DNA of 64,000 nt from Mytilus californianus (Eukaryota): positions 74,152,001 to 74,216,000 of the forward strand of contig NW_026262745.1 in the NCBI RefSeq assembly GCF_021869535.1. The letters run 5' to 3'. Positions 1 to 64,000 of the stretch are shown here, piece by piece; position 1 is the first letter of the stretch; the number at the start of each line of letters is the position of its first letter. A model generated the notes under the pieces. That model was given only the letters and a program-made list of their open reading frames with translations, did not search any database and was not told the DNA's origin. A program made the translations under genes and the position numbers.

Positions 1-77
1 GCAATAAGTTTGAACCACCAAAGAAAGTTTTAGCTGATTCAAAATCAGCAACTTCTAAATACAACAAAGAACATTGA
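1..77 (+). CDS. C-terminal end of a probable hAT-family transposase (window edge)
   Basis: The frame from position 3 reads (C)NKFEPPKKVLADSKSATSKYNKEH, with stop TGA at 75-77. From memory this resembles the 'C..FEP......KSAT..YNKEH' C-terminus of invertebrate hAT transposases. A hAT-like terminus follows at 653-664. Confidence 0.55.
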   Translation, partial: NKFEPPKKVLADSKSATSKYNKEH

Positions 78-664
78 AATAATAATTAATCACTTCTTTG
101 TTGAAGAGTTGCACTTTTTATGCCCCATCTAAATCTTTCTAAATTGTATGTCAGATTAGGGTGTTGACCCCAATTTCATGGTTCAATGAAAATGGAAAAT
201 AGAAGTGATTGTGGGGGATTCTGTGTACTCAGGACTCATTTACTTGTTATTTGTTGTTTTTCAATGTAATAGATATAATATATAATTGTTTTTTTTATAT
301 TATAAAGTATGTTTTATTTTGCTTTATACTTTATTTTTCTTTTGATACAAATATCACATTCTTTAATCAGTACTAGTTAAAAGTTTCAAACACAAAAACA
401 TAGGCAACAACAAAAAAATCTTCATGAAAACAAACAAAATATACTAGTAAATGTTTGGCAATTTGACAAAGTATTGAAATTGCATCCTTTTTTAAAGTTC
501 ATTTTCAGGTAAGTTCAAAGTTCCCTCCAGTACTTCTTTGTATGAATTTCGAAAAATATCAAACACCTAGCATTTATTGTAAGATACTATTTTGTCGCGT
601 ACAAATGCCGTGCAAATGCCGTGAAAATCTCACTCATTCTGATTACAAAATGTTGGCAGCCCTG
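1..664 (+). mobile_element. Right end of a probable hAT DNA transposon
   Basis: Ends in TTGGCAGCCCTG (reverse complement CAGGGCTGCCAA, a hAT-type TIR), preceded by short subterminal repeats (CAAATGCCGTG x2) and downstream of the transposase-like ORF end. The left end is outside the window. Confidence 0.5.
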
Positions 665-1531
665 TAATAATCCTATTGTTCTTTTTTCCCAGTAAAGCAA
701 ATTACTTTACTCGTTAGACTCTATGTCATATATATTTAATATACACATATTAAAAAATCTTTTTTTTTCATATTCTTATTTACTTTAAAATTACACACTT
801 GTGATCACATGCAGTTATCATAAAAGAAAGGATTTTATTTAAACTAGAAGGCGGATAGAAAGGTTATCCACGCATCGGAACAGTATTTTTATATCACGGG
901 TTATCAACATCATTTTTAAAGTTGCTTCGTTCCCCACTTTTGACAGTATCTTTATAAATATCTTATCGTCATTCACCTATGTTTGCCTTGGATTTACGAT
1001 TCTGTTTTCCAAAAAATGTTCAAAGGAAAATTGTACAGTGTTATTGCACATAAGGTGTTGTATAATTATGAACAATCTCGTCAATTTCGTTAGATTTGTC
1101 TTTACGGATTATAAATTATATCTTGAACGTCCGAAAAAATATACTTATGTGAAACGGAATGAAATATTTGCCACTTGATATTTAGCCACCAACAAAATCA
1201 ACCAACCGACATAATATACTAACAGTATACTTTTCCTAGAAGAGAACTTCTCATACTTTTCATTATAAAGTACAAATGAAATCTGTCATGTCAGTCACAC
1301 TGTTGGATGATGAGGTGGAATAGTTTTATTATACAAACCATCCTGAACTACTGAGTTTAAATCATCACACCTCAGCAAGCACGACTAATTTATGCGCAGA
1401 CCAACCCATCACACAATAGCCCAAAAGGAATCTGTGATGTACCCGTCCATATTCAGAAGTCATGGAAGTGGGAATTACAGATACTGATACTGACTTTAGT
1501 GACAGTTTTATATAACGAATACAGAGATGAA

Positions 1532-3576
1532 ATGCTGGCACTCTAAATTAAAGCGGACAAGATTTTGTTATCATTGTATTGCAATGTTGCTGTCATTTGT
1601 ATTATACAATTCATCCTGACATCAAAATATTGCTGATTTACTATGCGGCTGCCGCTATATAGATTTACATAATAAAGTGCAAATATGGTCAGTTTTGTTT
1701 GATACTTTAAAATAGTTTTGTTATACGAGTCAGCCTGAGGTATCAAAACTACTGAAATTTTCTTGCGTGACAATATTTTGAATAAAAAGAGGACATGCTG
1801 GCTATCTAGCTTGATGGGGACAAATTTTTGTTGTCATTGTATTGCAATGTTGCTGTCATTTGTATTATACAATCCATCCTCACATCAAAATATTGCTGAT
1901 TTACTTTGCGGCTATATGCTGATTTACTATGCGGCTATATAGATTTAAATACATGACATAATAAAGTGCTAATATGATCAGTTTTGGCTGATGCTTTAAA
2001 ATAATTTTGTTATACAAGTCAGCCTGAGGTATCAAAACTACTAAAATTTTCATGCGAGACAATATTTTGAATTAAAAGAGGACATGCTGGCTATCTACAT
2101 GTAGATTGATGGGGACAAATTTTTGTTGTCATTGTGTTGCAATGTTGCTGTCATTTAATTTGTATAATGCAATCCATTCTGACATCAAAATATTGTTGTT
2201 TACTATGCGGCTATATAGATTTACATAATAAAGTGCAAATATGGTCAGTTTTGGTTGATTCGTTTAAATAATTTTGTTATACGAGTCAGCCTGAGGTATC
2301 AAAACTACTGAAACTTTGTTGCGAGACAATATTTTGAATAAAAAGAGGACATGCTGGCTATCTAGATTGATGGGAACAAATTGTTGTTGTCATTGTATTC
2401 CAATGTTGCTGTCATTTGTATTATACAATCCATCCTAACATCAAAATATTGCTGATTTACTATGTGGCTATATAGATATACATAATAATGTGCAAATATG
2501 GTCAGTTTTTGTTGATGCGTTTAAATAATTTTGTTATACTAGTCAGCCTTAGGTATTAAAATTACTGAAATTTTGTTGCGAGACAATATTTTGAATAAAA
2601 AGAGGACATGCTGGCAATCTAAATTAATGGGGATAATTTTTGTTGTCATTGTGTTGCAATGTTGCTGTCATTTGTATTATACAATCCATTCTTACAATAA
2701 AATATAGCTGCTTTACTATGTGGCTATATAGATATACATAATATTAAAAGTGCAAATATGGTCAGTTTTGGTTGATGCTGTAAAATAATTTTGTTATACA
2801 AGTCAGCCTGAGGTATCAAAACTACTGAAATTTTCTTAAGAGACAATATTTTGAATAAAAAGAGGACATGCTGGCTATCTAGATTGATGGGGACAAATTT
2901 TTTGTTGTCATTGTATTGCAATGTTGCTGTCATTTGTATTATACAATCCATCCTGACATCAAAATATTGCTGATTTACTATGCGGCTATATAGATTTACA
3001 TAATTAAGTGCAAATATGGTCAGTTTTGGTTGATACTTTAAAATAGTTTTGTTATATGAGTCAGCCTGAGGTATCAAAACTACTGAAATTTTCTTGTGAC
3101 ACAATATTTTGAATAAAAAGAGGACATGCTGGCAATCTAGATTGATGGGGACAAATTTTTGTTGTCATTGTGTTGCAATGTTGCTGTCATTTGTATTATG
3201 CAATCCATTCTGACAACAAAATATTGCTGATTTGCTATGCGGCTATATAGATTTACATAATAAAATGCAAATATGGTCAGTTTTGGGTGATTTGTTTAAA
3301 TAATTTTGTTATACGAGTCAGCCTTAAGTATCAAAATTACTGAAATTTTGTTGTGAGACAATATTTTGAATAAAAAGAGGACATGCTGGCAATCTAAATT
3401 GATGGGGATAATTTTTGATGTCATTGTGTTGCAATGTTGCTGTCATTTGTATTATACAATCCATTCTGACAATAAAATATAGCTGCTTTACTATGTGGCT
3501 ATATAGATATACATAATATTAAAAGTGCAAATATGGTCAGTTTTGGTTGATGCTGTAAAATAATTTTGTTATACAA
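1532..3576. repeat. ~257-bp tandem satellite, left block (~8 units)
   Basis: The unit marker GC(T/A)ATCTA recurs at about 1537, 1801, 2090, 2357, 2614, 2874, 3132 and 3389. The unit contains TTGCAATGTTGCTGTCATTTG, GTCAGCCTGAGGTATCAAAACTACTG and AAAAAGAGGACATGCTGG. Confidence 0.97.
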
Positions 3577-6500
3577 CCCTGCTTTCATGATATTCATATA
3601 TTCATGAATTAGGAAGAATATTCATGAATATTCATGAATATTCCAGTTTTATTCATGGGTTCTATTCCAGTGTCAAAATTATTCATGAATAAGAAGCATG
3701 AATAAACTGGAATATACATGAATTCTTAATAACTGTATGAAGACAACCAAAAAGAATTGTTAAAATGCCTACAGATTACTATAATGAAGTTTTTTTCTTT
3801 CTAAAACTAATTTGGGGACAAAAGAAACCTTTTTTTGGGACATGAATAAACATGAATAAACTTGAATGTTTGGACTTAGAATTTTTCTAATAGTCATATA
3901 ACATGAATAAGGATGAATAATGATGAATGAAATTTGGACTTAAAATATTTCTCGATTGTGTGACAAACATGAATAAGCATGAATAAAGCTGCATGATAAT
4001 GACTCAGAATTATGAGTGACCAACTGCATTAATAATACTGATGAAAAATGTAATTTGTTCTAGGATTTTGTTGTTTATTTGGACTATTTTTGGCTGAGGA
4101 AATATGTTCAATAATTAGATGAAAAAAATCATGAATATTTCATGTGACATCAAGCCCTTATGTTTGATATTTTGAATGACCCAACTTAAAACTACTGCTT
4201 TGAAAAATTGGATACCCTTTTTATAATGCCTCTCCCCCACTTATTGCTTCTAAAAATAAAAGTTGTCCTCTATCAATAAAAAATTTGAATTATTATTTGA
4301 ATGCACTTGATAGATCAATTAATGGAAGTAAAGATGAAAAAAATAATTTTTAAAATATTTATATTTGAAGTGTTTTCAGGTTAAAAATAATTAAAAGTAA
4401 TATTCTGATATGCATTTGCATTCAATTTGTTTTATTTTTTTTTTTTTTAGAAAAAAAAACAATAAATTTAAGGAATATATTGTGAAAAGGTGATAAAAAA
4501 GGGGAAGTAACTGAAAATTTTTTGAAATACGACATAAAGCAAAGGTTATTTGTGTTAACTAACAATGTGTTTGACACCAAAGCTGTCAGGTGAAGCCCTG
4601 CACTTAATGGGTCACTTAATTTGACAGTTTACACAGCTAGCTGAACTTCCTGTTGATGGAAGAATTACGAATTTCAGTTTGACCAGTATTTCAAAGTCAG
4701 AAAAATGCCGAGATTTTCGCGATAAAAACGACAGGGCGCCCGAGAAACGCCAACGGCTGTTTTGCCAGACAAGCTGGATCGTTTCTGATTTTCTACCTGT
4801 TGTCCGGCATTTAAATAACATAGAAAAATTATCAGATCAATGATAGGCCAACGATCGACATCGTAAAACCTTGGTTCTCAACTTATGTAAACAAGTCATG
4901 ACCACGTGGTTTTTAGTAATTGTACTGAACAGTCCGACCCTAGAAAATACCGTCCTAGATAATGCGGCCACTAGTTCATCCGCATGCACCCTGTGCCGAT
5001 TAAATTAAAGGGTTTTTTTTCTTATTTTTAAAAACTGGCCAGTAATAAATACTTTTATACGACACCCTTGATTTATTTTTATAATACCGTTACGGGGACG
5101 GATCAACTTCTGGCCGATATAATATGGGGCGAGATTGTCACCTCGACGTTAGCGTACTCAATAAAAACGTCATGAAATGTGATTACGCTGTAGCAAAATA
5201 GAAGATTCCATGTGAAGATGTTTTCAGATAAGTGCATTAAAAATTTAATTTAACATGTGTATATAATGAGATTATAAAATATAATTTATTGAGGAACTAT
5301 GATTTTTTTATGTTTTTTTTTTTAGCAAATCAACATCAGAAAATCTGAAAGCATAAACCTGGGAACGGTATATCTAATATATATGTTCCTGCATAAACTG
5401 AAAAATATATTTATTTTTAACAACATTGAATAATCTTGTTGTCACATAACAGGCATAACTGGTAGATATGTAAAAATTTAATTGAATTGTGTGAATGGTT
5501 ATTTGGTGAAAATAATAAGTCGCTAGTTTTTTATCTTCAGGGGATAAAAAAAGAGGGAGGGTAATTAATTTGATTCCAAATGGCTTCCAATGTATACTGT
5601 ATAAACATGCAATAATATTTCTATTGAATTTATTACTTCAAAATGTCTAGAACAATTGATTCTTTGTGGATTTTTTTGATACTTTTAGGGGATTAAATGA
5701 TTAAATGGAGCTGCCAATTTTGAAAGTAAACAGATTGCATGCAGATTCCAGTTACCTTTACTCAGCAATACTAGTTGGAAGTACAGAGACAGCAAATTTA
5801 ATTACAGAAAGGAGGAGAACTTCACATGTATCCTTTATATCTGACACACATTTTTAATATTATAATATTTGAAACTGAACAGCGAGCATCATTAAGCCAT
5901 GGTGAAAACTGCGTATCTAAATACAATTAAGACAATGAAATGCTTGAAGGTGTTAGTGAACATGGGGAGGAGGGGTGGGGTGAGTACCATATTAATGGGT
6001 AATTTAACAATATAAGCAGCCATTAAAAATGGCAAACAAGTTTGCTAGTAGTACTAGTATCTATAATTTTGATGGAAGTTTAAGGATCTGACATTAAATA
6101 CAAGTACATTTTTTTTAAATGGGAACTTGACAGCCATTGAAATAAGATATTAAACATGGCCAATACAATGTAATTCATGCCGCAATGTTTATATATACGT
6201 GACAGATTTGATACAACAAGGGCAATATTCATCTACCTTATAATGAGGAATATGCATTTAAACTAATAAAAGAAAATATTTGCAAAAGAACAAATTTGTG
6301 CATTAAAAATAGATTTTACTCAAATTTTTTAATTCCTTATAGAATACATGCAAGACATTAAGTCATTTTATTGGTCCTGAACTAAGGACATTCTCAGGAT
6401 TATCCAAGAATTATCCCAGGGCCAACTTAATGCAAGCAAATCATTCTGTAAATCCTGACATCAGGATAATTTCCTGAGACCAGGACCTGATGAATCCTAA

Positions 6501-7418
6501 GCACAGGATTATCATGATGATATTTATGGTCTGGATGGTCTCTGGATATCCCTGGAATATCCTTGTTCCAATACCGTCCCATGTTTAACCCTATCTCAGG
6601 ATAAGGATTATCTCAAGATTGCCCTGGGATTTTTCCCAAGATTATCCTGCTGGGGATATCTTGTGATATCCTGACCCATTTTCGCAAGGGTCAGTCACCG
6701 TCACCAGGGGCATTAAAGTGATTTTCTTAATTAAAATGTCATTTAATATTTTAAATATTTTATATCAAGAATGCAAAAATAGCAAAATATATTTAGAACT
6801 GCATTTTAAAAGTCAAATCCTGAATTCCTGCAAAAATAAAAGCTCGTGAAAGATCCTCTGCCCCTCATGTTTGTATTCATGGAATTCTAAATTTATTTCT
6901 ACATTCAATATTCAAGAACATCTTTTTTGCATTCATGGTTATTCTAGAATATTCAAGGATATTTCACATTCATGGTTATTCTAAAATATTCAAGGATATT
7001 TCACATTCATGGTTATTCTAGAATATTCAAGGATATTTAACATTCATGGTTGTCCTAAAATATTAATGGAAAATTACTTCACATTCATGGTTATTCTAGA
7101 ATATTCAACCATTCAATATTCATGGACATCTTATTTCACAGTTATGGTTATCCTTAGTCAGTATTCCACTATCAATACTCATGGACATCCTTTTTCACAT
7201 TCAAGAATATTCTGTAGATAAATATTCATGTTAATTCTTGGTTATTCAGTTCATACAATATTCATGTATATTCAAGGTGCCATTTAACATTCATGAATAT
7301 TCATGAATATTCATGAATTGTAACCCTGAATATTCATGAATATTCATGAATATTATTCATGAATGTTCTAGAATTATTCTGGAATATTCATGAATAATTC
7401 CAGTTCAGGAAAGCAGGG
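3577..7418. mobile_element. Non-autonomous CACTA/EnSpm (CMC)-type element, 3842 bp, inserted in the satellite
   Basis: 10-bp TIR CCCTGCTTTC (3577) / GAAAGCAGGG (7409-7418) with a 2-bp TSD AA; the satellite reads ...TTATACAA|element|AAGTCAGCC. Dense subterminal repeats are CATGAATA on the left and TATTCATG on the right. CCC...GGG ends, a 2-bp TSD and subterminal repeats fit animal EnSpm elements. No transposase ORF. Confidence 0.85.
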
Positions 7419-9720
7419 AAGTCAGCCTGAGGTATCAAACCTACTGAAATTTTCTTACGAGACAATATTTTGAATAAAAAGAGGACATGCTGGCTATCTA
7501 GAATGATGGGGACAAATTTTTGTTGTCATTGTATTGCAATGTTGCTGTCATTTGTATTATACAATCCATCCTGACATCAAAATATTGCTGATTTACTATG
7601 CGGCTATATAGATTTACATAATAAAGTGCAAATATGGTCAGTTTTGGTTGATACTTTAAAATAGTTTTGTTATATGAGTCAGCCTGAGGTATCAAAACTA
7701 CTAAAATTTTCTTGTGACACAATATTTTGAATAAAAAGAGGACATGCTGGCAATCTAGATTGATGGGGACAAATTTTTGTTGTCATTGTGTTGAAATGTT
7801 GCTGTCATTTGTATAATGCAATCCATTCTGACAACAAATATTGCTGATTTACTATGCGGCTATATAGATTTACATAATAATAAAATGCAAATATGGTCAG
7901 TTTTGGTTGATTCGTTTAAATAATTTTGTTATACGAGTCAGCCTGAGGTATCAAAACTACTGAAATTTTGTTGCGTGACAATATTTTGAATAAAAAGAGG
8001 ACATGCTGGCTATCTAGATTGATGGGAATAAATTTTTGTTGTCATTGTATTGCAATGTTGCTGTCATTTGTATTATACAATCCATCCTGACATCAAAATA
8101 TTGCTGATTTACTATGTGGCTATATAGATATACATAATAATGTGCAAATATGGTCAGTTTTTGTTGATGCGTTTAAATAATTTTGTTATACTAGTCAGCC
8201 TTAGGTATCAAAATTACTGAAATTTTGTTGCCAGACAATATTTTGAATAAAAAGAGGACATGCTGGCAATCTTAATTGATGGGGATAATTTTTGTTGTCA
8301 TTGTGTTGCAATGTTGCTGTCATTTGTATAATGCAACCCATTCTGACAATAAAATATAGCTGCTTTACTATGTGGCTATATAGATATACATAATATTAAA
8401 AGTGCAAATATGGTCAGTTTTGGTTGATGCTTTAAAATAATTTTGTTATACAAGTCAGCCTGAAGTATCAAAACTACTGAAATTTTCTTACGAGACAATA
8501 TTTTGAATAAAAAGAGGACATGCTGGCTATCTAGATTGATAGGGACAAATTTTTGTTGCCATTGTATTGCAATGTTGCTGTCATTTGTATTATGCAATCC
8601 ATCCTGACATCAAAATATTGCTGATTTACTATGCGGCTATATAGATATACATAATAAAGTGCAAATATGGTCAGTTTTTGTTGATGCGTTTAAATAATTT
8701 TGTTATACTAGTCAGCCTTAGGTATCAAAATTACTGAAAAATTGTTGCGAGACCATATTTTAATTAAAAAGAGGACATGCTGGCTATCTAAATTGATGGG
8801 TATATTTTTTGTCGTCATTGTGTTGCAATGTTGCTGTCATTTGTATTATACAATCCATTCTGACATCAAAATATTGCTGATTTACTATGCGGCTATATAG
8901 ATTTACATGATAAAGTGCAAATATGGTCACTTTTGGTTGATGCTTTAAAATAATTTTGTTATACGAGTCAGCCTGAGGTATCAAAACTACTGAAATTTTC
9001 TGCGAGACAATATTTTGAATAAAAGAGGTCATGCTGGCTATCTAGATTGATCAGGACAAATTTTTGTTGTCATTGTATGGCACTGTTGCTGTCATTTGTG
9101 TTATACAATCCATCCTGTCAACAAGATATTGCTGATTTACTATGTGGCTTTATAGATATACATAATAAAGTGCAAATATGGTCAGTTTTTGTTGATGCGT
9201 TAAAATAATTTTGTTATACGAGTCAACCTGAGGTATCAAAACTACTGAAATTTTGTTGCGAGACAATATATTGAATAAAAAGAGGACATGATGGCAATCT
9301 AGATTGATGGGGACAAATTTTTGTCATTGTACATGTTGTTTTGCAATGTTGCTGTCATTTGTATTATACAATCCACCCTGACATCAAAATATTGCTGATT
9401 TACTATGCGGCTATATAGATCTATATAATAAAGTGAAAATATTATGGTCAGTTTTGGTTGATGAGTTAAATAATTTTGTTATATGAGTCAGCCTGAGGTA
9501 TCAAAAGTACTGAAATTTTGTAGCGAGACAATATTTTTAATAAAAGGAGGGCAAAAATATTTCCAAATTTTTTAGCCCTATATAAATTAACAGATTGACA
9601 CACTCCCCATTTCCATTCTCAATTTTATAATTATAAGTGCAAATATGGTCAATTTTGGTTGATGCTTAAAATAATTTTGTTGTACATGTTGTATATGTAC
9701 CAGTCATCCTGAAGTATTCA
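7419..9720. repeat. ~257-bp tandem satellite, right block (~8 units plus a decayed end)
   Basis: Resumes in the exact register broken at 3576. Unit markers lie at about 7493, 7750, 8009, 8266, 8526, 8783, 9037 and 9294. The array is degenerate after 9550 and carries a 33-bp Naiad-tail fragment at 9595-9627. Confidence 0.97.
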
Positions 9721-10049
9721 TTTTTGGCATTGTTTGTCGATTTTATCTGAAAACCAAGTTTATAAGATTTACGATACATGTTAAAACCGATAATAATAGC
9801 ATTGTAACCAATATTGTTTTTAATTTATATATAGGCAGATCGCGGATAAATTTGCATTACAAGCAAAGTTTTATGCGTACTTTATTTACAAATACATGTA
9901 TATATATTTAATCTGTATTGTTTATATAACCATCATAGGCATGACCACGGAGATTTTAATTTTATACATTAATTTACAATATTGTGATCAAAATTCGTTT
10001 TTTAAATCAAATAAATAATTTTGTAGTCGCACGCTTTCTTTGAAATTTA

Positions 10050-10250
10050 ATTGCATTATGGGTAATTTCGGATCGTGTAGATAGAATGGGGAATGGTGTA
10101 TGGTGTAATGTGTAAGGTGTATGGTGCAAAGGTGTAACGTGTATGGTGTAATGGCACAAGGTGTATGGTGTAATGGTGTATGGTGAATGGTGGAATGGTG
10201 TATGGTGTGAGTGGGAAGTTTACACCATCCAAGGACTGTAGTCCTAATAC
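10050..10250 (+). mobile_element. (TGGTGTA)n minisatellite in a possible Helentron-associated (HINE-like) element
   Basis: Degenerate 7-bp repeats at 10086-10210 are bracketed by imperfect inverted sequences GGATCGTGTAG (10070) / TTACACCATCC (10220), followed by the palindrome AGGACT-GT-AGTCCT (10232-10245). Confidence 0.4.
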
Positions 10251-10312
10251 ATGTACGTCTGTAAAAAAAGGATCTGTTTATGTATTGAATAATTACTTTC
10301 TCTTATTTTTAG

Positions 10313-10408
10313 TTGACCTGTCAAATACAAGATACAGAGTGCCAGTCCAACTTTGATGAAGTATTAAAAGCAATGGTTGGAATTAGGAAAGCTTTGATAT
10401 TTAAACAG
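10313..10408 (+). other. Orphan 96-bp exon candidate (LTCQIQDTECQSNFDEVLKAMVGIRKALIFKQ)
   Basis: Strong acceptor CTTTCTCTTATTTTTAG and donor AAACAG|GTAAAT; length is divisible by 3 and the phase-0 frame is open. No partner exon or protein family was recognised. Confidence 0.3.
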
Positions 10409-10527
10409 GTAAATTGATGCATTTTTCTTTTTGCTCCTTATTAAATCTGGTTATCATTTGTTTTTGTATATCATATTTGTTTTTCATTTATTGTTATTGT
10501 ATATGTACATAAATCAGGCTGTACAGT

Positions 10528-10660
10528 CAGTGGCGGAACCAGAAATTTTCATAAGTAGGGGCCCACTGACTGCCTAAGAGGGGACCCGCTCCGGTCATGC
10601 TTCAGTGATTCCCTATATAATCAACCAAAGTTTTCCCATATTAAGCTATAAAAGCCCTCC
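10528..10660 (+). mobile_element. Partial MITE (CAGTGGCGGA... family)
   Basis: Starts CAGTGGCGGAACCAGAAATTTTC and shares CTTCAGTGATTCC...ATAATCAAC with the complete short copy at 51694-51780 and the right-end copy at ~43425-43553. Confidence 0.65.
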
Positions 10661-13600
10661 CCCTTTTTGTCCCACCTAACCTTGGACAGAAGTGTATCAT
10701 CACAACATAGGAACAAACTAAACAATGGTCAAAGTTGGTGAAAAAGGCTTGACTAAATCGTCGGATCAACACGTAGCACAAAAAAGGCACAAACTACTTG
10801 CAGGTACTGAAAGCTAGTTGAAATATAATTACAAGTTATGGAAAAGGCATGTTTGTGATACAAAAAAATCATCAGCTCAGATCAAAAGATTTGGTTTAAA
10901 TTTAGGAGCCCATAATTAAATATTATTGAACATTTTACTATACAAATACAGATGTACAGATCATCTAAAGAGATAAAGCTATAGTATAGGAATATTTAAT
11001 CTTCTGGTATCCTGCTTCTGTTGCTTGGAAACAGTTATGTTTAAACAGTCTGTATGCATGTTTTCCTGAAAGAGCAATAATTATTCTTGCCATTTTGTTC
11101 TGTTTTCAATGGTCGCAGTAATAAACGCATGCAATAATTTCTGAATTTACATGATTTCATATCATATAGACTCTTGTAATACTAAAAGATATGCTTAAAT
11201 CTGTTTTATGATAATATTTTTTACAGTTATTTGCAATTATCTATAACCTTTTTTATTTGAGGAAACAGATATGAATGAATGAAGATTTGTATCCCTCTTC
11301 AATTCAACTGAAAACCTTATGATTGATCAGTCTGGCAAAAAATGTACCTAAGGAGTTAGATGGGCTAGTGCATTCATTTCCATAATCTGGACTCAGTAAC
11401 TGTTCAAGGGTAAGTGGTTGTAACAAAAGTTTGATGTTATACTTAATTGTTATTTAGTAGAGACAACAAAAGAAGAAGACTTTAAAAACATTTTGCCTTT
11501 TTCAGGGTCGAATTGAGAACTTTTTAGATCGAATGACATAGCCTGTTTGATCACTATAGTACAGTGCATACGTGTTTTATCTGACACTCTGCTCTTTGTA
11601 ATATGTCCGTCAACTGACAGAAAATGAAAAACAATCATAGTCAGTAAATCTTGTTAACTTATTAACTTCCACTATTTTCGTTCAAGAGTTATGAGACTTT
11701 AAAATTTGACATAATTTCATATATTTCAATATTTCATGTTTTGCACATTAACAATTTATGAAAAATGTTTTTCTCATTTACAATTTTGATTCTGGTGTTC
11801 TAAAGTTCTGATGCCTTAATCTTAAAAAAATGTGCTCCTGTATGTTATTTTTTTGTTTGTTTATAGCTATAGCTAGGACAAATGCATATACAGGACTTTT
11901 CATTACTGCATTAGGAAAATTACTAGTTCTAATTTTGTGGAAAATTAAAGGAACATCAAAATCATTATTATATATACAAATTATTGATCTGCATATGTAT
12001 TGTTAAAGAACAATCATCCTGCAAAGTCAAATGAAAGTAGTAAAGTTCTAATTTAAAAACTGCAAGTGTGTTCTTGAAAAACCATATACAGGTACCTAGC
12101 ATGAATAATTTCACCAAATTTAAACAAATGACAAAGTTCAAATTCCTGTGATTTGAGAAAAATATAAAGAATGAAAATGAATCCTGATAAAATGCACAAC
12201 AGTTATATATTTACTTATGCCTTTTATAATGTAAAAAGTTCTAGCCTTAAAAATGAGGACTTGCTTAATGAAAAAAACATTAACCCTATGTAGGGTGGAC
12301 TGACATTGGAAGACCAATCACTTTCCTCATACTCTTCTTTGAATGGGGCATAACATGAACAGTTTGGGATTATATTTTGATGCTCTATTGACACATTATC
12401 GGTCTGTTGCCTAGATTTTTACTTTTATGTTTAAACTGCTGTACTTGCATTCTGTTTATTGCTTGTTGGATAATGTTCTGTTTAGTTTATGTGATTAGTA
12501 ATTATTGTATTTTTTTATTTCAGCTTTACTCAATACCTGAGTGAACATTTCATGTTACTATTTACAATGATCTATGTGTAACCTAAATTTCATATTGTTA
12601 CACTTCTTCGTCACTGGTCAGATAGAATTAGATACATCTGTGGAGAAGAAAAAAAATCTTTGTAACGTTCAAGACAGAAATAATGAAAAGGATCAAGAAC
12701 TAATACAATTATATGAAGATGTAAATTTTTAGGAAATGTTTTAAACTGAAGCTACACTTTAAAGCTTTCCGAAAATATATTAAACCAGGAGACCTATTAG
12801 CTACAATTTAATTTTAAGAAGACACTGGACATTCTTAGTTGTTTATTACTCAATGAAAAGTTAGTTTATAGCATAAGTTATTGTGACCAAATTTATCTGT
12901 TATAATGATATTTACTCAATTTAAAAAAAATTGCATTAATATTTGTTTATGATCAATGATTCAGAAAAAAAACAGTGTTTGTTTGTTTGTTTGTTTTCTT
13001 TAGAAAATTTAATACCAAGAGTAGAGGTCTTTGAAATAGATATCTATGGATTTTCTTTTCTTTATCATGTTTATGGAGTAAAATGGTATTTCATGTATAT
13101 GTTGTATCAAAAAGGTAAATACTAGAAACAAATTACATATCATCAATTACTAACCCCTTCCTTGTATGAACAATATGATGACTAGCATTCCTTATGAAAA
13201 TAAGAAAATATAGTATCATTGCCAATGCGACATCTCTCCACAAGAGACAAAAGGACACAGAAATTTAAAAACATCTGCAGGTCACTGTACGGCCTTCAAC
13301 AATGAGCAAATCCCATACCAATTATTCCTGCTTATAGTATATCCACTTTGTACTTTTTTATTGATATTGGTTGGGCATGAAAATAATAAGGTGATATGAT
13401 TGCCACTGAAAGAATCTCTTAAAATCTATTATAAGGACAATGGTGTGATTGTTAAGTTGATCAAGGTACATAATTGCTAAATATACATTGTAGATAAAAT
13501 ATAAATATACATGGTCTCAAAATAAAATAAAAAGATATTTGTACAAGACATAAACACACGTATATTTGAATTCTCGCCTGCCTCATTTCTATCCTGTTGA

Positions 13601-16267
13601 GCTGAGTAACAAAACAGATAATGTGTTGTCCTCATATACTGCAAAGAAGAAGATGTCTTATCATTGCCATTGACACAACTACTCACTAGAGTTTAAATGA
13701 AGTAGATGTACATGTAAGCAAATATACTTATCCACTGTAAAGCCCTCAAAAATGAGAAAACCCATACTGCAGTATCAACTATAAAAGGCCCCAGTCTGGT
13801 AAATGTGATATAATTCCATAAGACGTACATTAACCAAAGACAACCACTATTACATTTTTTCTCACAAAACTATCTTGTGTAAACCTTAATTAAATTCACG
13901 AACAATATAATAAAAAAAAAATGCACATCTAAAAGCAATTCTGGGAAAATACTGTTGTTTTAAGGTCTTTTAACAAATTATTTTTTTTTTATTCTTGCAA
14001 GAATAAAAGTTGCAAATATATATATTTAATGAATAAATAAACAAATATATTTCCAGTATTGCTTAATACAAATAAAACATTACTTGAAGTCCGTAGTTGA
14101 AAATACGCGGCATTTATACTTTTCCGAAGTTTTGTCTGCTATTGAGTACAGCCAATCACGTCATCAAAGCGTTTGTCGATAATGAACGTAAAACAATATT
14201 AAACGGTACACGATTTAAAAATTCAAAAGTCAAGTGTGTTACTGAAAATGGATTTACTTGATTGGACATGATTTAAAACGACTGATATCTCTTTTAAAAG
14301 AAATCTGCTATGCAAACACTGGTATGCGTTCATATCATTGAAATATCATAGTATCAAATGGGGATTTCGTTAAAACATCACATTTTTCATCGGATGTACA
14401 TTAATTTTTACCGTAAGACAGTATAGTTCGATCTTTGGATAGCATTTTTTAGAAAATATACATTTAAACGAATGTATTGATACTTTGTTTCACATTCAAA
14501 GATTCCTTTAACACGCTGGACTTTTGAGTTGAAAATGTAATGTACGACCTTCAGTTGCGATTCGGGTCACGTGACTACTTTCACTCTCGAAAAACCCATG
14601 CAAGATTAAATATAGGTCTTTATGTTTCATTCTACGATCTCTGTTTTCCTGATTTTTTTGCCATTTTCTTATGATATGCACTTTCATATAACATGCAATT
14701 TTACGCATTTTTCTTGTAAAGTGCCTTAATATCACTGCGGTTATACATGATATGTGTGCGATGAAGAAGTAGATATTACCCTGACACAAATATGTGAAGA
14801 TTAAGATACATGTATATAGTTAAAGACCCAATTCTTGACGATTACAGACTTTCACAGATTGTAGCAAACGGAAAAAGAATTTTACAAAGACAATTTTAAG
14901 AATGACGGTTTAAAAATTTTATTTGTCGGACTATAATTATGCTGCATTGGAGCGTTAACTGCATAGACCATTCCCAGTTGAAAATGAAATGTTTAACTGC
15001 AAAGGGTGAGTATTTGTTTTATCAATCAACATTTAATTGATTTTCATCTTTAAGATTTTGAATAAATCATACCCTGTTCAATTCATATCAAAAGCCTAAA
15101 CCGTAATTGTTATTTAATTTCTAGATTAAGAAAATGCAACGTAAATTGGCCTAAAATTTAAGCTTCGTTTTCGGGTAACTCGACCCTACCTAATTTTTAC
15201 GGTCTTCCCTGGCATTTTTACAAGTAAGCCAACTCATGTCGAGTTGTCAGCTGCAGTCTAATCTTGTTAATTTGGAACCTACATTAACATTTTCAACATG
15301 TCACCCTTAACATACCTTTTTTTAATCAGGCCTAATAAAAAGTGTGATTAATTTAACCTTTAGAATAAAAATTATATTTAGGATATAAGTCTCATATAGA
15401 GGGAAGGAAAGACACAAAAGATGACAAGAATCGATGTACGCAAATTTTTAATTTTGTAGAGCAGCAAGGACGCATGTCGAGAGAAGTCGACAGAAAGAAA
15501 TTGAATCTTGCCAACGCAGAATTAGAAGATAAAAGCCGATGATGAGTTAGAAAATAGCTGTTGCTGAAAAGACTTCTTTTCAGGGTAAAACAGATATTTC
15601 AAAAAGAATTTAAGTTGTTGGGACATCTTAAAACTATGGTAAAATTGTGGCCAAGGTCAGTTTTAAATGGCTTAGTTGATAAAAGTAAATCATGGTACAT
15701 TTATAACTAAATTATACCATAGTTTGCTATGGTATAATTTTCGGTTATTGTGAATTATACGTAAGTCTGCCTTCATAGGTTTAATAACAACGGTATAGGT
15801 TAAAATTGCAATAAAACACACAAGATGTTACTTGACTGACTATTGCGGGTAAAGGACAACAAACAATGTATTACTCGATAAGAGGAACTTCAACCCTCGT
15901 GGTGTGAAAACATTCATTGCTAGCCATCAACGATGTTAATAAATCGGAAAACGTAAATTCTTTTGACAATGCTCTCCACAAATAATAGTTGTATGCTATA
16001 ATGTATACCTCTTTCAGAGATACTAAAAAAAAACTCTCAAAACATTTGTACTGAATACAATTTAAAAGACAAACCATTTCTTATCATAATTCACAAAATA
16101 CAAAAATCATCATCGAAATATATTGGAATGTGATTGCTGATTTTCCAAATTATTGGACATTACAATCAATATGATTAACAATATAAACATGTAAAAAGGA
16201 GCAAATAACCTTTACTTGTTCTCTAAAATAGTTTACCGTTATATATTCAAAATCGAATAACATCTTT

Positions 16268-16650
16268 TCACTGTATCTTGATAATTGTTAATTTGGACCA
16301 CAAGCCACCATTAAGATGCCACGTTTCGCCAGCATACAACCAGACTTGATCATTTGGATTTAACTTACGGGTTACAGATGCTGCACCGGTAAAACTTTTT
16401 GTACCGTTATGATCGCCGATGTATGTTATTGAAATGTCATATCCATTAAGTTTAATGTAGTATCTTGCATGACTGGTATACGACATCACAGAAGCTGATA
16501 TCAGGTACAATCCTTCATGTTCACAAGTAAGTTTTCCAGTGGTCTTGTATGTTGACAGATTGGAGATACCTACACTGTACTTGACATCATCGAATTTCAT
16601 TATGTTATTGCTAAATGTTCCATGTCTAGATGGATGTGCAGTCATGGCAA
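16268..16650 (-). CDS. C1qDC gene A, exon 3 (globular C1q domain)
   Basis: Acceptor TTTTTTATTTTAG|TT GCC ATG. Reads VAMTA...MKFDDVKYSVGI...TGKLTCEHEGLYLISAS...LNPNDQVWL...WSKLTIIKIQ*, the C1q pattern (F..V....G...., G.F.C...GLY, L...D.VW). Confidence 0.95.
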
Positions 16651-16919
16651 CTAAAATAAAAAAGAAATTGGAGAACATTTGTTATAGTCTTACAATACTT
16701 CTTATTGATAAATATAGAGTTGAGTCTTTTTTAGTAGGTGACTCTTATTTGTGGTTGTGTCCATGAATGTGTGTGTTTGATATAGTATCTGTATATCTTA
16801 TTCATTTGAAATAATTATGGTATTCAGATCATCTATCGTTATTCACTTTTTATTATTCAGAAGTTTTTTTTCGAATGTTATACAACATTTGTATTTGAAT
16901 ATTGATGAATACAATCTCA

Positions 16920-18909
16920 TATGTCGTGTCAATTGCTGCAATATTTACAAAAATCATATATACCCTTATGGAACTGAATTGTTTGCCGCAAACTTGCAGC
17001 AGACTTGCTGCAAGCTTGCGGCAAACAAAAAGTTTGCAGGAACACAGAAAATAGTGTTTGCAGATGTTTGCCGCTAGCTGCAAACTTTCGGCAAACATTG
17101 CAGCTTTTTGCTGCAAGCTTGCTGCAAGTTTGTAGAAACATCAATGTTTGCCGTAAGATTGCCAGAAAGTTAAGATAATAAATAATGTTTGCTGCAAGAT
17201 TGCAGAAAACTTTGACCATTCTATATGTTTGCCGCAAGATTGCAGAAAACTTTGACCATTCTATATGTTTGCCAGAACATTGCAAGAATTACACAATATT
17301 GACTGGGCATGCCTAGTTGGCACTTCCTGGAAGCTAACAATTTGAAATTGTGTCTAGGTCATGTTGATTGTGTTTGGAAAATGCATTTCACATATAAGAG
17401 ATCAATGAGGCATTTTGGTTCAATAATATAGGATATTCAATACTAGGTAATTTTGTAAGTACAAATAATTCATAGAACTGCATGTTTTAATGAAATAATT
17501 AATGTCACCATCATACATAATTAAGTAAGCAACTATATATATATATATATATATGTGTGTGTTTGAAAAACTTTAGCTATTATAAGTTTGAATTTTGTAA
17601 CTGATGTACTGTATCATGTTTATTAAAATTAAGTTCAATTCTGTAATGCAATTATTACCTAGCTTTATACCCAATACACATTGGAGATTTTTCCTTTTTC
17701 GTTTCTTAAATTAATACAGGTATATGATGTCATCTGAGAATAACCCCTACCCCCTTTTTCAAAACTCAAATGTATGTATGTATTTCCTTAAATCTTTAAG
17801 TTTGCAAGAATTCTTTCAATGACTGTTTGTATACAGGCAGGAAATCTTTTAAAAATGTTGCTGTGTAATTTGAAAGAGATAAATTGAATGTGTCTACACA
17901 CATGACATTGGTATATGTGTAGTTCCTGCAAGTTTGCCGCAAGTTTGCAACAAACAATTGCCGCAAGCTTGCAGCAAACAATTGCCGCAAGCTTGCGGCA
18001 AATCTAATTTGCATAATTATGTTTGCAGCAAGCTTGCCGCAACCTTCATTTGCATGGTAAAATGGTTGCGGCAAGTTTGCAGCAAATGTTTGCTGCAAGC
18101 TTGCGGCAATGTTTGCTGCAAACTTGCGGCAAATGTTTGCCGCAGGGCTTATTTTTCGGTAAGGGTACGTTTATAAAAACAATATATATTCAAAAAATTA
18201 TATAATATGTTCATAAAAACTTAATATTTATTCACAAAATCATATTTATCTTTATAAAAACAAAACATATATTCAAAAATCATATATATGTTCATAAAAT
18301 ACAATATATGTTAGTTACATAAAAAAAAATATACGTTCAATAATTTGCATCATGGAATACCTTGTATGTATGTACTGGTAAATTTCTCCGTTATTCGGAG
18401 CACCTTACAGTAGTAACAGTAGAATCCGTGTACACTCCCTATCGAGATCAGACAAACCGATAAGGTTATCAGTAGATTAATCTCCAGGTCAAGTTTGGTA
18501 CAACTTTGACCAACCAAGGCCCCTAAAGTACCCATTCTAGTTTAAATTCCGTTTCTCAAGGGTTGCTCCGAATAACGGAAGAATACACGAGTACATACAT
18601 ACAAGGTATCTAATGATGCAAATTATTGAAAGTATATTTTTTATATAGCTAACATGGTATGAACTTATTTATGATTTTGTTAATATATATTTAGTTTTTA
18701 TAAACATAGTATATGATGTTTGGGAAATTTATTTGGTTTTTATAAACATGAAGTTGATTTTTTGAATATGTATTTTCTTTTTATGAACATTTATATGTTT
18801 TAACATATTTTGTTTTTTATGAATATATTTTGTTTTTTATGAATATATTTTGTTTTTATGAACATATTCATGATTTTTTTGTGAATTTTGCAACGTTTGA
18901 CACGCCATA
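16920..18909. mobile_element. Foldback (long inverted repeat) element in intron 2 of gene A
   Basis: Outer ends TATGTCGTGTCAATTGCTGCAATATTTACAAAAATCAT and ATGATTTTTTTGTGAATTTTGCAACGTTTGACACGCCATA are inverted copies. Inner arms 18336-18406 and 18558-18630 (TTCAATAATTTGCATCAT...CCGTTATTCGGAGCA) are near-perfect inverted repeats around a ~150-bp spacer. Flanks ATCTCA / ATCTCC may be a TSD. Confidence 0.8.
16963..18165. mobile_element. Non-autonomous CACTA/EnSpm-type element (1203 bp) nested in the foldback element
   Basis: CCCTTA...TAAGGG termini flanked by TA on both sides, with dense subterminal TTGCCGCAA / TTGCGGCAA / TTGCAGCAA repeats at both ends. Confidence 0.85.
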
Positions 18910-20143
18910 ATCTCCATAATCCATGTATTATATGTCTAATCTACCTATATATTCAATTCTTATGTTGTATCATCGAACATTAAACATAACAAGGATAGAC
19001 TATCCTATGACCTTCAAATTCATTTTTCAATTAATTTTTGTATGATCTACAGCGCAAAATATCGTTTAACGACGCTGGACTTCGGGGTCGTATAACACAG
19101 ATTGAATACGCAAACTAGGATCTTCGTACACGATACGATCACATTATCATGCTTACTTCTAATCGTCTGTTCACACTTAATTTTATGTCAAGTAATTTAA
19201 AATTTTAGAATATTTGCATGCATTCTATAATTTGAACAAAAGTTGGCAAGATATCGATCTATTGTCGGAAAAAATTTACATGTATTATTTTTCATATTCA
19301 TATACAATCATGGTAACTGTGCATAGACTGAGAGTAAATTCGTATAGCGGATGATGCTTGCATTGCAGGATACGCTTTCCTTTTCAACGCACACGATCTG
19401 GCTCCTTTTTGAATTCAAGCGATTCCCTCAGTTTGTGTTTGTTACCTTGATTTGTCTCTTCTAAATTGATCGATGAGATTTAATCATCGGTAAACTACAG
19501 TACTGTCGCCATAATTTATGTTACATGATGTGACCAACTGTTAGTTTTACAATTCATTCATCATTTTGAGTATGATTTTGGTAAAAAAAATGGGTCATTT
19601 TTAAAAACAAATCGGTATACTGATGCTAACATTTATTTTTGTTTATGGAAAATATTGTTTTAAGTGATTAAACTGAGGCTTGTATGACTTGAGAATATTT
19701 ACATCAATATTAAACATAATTTTACCTATATAGACGAAACAAGATCTATTAAATTGTATCTTAAGTGTAGTTTATGTGCGTACAGTATCGGAGTATCTTG
19801 CATGTGTATTTCAAATTATATTTGTCATGTTTTCTGATTGACTTGGATGGCAAAAGGTAATATTAAAAAAAAAGTATTTTTATTATAACTATGTTCATTA
19901 AAATTTTCTTTATACCTCAAAACTGCTTCTGAGAATGGTAACAGGATAAACAAAATATTGCGCAACTTATCAATTTAAGTTTCAAATATTTTTGTATAAC
20001 ACGATTAGGAATGCATGTTTTGATATGTTGATCTAAAAATATTGTATATCTTAAATTGTCTCATAAAGATGATAATTTAAACAAGTAATTTTATTAAGTT
20101 TCAAAGTTCGATATTATTTTGACACAAATATAAACCTACGAAC

Positions 20144-20284
20144 CTCTTTCAGTCGTTCTAATAACCTCAGATTCAACGTTTGACAATTTTGATTCTGTTT
20201 GCTGTTGTTTTTCCCTCACTTGTTCAATTTCTCCCTCGATCTTTTCTTCCATTGTAGTTAAATCATTTTTATGGACAGTTACAT
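20144..20284 (-). CDS. C1qDC gene A, exon 2 (coiled coil)
   Basis: Missed by the ORF track. Acceptor CTATTTCAG|AT GTA and donor AGA G|GTTCGT; 141 bp, phase 1-1. Reads DVTVHKNDLTTMEEKIEGEIEQVREKQQQTESKLSNVESEVIRTTER, homologous to gene B exon 2 (...ESKLLSIESEVTKNSER). Confidence 0.92.
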
Positions 20285-20601
20285 CTGAAATAGTGTGATT
20301 ATCATTTCAAATGGTGATTCGAAAATTCATTGGGGAAAAAAGACTTATATAGAAATCGAACATCGAGTGTTTAACAAAAGGTAAACAATCCAACGCCAAA
20401 CAAAAAAAAGCATTTGCACAAGGAGCACACGATACGCCCAGAATGTGCATACTGGAAGAATACAATGGAATATTTATTAAGGAATCCTATCAGAAAAGAT
20501 GTTTCTATTAAAAACGAGTTGCATGGAGAGATCCTTCGTTGTATGAAAATTGCTTGGAAATGGACTTTTAAAAAGTATAATAACTCTGAAACGACCAACA
20601 T

Positions 20602-20705
20602 TGATTGATTGATTGATTGGTGTTTAACTTCAATTTCAGCACTCATGTGTTATTTCGTGGCTGTCACTTTTTTTAAGGAGGAAGCCGGAGCTCTGGAGAG
20701 TAAAC
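20602..20705 (-). mobile_element. 5'-truncated tRNA-derived SINE (3' part)
   Basis: (GATT)n tail, TATTTCGTGGC and GGAGGAAGCCGGAG match the fuller SINE at 56498-56765. Confidence 0.7.
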
Positions 20706-21734
20706 GACAAACAAGAACATTTTCAAAATCAAAAGTCAGCCTGCATTCATTAGTCAAAACAAGTGAAAAGATTGAGGTTAACTTGTTCAAGCATACACGA
20801 GCTAGTCGTGATATGCAAACCATTGCCATTAATCTTACGGATAATGTCCAATAACTCCGAAACGACAAATAATAAAACATTCAATATCTAACAGCATCTC
20901 ACTTGTACTAATTCCAGCAATTGTGTAAAGTTTGCAGTAAATCGGTCCAAGCATACGCAAGTTAAGTAAATGCGAATTGGAGAAATCGTACGAAGTATTG
21001 ACATTCAAACAAACAATTATACCATAATACGTCCCTTCTAAGACGGTCATATATAAATGACGAATAGAAAGTAGCAAAAAGAAGTTAAACGTACCTTTGA
21101 AAACAGTACAATAAAGGTATGTAATATAATATAATGAAATATAGGCAAAAGCAAACATTGATAAAACATAAGGAATCTCATAAAAGAATGTCATTAAACC
21201 ACGTTTCGTTGAATTTCGTGTATTGATGTCAACTAAAAATCATTTACTAACAGACATAATTATCAATTAATTTGTTGTTTGCTATGTCAATTGTGCAGAA
21301 AAAAGGGTATCTATATCAGTTATTTCAAAGGTGTCGGTCATATGAGGCCTTAAAATGGCTCCTTTTTCTGCCAAAAATTTCAAATAAGGATTTAATTATC
21401 AATATTACAATGAATCATAGTTAAAATATTGACTAAGTAGGAAATATAGCTTTTGTTGAAATTTGCGTATCGACGTTCTTTTGAAGACGCCTCAAATAGC
21501 ACACATATTGATTTATTAGAAATAGACAGATTAAAAATACGTTCTTATATAAATAAGTGTTCAAAAAATATATAAGCACTAAATTGGTCAGTATAGATAC
21601 ATTCTGAATAAAAATAAGTCCCAAAATGGACTATAAGATATCTGACTTCAAAATAACCAAAATCACTTTTCAATAACAAAAGATGAAACTAAAGACAACC
21701 AATGTCGAGGTTATTAATAACTAATTTTTCTCCA

Positions 21735-21780
21735 CAAGATGCACATTTTGACAATAAATGTCTTAACAGTGATGCTCGAG
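21735..21780 (-). ncRNA. Degenerate hammerhead ribozyme (subfamily 2), likely inactive
   Basis: The minus strand reads GCATCA-CTGTTAA-GACA TTTAT TGTC-AAAA-TGTGCA-TC. The scaffold matches 24712-24755, but both catalytic core strands are mutated. Confidence 0.6.
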
Positions 21781-22096
21781 GCTAAAATATTTGAACATCC
21801 AAAACTTATTTTAAACATTATTAACTTGGCATAGACACATGATCTCGGTTAAACAAGTTTTTCAAATCTCTACCTACTCTTTAAATCTCATTAAAAACAA
21901 AAATTATTATACATTATAATAGTATAGAAAAAAGCATCCAAAACCATAAAACATCTGATAGCATAACATTTCGCGTATTCTAAATTGATTGTTAGCTCCC
22001 CCTTTTTTTTCAAGAATTCAAGAATTTAAAAGAAAAAGAAGAAAAAGAAAACAAAATATTAATCCTGAAGCGCCAATTGATTTCACTTTATCTTAC

Positions 22097-22430
22097 CTTC
22101 AATATCTTGTAGGAAAATTGAAACTGTGTTATTAATATAGCTCTGTAAATTGTCCACTGCGGCTTGCACCTTTTTGTCCAGAACTTTTTCAATACGGTCT
22201 TTCATTGCACTCGAAACGGCAATTTTCACTTCATTTATTAATTCTTTTAGTTGGGCAGTTAAAACAGAAATGTCCATCTCTGCTTTCAATGGAGCATTCA
22301 TTTTTGTGATCAAAGGAATGTCTATTGCTCCCGCACAGTTTTCATTTTCACATAAATTCGCACGGACTTTTTCATTTAGTAAAATAGAGAACAGAACGAC
22401 TGCACACCCATGCAACATCTTGAAAGCCAT
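22097..22430 (-). CDS. C1qDC gene A, exon 1 (signal peptide plus N-terminal region)
   Basis: MAFKMLHGCAVVLFSILLNEKVRA resembles a signal peptide. Donor GAA G|GTAAGA, phase 1. TATAAAT lies ~35 bp upstream of the ATG. Exons of 334+141+383 = 858 nt give an intact 285-aa protein. Confidence 0.93.
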
Positions 22431-23901
22431 ACTGAAACTTTTTCGTTAGAAGATCTATGATTTATACCTTCACAATTATTCAATCTTTTGGCAAAACATT
22501 GATTTTCTTTGTTAGGATATCAGTGAGTTATGCATGTATCAACCTTGAGAACATTTGATTATGTTTGCAATCATTAAATTGCCTGTGTCGTCATAACAGA
22601 TTCTGAAGTAGTAATTGCAAATTACATGAACAACATGGTATGATGACTATTTATACTTAGCTATGAAATAGTTGTTGTAAAAGTACGTCAACAGTATGAT
22701 TTGCTAATAAAAGCTAAAACAAAAAGAAATACAATGTTTCGCTCAGGCTGCTTTGGTACATAAGGCAATAAAAAAAAAGACGAGAATTGCAGCATACGTT
22801 TAGTCCTAACTCCTATATAGCATATTTATACACATACCTGCGACCTTGGAGTAGATCAGTTATATACTTATCTTTATGATTTCATTTCGTTAGATGACAT
22901 TTTAAAGAACAGAAGGTCTTAAATAGATATTATTAAACCTTGTTTCCTTGTGTCTACCATGTGCATGATAGGCAGAATGTGTTTTTTTGTGATTTTAGTA
23001 ACACTATTTGACCTTGTAACTGGATTTAACTTCATAGAACGCCGATAAACAGTCAGCTTTATTTTACATTGATGAGTAAAGGATGAAAATTGGCAGTATT
23101 GAAACTTGAATATGTAGAACTCAAAACCATAATGTTTAATATATATATAGACATAACTGGTTTGGTTCTGTCTTTCACTTATTGACGCCAACAACAGATC
23201 CTTTTATTTAACATATCATTAAGTTATTTTCACTAGAAGTTTTGGGATGGATACAAGAAACAACCGAAAACATGGAAGTATGTTTAGGGTCTTTTGGTTT
23301 TTTTTTCAACGTTCAAGGATTAAAATATCATGCAATGTATTTTAAAATTTCACCGAGATTATTCAGTCAAAATATATCATAAGTTCAAATTGTTCGGCAT
23401 ATTATCAAAAAAGAGTATACTTTTAACACGAACGTGTTTGTTGAAATAATCGAACTCAGGAAATACCAACAAAAATATTAAATTGTTGTTGAAATGAACA
23501 GAGCATCGGTAAATTATTTAGTAGGTGGAAGATCGAAGGAAATTTTTTCCAAAACCCACGTATGATTATGTAAAAAGGTGTACATGAGAGTGAAACAAAC
23601 CTATTAAGTGCGTCATGAGCAATCTCCTTGATGTTGTTACGACCACTGGATCAATATATCTGCTAGTGGACCCTAAAACCCGAAGGGTATCACAAGCACA
23701 GTATTCAGTCGTTCGGTACTGACATTTAAATACAGCTACTGTTGTATGTTAAAATTTGTTGTAACAATTACAAAATTTTGTAATTATTTCAAAATGATGG
23801 AATGTATTTCCCTCATGCATAGCTCTGAGTATGTGCCCGTTTATTTTTCTTGTGGTCTTTGTTTATAGCTAGCTCTTCAACGTTTGTTTTATATCTATTT
23901 T

Positions 23902-24672
23902 GGACTCGGAGGTGCGTTTTGGACGCTGAAGTGCGATGTCACGCTGACATGCGATGGTCTGAGTTGAAGTGTGGCGGTTCTTTCGCTAATGTATGAACGT
24001 CAATAAGACGCCTAAGTTCTAGTTCTAGTGCAATTATTATGAGAGTTTAAAGTTTTTATGTGTTAGTATATAGAAATATAAAATAACCAATATTTTCTGA
24101 AGTTGCAGTAAAAAACTTCTTCCGGATGATCTATCTCTTTTCTTGTTATTCGTCACATCAGCCCTCTTGATGTTTCGCTTATTTTGAATCGCTGTGACTA
24201 ATAAAGTAGTATTAGCATTTCAAACAATTTTACGTTTTTCAGTCATTAGAAATTAGTTCTGGTTTAAAAGGGAAATAACCTAAGTATGTAGCTTTTATAA
24301 TGGTCAATTTTGAAAGATTGTATGAACGACTGTTTCTTTCTGTCTAAGCTATTAGTTAAGTACACGACAACGTTACATTTAGGATTGGAAATGCAATGAC
24401 CATTTGCCTTGAATGTTTATTTTTAAAAAACGAAACACTACTGCAGACAAACAAATTGATTTCTTCATCGGAATGTGAACATGAAAAACATAGAAAATAT
24501 TCATTATTAAGTCCATCGCATTACCACAATCTCACTTCGGTGTAGCTAACAACAAGATAACGTCAAAATGCCACCATCGCACTTCAGCATGATCAAACAC
24601 TCACTTCAGCGTCAGACCATTGCATACCAGCATGACCATCGCGTTTTGGAGTACCATCGCGGATCAGAGTCC
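23902..24672. mobile_element. ~770-bp non-autonomous TIR element with subterminal repeats
   Basis: Ends GGACTC... / ...GAGTCC, with inverted subterminal motifs GCTGAAGTG and GCGATGGTC on the left and CACTTCAGC and GACCATCGC on the right. Confidence 0.7.
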
Positions 24673-24711
24673 TACATATATGTATTGGATTTTCAAATAA
24701 GTTTGATTCGA

Positions 24712-24755
24712 GCAACACTGACGAGACATTTATTGTCGAAATGTGCATCTGGCCC
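24712..24755 (+). ncRNA. Minimal type I hammerhead ribozyme, subfamily 2 (stem I decayed)
   Basis: CTGACGA (24718-24724), stem II GACA/TGTC with a 5-nt loop, GAAA, self-complementary TGTGCA, then TC (cleavage triplet AUC). Confidence 0.75.
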
Positions 24756-27700
24756 AGTCAAATTTGTACCCTAAATGATATATTTATCTTAACTGATTGT
24801 TTTACTCGATATTGTCTCACAAGAAAGAGAGAGAAGATACAAATGGGTTAATATTTACTTGAGTCCAATACAAACAGACAACACTCACGGTGGTGAACGT
24901 GGGTACCCCTGAATGATAAACAGTTCATTCTGAAGTTGTTGCTCCCGTCTTTATCTTCATGCAAGTAAAAATATACTTTATAAAAATATTCAATGCATAG
25001 ATCTTTTTTCAGCAAAATATTAAACCTCATACGGTCTTTTTTTTATCTTTTGTTTGAAATAGACATATATACTCATCATTGCATACGTTGCATACGTGCT
25101 AATATCTGACATCTAAAAGCGTGTAATAAATGACAAGCTGGAATATAAAAAAAAAAACGGTTAAGTGATATAAACATGAAGAGAAGTATGTGATATTATT
25201 GTCAATAAGACAATTAGCAATCCACCTGAATATTTTTACTACTAGTATACGTGATTATTTGCTCGTTATGAACTTGAATAACTATGTATTCCTGCATGCC
25301 GATGCAATTTTGTAAATGTCTGTAACAAGTACATGTATAATAACTGGTTTATGTCGTTTTTCCCTTCATAATGATAAATATTTTGAAAGTCGTTGTCTTT
25401 GAGATTAGAAAGGCACATGCTTATCGCAAACATATGGGTGAATGTGTTTTGACATTCGAGTCTGTAGTCATTGTTTTGAATGAGTGCTGATTTTGACGAC
25501 TTTTGTCTATCTTATGCAGTCATTGTGTCCATTGTCTGTGAACTTTGAAACAAAATTATTTGCCTAATCGTATTAAAAATTAATAAACGTCATGATTAAC
25601 CATATGCCTATTCAAAATATAGAATTTGAATAATGCCTCCTGGAAGCACATACATTGAAAATGTAGCATAATTCATATCTTTAACAAAAGTCATCTAGTA
25701 GTCCGACATCTAGAAAATAAATTCAACATAAAACAACATGTGTATGAGCCTGCTAATTTTTCGGTAGGAATTTTTTTATTACTGTAAACCAACTTATTTT
25801 CGCGGATACTTTATTTCGAGTTTAGCCCTTACTAGCCTATTTCGCGGCAATTTAATTTCACGAATTTTGAATTTCTTTTATCTAGTTTGAAAACCTTTTC
25901 AAAAACGGTCATCAGTGTGTAATAACTGTTTGAAAAACTGGCCCTACCTCCTTTGCTTTTGCACTATTATAATGGCAAACTTTGGCCTCGTAATAACCAG
26001 TATTTTTTATGGGTTTTTGCTGTTGTTAAAATCAGAATGCTTTCCTTATAGCGAAATTTATTTAGTTTAAATAACTACATATACTTTTATGAGTTGTAGT
26101 ATTGTTAATAATGGCGGCGTACCAATATTACTGCGTGCTCTCATATTTGACATAAATATATGGAATAAAATAGTCTGTGAGAAAATTTACTTCTTTTGAA
26201 GTGTTGATGTTTTTTATACAAGGGATTACAACAATTAAAGTTTGATTTGTGAGCTCTCTAAACTTTCGATATGAGAAGTTAAAGATCATTGTAAATCGAT
26301 ATTTACTTTGCTTGTAATAAACTAACTTGTAAACCTAATGCTTTGTGCTGTCAGACTAACGGGCTGTCAGAAAATCTGATCCAAATGAAATTTCGATCAG
26401 AGATAAACGATAATAAAAATTATAATTGGAACACATCCTGCAAACACCAAAGGGGTCAGTCGTCTTGAAATTGCTCACTGAACTATATTATATTGACTTC
26501 ATTCTTGAAGACCTCACAGGAGCTTCAATACGGGGAACAGCAGAAACAGTAATATGTGTTTACTTTCTTATAATTTCATTAGACTTTTATCCCATGTATA
26601 TAACCTAAAAGGTTAGAATCAAATTAACTAAAATTAAGGGCGTAGATGATGATGTGTGTGAGAAACATAGATTGGAGCATCGTTAATACTAAATATCGTT
26701 CAAGCGGGGTGTGTTTTATTACGGAAAATAACACGTATGACGACCATCGAAAATGACGTTTTGTTGGAATTTGTGCTTAATGTCGAGCCAAGAGTGAAAA
26801 TCCTTGAAACTGTATCGGATGCCCTTAAACGACATTGCCTGTTGTAGATTATATAGACATTTCATCTCTAGAGACCAAATGACGTAGAAGTGAACAACTA
26901 TAGATCATTTAACAATGAGAAACACCTATAACGCGTAGTAAGCTTTAACAGGTCCCGAAATGGAAAAAGGTAAAACAATTAAATAGAGAAAAGTAACGGC
27001 CTGTACAAAAAAATAATTCATCACATGTGTCCGTTAACAATGAAAACTTGTCCAATTAGCTGAAAACATCCAAAAATGTGTTGTTCCACTATTTTATAGC
27101 AAAGCAACAAGTAAGACCTTCGGATTAAACAAATATTAAAACTTGATACGCATCTGTGTACGCGCGGGTACTGCAGAGGGCCATAATGATAAGCCAATAA
27201 AAACAATGTTATTAATGATCATAACTCTTTTGTCCGTTTTAGAGCAACCGTTATTCATCTAACACCACTAAGGACTCGTACGAAGTTCGAACAAAAATGT
27301 GAAAACATTATACTAATGAACTTATATTAAAAAGTACCACATTATAATAAATTAATTGCGCTTCCTTGTAATCTAAAAACCTACATACGAGCACGAAAGT
27401 TAAAAAACATATACTAATATAGCTATATATTTATAGGAGAATAAAATAAAACTGTCAAACCCGGCAAAATTGTTTCAGACTCTCATTGAAAAGCAGACTT
27501 TTTCCTTTTGTCAGCATTTGTTTTTCAGAATTTTTCCATATCAATGAGATATCATTATTAGGAATTAGGAATATCAAATTAGACAGATGATATAGTGCGT
27601 TAAATGCACACAGTTTTGCTTAAGTATGTTCGCTAATCTTGTTTTTGACTTTTTATCAGATATTCGAAACCATCGTGCTGTATGCCAGATCTGCATGTAT

Positions 27701-28106
27701 AACGTGGTAATAATGTCACTTTTGACGTCAATTTGCTATTGGAAGCTGTAATTTAGATAACTTTGTAGCATGTGATATAATAAATGTTCTATGAGGTAAG
27801 GTAAAATGCGTTTGGTATGCTACTTATCTTCATCATCAAACCAACGAGTACGAATTCTGACGTGTACCTGGTTCTTTGGATGTTATTATAAGAACTTCTT
27901 CAACTTAATTAATGATCATCACTTCACACGAAAGACAACACCTACTGATTAAACTGCAAACATAGATAAAAGCTTTCAAAATTGATATGAGAAATACAGA
28001 CGTACTGATATCATATATACGAATTTCTTCTTTCTGCCACAGTATTTGATCAACACCAAGATAAAAAGCCTAGATCTTATCAGAAAATAAAAAGATTAGT
28101 TTCAAT

Positions 28107-28443
28107 ATGGCATTCAGGTTGTTGTACGGATTTGCTATCTTTCTTTTTACTATTTCAATAAATGAAAACGTTCTTGCGAACTCTTGTGAAAATGACAACT
28201 GTACAACTGCGATGGACATACCTTTACTTACCGAACTCAACGCACCACTAAAAGCACAATTAGCCATTTCAATTTTAACAAAACAACTGAAGGATTTGAT
28301 AGGAAATGAAGTTAAACAGATTGTTTCCATAGCAACGAAGGACCTCGCTGAAAAGATTGTGGATAAGAGAGCTCAATCTGCCCTGGAAAACTTACAATCT
28401 TATAACAATATTACAATATCAACTTTTCTGCAGGAAATTGAAG
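28107..28443 (+). CDS. C1qDC-type gene B, exon 1 (paralogue of gene A exon 1)
   Basis: Signal-like MAFRLLYGFAIFLFTISINENVLA, then the CENDNC..AMDIPLLTELNAPLKA motif shared with genes A and C. Donor GAA G|GTAAAA, phase 1. Confidence 0.9.
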
Positions 28444-29965
28444 GTAAAAATAATAAATCATAAGTTAGTGGTTCATATTCAAAATGTTTTCAGTCTTTTT
28501 CCTATTTTTGTCTTCTTCCTTATAATGCAATTCGTTTTACCACTTCTATGAAGGTTAGTACTGTTACACTGAATTAGATCGAAAAAGGGAAATGATCTCT
28601 CAACTTATTCAGATCTTAATAGCAGATTTTTGAAAGTCTAGGTTATATTTAAGTTTTCTTTCACAATTATTTATTGATTCGGGACGATTGAGATCTTGAC
28701 ATATTTAATAGACAAGTATATGTGTATCTTATCTTTATCTTTTTGTCATTTGATTAGCATAAAAGGAACTTAAAAAAAAAACGATAAAAATAAATCAAAG
28801 GAAAAGAGCCAAATTCCCCAATGTTTGTTTCACTCACAGAGTCAAAGTCTTAAAGTTGTATAATTCTATTTGAAATTGAATATAAAAATCTTTATTTTCA
28901 ACAATGTCATACAATTACAAAAACTCCAAAATGCTACTCAGCGCTACATATTGCTGTTGAAGACACAATGATTGTCAAATTTTAATGTTGCATTGAAGGA
29001 CATCTATTACCAATATCAATTAATTCATATTCAAAATTCAATACATAGCATAACTTCCAAGTAAAATAGTAATCTTAAGATATCAATATTTTGACCAACA
29101 AATTGAAATTTTAGCCTTAGAAAGTAAACATTGCGTCGTTTTACAAGTGTGTTAAACCACGCCATGATCTTGACTCAAAATACACTTACCACAACACAAT
29201 CTGTTGTACTGTTTTTAACATGTTTAAAGTTTTTTTCTGTACTATTTTAAATTTGATGCTTTTTCTACTGATTGAGATTAAGATGGACATGGTCGAAAGA
29301 GAATAGCAATAACTAATTTGACACCGAATATCCTCACTAGTAATCGAATTATAGTCTTAAATTGTCATTTTGATCTTAACATCATCTGAAAAGTCTGAAC
29401 GAGGAATTATCAAATCATATTCAGTTTTTAAGTCAATTTTCAGATTAATGACTGCTGTAAATTCAGTACTGGTTAGACAATTCACCTTGAGCAAATTCAG
29501 TACTGTGCAGTCGCTTTTCAGACAAATTGTATAACATATATTACAAAAGACTTATTCAAAATCAAAGCCACAATAACTACTAAAAGGCAAAGGTGTTAAT
29601 TCAGATTCAACAAAATTGGATTAATAATAGACTTTGTATTGGAGTTAACAAGTTTATACTAAAAGTTAAAAAAGAAAGAAGGTTTGCTGCATTACCACTA
29701 AGTAGTGAAATCCCTTTCAAACTGAAAACCAAATTGTGGAGGAATTGAAATGTGATGTGTAATCAGGTACTGATTGAAAAATAAACGAAATCACATCGGG
29801 TTCCTGTAGCTCAATATTTTGACTTCTATGAAATGTTTCGTGCATTGTTGGTTGTCTGTTTGTTTTGTTTCTGTCTTTGGCTGCTCTCATTCAATTACTT
29901 TCTTGGTATTTTGTCTCCGTTCTCTTGGAAATTTTTTAATACCAATTTAACTCGAATTATTTCAG

Positions 29966-30151
29966 ATGAAACTATGAAGAAGGCTAAACAATTAACTGAA
30001 CTCGAAGTCAAAATTGAGACGAATAATAAATTCCATAATACAGTGAGCAATAAACTCGAGGAAAAGATTGAACAAATGAAGACAAACCAAATGAAAAAAG
30101 AATCAAAATTATTATCTATTGAATCTGAAGTTACTAAAAACAGTGAGAGAG
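29966..30151 (+). CDS. C1qDC-type gene B, exon 2 (coiled coil); no C1q exon found downstream
   Basis: Acceptor ATTATTTCAG|AT GAA and donor AGA G|GTTAAT; 186 bp, phase 1-1, homologous to gene A exon 2. Confidence 0.88.
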
Positions 30152-30462
30152 GTTAATTTGTTTGATATTTATTGTATAACATATATTATAAAATAATGTA
30201 AAAAGAAGAACATTTGGTGATTATGTGGTTATTATTTATATATATATATATACATGTATATATACATATTTTAAATTGTAACACACGTATACATTTTATA
30301 TATACAACACCTTCATATGCATGTGAAGTTAGCAACCGGTTCGTTATACGATTTTCAATATCCGACCAGCTGTTAAAATTCGGTTCGATATTCAAATTTG
30401 TTTAGGTAAAAGTAATACAAAAATGAATTATAGTTAAAAAGGGTAAAAAGACACCCATTTCC

Positions 30463-32277
30463 CATGTTATAACAGGAGATCTTAACATCGTTCAAGACCG
30501 AGAGTTAAAATCATTCCTCAGTAAAGGACCTAAATATCGTCCCCCGTCAATTATTAATTGGAATGAGTGTCGTAATATCATCCACGACTCACTCCATACT
30601 TACTGTTTGAAATGGATAAAACGGGAAAAAGCTGACAAAAAATCTTTGGACTCTTTTTTTAAATCAGTAATGAACATAGTTGATATACGTATTCAACATT
30701 TTAAAGAACATTTTACTCTTAACAATAACCACAATAAACCTATTTCTCGTATCAAACATAAACTAAAAGAACTAGCCAAGGAATTTGTTTTTGTCCCGGC
30801 CGATAAAGCTGCTAATAATATTATTATTGTTTGACGTAAATTTTACATTGAGGTTCTGAAAAAAGAAATCACCAATTCACCAACATTCCAACTGACTCCA
30901 TTTTCAGAAAACGACATCTGTAACAAACATAAACTTTTAGCTACCGCTTTACAAGCAGAACCAAATACAATGAAAGTCCCAACTATGTATTGGCTTCCGA
31001 AGCTACACAAAACACCTTACAAATATAGATTCATTTCGTCTTCAAGCCATTGTTCCACTACTAAATTGTCTATTCTTCTTACCAGTACACTTGGTACAAT
31101 CAAAAACCTGATAATAAATTGTTCAAATAAGGCCTTCGAAAATAGTGGAATTAATTACTTTTGGAGTGTCAAGAACTCGTTGGAAGTACTTGATAAATTG
31201 CATGCATATATTGGTGATTTTGAATCTGTTCAAAGTTTTGATTTTTCTACCCTATATACCACATTGCCTCACATTCTCATTAAGAAAAAATTCACACACC
31301 TAATTAAATGGGCATTTAAAAAGTCAGAATGTGAATATATATGTTCAAACTCTTTTAGGTCATTTTTTAGTAGCAATAAACAAAAAAACTATGTCAATTG
31401 GACATGCTTTGATACTATATATGCCCTTGAATTTTTACTAGATAACATTTTTGTTCGCTTTGGAGATTCCGTATATCGTCAGGTTATCGGAATTCCAATG
31501 GGGACTAACTGTGCACCACTTATTGCGGACCTTTTTTTGTATTGCTATGAGTTACAATTTATGACAAAAATCAGTAAAGACCCATCGAAACAACATCTGA
31601 TACACAAATTTAATAATACTTTTAGATATTTGGATGATATTTTGGCTCTCAATAATGACGACTTCAGTATGTATACTAAAGAAATTTATCCTGTTGAACT
31701 TACTTTAAATAAAGCTAATACTAACAATGACCACTGCCCTTTCCTCGATCTTGATATCTATATCATTAACGGAAAGCTTAATACTAAAATATATGATAAA
31801 AGAGATGATTTTTCATTTCCTATCGTTAATTATCCATTTTTAGATGGTGACGTTCCCTTGTCACCATCTTACGGTGTTTATATATCTCAACTTGTACGAT
31901 TCGCTCGTGTATGTAACAATGTTTTAGATTTTAACGAGAGAAATGTATGTATTACTGAAAAATTATTACACCAGGGTTTTCGATATCACAAACTAGTCAA
32001 AACATTTACTAAATTTTATCATCGGTATAAGGACATCATTCGTAAATATAGCTCAACATGCAGACTTCTTATACGTTCAGGTATTTCACATCCAATTTTT
32101 TATGGAAATATTCTTTATAAAGCACAAAAATGTCAGTATTCACCTCTGAAACTAACAAAACCTTTAAATAGACTTATTAAGAAGGGATATAGTTACGATA
32201 CTGTTGTCAGGTCATTAAAGATTGCATATTTTGGCGTTGATATTGATTCACTTATAGGGTCTTTGCATCTGCACTAA
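30463..32277 (+). CDS. Naiad reverse transcriptase, 604 codons with one in-frame TGA (30832-30834), candidate selenocysteine
   Basis: ORF-track ORFs 30607-30834 and 30970-32277 are in the same frame and join through ...DKAANNIIIV-TGA-RKFYIEVLKKEI..., with no other stop or frameshift from 30463 to TAA at 32275-32277. Confidence 0.85.
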
Positions 32278-32316
32278 ACACATTTATTTAAAAACCAGTT
32301 GTTGGCATGACACGGG

Positions 32317-32405
32317 TTATGTTCTTCTCATATATGTTATGATGGTATGATACTAAACCCCTAACGGGAAGGATTGTGCCTGATATTCATATGATGAAGA
32401 CATAA
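32317..32405 (+). promoter_or_regulatory. SECIS element (form 2) in the Naiad 3' UTR
   Basis: Core A-UGAU (32339-32343) / UGAU (32381-32384). Helix II GGUAUGAUACU (32344-32354) pairs with AGGAUUGUGCC (32370-32380) at 10 of 11 positions. Unpaired AAA (32355-32357) and an apical minihelix CCC/GGG follow. An extended helix I pairs UUAUG-UCUUC-UCAUAU with AUAUGA-GAAGA-CAUAA. Confidence 0.85.
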
Positions 32406-35400
32406 TCTTTCAATCAGTTTAATTGAAGTCTGGAGCTGGCATGTCAGTTAACTGCTAGTAGTCTGTTGTTATTTATGTATTATTGTCATTTTGTTTATTT
32501 TCTTTGGTTACATCTTCTGACATCAGACTCGGACTTCTCTTGAACTGAATTTTAATGTGCGTATTGTTATGCGTTTACTTTTCTACATTGGCTAGAGGTA
32601 TAGGGGGAGGGTTGAGATCTCATAAACATGTTTAACCCCGCCGCATTTTTGCGCCTGTCCCAAGTCAGGAGCCTCTAGCCTTTGTTAGTCTTGTATTATT
32701 TTTAATTTTAGTTTCTTGTGTACAATTTGGAGTTTAGTATGGCGTTCATTATCACTGAACTAGTATATATATTTGTTTAGGGGCCAGCTGAAGGACGCCT
32801 CCGGGTGCGGGAATTTCTCGCTGCATTGAAGACCTGTTGGTGGCCTTCTGCTGTTGTCTGTTCTGTGGTCGGGTTGTTGTCTCTTTGACACATTCCCCAT
32901 TTCCATTCTCAATTTTATGTAGAAAATTGCTTTCTGGCGCCTTCAAGTTATCGTCAATTCTTGTTGTCATCGAATATAAACCCTGACGTAGATCTCAATT
33001 TTCTCTTAATAATTAATAGATTTTTATCAATAAAATGCAATCATAGATGTACTTTTGAAACATGATATTTCCAATATACAAAAAGCAAACGGTCACCACT
33101 TTGAAAATATCAATCAATTACATTATGTAAAACTGAAAAGATATTATCAAAACTTTTTGTCATTGATATGCACGAAGGAGGGCTGTGAGTGTCACCTTGC
33201 AATAAAAATCGTCTAAAATTCAGGTAAAAGGGCTTTAGGCATTGAATTAACATTCCTTATTACTCAATCTTCTTCAAATTATGCATAGATATAGCTAACA
33301 TATAAATACGAATGAAGTCAAGAGGAATTTATCGAAAACTTGTGTCTTCGATTTGTACGGTAGACTCAGATTGTCAGTGTTATATTCAAAGTATAATGCA
33401 AAAGTCGATTAAAGACCGCATAAATGACTGATAGCTTCCTGGTTCATTCAATAACAGTTGGCTTACAGCTAGAGTATGTACAGATAGAGGGAATCTATTT
33501 AAAATATGTTTCGTAAAACATTTCATCGTCGATATGCAAGGAGGGCTTACAATCAAAATTTTGGAGTTAAAAACGTCGAAAATGAAGGTAAAAGGACCCA
33601 GGACATTGAATAGACTTTCCTGATAACTCAATTTGCATTAATTATAAAAGGTGTCACTTTGCAATTAAAAATCGTCGGATTCCTCTTTATAATTGTTATA
33701 ACATGTTCAGTGTTGTGACAGAATTTAATACATTTGATTTGATATTTGAAAGAATTTCAACGGGACAAAATATGTATATTACTTTAAAACTCTGGAAATA
33801 AATTATACACGGGATGATTATTACAAGTATTGGTATTCAGTTTGGCTTACGTTTCCTATGTTATACCTGAATAACTGTGTAATGCTTCCTGTTTGTAATT
33901 TGTCAAGCTTATCTTGTGACATTACCTCTGTGTATTTTAAAACAGATAATATAATTTGAATAGACTGTAAACAGTTTGTATTTGTGCATCGAAAACAGCT
34001 GCTCTTAAAAAAAAAAAAAATTATCAACACATGCAATCTTCAGAAATTCGACAACTCAGTAATGATAACAGCAAATATTACCTGGAATATAAACATGATA
34101 ATGACACCGTCGCCGTTTTGAGAAATTCCGACATAGAAAAAAATTATTTTCTAAATCATATAGGTAATATAGGGATGAAATTTGCAATGGTTTCAAACTG
34201 TTAAAAACATCATTAGTGCCTGATTTATGTTACATGCATAACAATATAGTTGCAAATTATTAAATTTATCTAAGGCGTTTGTGAAATTGGTGTTTAAGTA
34301 GACGAGAGGTTACTTATTTTAAGATCGAGTCAATTTGCAAACGGAAAGAAAAAGAACGATATTTACAATTGATCAATTTTAATTTAAACTGTAAGGATCA
34401 ACATTTTTAGAAAGAATTATGTTCGAAGACCATGGAATTAACGGGAAAATTTAAGTTTATTATAGGTGATATGTAATTTCTGTAAGACAACTTGACTAAA
34501 TATGGTGGATAACCAAGTCATCAATATTGAGTGATGTCTTTCCTAGTAAGATATGATATTTCGAATACCAGCTGGCAATTTGAGACCTCCGTACATATTA
34601 AAGAAAAAATGTTTTCCTAAAATTCCTCCTAATAACATATGTATTTACATATTAACTTATTACACTGTTTTCAATTTGACGACAGTTAAATGATTAGGAT
34701 GGTCTTATGAACGTAACCATCTCTTTTCCGTTGATTTCGTAGATTTTTTTATAGAGTAAAGTGACACTTTAAGTCACCCGTATATATCGACATGAAGTTT
34801 TTCACAGATAATCTTTTGATTGTATTAATAGCTATGCGTAGCCTTACTGTAATCCAAATTGTATAGACTTTGAAAGATTAAAAAAGTCTCAGTGTCATTT
34901 AAGCGGTCCCTGGTAGTCCTTTGTTATATATTTTGAATTTGAAACCGCTTTTAAAATGTCCATTATTGTGTTCTATAATTTTTTTTTTTTTAAACTTTGA
35001 AATAAATCTTCTTGTTTCATATAAAATAATGTAGCCGTGGTAATGTTATAAAAGAATATTTTTGATTCATTTTTATCGTTCTAGATTGATAAGATCGGGT
35101 TGTATATAAGGGGTTATATATGAGGAGAACAAGAATTTACGATTACCTGTATTAGTAAGAAAAATATTTCTATCGTTTTTTCCTTCTTCATATCTACATT
35201 TTTTTAAACATGGTTATCATTTTAAGAATCTTTTACATATCCAGATTTTATATGTATTTACTGAAACATTTTGAATACCGAATTGGCTACTGACGGTTAA
35301 TTTGATATTGAATATCGAATACTGAATAACGAACCGGCGGCAACTGATTTTTACATTTTGCAGGTATTTCTCAGAGTACGCTCATAAACATGTGTAATAC

Positions 35401-36582
35401 CACAACATTCTTTATATGGCTGGCCTCAGTCAGGAGCCTTGAATTCAGTGGTTGTCGCAGGTTCACTTCTTCCATTTCGTTTATTACTTTTAAGTAAATC
35501 ATAATGTGTGTTTTCCTATTTGAATTGTGTTACATTTTTTTATGGCGTTATTAGTGTTAAACCTCATATTTTTTGTCTCTGGTGGACAGCTGTTTCATTT
35601 GAAAATCAAACGTTATATTCTTATATTTACATCCCTTAATTTAATTAAGATAAATAAACTTCACTAAAATATTAATTTCTGTAGTTTTCTTTACATCTAG
35701 CATGTCTAGTTGCAAACGTTACATGTATTTTCAGTACGAGAACAAATTAAAAAAAAAAAGATACAATAAGAAGGTCCTGCAATGGAAGTTGACCAAGAAA
35801 TGACACTGAAAATTAGGGTATATTGGATAATACCAGAAATTTAATCTTGCAACAGACTACTTGCAGACCCCATAAAGAGTTCCTGCATTTTATTGTGAAA
35901 GTACAATAAACGTGCCACTCACTAAACATAAGACAATGCAATGATCCCATACGTAACAAGTGTATTTATACATTGCGTACAACCAGTCGTTCGTCAGTTT
36001 TTTATTGCCTGTCGGAAGACGACCACAGTGAAAATGTTTTTATACCATAGACAACTTGGGTACTAAGCTGAATGATATAAGTATTAACACAAATCACGAA
36101 CAAAATGTTGATGTCGAATCGACAACTGCAACAGATGAATAGATTGTAAAGCTATTAAACGATATCGATATCGACAACTTTAAAAAGGAGCCAGGATAAA
36201 CTAAATTGTATATATAGATAACTGAAGCCGATATCGGCAACTAAAACCAATGAATACAGCATATACTAATTTAGAAAACAAAAATTATGAGGTAAATCAT
36301 GACTTTTTTCAAAGGGCTAAGAGATAGGAGAAAGTGACACTCGATATCGATTTAATGTCGTCGTTATTGGCGATATCGTGACCACATCGTGTCTTGAATA
36401 TAAACCCAAACGACCGACCACTCCTAGAATTTTTCCAGCATCTCTCTGCTTACACAATTTTTAATTATACATTAAATGTCGAAAAATATGTGCATATATC
36501 TTATAATCTTTGGCATATTTATGTACTACATTTGTAAAAACATGCTTTACCTAGCTAATCAAATGAAAATGGCCCTACCTCT

Positions 36583-37093
36583 TTCAGTATTTTTGATACC
36601 CGAAGCTGACTCGTATAACAAAATTATTTGTCCGCATCAACTAAAACTGACCATATTTACACTTAATTATGTAATTCTTATAGTCAAATAGTAAATCAGT
36701 AATATCTTTATGTCAGAATGGATTGTTTAATACAATTGACAGCAATATTGGAACACGATGACAATAGAATTTTGTCCGCATCAACTAAGAGTACCAGCAT
36801 GTCCTCTTTTTATTCAAAATATTGAATCGTAAATTTATTTTAGTAGTTAAGAAACCTCAGGCTGACTCATATAACCAAAATTATTTGACTGCATCAAACA
36901 AAACTGACCATATTTGCACTTTACTTTGTAAATATATATAGCCTCATGGTAAATCAGTAATATTTCTATGTCAGGATGGATTGAATAATAAAGATGACAG
37001 CAATATTGGAATACAATGACTACAACATGCTTTCTACATCAATTTTGAATCGTGAAACAAATCAGTAGTTTTGATACCTCAGGCTGACTCGTA
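36583..37093 (-). repeat. Two diverged, inverted units of the 257-bp satellite
   Basis: Reverse-complement matches include CCAGCATGTCCTCTTTTTATTCAAAATATTG, CCTCAGGCTGACTC and AAAACTGACCATATTTGCAC. Confidence 0.9.
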
Positions 37094-37142
37094 TTGGCAA
37101 TCACATACACGGCTATAAATATAGATTAGTTTGTTAGTATAT

Positions 37143-37445
37143 ATAAGAAGATGTGGTATGAGTGAAAATGAGACAACTCTCCATCCAAGTCACAATTTAT
37201 AAAAGTAAACCATTATAGGTCAAAGTACGGTCTTCAACACGGAGCCTTGGCTCACTCCGAACAGCAAGCTATAAAGGGCTCCAAACAATTACTAGTGTAA
37301 AACCATTCAAACGGGAAAACCAACGGTCTAATCTATATAAAAAACAAGAAACGAGAAACACGTATGAACCACATTAACAAACGACAACTACTGAACATCA
37401 GATTCCTGACTTAGGACAGGTGCAAACAATTGCAGCGGGTTTAAA
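37143..37445 (-). mobile_element. Short retroelement 3'-tail copy (Naiad-tail-like subfamily)
   Basis: AAGAAGATGTGGTATGAGTG...GAGACAACTCTCCA...TTCCTGACTTAGGACAGG. Related copies lie at 13205-13320, 26865-27010, 39435-39705 and 41605-41712. Confidence 0.75.
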
Positions 37446-38405
37446 CGTTTAAGGCTCTATTAAATGTTAAGAAAAAACAGTTTTTTTTATCTGATATATC
37501 AAATTTTAACTTAAAACATTTTTGAAAAATAAACAGTACAAATACGCTTCTTGGTACAAATAAGTGTCAAAATAATGGATTGCGTTCTTAATTGGTCTAA
37601 TTATAGCAGTATGGAATAAACAGTGGAACCAAACATGGACTATCAGACATTTGACGCCATAACTCATTTTTTAAATGACCAAAACCATTAGATACAACAT
37701 AGGACGACCATTGCCGGGGTTATTTACTTGCGGTAGACACATGATTCTGAGATAAGTTTCTCCATTGTTTTTAATTAAATACATGTATAAAAAATAGTGC
37801 AGAAAAAAGTAAACTATAAGAAATACATAACTCCAAGGAAAATTGAAAACAAAAAGTCCCTTCTCAGAAGGAAAATCAAAGGCTCAAACACATGAAACGA
37901 TTTGGGAAACAACTATCATATTACATACTTGGTACAGATATTTCCGTTGTAGAAAATGGAGGATTAAACATTATTATATTGCTAGCTAAACCTATATTTG
38001 TGTGACAGTTGCATAAAATTCCATTATATTGACTGCAATGTGTGAGCAAAACACAGACATAATAGTTCAAAATCAGACTGATCAGTAAAGGTTAGAATAT
38101 ACAAAGCCAATGAAATGATTAAGATGATTAACAACGTCCTTACCTAGAATCTATATTTCCAAGACCATCATGTATTATTTGAGAAGTTGATACGGGATAT
38201 TTATCAACATGGTATTCGTATCTTCTAATATATTTTAAAAGCACATTTAAGCTATAATACCTTTCAAACTGACTGCATGTTAGTTCGCGTATTTGAAATT
38301 AAACTTTTAGCCTCTATAATCACGAGTTAACAAATAAAGAATAAAAACAAAACAACATCATAAACTATTAAGACTGAAACGCCAATTTATCTAATTTTAA
38401 CTTAC

Positions 38406-38730
38406 CTTTCATTTCCTGAAGGAAAGTTGATATCGTCAGATTGTTAACAATTAGTAAGTTTTCCAGGGCAGCTTGAGTTCTCTTATCCACAATATCTTCA
38501 GCCAGGTCGTTCATTGCTACAGAAATAGCCTGTTTCACTTCGTGTGCAATCAGATCCTTTAGTTGCTCTGTTAAAATTGAAATATCTAACTCCGCTTTCA
38601 ACGGTGCGTTTAATTTTGTGATTAAAGGTATGTCAATTGCAGTCGTACATTTGTCATCTTCACAAATCTTTGCAAGCATGTGTCCATTCAGTGAAATGGT
38701 AAAAACGAAAATAGCACATCTTTGCAGCAT
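38406..38730 (-). CDS. C1qDC-type gene C, exon 1 only (orphan paralogous first exon)
   Basis: Intact frame MLQRCAIFVFTISLNGHMLAKICEDDKC..AIDIPLITKLNAPLKAELDIS with a consensus donor AAA G|GTAAGT. The ATG used by paralogues (MAF) is ATT here, so the second Met starts the frame. No exon 2 or 3 was found nearby. Confidence 0.8.
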
Positions 38731-39434
38731 CGTGAAAGTAATAATGTTAAAATGAATCTTGATTGTGGATGGATACAGGTTTTATAAGTTGAATCTAAAA
38801 CATGTGATATTGTTATCAACTTTAGTCAATTATGATTAAGCATTTCAGTTACAAAATTTGAGTACATGTCTTAATTATGGCGTAGTAAACAGAAAACATA
38901 TATCATTCATGCCGTTATAACTAGTCTTATGAAGTGATTTACATCAAATTAATCATGTTTCGGGTTAACCCGATCAATTAGAAATACACTTTAATTATGA
39001 AGTTGTCATTTATATTTGAAGTAGTTCTTATTAAATCACATCACAAGCACAAAATGATGTAACTTAACCCAATAATTTAGATGATACTGTTTCGCGTTCG
39101 TGACTTTGAAACAAAGTCGAGAGCAAGTACGTAGCTAAAGGGTGATTCTCCTTCTTTTTTTACGGGAAATAATCCAAAAGGTCGACTGTGGTTAAGATAT
39201 ACGGTTACTTCGAAATAACATGTCCGGGTAGTAATTACAATTCGTGCTAAATTGAGATGTCTGTTTGAGCTTTAAGGATGTATACCTACGAAGTCCACTA
39301 TAGTAGAAATTAAAACGTTAAATTTGAAGCCTCCTGTTAAGATCAATCTCTCAGTACTTGTAAGAACATTTTTCGGCAACTCTCTGATGGGTCTGCATGC
39401 AGCATATTGCACAATAAAGTACTGTAAAAATAAA

Positions 39435-39705
39435 AAAGAAGATATGGTATGATTGGCAATGAGACAACTCTCCACAAGAGACCAAATGACACAGAAATTA
39501 ACAACTATAGGTCACCGTACGGCCTTCAACAATGAGCAAAGCCCATACCGCATAGTCAGCTATAAAAGGCCCCGAAATGACAATGTAAAACAATTCAAAC
39601 GAGAAAACTAACGGCCCAACTTATGCACAAAAAAGAACGACAAACACATAAACAAACGTCAACCACTGAATTACAGGCTCCTGACATGGGACAGGCACAT
39701 ACATA
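39435..39705 (-). mobile_element. Short retroelement 3'-tail copy
   Basis: AAGATATGGTATGATTGGCAATGAGACAACTCTCCACAAGAGACC...CAGGCTCCTGACATGGGACAGG; shares the CCTGT.CCA.GTCAGGAG module with the Naiad tail. Confidence 0.75.
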
Positions 39706-39745
39706 TCCCTATCTAACTTATATATCGGTTAACTTCTTATTTTAA

Positions 39746-39995
39746 ATAAAATTGAGAATGGAAATGTGTCAAAGAGACAACAACCCGACCATAGAACAGA
39801 CAACAGCAGAAGGTCACCAACAGGTCTTCAATGCAGCGAGAAATTCCCGCACCAGGAGGCGTCCTTCAGCTGGCCCCTAAACAAATATATATACTAGTTC
39901 AGTGATAATGAACGCCATACTAAACTCCAAATTGTACACAAGAAACTAAAATTAAAAATAATACAAGACTGACAAAGGCTAGAGGCTCCTGACTT
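39746..39995 (-). mobile_element. 250-bp 5'-truncated copy of the Naiad 3' end with a ~15-bp TSD
   Basis: Near-identical reverse complement of 32662-32918, flanked by ACTTCTTATT(T/C)TAAA at 39732-39746 and 39992-40006. It does not reach the SECIS. Confidence 0.9.
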
Positions 39996-40159
39996 CTTAT
40001 TCTAAAACCTACCTATTGTATAATTGTTAATTCGATTCAGTCATAAACAACAATCAAATTAATCAAATGAATATCTTGTCCAATACAGTTGCCGTCTGTT
40101 CACGCCTATAAAAAAAAAAACACCAGACTAAACTTCTCATACGGCTAGTCTCTAAATGA

Positions 40160-40470
40160 AAGGCGAAATAAACCACAGATATCAAACTCATAAGTCGAAA
40201 ATAAACTGACAACACCATGGCTAAAAAATAAAAAGACCAATTTACAGACAACAGAACAAAATACAACATAAAAAATCGGGATGATATCCGTAAAATTTAC
40301 GAAGGGATGATTTCAACTTCACCATATGGAAATCTTGTAAACAGCATTCCCCTATCAACGAAATCATGATACGAAATACAAGCACTGGAATATCGTATCA
40401 ACTGGGAGATATATACTCCGTATGCAGGCGCTGCTGGAATGTTGCTACATATAAATGGAGAGTTCGCAAT
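40160..40470 (-). pseudogene. Internally deleted RT 3' fragment of a second Naiad-like family
   Basis: The minus strand reads NSPFICSNIPAAPAYGVYISQLIRYSSACISYHDFVDRG...VKLKSSLRKFYG, followed by that family's tail. Confidence 0.85.
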
Positions 40471-42089
40471 ACACCAGTTTCACATTTAACTGCGCATGTC
40501 TAATCTAATTAGCCAAACTATGAAATCACGCGATAATTCCCGAGAGTTCATCAACTGGGGGCTAACGGTTGATAAGCAGTGACCATGCAAAATCATCTGA
40601 TTAAATGTTTGTGTTTACATGTCAAAGCAACATGAGCATCATTTGAATCAAAATATGAACATTATTTTGACGAGACACCTTTATTAACAATGACACATTA
40701 AAAGGTTTTAAAACGGACTACTACTGTGTTGTTGCTTGCGGTAATATACGATCTGATATGCAGCCTGGCTTTAATTGTACCTTTAATTGTCACAAATTCA
40801 CGGTGAGGTCGTTCACTTAACGGGAAGAATAAATTAGATAAATAAGCAGGGCTCACTTCATAAACATAGTATTAGGTCATAAATTAAGAAGTCAATTTAC
40901 ATCTAAGCCATGTGGAATCCTCGTTTTACCTTGTACAATCTCACTAGGTGACAATTGATAAAAAACGTACTCTTTTTATACATACAGTTACTGAAAAAGG
41001 GCGACCATTTGATTAATTTATTTAACTTTTGTACACAATTATTTCCTGCATTTTGTGTTGCAGATTATTCTTTTCCATCCTGCCTTTTCATACTTATTTA
41101 ATTTTTAACTCCTACTAGAATATTAATTGTCTAACCCTCCCCCTAAAATTCAAATGGTCATCCCCTAATACATATACTTAAAATGTTAACCCTAAGACCT
41201 AATTTACACTGATATATTATGGCCAGTACGGTTAATGCCACTTGGGATATTTTAATGATTTAGGAGGGGGTCATTCAGCAATTTGATATTTTTTTTATAG
41301 CAAAGTGTGGTAAATATAGGATATTCAATTAATTTTAATGACATGAAAAATAATAAAGTTTAAAATATGTAGAAAATTACTCTGGCTGCTGGCACTAAAC
41401 CTCTGCTTAGACGAGGTCGTTCATGAACATAGCTTAGAAATTAAAATAGTATTGAATGCGTTGTATTATAGTCTGATGTTTGAAAATTAAAGATAAACCT
41501 GTATTTCCTATACGTATTTTAAAACTGCCTAATATCTCACTTCATTATCATGGCCGTCTAAAATATCACTGACGCAGAAATATTTGAAACAAATGTACAT
41601 ACAAATAAGAGGATGTGGTATGAGTGTCAATGGGACAAATCTCAATCCAAGTACCAATGTATAAAAAGTTATAAAACAATTATAAGTCAAAGTACGGTCT
41701 TCAACACGGAGCTGATGCCCTGTCTACTACATGTCTATCGCTAATAGGTTTGGTATTACAATCAACAGGAAAGTGTTCTATTTTATGTTATATGGTTGCT
41801 TTCATCTGTCATTTGACTCTGGTGGATAGTTGTCTCGTTTGCAATCATACCACATCTTTTTGGTTTAAATTTGTTATTCTCTGTATAAACGGTCAAACTA
41901 TTTATTCAGAATATATAAAATAAACGATTATTAATATCTTAAACCTAAAATAATCTCAAGCATACACCATGAGAGAGATGTATATTATTATTTGATTAGA
42001 TATTGTGTTGTTAAATATCTGAGTCAATTTGATGTAGCCCCCTGTCACATATGATATCGTTAATTATCGCGGGATTTAAACTCAAACGC

Positions 42090-42255
42090 GCATAGGATTT
42101 CGAGATCAGCGTTGATATTTCGCTTAGGTGAAACTGGTCTATTGGGAAGCTGAAATCATCTCTGTTGTCGTAATGTTTTGTTATTCTCAATTTGTAGATT
42201 AAGTCAAGATATGAGCCAAAATTAACTGTATCTGTTGTATCTTTTATCCCAACTT
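42090..42255 (-). pseudogene. Decayed Penelope-like RT fragment
   Basis: IKDTTDT..GSYLDL...TKHYDNRDDFSFPI matches the YDKRDDFSFPI region of the main RT. Confidence 0.75.
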
Positions 42256-44905
42256 TAATGTGATGCATGCGTTAATCTTAGTCAAGTTTGGATTTAACAA
42301 GTGAGAGAACATCATATGTTTTTAGCGTAAAGTAAAGTTAAATGATAATTTTCTACAAATGGGTATACAAGCAAACTAAGATGCCCTTCACCAAATTAAA
42401 TAATAGGACAGGATAAAAGTCTTGCTATACGTAGTGTTTTTATCTTCCTATAAAACGGAATGGCTTATTTAATCATTAGATCTATATCAACTATTCTTCC
42501 ACTGTCAAGTCATGAACAAACAAAAGATAAGTTTTACGGAATTTGGTGAGAGCCACATTTGAAAAATAAAGGTTTTATCGTAACTGAAGTTCATCTAAAT
42601 ATTTAGTATTGGTTTCTTTTGGACTGAACATTTGGTTTTCGTTCTGTCTATCTTGATGCATTTATTGTCTATATTAGAATGTGCCAAAATGTACATGTCA
42701 AAGCAAAACCACGTATGCATCATTACTTAAGATTGAATTTTCTCAAGGTGCATTCGTGGTATACAAACACTTCCCGAGAAACGTGATATGTTCACAAGGT
42801 ATTTCAAATATTTTACTTGTAAAAAAACATGATATGGTCACGGAGTATTCCAAATATTTAACCTGTAATAAACACCCAAATTGTTTTAAAATGTGGCTGT
42901 TCTAAGTGCTCCTCGATCGACATTATTGTCTTTCTAATACTAATGTATTATCAGTGTATTACCAATGTGTTTTTAACTGATAGGGTGGAGCTAACGTTTC
43001 AATTTGCAGTCTATTCTAAGAAGTGTGTGATAAGGATCATTGCCGTTATACTTATTATTGCTGATTTCTAATCACAAATTAGTGTCACCAAACAGATATA
43101 CAAAAGAACTGAGTGTAAGATATTGGACAAAAAAAGAAATAGTTTAGGAATTGTATCATTTATATGTGTTTTTAAAGCAAAGTATTTTGAAGGATCGGTT
43201 AATGTATCATTCTGTTTGAAAACTTGCTGATTGTAAGATTTATTTCAAACGAAATTTATAAAAAATGTATATAAAAAGTTGATTATTTCAACCCAATTGT
43301 TCCTTCCTAAATTATGATCAATTCTATTTGCAACTTAACCACGTGCGCACCCTCCCCCCCCCCTCCCCCCAAAAAAAGTTGCATTTTAATTTAAAACAGT
43401 GTTGGGTCAAGAAATGTTCATAAAGGGGGCATTTACTGCGTTAGAGGGACTTCGCGCCAGTCACGCATCGGCGATACCCTAAGTAATCAACCATTTTTTT
43501 CCAACAGAAGGGAGGACCCACACCCCCCCCCCCCCCCCCCGAATCCGGCTCTGAAAAGATGAAAAAAGTATTTTAAAACGTTATAGAATAACGACGTATG
43601 CATATTTTGCAACTACTATTGTCGTAGTTCTACTTTCATATCCACATATTCCAAAATGTCACAATTTTTACATGTTTTTTTAAAAGAAAATAAACGGCTG
43701 TGTCTCATTATTTATTTTTCGAATACACATATAGCGTTTACATTTCTTAACCGGATCAATGACAATAAATGGACACTTCATTGAATGAGTTTATCCCCAA
43801 AAGACCTGTATATATATGTTATAGTTTATCATGAACGAACGAGTTAATTCCGCACAGTCAATTAAAATAAATCAAGTAATATTTGATAATGAATATTGAT
43901 AAATGAAAAATTAAAAAAAACATTTCGCCACTGCTTTACCATTATCATAAATAAATACAAATATGTGTTATTGAAATTAATTTATAAACATGGAAAAATT
44001 AAAGAACTAAAACATTCACCCAATGTTATAATTAGTTAAGTAATTAACCTTTTTATCTAATATATTACTTAATGGAAAAACTGGAAAACTGTTTCAGGTC
44101 TAAATCAAGAATAGAGAACTGCTCTATTAACGTCATTTTGAACTATTTTTCTCATATTGAATTCGGAAAAATTATGACGGGTGCCACATATGCTTTAGGA
44201 GAATCTAAGCATGTAAGCATCAGAGCATTTATTTGCAACCCCTGGTGGGGTGATTGTTGCAGAATTTTTGGCTTTCTATTTCGGTTTTGTGTACTTGTTC
44301 GTCTTTTTGTTATTTTTTTTTTTGTTTTTAGCTTTTTTGCCATGGTTTTGTCAGTTTTCTCTGACTTCCGAGTTTTGAATGTCACATTGTTATGTTCGCC
44401 TCGTTTAGTTCAATCCTAGGACAGATTTGGAATATTCTAACCAATGTTTGATTCTGACAGTTTTATCTTACATTTAACCAAGACTTTAGTATTTTATTTA
44501 TTTTTAACCTGACTCACAGGGAAACTGCAACTATCTGCCTCTGTTTTTAATAAGAGTCGGCGAATCGTTCAAATTTTCGCCATTTAGAACTGTTCAACCC
44601 TACACTGCTAGAACAGTTTCTGACATTCTTACCTACGAACATTTTGGAAAATTTGACCCAAAAACTGATTCTTGCAGTTCAACCCAAAAACACTTCGAAG
44701 TTCTAACTCTCATAGGTTGGAACTGTTCTATGGAACTGGTTGGGGGTGCTATAAGACTTAAGGGACCCTACAAAGATCTAAGGTCAGTTTTACCAACCAA
44801 AATGAATCGTATCCTTATTTTACATGACTTATACATGTATGCTACAAACTTACTACGAATCATATGAGAAAAATATAATAAACTGATCATTTTCAAGTTC
44901 AGACA

Positions 44906-45376
44906 TTAGGTGTAATACCACCATTGATTTTCCCCTATTAGTCTTTGTTATATTTGCACTTTTCAAAAAATTGTGCAGAATTTATTTTTGTTTCAAATAT
45001 AGAAATACTTAGCATGAGTAAAGTTTTATCCTGTCCAGTACTGTAGAAAAAATTTCACATAACATTTCAATGCATATAAGACAATAACCATCACTGGAAG
45101 TTAACCAATCAAATTTTCCCCCTTTTTTAACCTGTGTAGAAACTTTAGTAACCATGTAACCTGAAGTTTCCAAAATATTCTATAGAAACCCCAAATAAAA
45201 AAACAATGGTGCTTTGAAATACCCAAGATATATGTTTATGACCCAGAAATGTTTTACTGCAATGAAATGTAGGATCAATTACCTACAACTGTCAAATTCA
45301 AGGGAATATTTTTTTTCGACCTATTTTCGTATGCAACCGGATGTGACGTACTATGATTTGGTGGTATTACACCTAA
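44906..45376. mobile_element. 471-bp MITE with an 18-bp perfect terminal inverted repeat
   Basis: TTAGGTGTAATACCACCA (44906-44923) and TGGTGGTATTACACCTAA (45359-45376); the outer TA or TT/AA bases may be the target duplication. Confidence 0.85.
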
Positions 45377-47042
45377 ACGTTTGAATTTTTATAGCATAAG
45401 TAAGGAAGCATCATCTTAAGTGGGATACACTATATCTTAGCAAATGGCAAGATCATAGTGAATTGTGCGCGATCTGATAATATTTTGTAGTTCGTAAGTA
45501 TCTAACACACGTCTGCCAAAAAGGTGATCACGAAATGAAAATGACTAACATGCCGAATATGTCTAAAGTATCGAAACATGCTCTTTGGGAACCTTAGTTT
45601 CTTAATCTATCAACATATATTTTATAAAAGTATATTACTACCATGCAAGTACAGAGGCACTGACTCATGATTTTAAAACAGCCTTGGGAAATACAGTCTA
45701 CGAGCAGCGTATCAACCAAGACTAGTGCTAGAAAAATCAAATAATTGCTTTTATATTCATTGTTAGTTTCTTCTTTACATGTAATGGTTTTCTGTTCTTT
45801 AAATTGGCAATGTCCGAATGCCTTATCCTAATGTTAACGGATTAAAGTCAAAGTCAATATTCATACCAAGTTAAAAAAAAATCTTTTGTAGTTTTTAAGT
45901 CTCTTACTGGTGAAAGAAATTATTATAATTTGTAAGGGTTTGTATTTGCAAAAGTGTCTGATTGTCAAGACTTCAAACATTTGATTGAATCGTTTTGTTT
46001 TGGGGTTATAATTGTAGTATATGAATCAAATCGGTCCGTTTCGCTACAGATCCGGATTATGGCACAATCATGATAAATATGAGAGGCAAAAGCAAAATAG
46101 CCTTCGAAGTAAAGTGATGATTACAAAATAATGTGTTACATCTGCAAGTACAATTGTAGTAAGTTAAAAGCTGAATTAGCAATAGGTATGCCACTGGAAC
46201 ATATGTGCCAAGCATGCATGTACAATTTATCTGGCAAGATTCATATTGGGATGATGGAATTGTTTTCTACAAAAAGATCTGTAGCTTCAAAAACTGTATA
46301 AAAGACCGAAAGTATAGTTCTAGGGAACCAGCTATTTAAAAGAATGATAAACGTACAGTTAGATTGAAACTTTTCTATGTGTTGGTTGTTTCTACGTGTT
46401 GGTGTGCCGATTAAATATATAAAACCCTTTCATATACGGTGTACCGTGTTTTCTTACAGGTATGTATTTAAAGCTTTTACAGATCAATCCTCGGGTAGGA
46501 GGAATGATGAGCGCCCTCAAACAAATTTAACATTTGTCATGTTTATAGGTATTTGTAATGATATCATTCGATTATTAAAATAGTCAGGACTAAATGTGTA
46601 TAAGACAAAATTACACGCATGTAGAGAAAATTTCTTCATGTTCCTTTCAAATTTGCACGCTAAATTGTACTTAGTTCATATCAGTTAAGAAATAGCTTCT
46701 CTACTTGGATAACAAGGGGCCACATGACATTCATTATCCTTCGGTATAAAATTCCATCGGTCATTTGCAGGAAAATAAACGGACCGGACTTTTACATGAT
46801 AATGACCAGTGGGGCATGATTTCTCTGTTTAGAGTGATATCCCTTTTATGAAACGTAATCGTGATTCAAACGTTTGGAACATAACTGAACTGGAAGGTAC
46901 CTCTGCTACACACATCTGAAATGCTTTGCCATACTTTCCGATGCTGATAGAGACAAACTACTCAACAACAATAACTCGAGTTTACTTTGAATAATTTGAA
47001 TTTATGAGATTTAAAAAAAAACATAGTACCTCAAAGAAATAA

Positions 47043-47217
47043 ACATAATAGTTATTGAAGAACTGGTCATTATTGTGATACATGGACTGCCCGTAGGACA
47101 GTTGTACTGACTGCGACAGCGATAATGACCTCGCCTACGGCTCAGTCATTATTACTTTCTTAGTCATGGCCAGTCCATATAACACGACAATGACCAGTTT
47201 TTCAATAACTATTATGT
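47043..47217. mobile_element. 175-bp palindromic hairpin element
   Basis: ~47-bp arms ACATAATAGTTATTGAAGAACTGGTCATTATTGTGATACATGGACTG and CAGTCCATATAACACGACAATGACCAGTTTTTCAATAACTATTATGT, with an inner hairpin ATAATGAC-...-GTCATTAT. Confidence 0.85.
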
Positions 47218-49077
47218 AAATACTAGCTAATCTGTCTGAAACTTTCATTCGCAGGTACGTATATATTTATGTCACATATTAGAATTTGATTGGAAGTCAT
47301 AATTATAACTAAAGGTGCATTTATCAATAGTTTATATTTGTTTTATCTGACAATTCAGTGAATGTTTATCAACCAACAATAAATATACAAATGTCTGTTT
47401 TCATAACGTTTATTCAAAGAAATTACTTGTTTAAAACAGCATAACGGTTTAGTGAGAAAGATAATTTTATAGCTGTTCAAAAAGATTTTAAACAAAAGGG
47501 ATCATTCATATTGATTAGATTAAAGAAGCATTGCATAGATTAACTAGAAGATGTCGATCATATAGTTTGATCAATTACTATTCACTAAATATATTGCCGG
47601 GATGATACTGCATCCCATTTCTATATTAATGAAAGAATACCTATACTATATAGTGCTCGTGGATACCTTTATGTAAAACTATGTTTTGTAGTAGGTGTCC
47701 CCAACTCGTGTTAAAATGTCTAGTTTAAATACCCATGGATTAAAAAAGCAAAAGTGTTTTGTATCTCATGATAATTTTCTTATCATCAGTGAAAATGTAT
47801 CTTCCACTGCGTTCTATAAACCTTTTGTGCCAATCGAATCATTAAAATAACTGCTGTTCCATGGTGATAAACGTTTCATTTTGGAGAAGACAACTGAACT
47901 TTTGAACTTTGATTTGTATGAGGTTTATATCTTCTTCCAATTTTTTGCCATTAAATATTCATGCAATACAGTCATAATTCAATATCGGATTCTGTCAAAA
48001 TTCAAATTGTGTCATTATTTAGGAAGAAAGCCATCTGATTAACACAATTTAAATGAAAACACAACAGACTTATCTCCCCTTTAATACATAAAAAAACAAA
48101 AATCCAGAAGGTTATGTGATTGATAACAATAGTGTAGTGCGAACGAACTCGTCACGCACCAACTACAATGTGTTTTATATTCGCTGTGTACATTACAGAA
48201 ATGCTAGATTGCTCGTTGTTTGCTTTACACCCAGTGGCAAATATGTCATGTTTGTTCAGGACGAATTTTCAGTTATACAACTACTTGAATATGTGTGTAC
48301 TACAAAGTAAAGATCGACCAGGATGAAGGACGTGCATTTTCGATTGCCACTTGAGATATAAGCTATGTTGGATAGGGATTGAAAATTTAACAAGCAATAT
48401 ATCAGGTATGTGGAACTGTCATAAAGGATGTTGGATGAAGTATTAAACGTGCAGAGAGCGTGCCACTCTCTACATGAAGCATCGGATAAAACTTCTCCCG
48501 TTCTCACCGAATGTGTCTGCCTTATTAAACATCCCGCATAGCTTAACGGACGTCCATCTAAACAAGGGTTTCATTACAAAAACGGAAGAAGTCCAGAAAT
48601 CCAGGAAAAAAATAATGGATTGATAGACACCAAACATAATATTTAATTTAGGTCTCTCTTGTAAGAATTGAGACATCTTCAATGTAAAACCATAGTGCTA
48701 CAAATCCCCCCTCAATTTTTGTAAGAATTAACATAACCATTCCCTTCATATTATAGGTGTTGCTTTCTATTCAAACTAATAATATTGTTGAACAAATCGA
48801 AAAGTGGACAAAGTCATACGGTACTTTTAGTTTGTGTAATAATTTTGACAGAAGCGGTCCGGAGACACCATATAAGAGTTATTTCCACTTTTGTATTTTA
48901 GCTTTATATTGCTTTTATTCAGAAGCCGTATAAAATTTCGACTAAATATTTTTACAAAACTGACACTACGACATTTTCTAACATATCAATTATCATTGAT
49001 ATGGTCATAAATATAAATTACCTGTTTACAAAACTTAAATTTTTTTATTTGGCCTTTTTGATTTTTGTTTTATTCGA

Positions 49078-49121
49078 GCGTCACTGATGAACCTTTTGTA
49101 GACGAAACGCGCGTCTGACGC
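49078..49121 (+). ncRNA. Hammerhead ribozyme (retrozyme fragment ~48985-49160); stem II damaged
   Basis: GCGTCA-CTGATGA-ACC TTTTGTA GAC-GAAA-CGCGCG-TC-TGACGC; stem I is perfectly Watson-Crick here. Confidence 0.8.
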
Positions 49122-51112
49122 AAATACAGAATTTCAATCCTGGTATCTATGATGAGGTTATATACATATTTTGATTTAAAGGGTGCGTTGACATTGATGG
49201 GAGTTTTTTTCCTATCTTATACTCAAACTAAGCTGAATAGTATAGAACTCATTTCCCATACATAGTAGAGACTAAAGGTCATTGATTTCAGAGCCATGCT
49301 TGATGACCTTGAAATTATGTTTAAGATCGAAGGTAAAATTGACATTCTAGATTTTGTCCTTTGCTGTAGATTCATATCTATACATGATAAAGCCTATGGA
49401 TATTTAGCATTAGGTTAGTAGACATAAAACCTGAAAATGTCAACCAGAAGTGACCTTTTTAAAACGACAAGTTGCAATTTATCTTCCTTTTTTAAGCAAA
49501 AGTATATATAAACTATATATTTTTAGAATCAGAGTAAATTTAGCTATTATTTGACACAGGAAGTAACTTTTAGTTAACCGGATGAAGCGTATTATCTCCT
49601 TTAATCGATGAAAAAAGTGCATGAAACATTGTATTTTCAAAATCAGTGCGTATTTATTTATTGTATTTAAGCCCACACATATAGTTTTTATCAGCTTTTT
49701 CTTATCTTTAGTGAGTTTTAGTGGAAAGACCTGCAATTTTTTCTCCTAAAAATAGGTTTATTAGTTTTGATTAATTTTTTGCTGTTAATATTTTTGAAAT
49801 TATAAATGTTACTGTTCAATTTTGTCAGTCCCTTAACTTTACAAGAGCGGTTGATTTTATCCAATAGTGTATTTTTTAACTATGCACTATATCACTATAT
49901 GTAAGCTTTTAAATTTACAACTTTAAACAACGTTGTTATTTCTTTTAAAAAAAATAGAAAAAAGAATAAACTAACATTTTAGTTTGTGAAATTTATGCTT
50001 TGAATTTTTTTCAAGTATATCATTAAAAAGACTTTGCAATAATTTTTCCAATTTCAAAACAAATTTAAAAAAGAAAAACCTTTAAAGACAGTTTTTAAAA
50101 AGAAAAAAAGATACAGTTTTGCTCCTTACTTTTAACAAAACACCGCAAAAGGACACAGTTGAAAATGTAAACAAAAACAAAAAATATCAACGAATTTAAT
50201 TTTTATTACTTATTAACTATGGAAAAACAGCATTAATAAGAACTTGCACTTAAATGTAATGCACTCAGATTCTCTAATCAGAGTATTTGAAAAACAAGAC
50301 AGATGTCTTTACACACTGTCAAACTGTAAGTCATTTCAGTTTATATATTCATAAAACTTTGATGCAAAACAAGATTTCATGTTCTTACAGGTAATAATGA
50401 AAACCTTGAAGGAGGATATGATTCAATGAAGAGACACGTTTTTTTTAAGAAATGCCCATGTGTTGATTTTTTCATATAAAATATTGACACTGGCCATTGC
50501 TTGAATAAGTGCTCATTATCCAACACAACGAAGAGATCTGACAGAGATATGAAGAAACCTTCCTATTGATGTCTAGTATTTGAATAAATATAAGTGAGGT
50601 TTTACGAAAGATCAATTACTTTTCCACTGACATCATTTTCTGTGTCTGCAAAGCTGTCATCGACCCTAGATGACCCATACCAATACTCAATCCTAGAAGC
50701 CTTCAATTCTACATGACTTAAAAAAGTTTCAAGACATCCAATGTCATTTCTGTAAATTTTAAACAATGAGGCTATTAAAACTTCTCATGTATTATTGCAA
50801 CAATTTCAATTGATCTTAATTTTAAAAGCTAAATTTGACGATAATTTATTATATAATCTTTTTTTTTAATCTCTAAAAACATTCAAAAGTCTAGATATAT
50901 AAAGAATAAAAATATTTTTAAATGAAGAATACTAGACCCTGTTTTCTTTATGATCTTCTATATAAAGGGAACCTTTTGAATACCTGTATAGGCTTAAGGC
51001 TTCTTTTCCACATCTAAAACACATAACTGTCTTCTCAAGGTTTTCAAGTTTACACTTGCACATTTGTTTGTTTTTATAGTGGTTAAGATGACAACACAAT
51101 CTGGACTGCTGT

Positions 51113-51403
51113 ACCCCTAATTTTGACATTTTTACCTATTATGCCTGTTTATTTTGTTCGCGCATCGTTGCCAATATAATGGAGTTGGATGCGACCGTCA
51201 TACAAGTGAGAGGTATAACTAGCTATAAAACCAGGTTCATCCAATTATCTTCTACATAAAAAAATGCCTGTACCAAGTCAGGAATATGACAGTTGTTATC
51301 CATTCGTTTGATGTGTTTGATCATTTGATTTTACCATTCTATTAGGAACTTTCCTTTTTGAATATTCTTCGGAGTTCAGTATTTTTGTGATTTAACTGTT
51401 TGC
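51113..51403 (+). mobile_element. Short retroelement tail inserted in the transposase remnant
   Basis: Flanked by the direct repeat ACTGCTGT (51105-51112 and 51404-51411); contains AAAACCAGGTTCA...CCTGTACCAAGTCAGGA. Confidence 0.8.
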
Positions 51404-51693
51404 ACTGCTGTCAGAATAAGTTGGATGGCATGTCTGAGATTCTGAATTTGCAATTTCAGTTCAAATATAAATATAAAACTTCTGTCCTCTATCCATCATA
51501 TTTTATTTAAAGATGCATTCATTAGTTCTCGACCAAAACCAAAGAACCAATAAAATTGAGGTCAAGGTTAGATAAAAGCTGCCAATTAAGATTAAAGTAG
51601 ACATTGATCATGTTAATTATTGGATTAAAAAACATTTTTTCAATTTCTTCCTTCTTAGTAGAGTTGCTTGACAGGGAAAATTATCACACAAAT

Positions 51694-51780
51694 CAGTGGC
51701 AGATCCAGAAATGTGCACAAGGGATGAGGCCTATTGGTTACTTCAGTGATTCCTTAAATAATCAACGTAATCCGCCTCTG
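51694..51780. mobile_element. 87-bp complete MITE
   Basis: Imperfect TIR CAGTGGCAGAT...ATCCGCCTCTG, with CAAAT directly flanking both sides. Confidence 0.7.
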
Positions 51781-52279
51781 CAAATAAATAAAACAACAAT
51801 AAATGATTGTTATTTCACTTGTTAAGTAAAAAAAAATAAAAATCTTAAAATAAAACATACATGTAGTTGCTATACAAATTGATTTCAATAAGGAACATTC
51901 TTATATTTAAGACGCTTATAAGATATGTGTAAATCCAGAAATAAAACAGTGGTGCACTACTTGATTAATTTCATTTGATTGCCAAAGCAATGATTGATGT
52001 ATAATTTGAAACTTGACAGCTTCCTACATATCCTCAAGTCCATTTTTAAATATACAGCTCCTATGTCCAGTCACAAGTATATTTGAATTTACCTTTTCTC
52101 TCTATTGGTAGAGGAGTAGCAGTAAAGATAGTGCTGTCAATGTCATCTTGTACTTTCACTTTGTCACCATACCCTAGTTCAATCTCTGCTTCAAAATCCG
52201 AAACTATTTAAAGAATTACATTATATCGATTTTTATGTTATTATAATTATCTGCCCTTCATTTAAGAATGATGTTAGGC

Positions 52280-52672
52280 GCAACTTTTTGGAAGTTTTGG
52301 TCCTCGGTGCTCTTCAGCTTTGTACTTGTTTTGGCTTTCAAACTTTTTTCATCTGAGCGTCACTGGTTGGTCTTGTGTAGACGAGACGCACGTCTGGCGT
52401 ATTGAATTTTAAGCCTTATACCTTTTGTTACCTATTATTCGTGTGTTTCTTTGTCCTATATGTTCTCCCATTTATTTGTATTGTGGTCCTGTCATGTGAT
52501 GTTGTCGTTTTGGTGTTGTGTTTGACGTTGCCATGAAAGCGGGAGGTTTGGCATGCCACAAAACCAGGTTCAACCCATCATTCGGTTTTAGTTTGTAACC
52601 CGGATTTGTTTTTATCTCTATCGATTTATGAGTTTCGAATAGCGGTATATACTACTGTTGCCTTTATTTAAA
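52280..52672 (+). mobile_element. Composite of a degenerate hammerhead (52357-52400) followed by a Naiad-tail-like module
   Basis: GCGTCA-CTGGTTG-GTC..GAC-GAGA-CGCACG-TC-TGGCGT, then GCGGGAGGTTTGGCATGCCACAAAACCAGGTTCAACCC and the end motif ATCGATTTATGAG...TACTACTGTTGCCTTTATTT. Confidence 0.7.
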
Positions 52673-54937
52673 TACATGTTATGTTTTTTATAGTTTAATC
52701 TTTAAATTTCAAGTTTTAGATGCTTATTTTGTATATTTCATGATACTTTATAAAATATTTTTATTTAAAAAAAAAAAAACAATTTTGCAACTTGACCATC
52801 ACAGATGCTCAGAAATCTATCTATTTTAAATTACAATATCTACCAGATAAATATTTTAAAGAAAACTTGCCAACAAAAGGACAAATGACACTATTTATTT
52901 TATATGTTATCTTGAGTTCATCTATCTATATACTAAATTAAAAATATTATTAATTTACTTATTTTGACGAATTTGATTTGTTCAGGAATAGTCACATGTT
53001 AAATTATATTTGCAAAGGTCTATTGAAAACGGCGGGTAGAAAAGTGATATTGACCGTTAATTTTTAGAATATATAAAAACAGATATACTTTGTGATATCA
53101 TCAAATGAACTCCATGATATTGTTAAAAGATTTCAGAAATTGTATATGTATGAACGATTATTAAAAAAATAGAAATACATAATATTTACCAAAAAAAAAA
53201 AAAAAAAAGAACAAACAAAAAATAAAACCATTACAAATAATTGAAAGAAAAGCTAATTTGTTGTTGTTATCCAAAATAAACTATGAAATCTTGAAAAATT
53301 CCAGCAAAAGTCAATGATTAAAAAAAGTGAATATAATGTGCTTACGATTTTGATACAAATATGGTTGGAAATTAATAATATAACAAATGCAGCCTTTGTA
53401 TGAGGTCTTTAATTTTTAAGGAATATATATATAGACTGAGGACGACATCCATATAGATAAATGTATTAAAAGATTTTACCAGGAACATGAACTATACAAT
53501 AAGAGTGATCCAGGTCTAATGTTCTCTGATCAGCTAATCTTCCTGAAATTATGAAATGCTTTATTATATCAAATATTACATGTGCACAAAAGAGACAGTT
53601 AAATGACAAACAAGCTTGTTTTTAAATGCACGGCATGACTAATATAAGGAAATGTTCAAGTTTTTAAATTGTGCTTTACACAACATGCTTAAGATATTTC
53701 TAACATACATGTACATATCATGCGTATATCTAAAAAACAGCTATACCTGACATGTTAATATTCACGGCATTAACCATGTTAATGCATGTTGTTTATTTGC
53801 TGTTTGACTATTGTGCATCGATTTTGGTAGGTCTTAATACTGCATGATACATCTCCTTTTCGTGAATAATATATTTGGGCAAATTGGAGGGTCTTCATGT
53901 ACGTAGAGTGAGATATATAAATTCTATTTTTATTCCAGCAGGTTTTGGGGCAAGGTGGGATAACCTTTTTCATCAGTAGTGCAAATTACTCAGGTACAAT
54001 TGGGCAATGTGGTAAGTCGTCATGGATTCTATACTGCAACTATGTAATTTGGGCAGTCAATATTCATTTGCCTTATAGCCTTGTTCCTAGAATTGATATG
54101 TTTCTGTAAAATTGTAATTTGTACAGTAAAATCCATGACATATGAAACTCTTTCTTGACAGCACCTGCAACATTTCGCACAGCATTTCCTAGTACCATGA
54201 GTACATGTACATGTATAAATGCAACACCTGAATGTTCAGGTTTTAAAGTGTCACTGGAAGATATGTCAACCATTTATAATCTTAAATAAGGCAATATCTA
54301 ATCATTCTGAACCTTTTATAAAGAAAATATCAGCATTATATTTAATTATATACATTTCGTACCTTTTGTTCGACCTTTCTACATACAGGACTGTGGCGGG
54401 CTATTGGTGCCCTTCTTTTTTTTTCGGTTCTGTAGCATGCAATTCCCTTTTTCAGCTTCACAGGCTCCTGCACGAATAGGGTACGGATATTCCTAAGTCG
54501 GACCGTTTTCCCCTACAAACTAAAGTGAACATATATACGTGTATTTTACCAGATTTTCAACGCTCAAGTCATGTCGTGTGCAAGCTCGTATCCATCGACG
54601 AAACGCGCGTCTGGCGTAAATACAAAATGTAATCCTGGTATCTATGATGAGTTTATTTACAACCACTGGGTCGATGCCACTGCTGGTGGAGTTTTAATTC
54701 CCACAGGGTATCATCAGCCCAGTAGTCAGCACTTCTTTGCTGACATGAATTATCATTGATATGGTCATATTTATAAATTAACTGTTTACAAAACTTTTAA
54801 ATTTTTGAAATACTAAGGCTTTTCTACCTCAGGAATTGATTGCCTTAGCTGTATTTTGCAAAACGTTTTGGAATTTTGGTCCTCAATGCTCTTCAACTTC
54901 GTACTTGATTTGGCCTTTTTAACTTTTTTATTTTCAA

Positions 54938-54981
54938 ACGTCACTGATGAGTCTTCTGTAGACGAAACGCGCGTCTGGCGT
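54938..54981 (+). ncRNA. Minimal type I hammerhead ribozyme (dimer-type)
   Basis: Stem I ACGTCA/TGGCGT, core CTGATGA, stem II GTC-TTCTGTA-GAC, GAAA, palindromic CGCGCG helix III, cleavage triplet GUC. Confidence 0.92.
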
Positions 54982-55302
54982 AAATACAAAATTTAATCCT
55001 GGTATCTATGATGAGTTTATTTACAACCAATGGGTCGATGCCACTGCTGGTAGAGTTTTAATTCCCAGAGGGTATCACCAGCCCAGTAGTCAGCACTTCT
55101 GTGCTGACATGAATTATCATTGATATGGTCATATTTATAAATTAACTGTTTACAAAACGTTTGAATTTTTGAAATACTAAGGTCTTACTACCTCAGGAAT
55201 TGATTACCTTAGCTGTAATTGGCAAAACGTTTTGGAACTTTGGTCCTCAATGCTCTTCCATTTTGTACTTTATTTGGCCTTCTTTAACCTTTTTAGATTC
55301 GA

Positions 55303-55346
55303 GCGTCACTGATGAGTCTTCTGTAGACGAAACGCGCGTCTGGCGT
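55303..55346 (+). ncRNA. Minimal type I hammerhead ribozyme (dimer-type)
   Basis: Stem I GCGTCA/TGGCGT, otherwise identical to 54938-54981. Confidence 0.92.
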
Positions 55347-56497
55347 AAATACAAAATGTCCTGGTATCTATGATGAGTTTATTCACACTTTAATCTATTG
55401 CGTAATGGTTTTGGGAATGGAATAAAATACACTCTGCATGTCTCTCTGGGTACCTGTTGTCACTCTTCTAAACCCCGTACACGCAATGCTTGTTTAGCAT
55501 CGTTAATCACAAATGCTTTTGTTTACTTTGGTTACCATGGGGGAATTGGAAATTCTGCCCGCCTGTTGGTACAGTCAATATATATATTTCGAAATTTCGA
55601 AGTTACGTACTTCCGGTATGACTAATCACCAAACAATGTGCAAATGGTCTATTGAAAATAGAAATGGGGAAAATGTTTAAGAGACAACAACCCGACCAAA
55701 AAGTAAAAAACAGCAGAAGGCCACGAATGGATCTTCAACACAGCTAAATAATCATGCACCCTAAAGCGGCCTTCAGTTGACCTAAACAAAAATGTGTACT
55801 AGCTCATTGGAAATGGACATCATTCCAAACTCCAAAACATATAAATAAACTAAAATAAAACAAAAAACAAAAAACAAGACCAACAAGAGCAACAATTCGG
55901 GAAAAAAATCAAATATGACAAACACGAACAAACAGCACCCAGTAAACTACAGGTATCTGACTATGGTTCGGCGGATAAAATATAACTTGAAAATACCAAT
56001 CTAATAATCACACTCACGTTAAAAAACTGACAATGCTATACAAAAAAAAAATAGTACTTTTTGGTTTTCATCTCCATATGATAATCATCCCAACGTTCTA
56101 TGAAAATTATACTTTTATCGGTAAAGAAATCTTCTTCGGGGTCCACGTAAGTCGCTTTTAGTTTTATAACCAGTGATAATTAGATATCACCTGATATTTG
56201 GCGTTACAACGATATCGGAACGTTGAGATGTCATTTTAGTATTTTTAGCATTGACATGTAAGCGGGAGGTTTGACTAGCCATACAACCAGGTTCAACATA
56301 CCTTTTTTTCTTAAAATATCCTGTACTGAGTCAAGAATATGGCAATTGTTACCTACAGTCCGTTTCTAAGTATGTTGACGTTTGCTTTTGTTGTAGTTCA
56401 GTTTTTCAGTTGGTCCGTTGTTTTCCTCTAATAGTTGTTGTGTTTCCTTCGGTTTTAGTTTGTTCATGTTGTTACCCGCATTTGGTTTTTACTTAAT

Positions 56498-56765
56498 TGA
56501 TTTGATTTGATTTTGATTTGATGTGTTTTATTGCCACTTATAAACACCGCTTTGTGCTATTTCGTGGCGGCCAGTTTTTATAATTGGAATAAGCTGGAGT
56601 GCCTTGAAAAAACCACCGACCTTCGATAGGAAAACTGACAATCCTAGTCAATTAAGATTGGAGTCGAGTGAACCCGCACAAGCCGGGTTCAAACTGACAA
56701 CCTCAGTGTTGACTGGATAGTGATCACAGTAGTAACAACTTAGACCACTCGGCCACCGAGGCCCC
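56498..56765 (-). mobile_element. Full-length tRNA-derived SINE with a 14-bp TSD, nested in a retroelement-tail repeat
   Basis: The minus strand starts GGGGCCTCGGTGGCCGAGTGGTCTAAG (A box), has B-box-like GTTTGAACCC and ends in an (AAATC)n tail. TSD GGTTTTTAC(T/C)TAAT lies at 56484-56497 and 56766-56779. Confidence 0.9.
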
Positions 56766-58594
56766 GGTTTTTACCTAATCGATTTATGACCATTTAACAG
56801 CGGTTTACTACTGTTGCCTCTTTGATATCAACTCGAGTTATCTAATTTGAATAAAATAATAAACTTTAATATACTATATTTAAACCTTTCTGTACGTCTC
56901 AGAATGTAAAAGATTTCACAAAAAAAAAAAGCAGAAGATTATCAGGACAAATGTGTGAGTGTTTTATGTATTATTGTAAAAACCACCGTTGCCATTGACA
57001 AAATGTACATCGTTTTAACCTTTGAAGTCATGAATTGAATTACGAATAGGCAATGGAAATGTTGCATTATTGTCTCATAACGCTGTACAATGTTTAAGTC
57101 AATCAACTTAACGCAGTTTTCGTATAACTTTTTCATATCACACTTCGCGCAGTGTCGACGATGGAAGTTTTTAACGACCTTGACTGGCTTTACAGCCCTT
57201 GCATGGTCTGTCGCACAGTGTTATACGAGATATACCTTTTTATAGAATAAAGGGATAACAGGCCGCAGCCATAATATCAATATGAAAGAGGTGCGAAAGA
57301 TACCTGAGGGACATTCAAACTCATAAGTCGAAAACGAACTGACATGGCCCCGGCTAAAAAGAAAAAGACAAAATGACAAACAATAGTACACAAAAAAAAC
57401 AATGGAAAACTAAAGACTATGCAATACGAAAGCTATTATTGTGGACAGGAAGCAATCATTAAAGCAGCTATATATATATATGATACATCTGAAGAAGTAG
57501 TGCATTATTAGTATTATTTAGGATGTATTGACTTGATGTCACCTAGTGAACTGATTGAAATTAAACTATTATCTTTAAGATTAATGATGTCATTCAAAAA
57601 ATCTTATTTAATGGCATCAAACTGTTTTCAATTGTTGAACATGGAAACAGAGTTAGTCTGCCGAACACTTTAAACCTCTTATGAAGTATTACCATTTGAT
57701 TTTCATACGATTATTACATTTCTAATCAACATTTTGCTTTCTGTTTACCAGTACTTCATCATAATATACCCTATTACTAATTCGCCTATACACGGTTATC
57801 ATAAAGGCGACTGGTTCTTTCTCTGTAACCACCAATTTCATAGTCCCCCATGTTTCGTAAAAAAACATACAAATAAACAAATGAAACCAAAATTAACAAA
57901 AGAAATAAAACTTCAAGCAATATTTTTACCATGATTCTATATCTTTAATTACAATTTCTAAGAAATAAATAAAACAGAATGACCTCACTTAAATCACAAT
58001 ATAATTTCGCCTTAACTGCATTTCTAAATAAACATAACTGGCACTTACGACAAATAACTCACTTCTGCTTACATTTAACCAATGCTAAGGCGAGACAACA
58101 TTTTTTGAAATCTACTTCTTGTATAATAAAAATTCATAAACATGACAAATGCTGGTCATTAAACGGCTTTTATGAATATGCCAGTTGAACAGAAGCAAGG
58201 GTCCAATGTGCTAAGAAAACATCTACATGACGTCAAAATTAACCGTACAGTAAAACATATTTGTAAATAATTGATAATGTGGATCAAGCATTTTTAAGGA
58301 ACTGCCGACAAATATCAAAATCAAATACTTCAGCACTGCACTAGTCAACTATTCTTAATTCTACTTTTCCTTTACAAAATTATACCTTTTATAACTGTTG
58401 CTGTTTGATCCAACACTTTTAATTTGTAGACCAGTATGTTGTATTGATATTTTTTGACATTAACTAATTTATATGTAAATGACTATGTTAATTATGCAGT
58501 CAAATCCTATGAGGAAAATGGAATATTGATTTTAACTAATAATCACATAGTTTCCAGATAAGACAGAAACCAAAAAAAAACTATGATAATTCGT

Positions 58595-59007
58595 AAAGTG
58601 AAGTTGAAATCATCCCTTCGTGCATTTAACGGACGCCATCACAAGTTGGTTGACCGTTATGGAATAACCGTTTCACAGATGATATCGGATATGTTCCTTA
58701 TGTCGAAACTACAATCCCCTTTCTTTTCACGAATGTGACCTACCGAATAAGACTATTTACCGGGTTTGTAATAACATGAGCAACACGACGGGTGCCACAT
58801 GTGGAGCAGGATCTGCTTACCCTTCCGTAGCACCTGAAATAACCCCAGTTTTTGGCGGGGTTCGTGTTGCTTAGTCTTTAGTTTTTCTATGTTGTGTCTC
58901 GTATATTATTATTTGTCTGTTTGTCTTTTTCTTTTTTAGCCATAGTGTTGTCAGTGTATTTTCGATCTATGAGTTTGACTGTCCCTATAGTATCTTTATC
59001 CGCTTTT
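58595..59007 (+). mobile_element. 5'-truncated 3' end of the second Naiad-like family
   Basis: Reads KVKLKSSLRAFNGRHHKLVDRYGITVSQMISDMF (RT C-terminus), then the 3' UTR. Tail-only relatives lie at 44175-44405 (+) and 57290-57430 (-). Confidence 0.85.
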
Positions 59008-59375
59008 TCGTAAAACATTTAATAGTAATTTGTCTGCTTTAGATAGTATCATTTAAATGACAAACAAATTCATTGTAATAAATTTGCACGTATATCACAT
59101 TGCGTTGTCTACGAATCATCGGTATTGACATCTGGAATAGTCATTAGGACGACGTTAGTAAGATTTCCATGAAGCAACATCATTTTCTAAATAATGATTT
59201 GCATCCAAACATACACATCTTACAACTATTACATATTGTCATACTAAACACTTTTAGATTTAAATGTAGATACGATTTAAAACTACCTCAATTAACATTG
59301 ATTAAGTGAACACTTATTAGAACTTCACAAATAAGACGCATTGGTCATGTTGGTATTTCCTTTATATAGTTCCCT

Positions 59376-59761
59376 TTATTTTATTTTGATAACTGTAAAA
59401 CGTGAATGTAAATCATCACGTAAATAAGCATTAACACCACCAATCTGTACCCAAACAGTATCATTCGTATTTAGTTCTATCGCTATAACAGACGAAGAGG
59501 ATTGCCACCAATTGCTCTGCTGATGTTTGTAATTCTTAGTAAATATCTTACCATTCACATATATATGAAACTCACTCTCGTTTATACTAAATTCAATCGA
59601 AACAGAAACAATATACAACCCACTTTTCATGCATACAAATTTCCCTGTGCTTTTAAAGGTTGACAAATCATGAATTCCTTCACTAAATTTAACATCAGGA
59701 AACTTAACCACACTTCCAACGCTTAATGATACTGCTTGTGGTATGAAAGCTGTCATCGCAA
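59376..59761 (-). CDS. C1qDC gene D, exon 2 (C1q domain)
   Basis: Acceptor CCTTTTCAG|TT GCG ATG. Reads VAMTA...VKFPDVKFSEGI...TGKFVCMKSGLYIVSVSI...LNTNDTVWV...SRFTVIKIK*. Confidence 0.95.
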
Positions 59762-61322
59762 CTGAAAAGGCAAATAAAATAAGTTTAACTCCAAATTTGA
59801 CGGACATATTATCTGCTTGAAGATTATTACAGACATTAAAAATAAAAATAAAAAAGAAGATACGGATTGGTTTTTAATTGGAAGGGACACATAACACATT
59901 CATATGATTGTTATTTTTCTATGTGATAGTCCGTGGAAAGACCTAATTTCATCTCTCTATAACCTATTATTTTCATTTCGAGCCAACATTTTGGTTACAT
60001 TAAGATTTTTACAGATGTGTAGTTTAGCATTGGTGCAATTTAGCTGCTCTTCGTCAGGAATCAACGTTTAGAGATCGGCTTAAACCATTTTTTGTATTAT
60101 ACAATTAAGACTCAACATATTTTTTAGAAGTAAATAGTAAATAAATATACATCTATAAAATGAACACTGAATTTGTCTTTTTCTTGAATAACCGAAGGTG
60201 AATAAACTATCAAAGTAAGCGCAAATTGTATTGACACGAATACGATTAACATCATAATCACCACTGACAATTTAACGTTGAGTTTAGATTTGTTTACTTG
60301 AAACATGAAATGTAGATTTAGAAAAGTAAGTTCATCTACATGTTCGGTCAGAATGGTTTTATCTGTGTACATGTTTACTAAGCAAACTTGAAATGGTTTG
60401 ACGGTGATAATTATTTGATTTAAAATGTGATATGTGAAAAGATTATTTCGCAGGCCTTTCATTAAAAAAACACAATGTTTATGGTGTTTTTCTCTCGCAA
60501 ATAATGATAAGACACGTTTGTTCTTCATTTTCATGTTTCGTGAGAAAGTGATTGACATAGCTTTTAAATCTATTGTTTTTAGGTTTCGTCGTTCTAAAGG
60601 TGATATTAATATGATTTGTCTCAGTAATCATAGTGGATATATACAGAATTGAATTTCATTTTTGATGCCCCTTATTTGATTTATCTTAACTTCCATACAA
60701 TAAATAATTTAAGACAACATTTCAAAAAACAAAACAAGTTCTAAGTGATGGGCATTGACATAGAAATTGAATAAATTGTTATACAACTTCATTTGAACAA
60801 TACTATCGATCATGTTCATGTGGATTATTTCAAAATCTGGTTAATAAATGTATTGTCTTAAAATGTTTTAAACCGTATCTAATTTACGATGTCATTCCTT
60901 CAAAAACTTAAAATCTATTTTTGTACCATATTATAATTTAACTGGTTGATCCCATTTGTAACATATTTATTCAGAAATTTCCTATTTGATAATAAATATT
61001 ATCGACTTTTTTTAATTCATTCTGTTGTTGAATAATGCTGTTTAACCAGTTGGTATTGTATTGAGTAAATACACTATTTGATACTGATAAAGGTTGCGCC
61101 ATACTATATCCGTTACCAAAATTGAATTGCGCATTTCAAGTCTTTTTCCAAACTGCAGCTATTGGTGTGGCCAAACGCTCTTAACGATTAATGTTTTTGT
61201 CACTGAGATTATAAATAGGAATTAGTGTTTTTAAATTGTTGTTCTAAGGGGTACATATGAATGATACTGATTTAGTAAAAGAACCGAAAAAGAAAAGAAA
61301 AATATCAATTTAATTTACATAC

Positions 61323-62277
61323 CCTTTTCGCTACTTTGTTTGATTTGGCTTTTTAGCGAAGCAAGTGTCCCGTTTGTACGATTCTCAGCTACACGCATCA
61401 TGCTTTTGATATCCATAACAGTTTTGTTTTGATTTATCCGAAAGTCATATAACTCACTAGTCATATTATGTTCCATTTCGACTAAAGATACAGTTTGGTT
61501 ATATCCAAGTTGTTGAATTTGACTGCTCACATTTTTACTTAGATCTGCTAAAGTTTTCTTTGTATCAACAGTCATATTGAACAACGCAAGAAAATCCTGA
61601 CTCCGAGCTTGTTCGTTTACTCTTAAGGAATAAGTTTGACTTGCCAAAGTTTTAACGGTCTGTTGTATAACGTTAATTGCATTCAAGGGTTTGATGCTTG
61701 CCAGCTGTTTTAAAGAAAGTATTTCTTTTTCAACCTCCAGACTTTTATTTCTAATAGTGTTTAACTCCTCTCCTTGCATTCGGATGAGCATGTCAATCCC
61801 GTTATTGAAAATTTCTTGAATAACATCTTTTTCCTCGGCTTGTTTTGTTTTGTTTGTTATTGCAATAAGGTCAGTCTCCAATACTGTATACTTCTTCAGT
61901 AGCGTAGAATGTTCTTGTTTTAAGTATTTGTGATTTTGTTCAAGTGATTGATATTTCTGTTCTAAAAGAAATAGATCTTCTTTTGTTTTATTAAGCTTTC
62001 TCTCATCAACAACCGTTTGTTCGAGATTGTCAAATGTCTGCTGAAGTTGTGATGCCAGTAAAGCAAGCCTTTGGTCCATGTCATGTCGTAGTTTATCCGT
62101 GTCCTGTCGTTGTCGGAGTGTTTCCTGTTCCTGCAGTTTCTTATCCTCAAAGTATGTGGTTACGGTCAAATATTGACCTGACAAAACGGTTTGACCTCCA
62201 ACATTTTGTGGCTTATCCAACAAGAAACCTTCAATACTCAATATTAGAGATAAAACTGTAATTAGAACTAACATCAT
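61323..62277 (-). CDS. C1qDC gene D, exon 1 (signal peptide plus long coiled coil)
   Basis: MMLVLITVLSLILSIEG-FLLD signal/cleavage pattern and a Q/E/K/L-rich heptad sequence. Donor AAG G|GTATGT, phase 1. Exons of 955+386 = 1341 nt give an intact 446-aa protein. Confidence 0.93.
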
Positions 62278-64000
62278 TCTTCGATTGATGTTGCGAGTAA
62301 TGTAATTTTAAATCAGAGGAAAGTAGTTTATTGCTTATATCTTTTGATAACATTTTTATCATATGGGCGACGTTACATATGTTTTCTTAATGGGACAAAC
62401 AAAAAACTCTCTTACTCTGAAAAACCTGCATCTAAACGGAAACAATTGATTTTTGGAAATGTTATTATATGAAATGAAAAAAATAGTTTTTAGTTGTGTG
62501 AGTGTCCTTTACTTAGTATTGACAAAACCTTTCTGTCCCTCTTTAATTTTATACAGAGATCACAAGGTTTAGTGATTAAAGGTTGTTAAATTTGTAAACA
62601 AATATATTTGTATATCAATGATTAACAGTTTATATGTGATTTAATTGAATTCACCGGTTTTGATGTCTCAAAGGCAGTATTACAAGGACCCATTTTGTTG
62701 CTTCTTTAATTTTAGAATTTAAAGGTACTGCGTGTCAAATAACAAAGATACCGAGACATAAGTATACTATATATTAGTAAAATACATTTAAATTTTTCTT
62801 TGATACTCACTTAAGCGCTTCAATATTCTAGCTTATGTTTAAAAGCCAAAAAAAAAAAATAACATGCAGAAAACCTAGATAGATTTTGATAATGTGTAAT
62901 CAATATTTAAGTATTTTCACCAGACTAACTTAAATACAAATTTTGATAAATTCCATGTTAAACAAAGATTCTTATTTGGGTTTAATATCTCATTACAGGT
63001 AAAAATGTTACTCTATTCTAACTATTTTCAGGTAATTGTTCTTATATACTATTAGGTAATTTTTCACCATCGTGTGGTCTTCTTTATCGATATATTATTG
63101 ACCTTCCCCAAAATTCCATAGCAAATGATGCATGCGAAACATAAAAACGTTCACTTCGCTCATTTATCGACGTGTCCAGTCTTCTTCAATTTATTCATTA
63201 ACGCAGATTATTTTACATCAGTAAAACACTTAGTCGCTTTTGGTTCTTATTAGAGTTTGAAGTCGGGTCTTATGATTTTGCTATTTTGTTTTTAATAAAT
63301 GACTTTGCTGATGATAGTTCAGCAATAAACGCAGTTTAATAAGAAATATTAATACATTTAACGTAGTTTAACAAGGACAGAAAAGGGTAACTTTTTCATT
63401 AGTCCCATCCCCATGAATAAAAAAAAAAACAAAAAACAAAAACAAAAACAAAAAAACGAAACAAAAAAAGCGATTTTTAAATTAGAGTAGAAAATTATGG
63501 TAACTCCGTGTATTCTTTTGACCGACAGTAAAAAACATTTTCTTAAGTGGGTTGGTCGACTGGCTTTAAATATTCCATGAAAACGCATTCGGTTGGAATG
63601 GGGACAGAGTGGACGTGAAAGGATACTTATTTGTGTTTTTCCCGCTAGCTTCAAGGATGCACATAATATATGCAAATCACAAGATTTACTTAGCATCCCG
63701 AATGTTGACTCTTTATCTATCCATTAACCAGTACTAAGTCAATCTATGTTTAAACTTCAACCTATGAAATGAAGTTAACTGAAGTTTATCAATTTTATCT
63801 GAATAAAGATAAATAAATATGTTGCAGTGATAAAAATGTGTGTAAGTAGTTCATTTGGTGTATGATCAAAAAAGAAATCGGTCAGACCACCGTGTACTCA
63901 TTGATATACATTTGTATGTAAAGTGTTTATTTCAGTCGTTCTCAGTGTTCATGTTTTTTCTCTGGAAACAACATATTTAATTAAAATAGAGACTTCAGTG

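Follow-up and report, generated by a model that had tools for sequence, protein, structure and literature searches.

Results

A truncated Naiad-type retroelement in the window

The window, a stretch of 64,000 nucleotides of the Mytilus californianus genome (NW_026262745.1, positions 74,152,001 to 74,216,000), carries a 5'-truncated copy of a retroelement that can be assigned, from its domain order and motifs, to the Naiad-type Penelope-like elements (PLE). Its features are listed in Table 1. Over 2469 aligned nucleotides the copy departed from the full-length element L034 by three mismatches and one indel (99.9% intact), while the first ~1550 nt were missing, and with them the 5'UTR, the endonuclease (EN) domain, and all but one of the family's four UGAs. 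Genomic copies of the family vary at their 5' ends and have a common 3' end. We regard the window copy as a recent insertion and, because it is 5'-truncated, as a dead one. Naiads are reported to favor (TA)n microsatellites as insertion sites (Craig et al. 2021, PMC8557442); about 190 bp upstream of the window copy, away from the junction, there is a (TA)n-like tract (three 3' junctions were inspected).

Counted from position 30463, the reading frame runs for 123 codons to an in-frame TGA (DKAANNIIIV-TGA-RKFY) and for another 480 codons to a TAA, and direct reading thus bore out an earlier, sequence-only reading of this DNA, which had described a 604-codon reverse transcriptase (RT) frame with that TGA as its sole stop. 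The first TAA or TAG past the ORF was a TAA in all ten related loci that were read; in one of them, L050, translation probably ends at a TGA that precedes it.

Table 1. Features of the element copy in the window (positions are those of the window)
Feature	Position	Strand	Basis
5'-truncated copy of a ~4020-bp (~4.02-kb) Naiad-type Penelope-like retroelement	30453..32921	+	Local alignment to full-length L034
Remnant of the single ORF, codons 396-1002 (linker end, whole RT, C-terminal domain)	30454..32274	+	Translation; 100% identity by tblastn of full-length pieces
DKA motif of Naiad/PLE RTs (GAT AAA GCT)	30802..30810	+	Read directly; in 18/18 aligned relatives
In-frame TGA, family codon 522, predicted selenocysteine, eighth residue after DKA	30832..30834	+	Cys in several relatives; copy counts
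RT catalytic motif YLDD within FRYLDDIL	31627..31638	+	R-Y-L-D invariant, second D nearly so (32-sequence alignment)
True stop codon TAA	32275..32277	+	Read directly
3'UTR and element tail, ~644 nt	32278..32921	+	Alignment to L034; tail recurs at full-length insertions as a partial upstream copy (pseudo-LTR)
SECIS, form-2-like	32329..32393	+	Rfam SECIS_1, MFE fold, own covariance model and covariation

The full-length element has four in-frame UGAs at cysteine positions

The full-length ORF comprises 1002 codons with TGA at codons 55, 86, 97, and 522 and without any TAA or TAG. TGA55 occupies the position of the second Cys of a CX4CxxC motif, TGA86 that of the Cys before the GIY-YIG domain, TGA97 that of the first Cys of CCHH, and TGA522 that of the Cys eight residues after DKA; in relatives, all four columns hold only Cys or UGA. 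With U standing for the predicted selenocysteine (Sec), the full-length unit reads MKLRNGK..., CX4UxxC, ...IIYLLT-U-NKPGCGIQYVGETG..., and then the RT. The zinc-finger-like motif upstream of the GIY-YIG domain has the form C-HAKK-U-LT-C, the two cysteines of the CCHH inside the GIY-YIG core read U97...C102, the first being replaced by the Sec codon, and the CxC of the EN-RT linker (TS-C-N-C-SNSEYIY, codons 385-387) was aligned in every family covering the site. The sequence-only reading had counted one UGA, which is correct for the window copy, where the others are absent because of the truncation, but not for the family with its four; further UGAs, which it had proposed to look for in the missing N-terminal part, were indeed found there, three in number and all at Cys positions.

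Full-length units occur in tandem arrays with a 4020-bp period, and a partial tail stands upstream of full-length L034 (pseudo-LTR arrangement). An Rfam search (E ≤ 1) of 10 kb with two tandem units found no hammerhead ribozyme and reported only the SECIS.

Neither an RT nor a GIY-YIG domain was recognized by Pfam in any piece of the protein, and PDB sequence and profile searches of the RT and the endonuclease gave chance matches only. The AF2 model of the segment encoded by 30835-32274 had a pLDDT of 82.7, and its top 14 PDB matches were telomerase TERTs (E from 1.8e-9 to 2.4e-7); the YLDD and GIPMGTN motifs varied hardly at all across the 32 aligned sequences. We class the RT, on its sequence and modeled fold, as PLE-type and TERT-related. 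For the EN piece, the nearest Atlas cluster was GIY-YIG (PF01541; score 0.94, 191 shared features), and its fold had a pLDDT of 45, for a piece that starts after U97, lacks the GIY strand, and was represented by only six sequences; its classification as a putative GIY-YIG endonuclease draws on the motifs and on this language-model look-alike.

A form-2-like SECIS follows the stop codon

The Rfam SECIS_1 model covered the hairpin past the stop codon end to end (31.7 bits, E = 0.0014 in the 3.5 kb searched), with a score below the gathering score of 35. The core consists of AUGA at 32339-32342 and UGAU at 32381-32384, with an unpaired AAA at 32355-32357, a helix II of 10 bp that includes one A.G mismatch (32344-32353 with 32371-32380), a CCC/GGG mini-helix (32359-61 with 32366-68), and a helix I (32329-33 with 32389-93). 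The minimum free energy (MFE) fold of 32290-32420 had the same architecture (-33.6 kcal/mol, z = -2.2 versus shuffles), so that the form-2 features named in the sequence-only reading were recovered by both approaches. Its distance from the stop, earlier given as forty nucleotides, was close to what we found, namely 51 nt, or ~37 nt if the extended helix I is counted.

In five loci, Rfam SECIS scores were 31.7, 29.9, 28.8, 28.0, and 25.0 bits, and a joint Rfam scan of nine loci (E ≤ 10) reported a SECIS in L039 and L043 only. MAFFT had misaligned the distant SECIS sequences; a covariance model of our own, built from four sequences, placed a SECIS directly past the stop in L044, L047, L050, L045, L033, and L048/49. 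No SECIS was found within 226 nt past the stop of L046, whose 3'UTR differs from that of its twin L047 from the stop onward. In the resulting alignment, UGA, AAA, and GA were invariant, and helices I and II were paired in 125 of 135 cells as against 82.9 ± 4.2 in 5000 column shuffles, a count that must be taken as inflated, because the alignment was fitted to the model and the sequences are related. Thus the hairpin, whose conservation among copies the earlier reading had made a point to check, is kept and covaries across nine families down to ~50% protein identity, L046 excepted.

TGA is the codon of an abundant, young, and transcribed family

Among the 526 genomic copies with exact 15+15-nt flanks around the RT TGA, codon 522 was TGT or TGC in none and TGG in three, and all 36 fetched copies covering this site carried TGA, which disposes of the concern, raised beforehand, that sister copies might have Cys codons there. 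At the three N-terminal sites, TGC, TGG, or TGT was present in two, no, and no copies, respectively, and an exact 66-mer containing both TGA86 and TGA97 was found in 95 copies. TGA is therefore the family's own codon.

The 46-nt SECIS core, with up to three mismatches, occurred 5,445 times in the genome, while its reversed control did not occur at all. The RT UGA was reached by 1,661 copies and the endonuclease by at least 95, and the best 40 genomic copies were ~100% identical; the family is both young and very abundant. A first look at Naiad-like RT sequence gave 78,862 candidates in this genome, and the best 71 genomic matches to a Cys-type Naiad query all contained TGA.

Three raw RNA-seq runs covered the ORF, with unique flanks at ~0. 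Of the 37 ORF variants listed, 29 fell on third codon positions, and none was listed at any TGA in these runs. The reads broke off at the tail end, at L034:1135 and L034:5153; their strandedness was mixed and, as reads of a multi-copy family, they could partly be host-transcript read-through. The host genome has two tRNA-Sec(UCA) genes (79.6 and 77 bits), both above the Rfam cut-off and confirmed by ARAGORN.

Relatives exchange UGA and Cys codons under purifying selection

Between the window's family and its sister family L032, Ks was ~1.9 (saturated) and Ka/Ks was 0.075 overall and 0.06-0.15 in the individual segments between TGAs. L032 itself is not present in this genome, where its best matches are the window's family at 76% nucleotide identity. 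The two families have three TGAs in common and the fourth is swapped, with TGA versus TGT at codon 522 and TGT versus TGA at codon 385. Within the genome, the subfamily L039, 4% diverged, kept all four TGAs with a Ka/Ks of 0.12. These values point to strong purifying selection downstream of each TGA.

In a 12-row alignment, TGA was found in every row covering codons 55, 86, and 97, and in 11 of 12 rows at the eighth position after DKA. The sequence-only reading had stated that related RTs have Cys at this codon; six relatives (P0002-P0004, P0026, P0010, and P0098) do read DKAANN...VC. Related families, including one more in this genome, have an additional Sec codon in the CxC linker, at its first Cys, which brings the number of predicted Sec to as many as five, and changes between Cys and UGA at one site numbered at least four among 18 lineages.

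Discussion

We consider it highly probable (roughly 0.88) that the family is a Naiad retrotransposon whose four UGAs are decoded as Sec by means of its own SECIS. The single 1002-codon ORF would encode, from its N-terminus on, a GIY-YIG endonuclease, a linker with CxC, and a TERT-like RT, and the one SECIS past the TAA would recruit the host tRNA-Sec and presumably SBP2 and eEFSec, whereby UGAs on the 5' side of the hairpin, at distances of ~1.5 to 2.9 kb, would be read as Sec and not as stop. If Sec were not inserted, as we infer it is, ribosomes would stop at codon 55 and reach neither the endonuclease nor the RT; the protein made with Sec may have driven the very recent amplification of the family. 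For one SECIS to act on four UGAs, the farthest of them 2.9 kb off, processive recoding must be efficient, for which SelenoP is the only known molluscan precedent.

The same UGAs might be decoded independently of a SECIS: near-cognate tRNAs (those for Cys, Trp, or Arg) might read through them as leaky stops, or they might terminate translation in a regulated way and so yield a graded series of products, with the 3' hairpin serving RNA stability or recognition of the 3' end by the RT in target-primed reverse transcription. PLE RTs must recognize their own 3'UTR, and a conserved 3' structure could serve that; the hairpin scores under the Rfam gathering score, TGG is found at the sites in a few copies, and Sec insertion is a prediction. 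We nevertheless find this explanation improbable, since the UGAs occur only at invariant Cys positions and alternate between families with Cys codons only, the SECIS model covers the hairpin over its full length in five loci, and the unpaired UGA, AAA, and GA that are specific to a SECIS are kept exactly while the helices covary. Moreover, with four leaky stops in series, hardly any full-length protein would be made, whereas the ORF shows strong purifying selection along its entire length.

Even less probable, in our view, is a non-autonomous or dead family, in which the TGAs would be true nonsense codons of the master copy, nothing past the first TGA would be translated, and mobilization would be provided in trans by a Cys-encoding Naiad. 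Most copies, that of the window included, are indeed truncated and non-coding, and helpers could exist among the many first-look Naiad-like RT candidates. However, Ka/Ks remains low past each TGA, both between the families and between the in-genome subfamilies, the 1002 codons are interrupted by TGA only and never by TAA or TAG, families with as little as ~50% identity keep the TGAs in the same Cys columns, and the best genomic matches to the Cys-type query (71 of 71) carry TGA themselves. As for a private nonsense mutation next to a chance hairpin in one decayed copy, its probability is negligible and the copy counts refute it: 523 of the 526 exact-flank copies have no TGB codon, every fetched copy covering the site has TGA, and the SECIS core recurs in thousands of places as against none for its reversed control.

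The Sec-encoding Naiads that the sequence-only reading had mentioned for spiders and clams are documented, and only from two species of each (Craig et al. 2021, PMC8557442), where the Cys eight residues after DKA is named as a Sec site. Those of the clams Sinonovacula constricta (Naiad_Scon) and Mercenaria mercenaria (Naiad_Mmer) resemble the mussel element in having the same single ORF with an N-terminal GIY-YIG domain, CxC linker, and RT, three to four in-frame UGAs at conserved Cys positions, and a SECIS just past the UAA/UAG stop, and three of the four mussel Sec sites are clam sites as well (the Cys before GIY-YIG, the first CCHH Cys, and the eighth residue after DKA). They differ in that (i) the host is here a mussel (Mytilida, Pteriomorphia), whereas the clams are heterodonts, (ii) the fourth mussel Sec, at the second Cys of CX2-5CxxC, has been published for a spider element only, (iii) the published sites do not include the first linker Cys (CxC), at which related families here have a predicted Sec, and (iv) the mussel SECIS resembles form 2 and starts 51 nt after the stop, in contrast to the 'type I, 1-21 bp' of that report (Craig et al. 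2021, PMC8557442). The three shared sites suggest that the mussel and clam Sec Naiads have a common ancestry within bivalves, with the clam elements compared by their published description only. Of the earlier proposal of a further or independent lineage, the first part is supported, as both the Sec pattern and the mussel host differ, and the second is not, as three of the four Sec sites are shared with clams.

The Stegodyphus elements Naiad_Sdum and Naiad_Smim are alike in that their 3'UTR contains a SECIS and that Sec is found at cysteines of CX2-5CxxC, at the Cys before GIY-YIG, and eight residues past DKA, but their CX2-5CxxC Sec is at the first or at the first and second Cys and there is none at CCHH; their origin was inferred to be independent of that of the bivalve ones (Craig et al. 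2021, PMC8557442). Cys-encoding bivalve Naiads, those of Mytilus included, share with the family the domain order, the DKA and CxC motifs, tandem and pseudo-LTR insertions, 5' truncation, the absence of a canonical hammerhead, and copy numbers in the thousands, but have Cys throughout. The published mussel Naiads carry a 5-residue insert in CX2-5CxxC (Craig et al. 2021, PMC8557442), which is absent from the window's family (C-HAKK-U-LT-C). Finally, molluscan SelenoP is described as a case of processive recoding of multiple UGAs, at which bivalve hosts are efficient (Baclaocos et al. 2019, as cited in Craig et al. 2021, PMC8557442). It likewise has several UGAs in one ORF decoded from a 3'UTR SECIS, but it is a host gene with typically two SECIS and a Sec-rich tail, whereas the mussel element is mobile, has one SECIS, and is predicted to have Sec in place of zinc-finger and catalytic-domain cysteines. 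The mussel family is a genuine case, and a richer one, of an oddity already known and involves no new principle.

The family takes selenoprotein-coding transposons, so far the subject of one paper and four species, into mussels, in an abundant, young, and transcribed form. Gene callers split such ORFs at the UGA or read the UGA as Trp under genetic code 4 (P0118/L033), with the result that public protein sets carry wrong annotations of these elements. A broader and, taken as a whole, rather unlikely reading is that Sec-coding Naiads are the main active transposable element (TE) lineage of the mussel, that their retrotransposition depends on selenium and on the capacity of the Sec machinery, that scattered SECIS may seed host selenoproteins or titrate SBP2, and that, in a TE lineage that already has a SECIS, one mutation is enough to turn any conserved Cys codon into UGA or back. 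If this were true, more than 5,000 near-identical, ready-made SECIS would have been scattered by 5'-truncated copies, some perhaps into host 3'UTRs. With thousands of dispersed SECIS copies, the seeding of new selenoprotein genes by TEs becomes directly testable in one genome, and the related families, which differ in their Sec sites (four or five, with swaps), lend themselves, as a natural series, to the question of what favors Sec over Cys in zinc-finger and polymerase motifs.

A truncated Naiad-type element with a single in-frame TGA

Direct reading of positions 30000-32800 gave an RT reading frame of 604 codons whose sole internal stop is a TGA (...PADKAANNIIIV-TGA-RKFYIEVL...), followed past the true stop by a SECIS-like hairpin (Table). 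The sequence-only reading had described both, and its description was accurate. Over the 2469 nt of the insertion, three mismatches and one indel separate the window copy from a full-length copy (L034), and the first ~1550 nt of the element are missing; it is thus a very young, dead, 5'-truncated insertion. Elsewhere in the window, a further Penelope-like/Naiad RT is present as a short, degenerate remnant with 35-46% amino acid identity to the conserved YDKRDDF...FPFLDGD region.

A DNA search of the whole host genome returned 3,981 first-look candidate copies, the 40 scored ones being ~100% identical. The copies share a common 3' end, have ragged 5' ends and include tandem arrays with a period of 4020 bp. 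The full unit L031 (minus strand) contains a 1002-codon ORF that begins with MKLRNGK and, besides codon 522, is interrupted by three TGAs and by no TAA or TAG. Its product has an N-terminal GIY-YIG domain, a CxC linker and an RT with the DKA motif, and an Rfam scan found no hammerhead in the element. This domain order, the tandem/pseudo-LTR insertions and the lack of a hammerhead together place the element among the Penelope-like elements that Craig et al. 2021 (PMC8557442) define as the Naiad clade. Sequence searches against Pfam and PDB gave no matches to it; the RT piece, modelled with AlphaFold at pLDDT 82.7, had telomerase TERTs as its 14 top structural matches (E down to 1.8e-9), which is what a Penelope-like RT should give, and the nearest ESM-Atlas cluster of the endonuclease piece was GIY-YIG (0.94).

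Table. Location of the features (U, in-frame UGA)
Feature	Location	Strand	Description
RT reading frame	window 30463-32277	+	123 codons, TGA, 480 codons, TAA
In-frame TGA	window 30832-30834	+	family codon 522; eight residues past DKA (DKA+8)
Stop codon TAA	window 32275-32277	+	
SECIS	window 32329-32393	+	starts 51 nt past TAA
Window copy	window 30453-32921	+	span aligned to L034
Upstream ORF	window 29833-30156	+	107 codons
Other RT fragment	window 40246-40479	-	degenerate
TGA	codon 55		C-HAKK-U-LT-C; second Cys, CX2-5CxxC finger
TGA	codon 86		TDIT-U-KTNSIIY; Cys just before GIY-YIG
TGA	codon 97		IIYLLT-U-NKPGCGIQYVGETG; first Cys, CCHH
RNA depth peaks	L034:1031-1207, 5102-5455		tail fragment and adjoining repeat
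Read break-off	L034:5278-5349		adjoining unrelated repeat
ORF end/SECIS overlap	L050:2028-2104		TARA metagenome scaffold
tRNA-Ser array	G000:C154:27755505-27807263 (L042)		728-bp period

TGA is the family codon and the frame is constrained

The RT site was found in 1,661 host-genome copies with up to two flank mismatches. Among the 526 with exact flanks, TGG occurs in three and TGT or TGC in none, so the codon is not a private nonsense mutation in a family of Cys-encoding sister copies, the main ground on which the original proposal could have failed. At codons 55, 86 and 97, TGC, TGG or TGT occurs in 2, 0 and 0 copies, respectively, and an exact 66-mer holding TGA86 and TGA97 is present in 95 copies.

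A sister family from a metagenome scaffold (L032; 81% amino acid identity in the RT) is co-linear across all 1002 codons and shares the TGAs at codons 55, 86 and 97, whereas codon 522 is TGT there and codon 385, at which the CxC linker has its first Cys, is TGA rather than TGT. Between the two families synonymous sites are saturated (Ks ~1.9), and Ka/Ks is 0.075 overall and 0.06-0.15 in every inter-TGA segment. A subfamily in the same genome, 4% diverged (L039), retains all four TGAs and an open frame (Ka/Ks 0.12). In a 12-row alignment taken from public assemblies, codons 55, 86 and 97 are TGA in every row covering them, DKA+8 is TGA in 11 of 12 and the CxC site in four; the L044 family has five TGAs, and the same five-UGA family is also present in the host genome (L051-L058). 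A Cys-type Naiad query found TGA inside all of its best 71 genomic matches, and the Cys/Sec state at DKA+8 changed at least four times in a tree of 18 RT sequences. Evidently, Cys and Sec codons interconvert freely once a SECIS is present.

Four public predicted proteins (P0118, P0106, P0085 and P0096) have Trp at the Sec positions. The DNA of P0118 (L033) has TGA, and this locus does not yield the protein under the standard or the bacterial code, so that a gene call with genetic code 4 has translated TGA as Trp and masked the Sec codons.

A conserved SECIS lies directly past the stop

Rfam SECIS_1 matched the hairpin over its full length (31.7 bits, E=0.0014 in the 3.5 kb searched), below the gathering score of 35. 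The match comprises AUGA, a helix II of 10 bp that includes a single A.G mismatch, AAA left unpaired, a CCC/GGG mini-helix and UGAU; folding 32290-32420 to minimum energy reproduces this shape (-33.6 kcal/mol, z=-2.2). Rfam also placed a SECIS directly past the stop in L039 (29.9 bits), L043 (28.8), L032 (28.0) and L033 (25.0). Our own covariance model, trained on four of these five loci, located it at the same spot in L044, L047, L050, L045, L033 and L048/49. UGA, AAA and GA do not vary among the nine families compared, and the helix columns each show 2-5 distinct Watson-Crick or GU pair types; 125 of 135 helix I/II cells are paired, against 82.9 +/- 4.2 in 5000 column shuffles, with the caveat that the alignment was fitted to the model and consists of related sequences. 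Conservation and covariation of the hairpin, proposed as a check, are thus both seen. The 46-nt core occurs 5,445 times in the host genome with up to three mismatches.

In L050, the ORF of a related element apparently terminates at a TGA, and the following stop other than UGA overlaps with the SECIS, an arrangement that Craig et al. describe for Naiad_Mmer. L046 and L047 are two copies of one family, and the same 445-aa RT product is encoded by both. Their sequences diverge completely a few bases past the stop; L047 has a SECIS, and none was found in the 226 nt between the stop and the contig end in L046.

Host machinery and expression

The host genome contains two tRNA-Sec(UCA) genes. A separate tandem array (L042; ~50 or more units) has tRNA-Ser(UGA) and tRNA-Ser(CGA) genes in each sampled unit; against the tRNA-Sec model its units reached 42.8 bits, short of the cut-off. 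Near-identical copies of the element also occur in sequencing runs under four organism labels. In three raw RNA-seq runs, reads extend over the entire ORF, with depth rising toward the 3' end, ~0 in unique flanks and mixed strandedness; 29 of the 37 listed ORF variants fall at third codon positions, and none of those listed at a TGA. Beside L034, RNA depth far exceeds that of the ORF over the element's tail fragment and the adjoining unrelated repeat, where reads break off, which suggests that this insertion has other repeats of high expression or very high copy number next to it.

Relation to known selenoprotein Naiads

Craig et al. 2021 report selenoprotein Naiads only from Sinonovacula constricta, Mercenaria mercenaria and two Stegodyphus spiders, with 3-4 UGAs per element: at the Cys before GIY-YIG and DKA+8 in all four, at the first Cys of CCHH in the clam elements and at CX2-5CxxC cysteines in the spider elements, and with a type I SECIS 1-21 bp past the stop (PMC8557442). 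Our full-text literature searches found no report later than Craig et al. 2021. The window family is of the same kind, a real and well-supported case, and differs in four new respects: its host is a mussel; its sites are those of the clam elements with the second CX2-5CxxC Cys added; some of its relatives have a Sec codon at the CxC site, for up to five predicted Sec; and the form and spacing of its SECIS are different. Of the suggested "further or independent lineage", the first half is supported; the Sec sites shared with the clam elements argue against an origin independent of the clam lineage.

Predicted dependence on Sec insertion and genomic setting

In the proposed mechanism, a single 3'UTR SECIS would direct Sec insertion at four UGAs located 1.5-2.9 kb upstream of it. 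Without Sec insertion, translation would stop at codon 55, ahead of both enzymatic domains. About 300 bp upstream of the window insertion, on the same strand, lies an ORF whose predicted product is hydrophobic at its start and has a Lys/Glu-rich tail resembling a coiled coil. This ORF may be a host exon; if so, the SECIS-bearing fragment would sit in sense within a host gene.
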